14,529 nucleotides of DNA from the NCBI GenBank assembly GCA_964247135.1, contig CAXTTL010000122.1, forward strand, positions 1 to 14,529, in the 5' to 3' direction. This document shows, one piece after another, positions 1 to 14,529 of the stretch. Below the pieces are notes generated by a model that worked only from the letters and a program-made list of their open reading frames with translations, searched no databases and had not been told where the DNA came from. Both the position numbers and the translations under genes were made by a program. The number at the start of each line of letters is the position of its first letter. Position 1 is the first letter of the stretch. Source of the DNA: an uncultured Deinococcales bacterium. GTDB lineage: Bacteria > Deinococcota > Deinococci > Deinococcales > JAAFIG01.

Positions 1-1
1 A

Positions 2-412
2 AAAACCTTCCCGACGCCTGCGGTTTGGGAAGAGGGTTTTGTGCCGTTCTCGGCGGTGGCTGCGCCTGTTGCCCATGCGCCCAAACCTGCCGCGCCTGTG
101 GGAGATGCACCTGCTGCGACCTCGAGTGCTGCCCCTGATTCCAGCGCTGCCGCACCTGCCGGTGAAGCGCCCGCCAAAAAGCAACCCAAACGTTGGGTTC
201 CAAAAGACGGTTCTGCGCCTACCGCACCCGCTGCCGAAACATCCTCACCTGTTGCCGAAACCTCTGCACCCATCACACCCGAACCTACACCCGCGCCCGT
301 TGCTGCCGTTGAAACCTCGAGCGCTGCACCACTCGAGACACCCGCATCCGAAGAACCCAAAAACCCGAAAATCAAACGTTGGGTTCCCAAAGAAAAGAAG
401 GAGGGCGAATGA
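2..412 (+). CDS. nuoC: 3' end of a gene, probably NADH-quinone oxidoreductase subunit C, showing only a Pro/Ala-rich C-terminal extension (5'-truncated)
   Basis: Frame is open from base 2 (KTFPTPAVWEEGFVPF...) to TGA 410-412, which overlaps the nuoD ATG (ATGA). The nuoC identity rests only on its position directly upstream of nuoD; no NuoC core domain is in the window. Confidence 0.6.
   Translation, partial: KTFPTPAVWEEGFVPFSAVAAPVAHAPKPAAPVGDAPAATSSAAPDSSAAAPAGEAPAKKQPKRWVPKDGSAPTAPAAETSSPVAETSAPITPEPTPAPVAAVETSSAAPLETPASEEPKNPKIKRWVPKEKKEGE
347..393 (+). repeat. 47-nt segment shared with 3908-3954 (44/47 identical), encoding SEEPKNPKIKRW[V/I]PK at the C-termini of two different nuo genes
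   Basis: tccgaagaacccaaaaaCccgaaaatcaaacgttggGttccCaaaga versus tccgaagaacccaaaaaTccgaaaatcaaacgttggAttccGaaaga, compared by eye. Confidence 0.9.
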
Positions 413-1548
413 CCGCCGTTCTCAACCCCACCGCGCTCGAGACTGTTCAGGGGCGCACCGATGAAATGCTGATCAACCTCGGACCACAGCATCCCGCCAC
501 GCACGGCGTTTTGAAGGTCGTGCTCGGCGTGGACGGCGAGCGGGTCACCAGGGCGATTCCGCACATCGGTTTTTTGCACCGCAACCACGAGAAGCTCGAG
601 GAAGTCCGCACCTACAGCATGTGCATTCCGTACACGGATCGCATGGATTACGTTTCTGGAATGCAGAATGAGTTGCCGCTGTGCTTGGCGGTCGAGGACA
701 TGCTCGGCATCGAAGTCCCCGAGCGCAGCAAGTACATTCGCACCATTTTGTTTGAACTCTCGAGAATCGCGTCTCACTTGGTTTGGATTGGCACGTACAT
801 GCTCGACTTGGGCGCGATCACGCCGTTCTTGTATGCCTTCCGCGACCGCGAGATGATTTTGGACATTATTGAAAAGACGGCTGGGGCGCGTTTGCTGCCG
901 AATTATTTCACCTTCGGTGGCGTGCGCCGCGATCATCATCCCGCGATGCTCGAGGATATTCTCGAGTTTTTAAAATTCTTTGAAACCAAATTGCCAGAGT
1001 ACGAGGCGCTGACGATTGATGCGCCCGTGTTTCAGGCGCGTACCGTCGGTGTCGGTGTGCTCGACCCGCAGGTGGCGCTCAATCACGGTGTCACAGGTCC
1101 AAACTTGCGCGGTTCGGGAATTCCTTGGGATTTGCGCAAAGACGAACCTTATGATGCCTACCCGTTCATCGATTTCGAGGTTTGTGTCGAACTCGGTTGC
1201 GATGCCTACAGCCGCTCGAGGGCGCGTTTCCGCGAGTTTTACGAAAGTATCAAAATCATTCGTCAAGCGATTGCGCAATACCCCAAAGTTGGTCCAACGC
1301 TGCCCAAACTGCCGCGCCTCAAACCAGTCGCTGGCGTCGAACGTTACCGTGCCGCCGAGATTTCTCGAGGGCAATTGGGCGTGTACTTGATTTCGGACGG
1401 CACCGAAAAACCGTTCCGCTCCAAGCACCGCAGTCCGAGTTTCTGCACGCTTCAAGCGTTGCAGGACATGTTTGTCGGTTCCAAATTCTCCGATGCGATT
1501 GCCATTCTGGGCAGCATTGACATTGTGCTCGGGGAGGTAGACCGATGA
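409..1548 (+). CDS. nuoD: NADH-quinone oxidoreductase subunit D (49-kDa family, quinone-binding)
   Basis: Motifs NLGPQHPATHGVL, IGFLHRNHEK, YTDRMDY, ELSRIASHL, MLDLGA, C-terminal GSIDIVLGEVDR. Start placed at ATG 409 (AAGGAGG upstream, ATGA overlap) rather than 379. Confidence 0.97.
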   Translation: MTAVLNPTALETVQGRTDEMLINLGPQHPATHGVLKVVLGVDGERVTRAIPHIGFLHRNHEKLEEVRTYSMCIPYTDRMDYVSGMQNELPLCLAVEDMLGIEVPERSKYIRTILFELSRIASHLVWIGTYMLDLGAITPFLYAFRDREMILDIIEKTAGARLLPNYFTFGGVRRDHHPAMLEDILEFLKFFETKLPEYEALTIDAPVFQARTVGVGVLDPQVALNHGVTGPNLRGSGIPWDLRKDEPYDAYPFIDFEVCVELGCDAYSRSRARFREFYESIKIIRQAIAQYPKVGPTLPKLPRLKPVAGVERYRAAEISRGQLGVYLISDGTEKPFRSKHRSPSFCTLQALQDMFVGSKFSDAIAILGSIDIVLGEVDR

Positions 1549-2963
1549 GTTTGTATGAAAACAAAGACCCACGAATGCCGCTCGAGCGGGTTGCCATTCC
1601 TGAAAACAAGCATTTCAAGTTGCGCAATAAATATCACGCGCTTCTGAACAACCACAATCCAAAAGGCAATTTGTTGTCTGCCATTTTTGGTTATGTGTCC
1701 TTGTTCGGCACGACTTTGCTGGTCTTGGCACTCACCTATCAAGGTTTGCCTGCGTTGCTCGAGGCTCTGGGTGCGGCAAAAAACACTTTCTGGTACAACT
1801 TGGTTTACGGTTTGCTCGGACCTGTTTTGATGTTCTTGTTTGTGGCAGTTGTGGCATTGATTAACATTTTGATGTTGCGCAAATACCTGGCAAAAGTTCA
1901 AAACCGTTACGGACCACTGCATCACGGACCTGCGGGTGTGCTGCAAACCGTGTTTGACGCGCTCAAACTGGTGTCCAAAGAAGATTTCAGCCCTGGCATG
2001 GTTGAAGAAACGATTTTCACGCTCGCGCCGGTGATCGTGTTCGTTTCGGCGTTCATCATGATTGCTGTGATGCCGTTTGCGCCAGGTTGGGTCTTCTCGA
2101 ACGTGGATTCTGGAGCGCTGTTTATCATCGCCGCAGGGACGCTCGGTGGGTACGGCGTGCTGCTGGCGGGTTGGAGCATGAACAACAAGTACGGTTTGAT
2201 GGGTGGACTTCGTGCCGCCGCGCAACTCGTCAGTTACGAAGTGCCGCTTTCAATCGCGCTGCTTTCGGTGGTCGTTTATAACGGCTCGATGAACTTGACC
2301 GATATTGTCCAAGCACAATCGACCGTCTGGAACGTCTTCCCACTGTTTATTCCGTTTGTGATTTACCTGATTGCGGGTCTTGCCGAAATCAAGATGACCC
2401 CGTTTGACCTTCCAGAAGCCGAGTCCGAGCTTGTTGCCGGTTTCAACACCGAATACGGCGGAATGCGTTTCGGATTTTTCTTTGTCGCCGAATTTGCAGA
2501 GTTGTACCTGCTGCCCGCGATTCTCGCCATCTTCTTTTTGGGCGGCTGGCACGCGCCGAGCATTCCAATTCCCTACATTGGCGAGTTGGTCATTCACGCT
2601 GGCAGCGCTCCTGCGAATCCCTCGAGCTTCCAAGATTGGCTTCAAGTGGCATTCGGTCCAGGAGGTCTGTTACTGAACTTGCAATATGGGTTCTGGTCGC
2701 TTCTCAAGGGTGCGGCTGGCGTTTATTTTTACATGTGGATTCGTGCCACACTGCCGCGCTTTCGTGACGATCAACTGATGGAACTGTGCTGGAAGGGTTT
2801 GATTCCGCTGTCCCTGATCGGTTTGCTGCTGGCTGCCGTCTCGAGGCTCTACCCAGCAGTTGGGCAAATCCTTTCGTATGTCACGGCAATACCGTTGTTG
2901 TTGTTTGTTGTTTCTCGAGCGTTTGGTCTTAAACTTCCGAGTCCAAAAAAGGAGCTTGCATGA
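1545..2963 (+). CDS. nuoH: NADH-quinone oxidoreductase subunit H with N- and C-terminal extensions (472 aa)
   Basis: QNRYGP...GPAGVLQ..FDALKL..KE, NNKYGLMGGLRAAAQLVSYE, PFDLPEAESELVAGFNTEY, WIRATLPRFR. GGAGG upstream and ATGA overlap with nuoD. Confidence 0.96.
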   Translation: MSLYENKDPRMPLERVAIPENKHFKLRNKYHALLNNHNPKGNLLSAIFGYVSLFGTTLLVLALTYQGLPALLEALGAAKNTFWYNLVYGLLGPVLMFLFVAVVALINILMLRKYLAKVQNRYGPLHHGPAGVLQTVFDALKLVSKEDFSPGMVEETIFTLAPVIVFVSAFIMIAVMPFAPGWVFSNVDSGALFIIAAGTLGGYGVLLAGWSMNNKYGLMGGLRAAAQLVSYEVPLSIALLSVVVYNGSMNLTDIVQAQSTVWNVFPLFIPFVIYLIAGLAEIKMTPFDLPEAESELVAGFNTEYGGMRFGFFFVAEFAELYLLPAILAIFFLGGWHAPSIPIPYIGELVIHAGSAPANPSSFQDWLQVAFGPGGLLLNLQYGFWSLLKGAAGVYFYMWIRATLPRFRDDQLMELCWKGLIPLSLIGLLLAAVSRLYPAVGQILSYVTAIPLLLFVVSRAFGLKLPSPKKELA

Positions 2964-3967
2964 GTTTGCTCAAAGACATTTGGAGTGCGGTTTCTGGCGT
3001 GGGCAAGGGCATGGAAAAGACCTACGACGAGCAATTTCAACCCGTGTTCACCGATCTGTACCCGTTTGAACTGCCAAAACTTCCGCCCGTCAGCGTGCAA
3101 TCGCTGGCACTGATTCAAAACGAGGACGGCTCTGACCGTTGCGTGTCGTGCCTGGCGTGCGAGAAGGTCTGCCCGAGCCAGGTCATCACCATCGAACGCA
3201 AACGCAACCCTGCGGGCAAAGGTTTTGTGCTCGAGCGTTTTGACATTGATTTGGTCAACTGCATGTACTGTGCCGCCTGCGTCGAATCTTGCCCCGCACA
3301 GGCGATTGTCACGATTCAGGATTTTGAGATGAGCACCCCAAATTTGCAGAGTTTGAAAGCCGACAAGGAATTTTTGGATTTGCAAGGCTTGCGTGCCGCG
3401 CAGTGGTACAGCCCCAAAGTCGGCGTGGAATACCGCGTTGAAACTCCAGAGAACCCAACGCACGGCAAGATCGTCAAAGCGCCAGTCGAGGATCAACCTG
3501 GTGGAATGCAAGAGATGGAAAAAGCGCGTTTGGCTGCGCTCGAGCCTGCCAAACCTGTCGAGGCTAAAACTGCACCTGTCGAATCTGTAGGGGCGCCGCT
3601 TGCTGCGCCCGCCTCTGCACCCGCCAAGCCCGAACCTACATCTGCCGCTGTTGCTCCTGCCGTTGAAACCTCGAGCAACGCGAATCCGAAGATCAAACGG
3701 TTCGTTCCAAAAGATGCCGCCGTACCTGCGGTTGAAACACCTGCGACTGCTGTTGCCGAAACCGCAAAACTCGAGACTCCTACAACACCTGAATCCGTAG
3801 CGGCGCCGCTTGCTGCACCCACCACACCCGAAACGCCACCCGCGCCCGTTGCTGAGGCGGCAAAACCTGTCGAAACTGCGCCTGCCGAAACCTCGAGCGC
3901 ACCCGTTTCCGAAGAACCCAAAAATCCGAAAATCAAACGTTGGATTCCGAAAGACAAGGGGGAATAA
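2960..3967 (+). CDS. nuoI: NADH-quinone oxidoreductase subunit I (2x[4Fe-4S]) with a long low-complexity C-terminal tail
   Basis: CVSCLACEKVCP and CMYCAACVESCP motifs, FDID..C and DFEMS segments, position between nuoH and nuoJ, ATGA overlap. Confidence 0.93.
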   Translation: MSLLKDIWSAVSGVGKGMEKTYDEQFQPVFTDLYPFELPKLPPVSVQSLALIQNEDGSDRCVSCLACEKVCPSQVITIERKRNPAGKGFVLERFDIDLVNCMYCAACVESCPAQAIVTIQDFEMSTPNLQSLKADKEFLDLQGLRAAQWYSPKVGVEYRVETPENPTHGKIVKAPVEDQPGGMQEMEKARLAALEPAKPVEAKTAPVESVGAPLAAPASAPAKPEPTSAAVAPAVETSSNANPKIKRFVPKDAAVPAVETPATAVAETAKLETPTTPESVAAPLAAPTTPETPPAPVAEAAKPVETAPAETSSAPVSEEPKNPKIKRWIPKDKGE

Positions 3968-3970
3968 ATC

Positions 3971-4606
3971 ATGGTTAATCCTGTTTTCTTCTACCTGATC
4001 TCGCTGGCGATTATTTCGACCGCGATTTACGCGGTCAGCTCGAGCAAGCTTCTCAATGCCGCGCTCGCGTTGGCGTTGTCGTTCTTTTCGATTGGCATGT
4101 TGTATTTCATGCTCGGCGCACCGTTTTTGGGCATGTTGCAATTTTTGATCAACGCGGGCGCAATTCCGATTGTGACCGTGTTTATTATTTTCATGACGCA
4201 ATCTCGAGTTTTAAAACTGAAATCTCCCGCCACGGCGGTCACGGCAATTGGCGCGATGGTGATGCTGGCGATTGGTTTTGTCTTGTACATTTCTCGTTCA
4301 GGCTCGAGCCTCAACGGTCAGAACGTCACACCCGTCAGTGCGGCGATGCTGGGCGAGAAATTGCTGGGTTCGAGTGAAACCACGGGCAGGGTTGGCACCT
4401 TGTTTGCCTTCGAGATTGCCAGCGTCTTGTTGCTGGTGGCGATGGTCGGCGCAATTATTTTAACCAAACGCGAGGGTGAAACCATCAAAGGCAACGTCGG
4501 CGTACTTTCTGAAGTCGAAAAAAGCGTCACCCAAGGCGAACTCGAGACTCCTGCCCGAGCAGCCGATGCTGTCATTCCCGAAACTCGAGAGAAGGTGGTT
4601 GCCTGA
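3971..4606 (+). CDS. nuoJ: NADH-quinone oxidoreductase subunit J
   Basis: Hydrophobic protein with LGAPFLGMLQFLINAGAI and FEIASVLLLVAMVGAI motifs; operon position. Confidence 0.92.
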   Translation: MVNPVFFYLISLAIISTAIYAVSSSKLLNAALALALSFFSIGMLYFMLGAPFLGMLQFLINAGAIPIVTVFIIFMTQSRVLKLKSPATAVTAIGAMVMLAIGFVLYISRSGSSLNGQNVTPVSAAMLGEKLLGSSETTGRVGTLFAFEIASVLLLVAMVGAIILTKREGETIKGNVGVLSEVEKSVTQGELETPARAADAVIPETREKVVA

Positions 4607-4956
4607 TGGACGGTATTCTTTCAACCATCCGCTCGTTTGCCAACAACGGCATCAGCTTGCAACAGTTTTTGATTCTGGGCAGTTTGTTGTTTCTGGTTGG
4701 CATTTACGGTGTTTTGACGCGCCGTAATTTGATCGCCATCCTGATGAGCGTGGAAATCATGCTCAATGCTGCGATGCTCAATTTTGTGGCGGTCAGCGCC
4801 TACACCGACACGGTGAACATCAACGGGCATTTGTTCGCGCTGTTTATCGTGGCGATTGCCGCCGCCGAAGTTGCGGTGGGTTTGGCGATTTTCATTAACG
4901 TTTTCCGTTCTAAGGGTGGCGTGCTCACCGATGACCTGATGGAGATGAAACAATGA
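4606..4956 (+). CDS. nuoK: NADH-quinone oxidoreductase subunit K
   Basis: GIYGVLTRRNLIAILMSVEIMLNA and AAAEVAVGLAI, with both conserved Glu present. TGATG overlap with nuoJ. Confidence 0.96.
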   Translation: MDGILSTIRSFANNGISLQQFLILGSLLFLVGIYGVLTRRNLIAILMSVEIMLNAAMLNFVAVSAYTDTVNINGHLFALFIVAIAAAEVAVGLAIFINVFRSKGGVLTDDLMEMKQ

Positions 4957-4995
4957 TCTCGAGCCATAGTAAATTCATCACCAGGAGGGCAAAAA

Positions 4996-7176
4996 ATGGT
5001 TGATCTTGCCATTTTGATTCCCGTGCTGCCAGCGTTGGGCTGGTTGATCATTTCGATTTTCTCCAAGTCGCTTGGCAGCAAAGGCAGTGCTTGGCTTGCC
5101 ACGACTTTAATGGCGCTTAGTGCGGCAATTGCGATTGGTTTGTTCGTCGAAATCAGTAGCGCTGCGCCAAACTGGAAAGCCGAACCACTCGAGCAGTTGT
5201 ACAACCTCGAGCACAAAGCCAAAACGACACAAGCCGCAAAACCAGCCGAAACGCCAGCCGTCGAAGGGGTCGAACCAATCTCGGCATTGACCCAAGAGGC
5301 ACAAGAAAAAGCGAATTTGCTCCGTGATGCCTTGCCCTCGAGCAACCGTGCGCTCAGCGGTTTTCCTTTCGTGCGCGAATGGTCTTGGCTCTCGATCAAG
5401 GGCGAGGCTGGCTTGCCGTTCGGATTTTACTTTGACCAAACCGCCGGCATTGTGGTCTTGATGGTTTCGGTCGTCGCATTTTTGATTCACCTGTTCAGTG
5501 TGGGGTACATGGCTGGCGAGGAACGTTACCCAACTTTCTTTGCGTATATCAACCTGTTTGCCGCCGCGATGCTGGCGATGGTCATGGCAAAAAATTTATT
5601 CCATGTGCTCTTGTTCTGGGAAATCATGGGCGTCATGAGTTACCTCTTGATCGGTTTTTTCTACAAAAAGAAAACCGCCCAGCAAGCCATGAAAAAAGCT
5701 TTCATGACCGTGCGGGTTGGCGATCTGGCGTTCATGGCGGGTTTGTTCTGGCTGTACTCGAGCTTCAAAACCCTGGACATTCCCACGATTCTCGAGGCTG
5801 GCGCGAGCGGTGAACTCTTGAAGGTCTTGGGCGTGACGGCGGCTGGCGGCATCGGTTTGCTGCTGTTTATCGCCGCGATGGGCAAGAGCGCCCAATTCCC
5901 GCTGCACGTCTGGCTTGCCGACGCGATGGAAGGTCCAACACCAGTCAGCGCCATGATTCACGCCGCCACGATGGTCGCGGCTGGTGTGTACTTGGTGGCT
6001 CGAGCCTACCCGATTCTCGAGGTGGGGCATGTGCTGCCGTTTGTGGCGCTTATTGGTGGGTTTACCGCAATTTTCGCTGCAAGCATGGCTCCCGCCCAAG
6101 CGGATGCGAAGAAGATTATGGCGTTCAGTACGCTCTCGCAATTGGGTTACATGTTCCTGTCGCTCGGGGCGTTTGGTTACACGGCGGCGCTGTTTCACCT
6201 GCTGACCCACGCTTTTTTCAAGGCGTTGTTGTTCCTTGGCTCGGGCAGCATGATTCACGGTTCGGGAACGCAAGATATTTTTGAGATGGACGAACTGGGC
6301 AAATACCAGAAATGGACGCTCGGCACGGTCTGGGTCGGTGCCCTTTCACTGATGGGCGCACCGCTGTTTGCGGGTTTCTGGTCCAAAGATGAAATTCTTC
6401 ACGCCGTGCAAAGCGCCGGCGGACTGTACTGGATTTTGTGGCTGATGGGCGTCATCACCGCCGTTCTGACCGCGTTTTACTCCACCCGCATGATGATTAT
6501 TGCGTTTTACAAACCCAAGACCGCCAGTCCCTGGGCTGCCGCACCTTGGAACAACGAGGGCGAACCAACCCTGAACATGACCAAAGCCGAACTCGAGGAT
6601 CAAAAAGCGCACGAGCACGGACATCACGTCAGCGATCATCCACACGAGAGCGGTCCTGAAATGATTATTCCGTTGGTGCTGCTGGCGACGATGGCAATGG
6701 TGATGGGTTTTGTCGGGTCCCCGTTTGCCAACGGTTGGTTCCAGCGCTTTGTCTACTTCGGCGAAGCTCCAGAACTCGTGCCACTCGGCGCGGCTGTTCC
6801 AGGGTTCATTCTCTCGGTCTTGCTGGTCGCGGCTGGCGCGGGAGCGTCGTACATGCTCTACGGCGGCGCTCGAGATCATACCAAACAGATCGCGCCAATC
6901 TGGTTAACCCGTTTGTTGCAGCGTCGGTACTTCATCGACGACTTTTACTATCACGGTTTTGTCCGCCTTGCCGAGGACATTCAATATCCGCTCGCCTGGT
7001 TTGACAAAAACGTTGTTGACCGCATCGTGGACGGCTTTGGCATTGTCACGGGCGCAGTCGGCGACACGTTGCGCCGTGCGCAATCGGGCGCGGTCGGCTT
7101 GTACGCTTGGTTGATGGTCGTGGGCGGCGCGGTTATCGCGCTGGCGTTTGCCTTCGCGCAAGGGGGCAACAAATGA
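4996..7176 (+). CDS. nuoL: NADH-quinone oxidoreductase subunit L (antiporter-like)
   Basis: FWEIMGVMSYLLIGF, RVGD, GKSAQFPLHVWLADAMEGPTPVSAMIHAATMVAAG, HLLTHAFFKALLFL, GFWSKDEI, HPHES. RBS AGGAGG upstream. Confidence 0.97.
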   Translation: MVDLAILIPVLPALGWLIISIFSKSLGSKGSAWLATTLMALSAAIAIGLFVEISSAAPNWKAEPLEQLYNLEHKAKTTQAAKPAETPAVEGVEPISALTQEAQEKANLLRDALPSSNRALSGFPFVREWSWLSIKGEAGLPFGFYFDQTAGIVVLMVSVVAFLIHLFSVGYMAGEERYPTFFAYINLFAAAMLAMVMAKNLFHVLLFWEIMGVMSYLLIGFFYKKKTAQQAMKKAFMTVRVGDLAFMAGLFWLYSSFKTLDIPTILEAGASGELLKVLGVTAAGGIGLLLFIAAMGKSAQFPLHVWLADAMEGPTPVSAMIHAATMVAAGVYLVARAYPILEVGHVLPFVALIGGFTAIFAASMAPAQADAKKIMAFSTLSQLGYMFLSLGAFGYTAALFHLLTHAFFKALLFLGSGSMIHGSGTQDIFEMDELGKYQKWTLGTVWVGALSLMGAPLFAGFWSKDEILHAVQSAGGLYWILWLMGVITAVLTAFYSTRMMIIAFYKPKTASPWAAAPWNNEGEPTLNMTKAELEDQKAHEHGHHVSDHPHESGPEMIIPLVLLATMAMVMGFVGSPFANGWFQRFVYFGEAPELVPLGAAVPGFILSVLLVAAGAGASYMLYGGARDHTKQIAPIWLTRLLQRRYFIDDFYYHGFVRLAEDIQYPLAWFDKNVVDRIVDGFGIVTGAVGDTLRRAQSGAVGLYAWLMVVGGAVIALAFAFAQGGNK

Positions 7177-8729
7177 TTACGCTGCTTATTCTTATTCCTG
7201 CCATCGCCGCCATTATTGCCGCAGCAGGCGACAACAAAGCCCAACTCGCCAAACGCGTTGCCGTGGCAGCCAGTCTGGTCTGCACGATTATTTCTGGCGC
7301 AATGTACTTGGGCTTAAACCTGAACGGCGGTTTGCAGTTCCTCGAGAAAGTGCCGTGGATGCCGCAGGTTGGTGTCTCGTACTTTGTCGCGTTGGACGGC
7401 ATCAGCTTGCCGTTTGTGGTCTTAACCTCCTTGCTGACGTTGGTCAGTGTGCTTGCCAGTTGGGATGAAGACCGCAAAAGCTTCTTCGCCCTGTTCTTGG
7501 TGATGCAATCGGCTTTAACGGGCGTGTTTGCCAGCCTCGATTTGATTTTGTTCTTCGTTTTCTGGGAAGTTGTTTTGATCCCAATGTTCTTCATCATCGG
7601 CGTCTGGGGTTACGAAAACCGTCGCTATGCCGCCGTGAAATTCGTGATCTTCTCGCTGACTGGTTCAGTCTTGATGCTGGTCGGAATCCTCGCCCTCGCG
7701 TTTGGAATCTCGAGCAGTGCAGGCATTCCGCTCACGTTCGATTACAGCATCCTGCGCGATCACGTTTCGCTCGTCTCGAGCCTGCCTGGTGTTGGCTTGA
7801 TGTTCTGGGGCATTATCGTGGCGTTCCTGATTAAACTTCCCGCCTTCCCAGTCCATACCTGGTTGCCGCACGCGCACACCGAGGCGCCCACCGCCGGTTC
7901 GATCATGTTGGCGGGTGTGATGCTCAAAATGGGAGGTTACGGCATTCTGCGCTTTAACCTCGGTTTGTTCCCGCAACAGATGCAGGAATATCAGGTGGCG
8001 CTGTCCATCCTTGCCACCGTCGGCGTGATTTACGGCGCGTACTGCGCGATGGCTCAAAAAGACCTCAAGCGCATGGTCGCGTACTCGAGCGTCAACCACA
8101 TGGGTTACGTGCTGTTGGGGATTGTCAGCCTGACCCCGATGGGCATTCACGGTGCGGTCTATCAAATGGTCGCGCACGGTCTGATCACGGGTCTGATGTT
8201 CATGATGGTCGGTTTCTTAAGCCACCGCACCCACACCCGAGAGATTGCCAAAATGACGGGCATGTACGCCGCGATGCCGATGCTCGGCGCGATCATGTGG
8301 GCAGCTTTCCTGGGCGGTCTTGGAGTGCCTGGCATGGCAGGTTTCATCGGCGAATTCACGGCGCTGTCGGGTGCCGTGCAAAACCCTGTGACCGCGCCGT
8401 ATGCCTACATCAGTTTGCTCGGCATCATCATCACCGCAGGTTTTATCCTCTACGCGATTCAACGCGTCTTGCTGGGTCGCGCCCCAGGTTCGGACAATCA
8501 CGCGCACGACGATCACGCCCCAAGCTCGAGCGTGGCGATGGTCAAACACGAAGCCACCAGCCATGCTTTCCACGATCTCAGCTTCCTCGAGATTGCTGCC
8601 GCCGCGCCGCTTTTGGTGCTGGCAATCGTGCTTGGTCTGTATCCCAACGCCCTCTCGCCCTGGATTGATTCGAGCGCCCAAGCGCTCTTGAACACTGTCA
8701 AGGTTGTCGCATTGGGAGTCTCGAGATGA
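7173..8729 (+). CDS. nuoM: NADH-quinone oxidoreductase subunit M
   Basis: LDGISL, FFVFWEVVLIPMFFIIG, KLPAFPVHTWLPHAHTEAPT, LKMGGYG, AYSSVNHMG, GFIGEF. Start placed at ATG 7173 (ATGA overlap with the nuoL stop). Confidence 0.97.
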   Translation: MITLLILIPAIAAIIAAAGDNKAQLAKRVAVAASLVCTIISGAMYLGLNLNGGLQFLEKVPWMPQVGVSYFVALDGISLPFVVLTSLLTLVSVLASWDEDRKSFFALFLVMQSALTGVFASLDLILFFVFWEVVLIPMFFIIGVWGYENRRYAAVKFVIFSLTGSVLMLVGILALAFGISSSAGIPLTFDYSILRDHVSLVSSLPGVGLMFWGIIVAFLIKLPAFPVHTWLPHAHTEAPTAGSIMLAGVMLKMGGYGILRFNLGLFPQQMQEYQVALSILATVGVIYGAYCAMAQKDLKRMVAYSSVNHMGYVLLGIVSLTPMGIHGAVYQMVAHGLITGLMFMMVGFLSHRTHTREIAKMTGMYAAMPMLGAIMWAAFLGGLGVPGMAGFIGEFTALSGAVQNPVTAPYAYISLLGIIITAGFILYAIQRVLLGRAPGSDNHAHDDHAPSSSVAMVKHEATSHAFHDLSFLEIAAAAPLLVLAIVLGLYPNALSPWIDSSAQALLNTVKVVALGVSR

Positions 8730-10201
8730 TTGTTGCGATTGTTGTTCTGCTGACCATCTCGGGTATTGTGACCTTCGTTGCGGCGGCGGGCAAAAACGCC
8801 GAATTGCCAAATGCAGGACAGGTTTTTGGTGGTGCGACCCTTGCCGTCTTCACCATCATGATGCTGCTGGCAGTTTTGGGCTGGAACGATCAAAACATCT
8901 ATTACGGCGTATTAAAGGCAGGTCCAATCGCCAGCCTCGGTACGCTCATCATGGGCTTGATTGGTTTGCTGGTCACGGGCGGCGTGATGTCCAACCCCGA
9001 AAAGTACCAGTCGGGCATCGGCGAATTTTTTGGTTTTATCATCTTCACGATTCTGGGCGGCGTGCTGATGGTCAGCACCAACAACCTGATCGTGCTTTAC
9101 ATCGGCATCGAACTCTCGAGTTACAGCACCTACATCATGGTCGGGTACTACCGCGATGACCGTTTCAGCAACGAAGCCGCCAGCAAATACTTTTTGCTCG
9201 GCGCGGTTGCCAGCGCCTTCTTGCTGTTCGGCATGAGTCTGGTTTATGCCGCCGCCACCTCGAGTGGCATTGTTAACCTCAATTACGAAGAGATCGGTCG
9301 CGCCTTGGCTGGCGTGGCTGGCAGTCCCGTCTCGAGCTTCCCGCTGGTCTGGCTTGGTCTCGCCATGATGCTGGTCGGTTTTGGTTTCAAACTTGCGCTC
9401 GTGCCGTTTCACTCTTGGACGCCAGATGCCTACCAGGGCGCTCCGAGCATGGTCGCGGGTCTCTTGAGCGTCGGACCCAAAGCGGGCGTCGTCATCGCCC
9501 TCTCAAGCCTTCTGACGAGCACTTTCGTGATTCAACCCGCGCTGCTCGACGGCTGGAAAAACGCCTTCATGTGGCTCAGTATCCTGTCCATGACCGTCGG
9601 CAACCTCCAAGCGCTTCAACAAACCAACATCAAACGAATGCTTGGTTACTCGAGCATCGCGCAACTGGGGTACATCGTGATCGGTGTCGCCGTCGGCTCG
9701 AGTGCCGGCACGGCGGCGTTAATTCTGTACATCACCGGTTATGCCATCACCAACATTGGCGCGTTCTTGCTCGTCTCGAGCCTGCGCGACGCTGGCGTGG
9801 GCGAAGAGATTTCGGATTACGCCGGACTCGTGAAACGCAGCCCAACCGCAGGTATCTTGATGGCAGGATTCTTCATGGGCTTGGCGGGCGTGCCGCTCTT
9901 GGCGGGTTTCCTCGGCAAGTTCTTGCTGTTCAAAAGCGCCGTCGATGCCAGCCTGGTGCCGCTTGCGATTGTCGCGGTGCTCAACACCGTTCCGGCTTAT
10001 TACTATTACTTCCGCGTCATCATCAACTCGGTCTTGCTCGAGCCTAAAGACGCTCGACCCATCGAACTGAATCCAACCGCCTTGGCGGTGCTGAGCTTCG
10101 CGCTGTTGGGCGTGGTGTTCTTGGGCGTCTACCCAACCCCAGTGCTCGACCTGATTAACAGCGCCGTTAAAACCATGCCGTTGTTCACCGCTTCAAGATA
10201 A
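8726..10201 (+). CDS. nuoN: NADH-quinone oxidoreductase subunit N
   Basis: LYIGIELSS, NEAASKYFLLG, GFKLALVPFHSWTPDAYQGAP, KRMLGYSSI, LAGVPLLAGFLGKF. ATGA overlap. Confidence 0.96.
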   Translation: MIVAIVVLLTISGIVTFVAAAGKNAELPNAGQVFGGATLAVFTIMMLLAVLGWNDQNIYYGVLKAGPIASLGTLIMGLIGLLVTGGVMSNPEKYQSGIGEFFGFIIFTILGGVLMVSTNNLIVLYIGIELSSYSTYIMVGYYRDDRFSNEAASKYFLLGAVASAFLLFGMSLVYAAATSSGIVNLNYEEIGRALAGVAGSPVSSFPLVWLGLAMMLVGFGFKLALVPFHSWTPDAYQGAPSMVAGLLSVGPKAGVVIALSSLLTSTFVIQPALLDGWKNAFMWLSILSMTVGNLQALQQTNIKRMLGYSSIAQLGYIVIGVAVGSSAGTAALILYITGYAITNIGAFLLVSSLRDAGVGEEISDYAGLVKRSPTAGILMAGFFMGLAGVPLLAGFLGKFLLFKSAVDASLVPLAIVAVLNTVPAYYYYFRVIINSVLLEPKDARPIELNPTALAVLSFALLGVVFLGVYPTPVLDLINSAVKTMPLFTASR

Positions 10202-10211
10202 ATTCAATACC

Positions 10212-10266
10212 ACCAAACCTCCCCCGCGCTCGAGACTCGAGTTGAGGGGGTTTTGGTTTTCATTTT
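10212..10266 (+). terminator. Probable intrinsic terminator of the nuo operon
   Basis: Imperfect hairpin ACCAAACCTCCCCC...AGGGGGTTTTGGT beginning 11 nt after the nuoN stop, followed by TTTCATTTT. Two CTCGAG sites lie in its centre. Confidence 0.65.
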
Positions 10267-10385
10267 GGTCTACCGCACGCGCTCGAGCCAGTTCAATCAC
10301 AAGCATTCACGAACCGAAATCAAGTTTGGTTTCAAATTCAAAATGAATTTCACAATGGCTTCAGATTGCCCGATGGTCATCCCAA

Positions 10386-11825
10386 TCAATTCAGCGTCCG
10401 TCCGCCGCTCGAGCCGAGCAAGGCATTGGCTTTTTGAATGTAACCCTCGAGCGTGACCGCCCATTCATCCGAAGGCTCGAGGTGCGGCAGGGCGATTTGC
10501 GCGTGGTACAAAATGCGGCTCGGTTCGCGCCAACCGAGTTGCACGAGCGTGTCGGCAATCATCTGGTGCGCCAGAACCCAGTCGCGGCTGGCTTCTGGCG
10601 CAAACTCGAGCACGCGGTTGTAATGCTCGAGCGCGTCGTCGAGGCGGTAGTATTCGTAGGCAATATTGGCGAGCAACAAACTGGCTGGAATGATCGCGCC
10701 CGCCTCGAGCGCGAGGGTGGCTTGGCGTTCGGTGGCGTCAAAATCGCCCAATCGGTACTCGAGTTCGGCAAGGTCGGCGAGGACTTCGGCTTTGTAGGGG
10801 TATTCGCTGTCAAGCAGCGCGGCGTTGAGGCTGCTTCTGGATTCTTCGGGCAGTCCGGCATCCATTTGCGCCAAACCCATTTCGTGCAGCGCGTAAGACT
10901 TGTCGGCGGCAGGTGCAAGTTGCACCGCCCGAGAGAACGCCGCCAGCGCCCCGGGCATGTCCGCCATCGCCGCCAGCGATTGCCCGTGCACGAGTGCCAC
11001 GCCAAAACTCGGTTCGCCGACTTCATCTTCGAGCGCTCGAGCCAGTTCCGCGCGTTCTCTGGCGAGGCTGGGGTTGTCCAGTGCCAGGTGCGCCCGGGCT
11101 TCCAAATGCAAACGGCTGGCGGCTTCCAGCGCTGGTTCGAGGTTGTTGTACAACCCTGCAACTTGCTCGAGGGTGCTCAGGGCTTCAAAGGGTTCTTCAA
11201 GTTCGAGAAGCATCGCGGCTTGATCCATCAGCAAAGCGGCTTTGTCGGTGCCTGTGGTCAAATCTGCGCCGTGACTGTATGCCTGTTCCGCCTCGCGCCA
11301 ACGCGAAAGTCCCTCGAGCGCCCCACCGCGCCACGACCAGTAACGCCAACGCAAAAACGCGGGCAGTTCCTCGAGCACAATGCCCTCAAGCAATTCGAGC
11401 GCGGTTTCGGGTTCACCCAGCGTCACCAAGGCGCTGACCGCATGAAATTTCGCCACGCTCGAGCCGCCGCGCGATTGTGCCGCCAACTCGAGCGCCCGCA
11501 TTTTGCGCGGTTCGGCATCATTGATGCGTTCACCCAATTCAAACGCTTCCAACTCGAGGGTGAACGCGATGTTCGCCGCCCGCAGCGCCATGTACGTCGG
11601 GTCTTGGCGCAAGAGCGGATTGCTCAAGACCGCGTTCGACAAACTCTGCGACGAACCCTCAATGCCTTCACGTCCGTAGAGCGTGTAAATGCCCGCCATC
11701 TCGAGGTCGCACAAGGCGGCAATGCGCGGGTCACGACTGCTTCTCGCGCCTTTCTCGAGCGTTTCAAAGGCAGTTTCAAAGTCGCCTTTTTCCAAGGCTT
11801 GATGGGCGGTTTGCAGGATATCCAA
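10386..11825 (-). CDS. Tetratricopeptide-repeat (TPR) helical protein, function unknown
   Basis: 479-aa Ala/Leu/Glu-rich ORF with repeated TPR-like helix pairs (e.g. GGALEGLSRWREAEQAYSHG, LAELEYRLGDFDAT, LANIAYEYYRLDDALEHYNRVL). TTG start is uncertain. Confidence 0.85.
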   Translation of the reverse strand: MDILQTAHQALEKGDFETAFETLEKGARSSRDPRIAALCDLEMAGIYTLYGREGIEGSSQSLSNAVLSNPLLRQDPTYMALRAANIAFTLELEAFELGERINDAEPRKMRALELAAQSRGGSSVAKFHAVSALVTLGEPETALELLEGIVLEELPAFLRWRYWSWRGGALEGLSRWREAEQAYSHGADLTTGTDKAALLMDQAAMLLELEEPFEALSTLEQVAGLYNNLEPALEAASRLHLEARAHLALDNPSLARERAELARALEDEVGEPSFGVALVHGQSLAAMADMPGALAAFSRAVQLAPAADKSYALHEMGLAQMDAGLPEESRSSLNAALLDSEYPYKAEVLADLAELEYRLGDFDATERQATLALEAGAIIPASLLLANIAYEYYRLDDALEHYNRVLEFAPEASRDWVLAHQMIADTLVQLGWREPSRILYHAQIALPHLEPSDEWAVTLEGYIQKANALLGSSGGRTLN

Positions 11826-11834
11826 AGCGTGTCA

Positions 11835-11840
11835 AGCATA
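11835..11840 (-). promoter_or_regulatory. Candidate -10 element (TATGCT) for a leaderless or very-short-leader TPR transcript
   Basis: A TANNNT hexamer lies 9 nt upstream of the TTG start and there is no obvious Shine-Dalgarno sequence. Leaderless transcripts are common in Deinococcus-Thermus. Confidence 0.35.
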
Positions 11841-11956
11841 ACCCGAGGAGGCGGGGATTGATTGAATTTGGTTTAAGGTTTGGCAAGTTTAGAAAATGAA
11901 GCTCGAGATCAGGCAATTCGGAGCTTGCTGACTGTTTTGCCGACCCTTTCGGTTTG

Positions 11957-12186
11957 AGCGACCCAAACCCGTCAGCGATGCCGCCCGCCAGGTGCGTTTT
12001 GGCATCAAGAAGGTGCTGCTTTCAGGGTCAAGAAGCGACCCAAGCCCGTCAGCGACCATGCCCGTTAGGTGCATTTTATGGTCAAGATAGGTGCTGCTTT
12101 CAGGGTCAAGAAGCGACCCAAGCCCGTCAGGTGCTGCTTTCAGGGTCAAGAAGCGCGTCAACGGATATGCAAGGTGCTGTAGAAGA
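11957..12186. repeat. Nested and tandem array of a ~37-40 nt hairpin unit (5 clear copies plus 1 degenerate)
   Basis: Intact unit 12112-12151 (AGCGACCCAAGCCCGTC AGGTGCTGCTTTCAGGGTCAAGA). Copies at 11957-12033 and 12034-12111 are each interrupted by a variant unit (11974-12010, 12051-12088). Degenerate copy at 12152-12186. Confidence 0.9.
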
Positions 12187-12243
12187 ATTAAATGGAATCC
12201 AAATAATTTTCTGACCATTCCTGAAACTCGAGCGGCACAAACC

Positions 12244-12281
12244 AAAAGTGGTGAACGCCAATAACGCGTTCACCACTTTTT
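12244..12281. terminator. Intrinsic terminator downstream of ilvE, potentially bidirectional
   Basis: Perfect 15-bp inverted repeat AAAAGTGGTGAACGC (12244-12258) / GCGTTCACCACTTTT (12266-12280) with a 7-nt loop and T-runs on both strands, about 25 nt past the ilvE stop. Confidence 0.9.
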
Positions 12282-12304
12282 AAATCTCGAGATTGGATTA
12301 CAAA

Positions 12305-13267
12305 TCAATTCGCGTAGGTTAACCAATGCTCGTAGCCTTTGGCTTGCCCACTGGTCGCCTCGAGGTAACGCTTTCTGATCTCGAGCGAGATTTTACCCGC
12401 CACGCCATTGCCGATCTTGCGGAAATCGATCTCGCTGACTGGGGTGACTTCGGCGGCGGTGCCGGTCATGAAGACCTCTTTGGCGCAGTACAGTTCCTCG
12501 CGGGTTGCCATCGTTTCGACAACCTCCAAGCCCATGTCCTTGCAAATCTGAATGACAGAGTCGCGGGTGATGCCGGTCAAATTGACGCTTCTCGAGATGG
12601 CGTAGACCGTGTTCTTGTTGATGAAAAAGAAATTCTCGCCCGTGCCCTCGGCAATAAAGCCGTTCTGGTCGAGCAGCAAACCCTCGTCAAAACCCGCCGA
12701 CACCGCGTCCATGCGAGCCAGGGCGCTGTTGACGTAATTGCCGCCCGCTTTGGCTTTGCCAGGCATGGCGCCTGCGGGCAGGCGCGTCCAGGCGGTGGTC
12801 ATGAGCCGAGCGCCCTTTTGAATGGCTTCATCGCCCAGGTACGCGCCCCATTCCCAACCCGCGACCATCGCCAGCACTGGGCAGGGCAGGGGATTGACGC
12901 CCAAAGTCTGACCGCCGCGCCACACCAGCGGACGCAAATAACATGACTTATAATTGTTGGCGCGAATCACCTCGAGATGGGCGTGTGAGATTTCTTCCTG
13001 GGAGAACGGAATGGGCATTCGCAAAATATGGGCGCTGTCGAAAAGGCGCTGCGTGTGATCGCCCAGCCGAAAGACTGCCGCGCCACGGTCGGTCTCGTAA
13101 GCCCGTACACCCTCGAAAACGCTGGTGCCGTAATGGAGGGCGTGGGTCAAGACCGAAACGGTGGCTTGTTCTTGCGGCACGAGCTTGCCGTTAAACCAGA
13201 TCATGCCCGCCTTGATGCCGGTGTCGCCGCCAACACTGCCTTTGGGTGCCTCAACTGTCTGTGTCAT
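12305..13267 (-). CDS. ilvE: Branched-chain amino acid aminotransferase (PLP fold type IV)
   Basis: HALHYGTSVFEGVRAY, YLRPLV, KAKAGGNY (PLP lysine), EGTGENFF, GITRDSV, EVFMTGTAAEVTPV. Start placed at ATG 13267 behind an AAGGAG RBS (13272-13277). Confidence 0.96.
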   Translation of the reverse strand: MTQTVEAPKGSVGGDTGIKAGMIWFNGKLVPQEQATVSVLTHALHYGTSVFEGVRAYETDRGAAVFRLGDHTQRLFDSAHILRMPIPFSQEEISHAHLEVIRANNYKSCYLRPLVWRGGQTLGVNPLPCPVLAMVAGWEWGAYLGDEAIQKGARLMTTAWTRLPAGAMPGKAKAGGNYVNSALARMDAVSAGFDEGLLLDQNGFIAEGTGENFFFINKNTVYAISRSVNLTGITRDSVIQICKDMGLEVVETMATREELYCAKEVFMTGTAAEVTPVSEIDFRKIGNGVAGKISLEIRKRYLEATSGQAKGYEHWLTYAN

Positions 13268-13308
13268 AAAACTCCTTGAGATGGCTCGAGCCATGTTGAA
13301 AGCGCAGT

Positions 13309-14529
13309 TTACCGTTTTTCGATTAGAGCGGTGGCATCACCAACGGGCAAGGGCGGCGCGAAAACATAACCCTGGGCTTGGTCGCAACCCAGAAAATGCA
13401 GTTTCTCGAGTTGATACTGGGTTTCGACCCCCTCGGCGAGCACTTCCAGACCGAGGTTGTGCGCCAGGGCGATGATGGTTTGCACCAGGGGAATGGCGTC
13501 GTTGCGGGTGGCTGAAATGCCGGAGGTAAATGCCCGATCCACTTTCAGCAAGTCCAGCGGCAGGCGTTGCAAACGCACCAAGTTGGAATAACCCGTGCCG
13601 AAATCGTCGATTGAAAACCGCACGCCCAGTTTACGCAGTTCAAACATCAGGTTTTCTGGGGTGGTGTCCCTGGACATGACCTGGGATTCGGTGACCTCGA
13701 GTTCAAGGTGTTTGGGAGCCAAACCGGTGCGCTCGAGGACTTTTGAGACATTCTCAACCAAATCGGTGTTCTCCAGTTGGACCGCCGAGAGGTTGACCGC
13801 AATTTTAAAATCGCGCCCTGCCTTGTTCCACTTGGCGGTCTGCAAACACGCCGTCTCGAGCACCTGCGCCCCGAGTTGCACGATCAAACCGCTGGCTTCG
13901 GCAAGCCCGATAAACCGGTCCGGCAGCACCAAACCGCGCTCTGGGTGATGCCAACGCACCAGGGCTTCAAAACCGATCAGGCGCTCCTCGCCCAAATGAA
14001 ATTGCGGTTGGTAAAAGACTTCAAACTCGTCACGCTCGAGCGCCCGACGCAACTGGGCTTCAAATTCCAGAATCTCGAGTTCGTGATGGTCGTGGTCGCT
14101 GGCAAAAAACCGCGCCCGTCCGCGCCCGGTTTCTTTGGCGCGGAACATGGCAAGGTCAGCCCGTGCGATCAGATCGGTGGTGGTTTCGGCATCGCCTGGG
14201 AAGTTCGCCACGCCCATGCAGGCGGAAATCGAAACCTCGTGACCGTTGAGGTAAAACGGTTGATTGAAACTCTCGAGCACCTTGCGGGTCACTCGGGTCA
14301 CGTACTCGCGGTCGCCGAGCATCAGAATGCCGAACTCGTCACCGCCCATTCGCGCCAGCAAATCCGTGCTGCGCAAACAGGTTTTCAGGCGTTTGGTGAC
14401 AATCCCCAGCAGCGCATCGCCCGCGTCGTGACCCAGGGTATCGTTGACCAGTTTAAAACGGTCCAAATCGATAAACGCCAGCGACAAAGGCTCGAGCCTG
14501 TGACGGGTGTTGTTGATGACCGTTTCGAT
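13309..14529 (-). CDS. GGDEF-EAL diguanylate cyclase/phosphodiesterase (5'-truncated)
   Basis: Frame open to the window edge. DLDRFKLVNDTLGHDAGD, RSTD I-site five residues before an intact GGDEF, then EALVRW, DDFGTGYS, KVDRAF, AEGVE and QGY. Confidence 0.96.
   Translation of the reverse strand: METVINNTRHRLEPLSLAFIDLDRFKLVNDTLGHDAGDALLGIVTKRLKTCLRSTDLLARMGGDEFGILMLGDREYVTRVTRKVLESFNQPFYLNGHEVSISACMGVANFPGDAETTTDLIARADLAMFRAKETGRGRARFFASDHDHHELEILEFEAQLRRALERDEFEVFYQPQFHLGEERLIGFEALVRWHHPERGLVLPDRFIGLAEASGLIVQLGAQVLETACLQTAKWNKAGRDFKIAVNLSAVQLENTDLVENVSKVLERTGLAPKHLELEVTESQVMSRDTTPENLMFELRKLGVRFSIDDFGTGYSNLVRLQRLPLDLLKVDRAFTSGISATRNDAIPLVQTIIALAHNLGLEVLAEGVETQYQLEKLHFLGCDQAQGYVFAPPLPVGDATALIEKR

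Follow-up and report, generated by a model that had tools for sequence, protein, structure and literature searches.

Basic-tryptophan motifs on disordered NuoC and NuoI tails of a second, 11-subunit complex I in uncultured Deinococcales: candidate arms for ferredoxin capture

Results

The operon

The window analysed here, a 14,529-nucleotide stretch from an uncultured Deinococcales bacterium, carries most of an operon for an 11-subunit complex I, nuoA-B-C-D-H-I-J-K-L-M-N, without nuoE, nuoF or nuoG (referred to below as headless). The genes nuoD-H-I-J-K-L-M-N are contiguous in the window, while nuoA-B-C lie directly upstream in orthologous loci. Since the window begins at the contig start, the core of nuoC is absent from it, and the genome assembly, which has a gap of about 2 kb between contigs C122 and C269 here, lacks this operon's nuoA, nuoB and nuoC core. 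The original prediction took the truncated first gene to be nuoC, and orthologous loci bear this out: the same tail ends a Complex1_30kDa NuoC between nuoB and nuoD in 5/5 genomes of the same genus. We find the following features.

2–412, + strand: 3' part of nuoC (end of the conserved segment, then a disordered Pro/Ala/Ser/Glu tail of about 120 aa), matching the full NuoC of relatives
179–205, + strand: NuoC internal basic-Trp motif KQPKRWVPK, with equivalents in relatives
362–391, + strand: NuoC terminal motif NPKIKRWVPK (KIKRWVPK at 368–391), conserved at NuoC C-termini in five genera
409–1548, + strand: nuoD (NCBIfam NuoD; alignments with canonical NuoD and NdhH; Cys positions)
1545–2963, + strand: nuoH, with an N-terminal extension bearing an extra hydrophobic segment, common to the whole headless clade
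2960–3967, + strand: nuoI, with two 4Fe-4S motifs (C61–C111), an ordered extension (148–194) and a disordered tail (195–335)
3176–3259, + strand: NuoI inter-cluster basic hairpin (R80, K81, R82, K87), by gapless alignment to NdhI
3542–3964, + strand: NuoI disordered Ala/Pro/Glu/Thr tail, 141 aa (composition; pLDDT mostly <50, without secondary structure)
3587–3610, + strand: GTAG-type REP palindrome, translated in frame as part of the NuoI linker; a second, degenerate copy lies at 3797–3820
3689–3712, + strand: NuoI internal motif KIKRFVPK (in-frame translation)
3929–3952, + strand: NuoI terminal motif KIKRWIPK (in-frame translation)
3971–4606, + strand: nuoJ (NCBIfam), with a conserved C-terminal extension (about 4466–4603) seen in the motif-bearing family
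4606–4956, + strand: nuoK (NCBIfam)
4996–7176, + strand: nuoL (NCBIfam)
7173–8729, + strand: nuoM, single copy (NCBIfam)
8726–10201, + strand: nuoN (NCBIfam)

The NiFe cysteine pairs known from group 4 hydrogenases are missing from NuoD: its cysteines lie only at residues 72, 92, 259, 264 and 346 with no terminal pair, and its best-matching families are NuoD. Both 4Fe-4S motifs of NuoI are complete (C61/64/67/71 and C101/104/107/111) and invariant in 67 sequences. No conserved flanking genes of the headless operon were found across genera, and no genes for the accessory subunits NdhL-Q, S or V occur in the operon.

The same genome also encodes a normal, NuoEFG-containing complex I, with a separate nuoEFG on another contig (C20), and NuoF was found in 16/18 genomes of the family. 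The expected absence of nuoEFG thus holds for the headless operon; the stronger idea that the genome lacks NuoEFG was rejected. The NuoC and NuoI of the NuoEFG-containing complex do not carry the motif, as had been anticipated.

Four motifs on two disordered tails

All four motifs predicted for the NuoC and NuoI tails are present in frame. A search for KR[WF][VI]PK, proposed with the original prediction, identified them as the only strict matches in the 5.09-Mb genome (100,213 stop-to-stop frames, 30 aa or longer). When the NuoI tail was shuffled 100,000 times a strict match never arose, and two copies of [KR][KR][WF] arose in 12 shuffles. The tail itself is shorter than the roughly 185 aa beyond the Fe-S domain first envisaged: residues 148–194 of NuoI are predicted to be ordered (pLDDT 85–89) and are conserved in tail-less orthologues, so that a tail starting directly after the Fe-S domain was rejected, and the disordered part comprises about 141 aa (residues 195–335). 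In an orthologue, the NuoC tail is predicted by AlphaFold2 to be disordered from about residue 179. The linkers are acidic overall, with a net charge of about 0 to -6.

A low-complexity scan of this genome returned 15 segments, among which only NuoI has such a tip. Foldseek and PDB sequence searches matched only the NuoI Fe-S core, an ESM Atlas search with NuoI residues 236–335 gave no usable match, and a sequencing-run search listed no RNA dataset with the sequence and only small DNA shares.

Conservation of the motif and drift of the linkers

Across this uncultured Deinococcales family the motif recurs as P-[KR]-x-x-K-[IV]-K-[RK]-[WF]-x-P, in 79/87 long NuoI tails and 96/109 long NuoC tails, so the expectation of conservation in orthologues stood up. 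The strict KR[WF][VI]PK is found in only 24/118 NuoI and 20/120 NuoC homologues; it is largely the form of the window's genus, the family consensus being broader. The disordered linkers vary in length, gain REP insertions and contain less than 1% aromatic residues. The spacing from motif to motif ranges from 42 to 141 aa, yet the net charge of the 12-residue motif stays at +3 to +5. KIKRW is kept between genera while 53% of comparable codons differ synonymously, and K-x-K-R-W is conserved across five genera and deeper branches as the linkers turn over.

Does the exact motif occur elsewhere? A DNA scan of the GTDB species collection gave 54 matches, 24 of which are NuoC or NuoI ends in Deinococcales/Deinococcota; of the others, 26 lie in frames shorter than 100 codons, two in frames of 137–146 codons and two inside long ORFs without a Pro/Ala linker. 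We thus saw no reuse of the exact form in this collection. A looser K-x-K-x-W pattern, scanned in the DNA of five family genomes, occurred near the level of a reversed-pattern control, and among the 30 of 109 matches listed the tail motif appeared only in NuoC and NuoI.

The pattern of conservation bears on what the motif might bind. An invariant Trp/Phe, conserved prolines at -8 and +2, the co-occurrence of the NuoJ C-terminal extension in the same family and the fact that the motifs of NuoC and NuoI vary in step from genus to genus, as expected of a shared partner, could suggest a linear motif that fits a pocket on some folded protein, be it the Q-module or NuoJ extension of the complex itself, PFOR/KorAB, or a borrowed NuoEFG. 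We consider this unlikely. Residues following the Trp differ greatly (EPK, VPK, GEP, NPG, RKD), tails carry anywhere from 0 to 3 copies, and concerted change can also arise from DNA copying; moreover, in single-chain AlphaFold2 models of NuoI and of a NuoC orthologue the motif does not dock on the subunit that carries it.

It is very doubtful that the motifs serve as anchors at the membrane interface, binding anionic lipids and so clustering or positioning complexes in the membrane. Basic residues with Trp are a classic membrane-interface pattern, and a first linker of 45–100 aa could reach the membrane; however, each motif offers a single aromatic with Glu and Pro as neighbours, the predictions show no amphipathic helix, and an integral membrane complex needs no additional anchor.

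Copying between nuoC and nuoI

The two tails are homologous as DNA: their last 64 nt share 88% identity, and two stretches of the linkers, 42 and 20 nt long, share 90% and 100%. Within a genus the tail ends of NuoC and NuoI differ synonymously by 0.32, against 0.53–0.54 between genera. The REP pattern has 110 matches in the genome, against 11 after shuffling. Intragenic GTAG-family REP elements (PMC3733652) are similar in being short GTAG-tagged palindromes present in about 100 copies in the genome, some of which are read in frame within genes; membership of that family is putative here, and such elements would account for the linker insertions only, not for the motif.

These data, together with the absence of the tail in one genome (P0076) inside the tailed clade, could be taken to mean that the tails are weakly functional appendages (for solubility, spacing or protease shielding) made alike by repeated nuoC-nuoI copying. 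We regard this as highly improbable, since copying explains the likeness of nuoC and nuoI tails but not the conservation of K-x-K-R-W across genera and deeper branches.

Relatives without the motif

Headless orthologues with a short, motif-less NuoI occur in 10/12 genomes of family f4 and 9/69 of family f2. Because of these orthologues the tails cannot be needed by the headless enzyme in general, and the motif-bearing tail is dispensable for this enzyme type in sister lineages. The idea that the motif is a general donor dock of headless complexes was accordingly rejected.

In other relatives a helix-hairpin-helix (HhH) domain of the HHH_5/DUF4332-like type stands beside the motif or replaces it, in 16/87 long NuoI tails and at least 25/109 long NuoC tails. 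Five NuoI tails end in this domain plus poly-Lys without the motif, and NuoC of family f2 often has HhH tails without it. In this genome, ribosomal bL19 and one further protein terminate in the same HhH subtype. These substitutions raise an option missing from the original list of partners (ferredoxin, flavodoxin, dehydrogenase, lipid, clustering), namely that motif and HhH are interchangeable polyanion-binding tips for nucleic acid or the ribosome, which would tether or place the complex close to RNA or DNA, or link its assembly with translation. Basic residues with a Trp are also suited to base stacking. On the other hand, this HhH domain is promiscuous and often tandem (a profile search gave 22,262 representatives at E<=0.001, mostly tandem-HhH proteins, and Pfam, applied to the 98 shortest of 150, identified hardly any partner domains). 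A Pfam search of the tails in the window itself gave no HhH match. The motif does not belong to that domain, and no ribosomal or nucleic-acid protein of this genome was found to carry it. Overall we judge this option fairly unlikely; it is distinctly unlikely that the tips form a physical bridge from a respiratory proton pump to RNA, to ribosomes or to the nucleoid, a connection not known to have been described for complex I.

A basic dock and a donor system

The NuoI hairpin aligns without gaps to cyanobacterial NdhI, with the same length as its ferredoxin-binding hairpin and with K87 on an NdhI hairpin lysine; R80 and K87 are invariant in 67 sequences. In NuoD, the N-module-facing loop of about 25 residues in canonical NuoD is replaced by a short basic segment (K300, R303, K305; about nt 1300–1326); in the alignment, K305 falls on the NdhH lysine at 320/322. 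In Fd-NDH-1L ferredoxin contacts are reported for NdhI K86/K89/K91 and NdhH K315/K321, and small basic clusters of NdhV and NdhO extend the interface (PMC7021789). By spacing, we infer that the NuoI and NuoD residues correspond to these contact lysines.

This genome encodes PFOR, KorAB and two acidic 7Fe ferredoxins, and with the basic hairpin and the missing NuoD loop the headless core looks ferredoxin-fed. A 2-oxoacid:ferredoxin oxidoreductase is present in 28/29 headless carriers and also in 20/32 genomes without the operon. An fdx-crp module adjoins the headless operon in two relatives (G003, G001), lies beside the canonical operon in two others (G013, G014) and elsewhere in six more. The proposal that the tails recruit an acidic donor is therefore plausible as regards an acidic ferredoxin donor, which remains a candidate as the partner of the motif. 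A lysine-rich tail of methanogen FpoI has reportedly been proposed to bind ferredoxin.

Discussion

Our analysis leads us to suggest, tentatively and with somewhat less than even confidence, that the tails are accessory, multivalent electrostatic arms that capture ferredoxin for the second, 11-subunit complex I of this family. PFOR and the KorAB-type enzyme would reduce a 7Fe ferredoxin, which would give its electrons at the basic dock formed by the NuoI hairpin and NuoD, from where they would pass to quinone while the complex pumps protons. In this family NuoC and NuoI have gained long disordered tails, each usually with two basic-Trp motifs of net charge about +4, and the resulting four flexible positive patches may surround the peripheral arm where its top is open. 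There they would make weak contacts with acidic ferredoxin, enrich it locally and deliver it to the NuoI dock.

Capture is favoured by the retention of the motif in long tails, by its constant charge despite variable spacing and by the persistence of KIKRW despite synonymous divergence, as well as by the NdhI/NdhH-like core, the donor system, the oxidoreductase in nearly all carriers and the adjoining fdx-crp modules. As precedents, 'fly-casting' by NdhS has been proposed for ferredoxin capture (PMC13249358), and the Bacillaceae headless complex has a lineage-specific NuoC extension with suggested partner contact (PMC3144371). Against capture stand the dispensability of the tail in f4 and f2, the near-invariant Trp, superfluous for purely electrostatic capture, the HhH plus poly-Lys tails with the same HhH on bL19, and the acidic linkers. 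Oxidoreductases in operon-less genomes, fdx-crp modules placed elsewhere and a same-cell NuoEFG that could be borrowed also count against it. The analogy with NdhS, on which the original prediction drew, is itself contested, since the Fd-NDH-1L structure shows no NdhS-ferredoxin contact (PMC7021789).

How does this enzyme compare with known systems? Like other 11-subunit complex I-like enzymes (Moparthi and Hägerhäll, PMC3144371; Desulfitobacterium, PMC11238625), it has nuoA-D and nuoH-N without E, F and G and lacks NiFe cysteines, PFOR-derived ferredoxin being the proposed donor; unlike them, it occurs alongside a complete 14-subunit complex, in a Deinococcales lineage that apparently respires, and has C-terminal disordered tails with a repeated motif on NuoC and NuoI. 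It shares with the Bacillaceae enzyme a lineage-specific extension on a headless NuoC, but by description that extension is N-terminal and confined to NuoC (PMC3144371), whereas here the extensions are C-terminal, on two subunits, and carry a basic-Trp motif; orthologous NuoC begins at the core domain, with no N-terminal extension of the Bacillaceae type. The ferredoxin site of cyanobacterial NDH-1L (PMC7021789, PMC6992706, PMC13249358) is alike in its basic NuoI hairpin of the same length, the aligned NuoD lysine and extra basic patches near the top of the arm; here, however, the operon has no NdhS/V/O-type genes, the patches sit on disordered core-subunit tails of 45–240 aa, and the putative donor is a 7Fe rather than a 2Fe-2S ferredoxin.

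The electron source of complex I without an N-module is a standing question for most bacteria. If the motif does capture ferredoxin, it would be a convergent, built-in substitute for the accessory subunits by which photosynthetic complex I binds ferredoxin, although one confined to one uncultured family and dispensable in sister lineages. This lineage offers a natural comparison, with headless enzymes that have no tails, HhH tails or motif-bearing tails beside a normal complex I, and the conserved 12-residue motif is a ready bait for finding partners.

Results

Our analysis indicates that the complex I encoded here, which belongs to the 11-subunit class (nuoA-D and nuoH-N), is a real and conserved variant, with flexible NuoC and NuoI tails whose mechanism is putative. 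At the start of contig C122 an open frame (2-412) precedes nuoD, H, I, J, K, L, M and N. The names of homologues indicate an uncultured Deinococcales lineage. The partial frame had been predicted to be nuoC, and its tail indeed ends a NuoC flanked by nuoB and nuoD in 5/5 same-genus genomes. Loci of sufficient length repeat the gene order A-B-C-D-H-I(-J-K-L-M-N), with no nuoE, F or G. In the source genome, nuoA, nuoB and the nuoC core of this headless operon are unassembled, the gap being about 2.1 kb on the basis of upstream DNA of the related genome G003, which matches both the C122 start and the start of contig C269.

Features of the window
179-205 and 368-391, first frame: two motifs in the NuoC-end frame
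3689-3712 and 3929-3952: two motifs in NuoI
10386-14529, minus strand: TPR protein, branched-chain aminotransferase IlvE and GGDEF-EAL protein, ordinary neighbours

The predicted absence of nuoEFG holds for the headless operon but not for the genome: contig C20 carries a complete canonical nuoA-N operon including E, F and G, and NuoF is present in 16/18 family genomes. The NuoC and NuoI of that canonical operon lack the motif, in keeping with the proposed distinction from NuoEFG-containing complexes. Across the phylum the headless type is patchy among the genomes sampled, occurring in 5/5 of the source's own family (f1), 10/12 of f4, 9/69 of f2, 0/103 of f3 and 0/61 of f5, and also in all 18 genomes of a separate f1 set. 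The canonical operon (L068, C20:1-17622) has many unrelated genes between its subunit genes, by appearance Uma2-like proteins, an ATPase pair and lipoproteins.

All four predicted motifs, two in each tail, are confirmed in frame, and they are the only matches to KR[WF][VI]PK among 100,213 stop-to-stop frames of the genome; shuffling the NuoI tail yielded the strict form in 0/100,000 shuffles. That the two tails are homologous is borne out by their DNA, which is 88% identical across the final 64 nt and shares linker pieces. The NuoI tail, however, is shorter than the ~185 aa originally predicted, at ~141 aa, since AlphaFold2 (67-sequence alignment) folds residues 148-194 into ordered secondary structure (strands, one helix) and leaves 195-335 unstructured, with pLDDT mostly <50. 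A NuoC orthologue is predicted to be ordered up to about residue 178 and disordered beyond. In genera g3 and g5 (L045, L048, L050-L052) an extra conserved segment of ~40 aa precedes the NuoI linker at about residues 195-235, accompanied by a distinct form of the internal motif.

Conservation in orthologues, as predicted, is high. The 120 NuoI homologues comprise 87 long-tailed, 31 short-tailed and 2 that could not be split. The motif is present in 79 of those 87 long tails; of the other eight, five terminate in a helix-hairpin-helix (HhH) domain with a stretch of lysines, and three look frameshifted. Among the best 120 of 139 NuoC homologues, 96 of 109 long tails carry it; the remaining 13 belong to the more distant type, and almost all of them finish in an HhH-like segment. 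Strict KR[WF][VI]PK occurs in 24/118 NuoI and 20/120 NuoC sequences (the same best 120 of 139). The consensus of 340 instances is P(77%)-[KR](65%)-x-x-K(74%)-I(64%)-K(99%)-R(86%)-W(90%)/F(9%)-x-P(85%)-K(70%), where percentages at the aromatic and adjacent basic positions are partly circular, because the search expression demanded those residues, while Pro and Ile are free of this. Such a motif might bind in a pocket of a folded partner, which we consider rather unlikely. In the GTDB collection the exact terminal form has 54 matches, of which 24 are NuoC/NuoI ends of the same lineage and 30 look like chance, so that no reuse elsewhere was seen among them. In a FastTree tree of 116 NuoI cores the tails are confined to one clade (support 0.88); two single homologues, P0076 and the partial P0083, lack one.

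The linker is 25% Ala and 17% Pro, with aromatics <1%, and distances from core to motif and from motif to motif range over 42-141 aa, whereas the net charge of the motif stays at +3 to +5. Lipid anchoring by the tails seems to us distinctly unlikely. A GTAG-type REP palindrome is read in frame in the NuoI linker (3587-3610); the pattern has 110 matches in the genome and 11 in a shuffled genome, and a resembling peptide occurs in 34/240 homologues. Intragenic GTAG REPs are already known, as the available text of PMC3733652 states. A conserved motif in a linker of variable spacing that tolerates insertions points to selection acting on a short motif while the spacer around it drifts. The REP family has 41 identical copies, while a second copy in the window, at 3797-3820, is degenerate. 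Several proteins have the element inserted in frame in their linkers, among them NuoI and, on contig C110, an RNase R-like protein. Between the TPR gene and ilvE, 11889-12245 holds a repeat related to another palindromic element, which occurs in frame in some tails.

Synonymous differences at the tips (14 terminal codons, 28 tails, without genome-wide codon-bias control) amount to 0.29 for the gene pair of a single genome, 0.32 for genes from the same genus and 0.53-0.54 across genera, compared with 0.30 and 0.53 for the NuoI core. The two tips change in concert, which suggests tail-to-tail copying or co-evolution with a shared partner. That the tails are merely homogenised sequence of low function we regard as improbable.

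Discussion

How might electrons enter such a complex? Judged from sequence, its core shares features with a ferredoxin dock whether or not tails are present. The NuoI inter-cluster hairpin carries R80, K81, R82 and K87, with R80 and K87 invariant in 67 sequences including tail-less ones, and its alignment with cyanobacterial NdhI is gapless, with K87 opposite a lysine of the NdhI hairpin. NuoD lacks ~25 residues found in canonical NuoD, a loop that we take to be the one facing NuoG, and K305 in its short basic segment aligns with NdhH K320/K322. In the available portions of PMC7021789 and PMC6992706, NdhI K86/K89/K91 and NdhH K315/K321 of NDH-1L contact ferredoxin, NdhV and NdhO contribute small basic clusters, and no NdhS-ferredoxin contact is seen. 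The proposed analogy with NdhS is contested: the 'fly-casting' idea is given in a review (PMC13249358, in the text available), but NDH-1L shows no such contact.

An acidic ferredoxin as donor, also proposed originally, is favoured by the two acidic 7Fe ferredoxins, PFOR and KorAB-type enzyme of the source genome, but these oxidoreductases occur in 20/32 non-carriers as well as in 28/29 headless-operon carriers. Earlier work proposes PFOR-ferredoxin donation for the Desulfitobacterium enzyme (PMC11238625) and names ferredoxin as a proposed donor to Fpo that lacks FpoF (PMC4153887). A third ferredoxin paralogue, paired with a CRP/FNR gene and preceded by a TTGA-N6-TCAA box, lies directly beside the headless operon of G003 and G001; C269 begins inside that crp gene. 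This adjacency argues for ferredoxin feeding weakly, because the module also lies near canonical nuoN (G013, G014) or elsewhere (six other genomes). This unit, in which the palindrome precedes the gene of a 7Fe ferredoxin paralogue and a CRP/FNR gene usually comes next (L037:15447-16420, L038, L193-L200), recurs across the family in differing genomic places.

Tail-less orthologues show the tails to be accessory, and the motif does not serve headless complexes in general as a donor dock. We tentatively favour the reading that the tails capture ferredoxin by multivalent electrostatic contacts: four flexible patches, each of charge +4 and placed about the open arm, would stand in for clusters of the NdhV/NdhO type. 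This reading is complicated chiefly by the HhH domain (HHH_5/DUF4332-like), found in 16/87 long NuoI tails and at least 25/109 long NuoC tails (among the best 120 of 139 homologues), replacing the motif in some and being the usual NuoC tail domain in f2. It also ends ribosomal bL19 (L162:1978-2229, contig C44) and one other protein of the source genome (end of C14). This occurrence raises the possibility that the tails tether nucleic acid or ribosomes, which we think unlikely.

The tailed variant is apparently undescribed; in mainly open literature we found no paper that describes this Deinococcales headless operon, C-terminal tails that carry the motif on NuoC/NuoI, or complex I with HhH tails. 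As far as the available text of each source goes, the lineage-specific extension of Bacillaceae NuoC is N-terminal, in contrast to the C-terminal tail here (PMC3144371), and the short Nqo2 and ND6 extensions of Paracoccus are unrelated in form (PMC11522691).

Other subunits also show distinctive features. NuoJ has a C-terminal extension of ~45 aa (4466-4603), conserved in the motif-bearing family; f2 has a shorter, different version and f4 has none. In the headless clade, NuoH (1545-1810) is extended at its N terminus by 50-90 aa, which begin with a basic soluble stretch and include an additional hydrophobic segment. A long, variable insertion follows the second helix of NuoL, and loops rich in His occur in both NuoL and NuoM (~5170-5370, 6590-6660 and 8500-8570).

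Follow-up and report, generated by a model that had tools for sequence, protein, structure and literature searches.

Gene-less hairpin repeats in a Deinococcales genome form a nested array that probably behaves as REP-like mobile DNA

Introduction

Between two genes of an uncultured Deinococcales bacterium lies an array of hairpins whose outer stems differ in sequence and nevertheless pair. Is such an array a structured RNA belonging to the locus, or a set of repeats that has accumulated there? The window, by which we mean the whole stretch of DNA analysed (14,529 nucleotides), had been interpreted in a sequence-only reading as carrying a repeated protein-binding site, placed in a small RNA (sRNA), in the 5' leader of the adjacent TPR gene or in single-stranded DNA (ssDNA). 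The two neighbours are both on the minus strand: a gene for a TPR-repeat protein of 479 aa (10386..11825), which lies outside the element, and a class IV aminotransferase gene (329 aa, 12305..13294). Our comparisons make us confident that the array is built from a dispersed repeat, mobile now or formerly, and not from a local RNA gene; that it is a pile-up of gene-less hairpin repeats with the behaviour of small, REP-type mobile DNA is, in our judgement, probable.

Architecture of the array

Five copies of one gene-less hairpin repeat, each 37-40 nt long, make up the array. At 11959-12153 they are arranged as three head-to-tail 40-nt units, two of which hold a 37- or 38-nt unit inside their loop. 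Read on the plus strand, a unit consists of CG, a 5-6-nt arm, the inner motif GCCCG-N(N)-AGGTGC, a T-rich bulge, the complementary arm and CAAGAAG. The 40-nt host unit U1 (11959..12035, plus strand) is split into a 5' half (11959-11975; stem GACCC at 11960-64, core ACCCG, in which position 11967 is A instead of G, loop TC-A, then G) and a 3' half (12013-12035; GTGC, followed by GGGTC at 12025-29 and the terminal CAAGAAG). Its loop is occupied by the 37-nt unit V2 (11976..12012, plus strand; CG-ATGCC-GCCCG-CC-AGGTGC-GTTTT-GGCAT-CAAGAAG). The second 40-nt host unit, U2 (12036..12113, plus strand), is likewise split, its halves at 12036-12052 and 12091-12113 enclosing the 38-nt unit V1 (12053..12090, plus strand), which has the stem GACCAT/ATGGTC and the tail CAAGATAG with an extra T at 12088. 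U3 (12114..12153, plus strand) is an intact 40-nt unit with the loop G-TC-A.

The geometry described in the sequence-only reading is borne out by these coordinates. All three stem pairs lie where it had placed them (GATGCC 11977-82 with GGCATC 12001-06, GACCAT 12054-59 with ATGGTC 12078-83, and GACCC 12115-19 with GGGTC 12143-47), and the minus-strand bulges AAAAC, AAAAU and UGAAAGCA correspond on the plus strand to the complementary GTTTT, ATTTT and TGCTTTCA. In the inner motif GCCCG-NN-AGGTGC the copies differ at NN alone, as expected from the claim that only the loop varies, the sole exception being the A for G at 11967. The nested insertions do land in the loop with the fold retained, V2 inside U1 and V1 inside U2. 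The string CGTC occurs in units by chance, when the loop reads TC.

Across the source genome, GACCAT/ATGGTC (the V1 type) is the commonest stem variant, with 42 copies, and the GATGCC variant (the V2 type) is confined to U-type hosts in all 5 of its copies. The right flank of the array, CGCGTCAACGGATATG.. (12154..12180, plus strand), is the remnant of a larger palindromic repeat with a U unit at its centre, and the same flank also trails U-type units on contigs C40, C67, C104, C229 and C244.

Covariation of the outer stem

The compensatory changes proposed for the outer stem hold across genomes and families, both in two alignments (A3 and A4) and in a larger set of anchor-parsed units. For the latter, units were parsed by sequence anchors only, so that pairing was not required, and 82% of outer-stem cells pair (77 unique arm combinations), against 54% for shuffled partners (sd 1.8, maximum 60%, 1000 shuffles) and 27-41% for slid registers. 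MAFFT alignments A1 and A2, in which the arms of different length classes fall in different columns, were excluded from the counts, and A3 and A4 were built per length class instead. Alignment A3 comprises 18 units, from the window and from 12 loci of relatives' genomes; 96.7% of its cells pair and five of its six outer pairs change on both sides. In A4, with 10 units from Deinococcus-like genomes, 98% pair. The covariation score of A3 was 0.344 versus 0.121, and neither this score nor that of A4 was reached in any of 500 shuffles, counts that, given the relatedness of the unit copies, are not to be read as probabilities.

Covariation of the outer stem across genomes and families indicates that the hairpin is under constraint, and to this extent the earlier suggestion of selection on structure is supported. 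The four inner pairs show no variation, and their pairing is therefore neither backed nor contradicted by covariation; the inner hairpin varies solely at the two middle bases of its loop. Single units fold as proposed, on either strand and with modest z-scores (-0.7 to -3.1), and the fold of the whole array is unremarkable (z -0.36 or -0.48).

Copy number and taxonomic range

We found approximately 90-120 copies of the unit in the source genome, or 88-140 depending on the pattern: 88 matches to the strict pattern, 140 to the core and 123 with a stem of at least 5 bp. A reversed-pattern control returned 0 matches in every genome searched. In a first sample the strict pattern was present in 18/18 genomes of the same family and in 0/22 from other families; in a wider sample it was present in 10/10 genomes of family f1, 8/112 of f3, 5/102 of f2, 1/14 of f4 and 0/62 of f5. 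Among the genomes searched, the range of the unit takes in the source family throughout, together with a minority of Deinococcus- and Truepera-like genomes at low copy number. Members of the family have anywhere between 1 and 217 copies, the majority of Deinococcus-like genomes lack the unit, and one Deinococcus-like genome carries it as a module of a repeat 167 nt long. Among the 80 matches listed in a scan that covered the genomes of all species, 77 are Deinococcota MAGs; we take the other three as chance, because their arms are unpaired.

The head (A/G)GCG and the tail CAAGAAG are found in all unit alignments, and AGCG, GCCCG-NN-AGGTGC and CAAGA are invariant across families while the arms drift. 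This invariance of a 13-nt core exceeds the usual level for REPs and could instead reflect a host function. A search of largely open-access literature returned no description of this hairpin family, and the best reading of the repeat is an undescribed REP-like, gene-less hairpin element.

Filled and empty sites

Excision of CG..CAAGAAG regenerates the exact empty sequence in three settings, namely host units, filled type-A elements and filled REP-C copies of either orientation, which implies that no target duplication is present; the insertion boundary is ambiguous by 1 nt. REP-B is represented by 109 empty and 9 filled copies, and REP-C by 58 empty and 8 filled. Insertion follows G, usually AG, and is often at the tips of GTAG REPs, of other palindromes or of the unit's own loop. 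The flanks form a stem of at least 6 bp in 22/98 units, compared with 2.9% when flanks were re-paired (maximum 7.1%, 200 trials) and 0/93 at displaced positions, and another 22/98 units lie wholly inside the loop of a host unit.

Occupancy differs among sister species at every orthologous site compared. One type-A element is filled by a unit in genome G003 and empty in G004 at exactly the corresponding site, unit content differs between G001 and G005 at one shared site, and a triple nest in G005 corresponds to a plain REP at that position in G000. Arrays are head-to-tail or nested, with mixed orientation in 0/90 and 0/136 loci of the source genome, and head-to-tail duplicates usually have identical loop letters. 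Given some 100 scattered copies and insertion into hairpin tips, including their own, the units look like very small mobile DNA; comparisons at a few sites, among which de novo insertion was not seen, suggest rather than display this mobility.

The folding strand and the hairpin tip

The strand evidence is mixed. A weak preference for minus-strand RNA had been drawn from the substitution at 11967, a single change in a disrupted copy, and does not extend to the genome as a whole, where the plus strand is mildly favoured. Among 46 near-identical ACCAT copies, in which variation is limited to the loop and one wobble position, the inner-stem T:A/T:G polymorphism (27 versus 19) mildly favours plus; the inner extension does so too, with 12 G-T versus 2 A-C and 24 tandem G-A versus 6 C-T, and the outer stem goes the opposite way (4 G-T versus 9 A-C). 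Folding energies are equal on the two strands for DNA, and for RNA the difference is only 0.6 kcal/mol.

The MS2 operator has a bulged A, 2 bp and a 4-nt, A-rich loop with A as its first and last base. The analogy drawn between this operator and the unit stands for the geometry of the minus strand and fails for the loop, which reads U-N-N-C. On the plus strand the tip reads c-GNNA-g in 112 copies and c-GNA-g in 37, and other loop lengths do not occur. The GNRA rule of RNA does not apply, because only 33 of the 112 GNNA loops have a purine at position 3. One review describes GCGNNAGC and GCGNAGC as extraordinarily stable DNA mini-hairpins whose RNA versions are much less stable, and places CCGAAGG in the ssiA priming signal (PMC13037366). 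The unit tips have exactly the two lengths of this motif and leave their middle bases free; the mini-hairpin is defined physically, not as a repeat family, and the units resemble it in sequence. Of the three options first put forward for the array, the evidence favours ssDNA.

Search for a mobilizing enzyme

No mobilizing enzyme was found for the units among the Y1_Tnp matches, unit-flanked genes, split-unit loops and IS copies examined. All four Y1_Tnp matches in the source genome were inspected and none is flanked by units. Classic REPs are present in the genome as well and flank two RAYT-like genes, REP-C the one on contig C136 and REP-B the one on C1, and the GTAG heads are a property of these separate REP-B and REP-C families. 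Genes recurrently flanked by units were not found; unit pairs 250-3500 nt apart enclose ordinary genes, two of which look, from their translations, like a LamB/YcsF-type enzyme and MetK. Nor was a gene found inside a unit loop, the 16 candidate pairs separated by over 1.6 kb proving to be separate arrays or weak matches. A unit-like motif is absent from the ends of the IS200-type copy on contig C249 of the source genome, no unit-like hairpin lies near the IS200/IS605 copies at five loci in G110, G161 and G208, and the unit-carrying genomes G104 and G197 gave no Y1 transposase match. Y1_Tnp occurs in 3/5 unit-bearing and 0/5 unit-free Deinococcus-like genomes, numbers too small to carry meaning.

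Relationship to known repeats and transposons

The units resemble REP, BIME and REPIN sequences in several respects. Both are imperfect palindromes of small size that number around a hundred or more, lie mostly between genes and often cluster; their stems differ among subfamilies without loss of pairing, and the ssDNA hairpin is the presumed active form of each. They differ from REP/REPIN-RAYT systems in lacking the GT(A/G)G head, their own head being (A/G)GCG and their tail CAAGAAG, and in that the four Y1_Tnp matches include no RAYT gene flanked by units. Unlike REPINs and BIMEs, they form no inverted doublets (0/90 and 0/136 loci of the source genome), and unlike REPs they have a two-tier hairpin, with an inner hairpin conserved across families, and insert into the loops of REPs themselves. 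To our knowledge, the movement of REP-like repeats is still largely a matter of inference, and for entire superfamilies, the CGTC REPs among them, a transposase is not known.

IS200/IS605 elements such as ISDra2 of Deinococcus move by 'peel and paste' and carry a pair of dissimilar subterminal hairpins and, in most cases, a tnpA gene. The units share with them the lack of target duplication, entry just 3' of a sequence resembling their own right end (..AG^, ..AAG^) and reliance on a hairpin in which one base is unpaired; here, in contrast, one hairpin is the whole element, and no related IS end was found at the C249 copy or at the five IS loci of G110, G161 and G208. Gene-bearing IS elements that target REP loops are also known (IS1397, ISKpn1 and ISPpu9/10), and for these, as for the units, REP hairpins are the preferred landing sites, but they belong to other families and the invader here is a gene-less 37-nt hairpin. 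We set aside classical MITEs, which are defined by terminal inverted repeats together with target-site duplication, since removal of a unit restores empty sites exactly.

The CGTC-tagged REPs are a palindromic superfamily with 8-9-bp stems, 4-5-nt loops and a terminal CGTC tag, mostly arranged as head-to-head dimers, and in the available text neither a dedicated transposase nor an occurrence in Deinococcota is reported for them (PMC3733652). The units share the palindromic form and the lack of an identified transposase, and differ in the remaining traits. The small noncoding repeats (SNRs) of Deinococcus radiodurans, which are mosaics, are alike by description in being dispersed, noncoding and of mosaic or modular build within the same phylum (PMC1978522, available text).

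How the repeat may spread

We envisage that a unit enters after G, usually AG, with hairpin tips as its favoured targets, be they those of GTAG REPs, of other palindromes or of its own loop, and that entry would leave no target duplication. Composites such as U{V} would then spread as wholes, and nested as well as head-to-tail arrays would result. Propagation would require both the outer stem, which covaries, and the inner hairpin, which is invariant, and the form that folds would most probably be ssDNA of the strand reading AGCG..CAAGA, with the c-GNNA-g or c-GNA-g 'mini-hairpin' at its tip. Such a route would involve an ssDNA intermediate and recognition by a conserved protein; that the spread is enzyme-mediated through ssDNA is plausible, if somewhat short of probable. 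In its most specific form, which we offer tentatively and regard as doubtful, the proposal is that the 37-nt gene-less hairpin is a complete mobile unit, and that a putative, vertically inherited Deinococcales enzyme grips the invariant c-GNNA-g inner hairpin, cuts after ..AG and pastes into the tips of other extruded hairpins, classic REPs among them. Hairpins pasted into their own loop would make that loop a cargo slot and permit recursive stacking.

The best-surviving alternative, unlikely as we judge it, is that copying errors at hairpins produce the arrays with no dedicated enzyme: in replication or repair a growing strand would stall at the tip of a hairpin, its 3' ..AG would pair with the AAG before another unit, one unit would be copied, and the strand would return via that unit's terminal AAG. 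A flank ending in (A/G/C/T)AG matches the AG tail of the unit in approximately 66/122 units, giving microhomology of 2-3 nt at both junctions with target duplication absent, the targets are hairpin tips, and the missing cognate transposase and the usually identical loop letters of head-to-tail duplicates are as such a process would have them. A passive process does not, however, account for the invariance of AGCG, GCCCG-NN-AGGTGC and CAAGA in families whose arms drift, unit boundaries are nearly constant and their phase fixed, and on the GTAG strand of REP-C the flank is CTG, which leaves only 1 nt of homology.

Placement relative to genes and replication

Gene positions were taken from a purpose-made, crude gene caller, by which only 5-10 of 90-95 loci fall inside predicted genes. 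Of the loci between genes that run in the same direction, 26 are sense and 23 antisense, and 18 loci are convergent versus 4 divergent. Gene 3' ends are adjoined by 58 loci and 5' ends by 31, against a background of 2157 versus 2449. Outside type-A hosts, orientation is 19 versus 18 beside 3' ends and 9 versus 14 beside 5' ends. An apparent orientation bias at 3' ends among relaxed units (50 antisense versus 25 sense) was rejected, as it comes from type-A hosts and loose matches and the strict count outside type-A is the 19 versus 18 just given. The copies show no orientation bias towards genes and are not tied to transcription. For the bias relative to replication that ssDNA transposition would predict, counting units, which are not independent, gives an odds ratio of 2.9 (p 0.015) and counting loci gives p 0.35, and GC skew is too weak for strand assignment (mean absolute skew 0.01; 66% of 10-kb windows agree with their contig).

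The excess beside 3' ends would suit a hairpin that, whatever its origin, serves the host and is retained for its binding, as DNA or RNA, by a conserved Deinococcales protein; its roles could possibly include protection of mRNA 3' ends, as for REPs, chromosome organization, nuclease- or SSB-resistant ssDNA caps, or priming sites. A core invariant across Deinococcales families and the near-identity of the 46 ACCAT copies outside the loop and the wobble position point the same way, as does the description, in the available text, of mini-hairpin DNA as nuclease-resistant, poorly bound by SSB and present in priming signals (PMC13037366). Against this stand the differing occupancy between sister species at every site compared, a copy number that runs from 1 to 217 within one family and is zero in most Deinococcus-like genomes, and random orientation relative to genes; the purging of harmful insertions would also be expected to enrich 3' ends. 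We regard a host-serving motif as improbable, more so than copying errors.

What remains is the structured RNA with which we began, an sRNA or TPR 5' leader on the minus strand with repeated protein-binding hairpins. The layout is suggestive. Directly after the aminotransferase gene, and outside the element, a perfect 15-bp inverted repeat followed by TTTT (12244..12280, minus strand) looks like the terminator of that gene and is conserved in G003 and G004, although a simple scan did not call it; the array lies between this hairpin and the TPR start. However, the region upstream of the TPR gene (11826..11914, minus strand; 88-92% identity in congeners) loses its conservation at around 11866-11914, before the array starts. 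The array is absent at the TPR orthologues of the three congeners compared, G005 and G002 being without any unit and G001 having different REP-plus-unit composites, some oppositely oriented. A screen for RNA data sets matching 9000-14529 yielded none, each of the 14 runs containing at most 0.10 of the sampled words. No promoter-like site was found in 11700-12400, and Rfam 15 covariance models gave only chance-level snoRNA/miRNA matches (E 0.09-4.4, far below gathering scores). A local RNA is thus very improbable: folding on either strand and the G-U pair that the 11967 substitution gives on the minus strand speak for it, but the same units sit at about 90 other loci in both orientations, the fold of the whole array has a z of -0.36 and the genome-wide strand signals lean towards plus.

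Implications for the family

With the array read as a pile-up of REP-like mobile repeats, the family gives unusually clean clues to how such sequences move: exact filled and empty sites, a fixed cut after G and a preference for hairpin tips. Nesting reveals which parts of the hairpin are dispensable, and the recognition core is conserved across several Deinococcales families. Given such clues, the partner protein should be findable and the mechanism testable. Should the most specific form of the proposal be true, the 37-nt hairpin would be among the smallest mobile units proposed. For annotation, the family counsels caution: a hairpin repeated between genes can covary strongly, and this alone is no sign of a regulatory RNA.

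The array and its family in the source genome

The array lies in an intergenic stretch (window 11915-12243) between two minus-strand genes, encoding a TPR protein (10386-11825) and a class IV aminotransferase (12305-13294). Three head-to-tail 40-nt units, U1 to U3, are read on the plus strand (11959-12153), each with the sequence CG-ACCC-AA-GCCCG-TC-AGGTGC-TGCTTTCA-GGGT-CAAGAAG. U1 and U2 are each split by a further unit directly 3' of the loop A and G; these nested plus-strand units are V2 (11976-12012; stem GATGCC/GGCATC) and V1 (12053-12090; stem GACCAT/ATGGTC). All coordinates from the sequence-only reading proved correct, and single units form the two-tier hairpin it had proposed on either strand, as RNA or DNA, with modest z scores (-0.7 to -3.1). 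Stability of the whole-array fold is ordinary (z -0.36 and -0.48). Next to the array lies an inverted repeat (12244-12280; perfect 15-bp stem, 7-nt loop, then TTTT) that is conserved in the congeners G003 and G004 and is probably the terminator of the aminotransferase gene; a simple terminator scan did not call it. The 14.5-kb window also contains 84 occurrences of CTCGAG, where base composition predicts about 4.

The array sequence matches about 60 of the 386 contigs in the 5.09-Mb source assembly. The core CCCG..AGGTGC occurs 140 times; in a search allowing at most one mismatch, 123 matches carry a flanking stem of at least 5 bp. GACCAT/ATGGTC is the commonest stem (42 copies), followed by GGTTTC/GAAACC and GACCC/GGGTC (14 each), GATGCC/GGCATC (5), GATCCC/GGGATC (4) and about ten rarer paired types. 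A subfamily comprising GCGAGTA/TACGAGC and relatives keeps a mid-stem tandem G-A/A-G while the adjacent pairs covary. The strict pattern AGCG-N5-7-GCCCG-NN-AGGTGC-N9-13-CAAGA has 88 matches in this genome.

Covariation of the outer stem

We parsed units on sequence anchors alone, with pairing not required. The 77 unique arm combinations have 82% paired cells in the outer stem, compared with 54% (s.d. 1.8) for shuffled partners and 27-41% for slid registers, and each stem position shows 3-5 pair types. Pairing reaches 96.7% in the 37/38-nt class (18 units, drawn from the window plus 12 loci in genomes of relatives), with both sides changing in five of six outer pairs, and 98% in the 36-nt class (10 units from Deinococcus-like genomes); the covariation score of each class was reached by 0 of 500 shuffles, counts that are not probabilities for copies that are mutually related. 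The four inner pairs are invariant and conserved as sequence, so covariation is silent on inner pairing. The claim that hairpin structure is under constraint is thus upheld by outer-stem covariation in both alignments and in the anchor-parsed set.

Insertion anatomy and turnover

Insertion sites were surveyed for 98 non-overlapping units. In 22, the unit is flanked on each side by one half of another unit's loop, and in 7 more on one side only. A further 20 occupy the tip of a different palindrome, mostly of the GTAG-headed families REP-B (GTAGGGTGCGC..GCGCACC) and REP-C (GTAGGGGCGCTGCTTGCTGCGCCC), 15 lie within the type-A host element (..GGGAGAAG^GGTYGGGGATGAG^), 5 adjoin another unit and 29 lie elsewhere, several at weaker palindromes. 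The flanks form a stem of at least 6 bp in 22 of the 98 units, compared with 2.9% for re-paired flanks (maximum 7.1%, 200 trials) and 0 of 93 positions displaced by 300 nt.

Given that empty copies far outnumber filled ones (REP-B, 109 versus 9; REP-C, 58 versus 8), the REPs were invaded by the unit, not the unit by REPs. Deleting CG..CAAGAAG from filled REP-C, where units of both orientations occupy the same phosphodiester, yields the exact empty sequence, and the same deletion restores empty type A and empty host units; insertion therefore involves no target duplication, with a boundary ambiguous by one base. Of 46 copies of the commonest type, 44 are inserted directly after a G, itself usually preceded by A. 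All five copies of the GATGCC variant lie inside a U host and none outside, which indicates that composites spread as wholes.

Type A itself consists of ACCCTCATCCCCRACC, then the hairpin CCCTTCTCCC-N4-6-GGGAGAAGGG, then a T-run (locus L018, reverse complement 1395-1440; L019, 1355-1440; many contigs of the source genome). The genome has 118 occurrences of its tail motif; type A often hosts the unit and resembles a dispersed terminator module sited after genes. Elsewhere in the window, two GTAG REP-C-like palindromes (3587-3610 and 3797-3820) sit in the proline/alanine-rich tail of a predicted open frame (2960-3967), beside NADH-dehydrogenase genes; in the homologous region of a related genome, G018 (L033, about 1455-1520), a REP-like palindrome whose loop holds a unit occupies the same predicted tail.

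All orthologous sites compared differ between species. The TPR and aminotransferase genes lie on separate contigs with other neighbours in five of five congeners. Conservation upstream of the TPR orthologues ends at window 11914 in G005, 11874 in G001 and 11866 in G002; G001 carries different REP-plus-unit composites there, and no units were found upstream of the orthologue in G005 or G002. Upstream of the aminotransferase gene, type A is empty in G004, and the same element is filled by a unit at ..GGGAGAAG^ in G003. Shared sites in G001 and G005 hold different units, and a site with a triple nest in G005 is a plain REP in the source genome. The array at 11915-12243 sits at a gene-order break.

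Mechanism of spread

HUH/Y1 enzymes transpose single strands by 'peel and paste'. The junctions of the unit (flank cut 3' of ..AG, element end cut 3' of ..AAG, no duplication) and its hairpin with an unpaired T resemble those of that mechanism. Our enzyme search found no gene recurrently bracketed by units or carried in a unit loop; the two RAYT-like genes have REP-C and REP-B, and no units, as their flanking repeats, IS200/IS605 copies in three other genomes have ends without a unit-like hairpin, and a Y1 transposase search gave no match in two unit-bearing genomes. Contig C5 of the source genome (about 5360-5390, L003) holds a weak, short Y1-transposase-like frame with a GTAG..CTAC palindrome mid-frame, possibly a RAYT gene that a REP has interrupted. 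GC skew, used for a replication-strand bias test, is very weak in this genome.

The leading alternative is template switching guided by microhomology at stalled hairpins, which accounts for the AG at both junctions and for the absence of a transposase from our findings, but leaves the invariance of the core across families unaccounted for. Alternatively, the hairpin may serve the host through putative binding.

Range across genomes

The strict pattern is present in 18 of 18 same-family genomes (1 to 217 matches per genome), and a first sample of 22 genomes drawn from four other families contained no match. In a wider sample of 300 Deinococcota genomes, family f1 was positive in 10 of 10, f3 in 8 of 112, f2 in 5 of 102, f4 in 1 of 14 and f5 in 0 of 62; a reversed-pattern control gave 0 matches in every genome searched. 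Scanning all bacteria and archaea, one genome per species, returned at least 116 matching stretches, 80 of them listed; 77 of these 80 come from MAGs labelled Deinococcales, Deinococcota, Deinococcaceae, Truepera or Trueperaceae. Complementary arms are absent from the three outsiders among the matches listed (Streptomyces, an Acidobacteriota MAG and a Blastocatellia MAG), which were taken as chance.

The unit forms the central module of a 167-nt repeat with at least 6 copies in a Deinococcus-like genome, G208 (L043-L047). Units, some nested, also lie within a repeat of about 900 nt in G197 (L040-L042; for example L041, 3420-4310), composed of short broken reading frames; from its sequence, this repeat looks like a decayed transposase gene.

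Placement, strand and folding form

Strict criteria, with gene positions from a purpose-made crude gene caller, gave 103 units in 90 loci: 26 sense and 23 antisense between same-direction genes, 18 convergent, 4 divergent, 10 inside called genes and 9 at contig edges. No locus among the 90 mixes orientations. Loci adjoin a gene 3' end in 58 cases and a 5' end in 31 (background 2157 versus 2449). Outside type A, orientation is 19 versus 18 beside 3' ends and 9 versus 14 beside 5' ends; an antisense bias beside 3' ends in a looser unit set was traced to the type-A element once strict units were used. An sRNA or a 5' leader of the TPR gene, as had been suggested, is not borne out, given the genome-wide family, the orientation-neutral placement and the TPR orthologues without units in G005 and G002.

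The sequence-only reading had weakly preferred the minus strand from a substitution at 11967. That substitution itself does favour minus, but several signals favour plus. In 46 ACCAT copies, T9 faces A 27 times and G 19 times, which points to the plus strand because T:A/T:G is neutral on that strand only. The inner extension shows G-T 12 versus A-C 2 and tandem G-A 24 versus C-T 6, and RNA energy slightly favours plus (-11.0 versus -10.4 kcal/mol, with plus the more stable strand for 56 of 74 units). The outer stem runs counter (G-T 4 versus A-C 9), and DNA folding energy shows no strand difference.

Loops are GNNA in 112 copies and GNA in 37, a quarter of units, with no other length. The third loop position is a purine in only 33 of 112, so the loops depart from the RNA GNRA rule. 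With its plus-strand tip of c-GNNA-g or c-GNA-g, the unit carries the 'mini-hairpin DNA' motif, described in excerpts of PMC13037366 (also PMC3201870) as exceptionally stable in DNA form whatever the middle base, and far less so in RNA form; the excerpts of PMC13037366 place it in single-strand priming signals, including CCGAAGG in ssiA. Together, tip motif and orientation-neutral placement tip the reading towards single-stranded DNA as the folding form; of the earlier interpretation, the constrained structure is supported and this option is the favoured one, and an sRNA or TPR leader is not borne out.

Among 46 ACCAT copies that are otherwise almost identical, the middle two loop bases (window 11988-89 in V2, 12065-66 in V1) have entropies of 1.35 and 1.59 bits, compared with 0-0.5 bits at most other positions. 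Counted over 112 copies, the first middle base is a pyrimidine in 106. The loop is either a mutation hot spot or the sole unconstrained site in copies all under constraint.

Relation to known repeats

REP/BIME/REPIN elements are the closest kind, yet the unit departs from three of their four defining features: tag, cognate RAYT and inverted doublets. CGTC REPs, in excerpts of PMC3733652, resemble the unit in that no dedicated transposase was found, but differ in anatomy and host range. The 'mosaic SNRs' of D. radiodurans may be related, set beside the unit by their description in excerpts of PMC1978522 and not by sequence. A literature search of incomplete coverage found no description of the family. 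The initial observation is confirmed and extended: the unit is a variant of the small palindromic mobile repeat kind, with a testable mechanism.

Follow-up and report, generated by a model that had tools for sequence, protein, structure and literature searches.

We identified an array of short nested hairpin units in a contig of an uncultured Deinococcales bacterium. On balance, the array is probably built from a mobile hairpin element, 36-40 nt long, non-autonomous and specific to one lineage, that is handled as a single strand and driven by an enzyme encoded elsewhere. Copies are dispersed through related genomes, filled and empty sites can be paired, and units land in the loops of other hairpins, including their own.

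A nested array of hairpin units

The window analysed here is the whole of contig C122 (14,529 nt) from the draft genome G000, which comprises 5,091,702 bases in 386 contigs. It contains the following features.

10386..11825, minus strand: TPR-repeat protein gene (Pfam TPR matches on the minus-strand frame only)
11958..11974, plus strand: outer unit 1, 5' half, with GCG, stem arm GACCC and left loop part CCCGTCA
11975..12011, plus strand: inner unit u1, 37 nt, stem GATGCC/GGCATC, inside the loop of outer unit 1
12012..12034, plus strand: outer unit 1, 3' half, with GGTGC, right loop part, stem arm GGGTC and CAAGAA
12035..12051, plus strand: outer unit 2, 5' half, from the repeat parse of the window
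12052..12089, plus strand: inner unit u2, 38 nt, stem GACCAT/ATGGTC, with an extra T after CAAGA
12090..12112, plus strand: outer unit 2, 3' half; the 3' halves of outer units 1 and 2 form repeat family D1
12113..12152, plus strand: unit 3, empty, 40 nt, stem GACCC/GGGTC, unbroken loop CCCGTCAGGTGC
12153..12186, plus strand: right-arm remnant of Z, a different dispersed palindromic repeat (arm AGCGCGTCAACGGATATG...)
12244..12280, no strand assigned: perfect inverted repeat of 15 bp, flanked by A/T runs (inverted-repeat pair I1)
12305..13294, minus strand: class IV aminotransferase gene, branched-chain type (PF01063, E 2.7e-46)

We read positions 11958-12152 as U[u1]-U[u2]-U, that is, as three 40-nt hairpin units, two of which hold a 37-38-nt unit in their loop, with the order taken from the assembled contig alone. 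This parse had been proposed in an earlier note made from the letters of the window, and the repeat finder, block repeats and in-silico excision all bear it out at the same place. Tandem Repeats Finder reports 11957-12130 with a period of 77, 2.2 copies and a score of 257. A 42-nt block occurs three times (at 12011 and 12089 identically, at 12129 with 71% identity) and a 54-nt block twice (78% identity). Removing 11975-12011 and 12052-12089 in silico leaves two copies like the empty unit at 12113-12152; for outer unit 1, the joined segments 11958..11974 and 12012..12034 give a 40-nt unit resembling 12113-12152.

Individual parts of the array recur elsewhere in G000. By BLAST, u1 has a 100% identical copy at G000:C198:8780-8816, and unit 3 (U) has 100% identical copies at G000:C104 and G000:C244. 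The composite of u1 with its outer unit is present at C67, C198 and C199. The stem of u2 (GACCAT/ATGGTC) is the most frequent stem type, and this unit scores 60.1 bits at 12049-12090 with covariance model R1.

The last segment of the array had been taken for a degenerate copy of the unit. It is instead the right arm of the Z repeat, and the same arm (AGCGCGTCAACGGATATG...) stands after a unit or an empty Z loop at nine further loci of G000 (C40, C67, C77, C89, C96, C104, C229, C244 and C314). A string search of G000 returned 12 matches, 10 of which are Z arms, with the window's own counted. The left arm of Z is absent from the window. In G000, the loop of the Z hairpin is a usual landing site of the unit.

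The array lies 132 nt upstream of the start codon of the TPR gene and downstream of the aminotransferase gene, past its terminator; the inverted repeat at 12244..12280 is likely the intrinsic terminator of that gene and lies outside the repeat family.

The TPR and aminotransferase genes are on different contigs in five of five congeners. Sequence adjoining the two genes differs in these congeners, where the empty orthologous site of the window array was not found, and the aminotransferase orthologue there is followed by another conserved element. This separation of the flanks weighs against our preferred reading of the array. Among the contigs of four runs (relatives at about 90-95% identity), none spanned the window array, and none of the sequencing runs listed contained more than 0.21 of the sampled words of the window locus. 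The two flanks may thus have been brought together by a chimeric join inside the array; even if they were, conclusions at the level of the family are unaffected.

Anatomy of the unit and covariation of its stem

Units are 36-40 nt long and consist of a 5' GCG, a 5-7-bp stem of free sequence, a conserved loop of about 18 nt (G CCCG NN AGGTGC NTNTT), the second stem arm, and CAAGA plus one base. We aligned 63 units of all lengths with MAFFT (A1) and 29 units without gaps (A2). Both alignments contain invariant GCG, CCCG, AGGTG(C) and CAAGA blocks and a variable loop spacer of 1-2 nt, with stems that differ by subfamily.

Because A1 places long- and short-stem units in two registers, pair counts were taken from A2 only. 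The 6-bp helix of A2 is 98.9% paired, with compensatory changes in five of its six pairs. None of 500 shuffles reached the observed covariation score, and slid controls were 21-43% paired. The perfect 6-nt stems of 223 simple units from G000 and other assemblies fall into 19 types; 50% of these units have an anchored stem of at least 6 bp without mismatch, versus 9.7% when arms are randomly re-paired. The hairpin of the unit is evidently under selection.

Size and distribution of the family

We identified 143 unit arrays in G000 by token parse, two of which are chance 'RL' matches. These arrays comprise 102 single units, 19 singly nested units and a remainder of tandem or complex arrangements, with nesting up to three or four deep. 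The core CCCG..AGGTGC occurs 140 times in G000, on both strands and mostly with unit-like flanks. The 18-letter loop motif GCCCGNNAGGTGCNNNTT occurs 98 times, versus zero for the same pattern read backwards, and is thus far above chance.

Outside G000, 16 of the 18 genomes examined from its taxonomic family (five genera) carry the loop motif, in 24-189 copies; the family genomes G011 and G015 have zero copies. In 22 genomes from four other families of the order we found 0-2 copies. An exact-match scan that took one genome for each sampled species returned at least 105 stretches with the motif; among the 80 matches listed, 71 are metagenome-assembled (MAG) records named 'Deinococcales bacterium' and nine are single matches in unrelated phyla. 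We counted 148 arrays in 105 stretches from these other assemblies, 99 of them single units and 17 singly nested units. A covariance model trained on 29 units gives 55-66 bits in G000; among 150 genomes from the rest of the class it matched 18, with single weak matches only (at most 29 bits). The family thus appears confined to one uncultured Deinococcales lineage. Dispersed copies, foreseen in the earlier note, are therefore plentiful both in G000 and in sister genomes.

Unit arrays are mostly non-coding: 47 of the 143 arrays lie in long open frames, whereas 20 random placements put 118 of 143 there on average (range 112-125). Draft contigs of G000 frequently terminate within arrays.

The unit had not been recognised as a known family, and our searches agree with this. 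Rfam returned three chance-level matches for window positions 11500-12600 (E 0.99-3.5), none at the gathering score. The family is not described in the full-text literature that we searched on nested or self-inserting hairpin repeats, SDRs, Deinococcus repeats, RAYTs and IS110.

Exact ends and target sites

We assembled 33 comparisons of filled and empty sites, 28 of which are distinct once overlapping copies of one stretch are removed; three or four of the 28 are too diverged for reading. Filled and empty alleles were paired by 120 nt of matching flank on each side. The filled allele differs from a contiguous empty allele by the unit itself, with no target duplication.

These pairs define the ends of the element. 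In 19 of 23 scorable pairs the unit can start at GCG and end one base past CAAGA, and the remaining four have diverged flanks. The pair at C257 permits only GCG...CAAGA+N, that at L084 also permits a position one base to the left, and that at L139 one base to the right. GCG...CAAGA+N is the only placement compatible with all three, and so we take it as the element. The last base of the unit is A in 97 of 136 arrays. At the slightly ragged 3' end, CAAGA is extended by one base (A, C or T) or by two.

The earlier note had placed every insertion at an AG/CT dinucleotide. This holds inside the window (where u2 needs its extra T), but genome-wide it is only a preference: the base before GCG is A in 94 of 136 arrays (69%) and the base after the unit is G in 103 of 136 (76%). 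Filled and empty pairs reveal insertion sites of the types T|T, G|A, A|A, T|G and A|T as well. Junction microhomology ranges from 0 to 5 nt (AG, AAG, AAGC, AGAAG). Empty sites thus exist, as had been anticipated, but the junctions contradict the shared CT core expected of them.

Hosts of the unit include the loops of REP1, REP2, REP4 and palindrome Z, as well as the unit's own loop. In repeat Y the site is in a stem arm, not the loop, and some unit sites lie within coding sequence; these non-loop hosts and the ragged 3' end fit a loop-directed single-strand element less well. Five genes of a 22-gene tRNA array (G000:C157) carry a unit in a related genome, where a unit interrupts, for example, the anticodon loop of tRNA-Ser(UGA) and the D regions of tRNA-Trp and tRNA-Ala. 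An IS110-family element hosts units at no fewer than six (at least 6) different sites, its reading frame among them, and its guide region has received two different unit types at one site.

Taken together, the aligned alleles show that units have been inserted precisely, without target duplication, with an A|G preference and mostly in the single-stranded loops of stable hairpins.

At several sites, one position is occupied by different unit types when paralogues or species are compared. These are the C10 pair, the left end of the IS110-family element, and W, a conserved unit-hosting element for which Rfam returned no match. This pattern, which counts against our preferred reading, suggests that gene conversion among units may act beside insertion. 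Gene conversion would explain differing unit types at one site as well as repeated insertion would.

Nesting and mobile composites

In-silico excision of inner units restores intact outer units with matching arms in 19 cases at depth two and three cases at depth three; a few rebuilt outer units have mismatched arms. Nests are also reciprocal. An ACCAT-type unit lies inside an ATCCC-type unit at C66, and ATCCC lies inside ACCAT at C2, C72 and C263. A contig of an unrelated run likewise contains an ATCCC-type unit within an ACCAT-type loop. The free combination of outer and inner types, and the fact that nests are just as common in other assemblies (17 single nests among 148 arrays), indicate that nesting is insertional and not peculiar to the window contig. 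Nesting varies between loci and between genomes, as the earlier note had supposed.

Nests arise when units land repeatedly in their own loop, and tandems when they land at a unit edge. The loop of the unit contains a single A|G step, which accounts for the constant position and orientation of the inner unit.

Composites themselves also move. All five ATGCC-type units of G000 sit in a CCCAAG-type unit. The resulting U[ATGCC] composite is found in three host contexts, at C199 within a REP1 loop, at C67 and in the window within Z loops, and at C198 within another unit, and it matches many loci in sister genomes. Its presence in several host contexts shows that the 77-nt U[u1] 'doll' has itself multiplied, and the spread of this nested composite shows that DNA added to the loop is no bar to mobility. 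A search of G000 for 'master' split units enclosing a gene, with matching half-unit arms 150-6000 nt apart, gave four matches, none convincing.

A proposed single-strand mode of movement

The idea of a tiny non-autonomous mobile hairpin that lands in its own loop had been raised from the window alone, and the filled and empty pairs and the nests now support it. Movement of such a unit may proceed as follows. The unit would fold as a single strand and be handled in that form. A nuclease or transferase acting in trans, encoded elsewhere, would recognise the loop together with the foot of the hairpin and make its cuts on either side, just beyond the stem. The excised piece would then be pasted into exposed single-stranded loops, in a 'peel and paste' manner like that of HUH enzymes.

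There is a fair chance that this mechanism is new. We tentatively entertain, at rather less than even confidence, a more far-reaching version: that the units would form a new class of single-hairpin, single-strand transposons, the smallest with defined ends, moved by an enzyme family not yet tied to transposition or by a loop-reading RAYT. In such a class the loop would serve as both recognition and cargo site, would stack mobile 'Russian dolls', and would have been adopted as a landing pad by a bridge-RNA IS110 element with a guide that follows the loop spacer.

Replication-strand bias, in our counts for units in G000, is not clear (GC skew sign 78 versus 53, in a genome where the skew is weak), which lends a single-strand mode no help.

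RAYT and IS200/IS605 enzymes

A study of RAYTs describes these enzymes as cutting at CT on both sides of single REP hairpins and reports, for some of them, a dependence on loop bases together with tolerance of stem swaps (PMC8266576). Given this published behaviour, a RAYT-like mode is the most concrete remaining candidate for the enzyme. The units could accordingly be an unusual class of REP, moved by a resident RAYT that cuts single-stranded DNA beside the hairpin at CT and rejoins it, an alternative that we consider unlikely.

Several observations would suit such a RAYT. First, two intact RAYTs are encoded in G000 (NF047646 at 196.9 and 83.2 bits) along with a truncated one, and 17 of 19 family genomes, among them 16 of the 17 that bear units, have RAYT-like matches (the drafts are 57-94% complete). 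Second, the loop dependence and stem-swap tolerance described in that study (PMC8266576) suit a unit with a conserved loop and free stems. Third, the minus strand reads CT at most unit junctions. Finally, REP loops often hold units.

Other observations argue against it. All 13 RAYT-like loci examined, from eight genomes (G000 and seven others), are flanked by their own GTAG REP, of three or four types, and none is flanked by units, which occur at these loci only as inserts in a REP. One RAYT-like frame, at C383, runs through two REP4 copies, one of which contains a unit. A GTAG at the hairpin foot is absent from the 63 units of A1 and the 29 units of A2, in which AAGC/GCG precedes the stem, whereas the true REPs of G000 carry GTAG. 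Lacking both this foot and linkage to a RAYT gene, the units fail as members of the REP family. The distributions also diverge: G011 has five RAYT-like matches and no units, G017 has units and no match, and G015 has neither. Several insertion sites, moreover, lack CT/AG. The breadth of RAYT-like genes (17 of 19 family genomes, unit-free G011 included) also counts somewhat against our preferred reading.

For IS200/IS605, we found no unit core beside tnpA at 11 loci, and the end hairpins there are unrelated to the unit; two of the 11 loci have a distant match to the loop motif, about 1.2-1.3 kb away. An association with RAYT, IS200/IS605 or IS110 genes had been suggested in the earlier note. Among the resident genes of these three kinds, none carries the unit as its own end. 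That no enzyme is linked to the unit among the 13 RAYT and 11 IS200/IS605 loci is an observation that our reading, with its enzyme encoded elsewhere, has to accommodate.

Possible spread with no dedicated enzyme

It is distinctly improbable that units spread with no dedicated enzyme, through template switching or through repair or gene conversion at stalled hairpins with A/G-rich microhomology. Such a process would fit microhomology that varies from 0 to 5 nt, a ragged 3' end, the mismatched arms of some arrays, the differing unit types at one site, and the predominance of stable hairpins among host sites. It fits poorly with ends that stay constant despite microhomology of only 0-1 nt (C257, L125, L084) and with the 18-nt loop, which is strictly conserved in five genera. 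This conservation points to a sequence-specific partner.

An IS110-family element targets the unit loop

We identified one IS110-family gene in G000 (NF033542, 197 bits), located inside a unit. In six of six full-length copies of the element, from six genomes, insertion is at GCAC-CT|...GCT|NN-CGGG of the unit loop. The six host units have different stem types, and one is the innermost of a three-deep nest. The left ends of the six copies contain the segments CCCGAAG (twice), CCGTCAG, CCGTTAG, CCGATAG and CCGTAAG. By the guide rules given in PMC11208160 for the IS110/IS621 bridge RNA, these segments lie at the position of the right target guide, and in all six copies the segment matches the loop spacer of the host unit. 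The fixed position in the loop and the guide match make the unit the natural target of a bridge-RNA element, the role that REP plays for IS621.

The earlier note's IS110 lead was therefore pointing at a real link, with the direction reversed: the loop CT is the target of the element in six of six copies, and the unit is, by these junctions, evidently an IS110 target and not an IS110 product.

That an IS110-type, bridge-RNA-guided recombinase made the nests at a loop CT core is highly improbable. Such a recombinase would agree with the insertion of the resident element at GCAC-CT| in 6/6 copies, with guide-position sequence that tracks the loop spacer in the same 6/6, with the dinucleotide and orientation that nested units share with the IS110 insertion, and with a tandem junction (...GTCG-CT-TCTTGA...) loosely like the donor junction of the IS (...GCTG-CT-TGTAAG...). 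Nests of this origin are nevertheless unlikely for four reasons. The ends differ, the element having TGTAAGTT... and ...ACACGGCTGCT and the unit TCTTGAC... and ...GGTCGCT. A 37-bp double-stranded circle is implausible as a donor. Most unit sites share a CT core between their two junctions and the empty allele, but the insertions at C257, L084, L139 and L125 have no common core dinucleotide. Finally, the IS110-family element was found in only 8 of 19 family genomes, versus 17 of 19 for units. Units also interrupt both the reading frame and the guide region of the element itself.

That the array is instead a functional modular structured RNA or a short-read assembly artefact is barely credible: compensatory stem changes suit a structured RNA equally well as DNA, draft contigs frequently end in arrays and the window's flanks are non-syntenic in congeners, but the same architecture recurs in the assemblies of other records and in the contig of an unrelated run, insertions in tRNA genes and a transposase frame are unlike a functional RNA gene, and an Rfam match is absent.

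Relation to known repeat systems

The unit family is a kind of small non-autonomous hairpin repeat, REP-like in character. Like REPs and REPINs, units are short, extragenic, high-copy single hairpins that cluster in mosaics; RAYTs, the partners of REPs, cut at CT on both sides of a hairpin (PMC8266576). Unlike these, they have no GTAG foot, no flanked RAYT gene and no inverted doublet form; their stems are free and their long loop is conserved, and they insert into REP loops and into themselves. Classical REP-RAYT systems coexist with units in G000.

IS200/IS605 elements and PATEs resemble the unit in being hairpin-based, with precise ends and no target duplication, and a single-strand mechanism of their type would fit so small a unit. 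Units differ in consisting of one hairpin instead of two end hairpins and in having no fixed target of 4-5 nt, and their ends are unrelated to the tnpA hairpins of the family genomes.

The action of IS621/IS110 on REP, as presented in PMC11208160, has its counterpart in the resident IS110 element that targets the loop CT by its guide. The unit differs in that it is the target, encodes nothing, has other ends and occupies some sites without CT.

A further parallel comes from Deinococcus radiodurans, which belongs to the same order as the unit family and whose small non-coding repeats (SNRs) are described as numerous and of 'unusual, mosaic structure' (PMC1978522). The unit model gave only single weak matches in 150 other genomes of the class; the SNRs themselves were compared by description.

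Mobile repeats of 21-27 nt, the small dispersed repeats (SDRs) of Nostoc described by Elhai and colleagues in 2008, reportedly occur in hairpin contexts and as nested copies with no known enzyme. The SDRs of Nostoc and its relatives differ from the unit in phylum, sequence and size.

The G+C-rich hairpin clusters of yeast mitochondria and the palindromic elements of Rickettsia are small palindromes that spread singly or in tandem and land within genes. To our knowledge, neither has been assigned an enzyme, and we know of no systematic nesting in their own loops. They differ from the unit in belonging to organelles or obligate intracellular bacteria and in their unrelated sequences.

Two further classes were rejected. 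Units are not classical MITEs, since filled and empty alleles are contiguous without duplication, and the arrays are not CRISPR arrays, as units abut or nest and there are no spacers.

Experimental and practical openings

The multiplication of very short bacterial repeats is poorly understood, and the unit family makes the question testable with oligonucleotides and a few candidate proteins. Clean pairs of empty and filled sites are numerous, the ends are exact, nested composites move, and the 18-nt loop is conserved and must have a reader. The six natural insertions of the IS110-family element add cases in which the guide changes along with two variable target bases.

Units also break assemblies, as is seen from the many contigs that terminate in them. 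They disrupt tRNA and transposase genes as well, and annotators of Deinococcales genomes should therefore know of them.

IS110-family element and the unit loop

We identified an IS110-family element of ~1.19 kb whose insertion point is the CT of the unit loop in all six full copies, which come from six genomes. A left-end segment of the element, at the position of the right target guide, matches the two variable loop bases of the copy's own insertion site (6/6 copies). The element also hosts units: several sites in its reading frame and left-end guide region hold inserted units. The frame remains open despite one 36-nt unit insert (384 aa, 0 stops), and one left-end site is occupied by two different unit types in different copies.

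C51:14267-15455 of the draft genome G000 (= L110, ~1267-2455): IS110-family element; further copies in L125-L129
L125:2186-2221; L126:1749-1784 and 2239-2274; L137:365-487: unit inserts in IS110-family copies
L130:1571-1609; L131:1753-1791; L133:1485-1522: further such inserts

Other host sites

Units also occupy the host elements Z and W. Z, an imperfect palindrome with a length of ~190-200 nt, exists in both empty and unit-filled forms; in the window it is reduced to a shortened right arm (12153-12186). W lies between genes; this conserved, single-copy element is structured and G+C-rich, has no match in Rfam and is located, in L085, downstream of the aminotransferase orthologue. Two fixed sites in W are occupied by units, the type differing between genomes. 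In contig C10 of G000, units of different types (ACCAC and ATCCC; 5977-6014 and 8436-8472) sit at the same position of two paralogous segments of ~150 nt, 2.4 kb apart.

C89:13380-13640 of G000, also C96, C104, C244 and C314; window 12153-12186: Z
L025:2470-2600; L016; L019; L085:3560-3800; C128:6142-6323 of G000: W

Of the 22 tRNA genes in the C157 array, five (Trp, Ser-UGA, Leu-UAG, Gln and Ala) contain a unit in a related genome, and four of these five are lost from the ARAGORN calls.

C157:1827-5563 of G000 (L123): array of 22 tRNA genes, all on the same strand; related-genome counterpart L023:5000-7300

Two open frames run through the window's array. We rejected them as genes; they are by-products of the unit repeat.

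11889-12245, minus strand: open frame, 118 codons
11954-12214, plus strand: open frame, 86 codons

RAYT genes and classical REPs

RAYT genes in C136 and C1 are flanked by GTAG REPs. The REP at C136 is GTAGGGGCGCTGCTTGCTGCGCCC, whose constituent 14-mers have counts of 40-65 with both strands taken together; that at C1 is GTAGGGTGCGC...GCGCACC. A third RAYT-like frame (C383, 231 aa) is an in-frame read-through of two REP copies, one of which contains a unit.

C136:1857-2426; C1:44731-45650; C383:541-1011 of G000: classical REPtrons

CTCGAG palindrome

The 5.09 Mb of G000 contain 33,925 copies of CTCGAG, ~1 per 150 bp, against ~1,369 expected from base composition. Remaining six-base palindromes are nearly missing (GAGCTC 0, CTGCAG 49, GTCGAC 121, CCCGGG 124, TTCGAA 131). 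CTCGAG is a hyper-abundant palindrome, like HIP1 of cyanobacteria.

11741-11765, 11902-11907, 12227-12232, 12286-12291: examples of CTCGAG in the window
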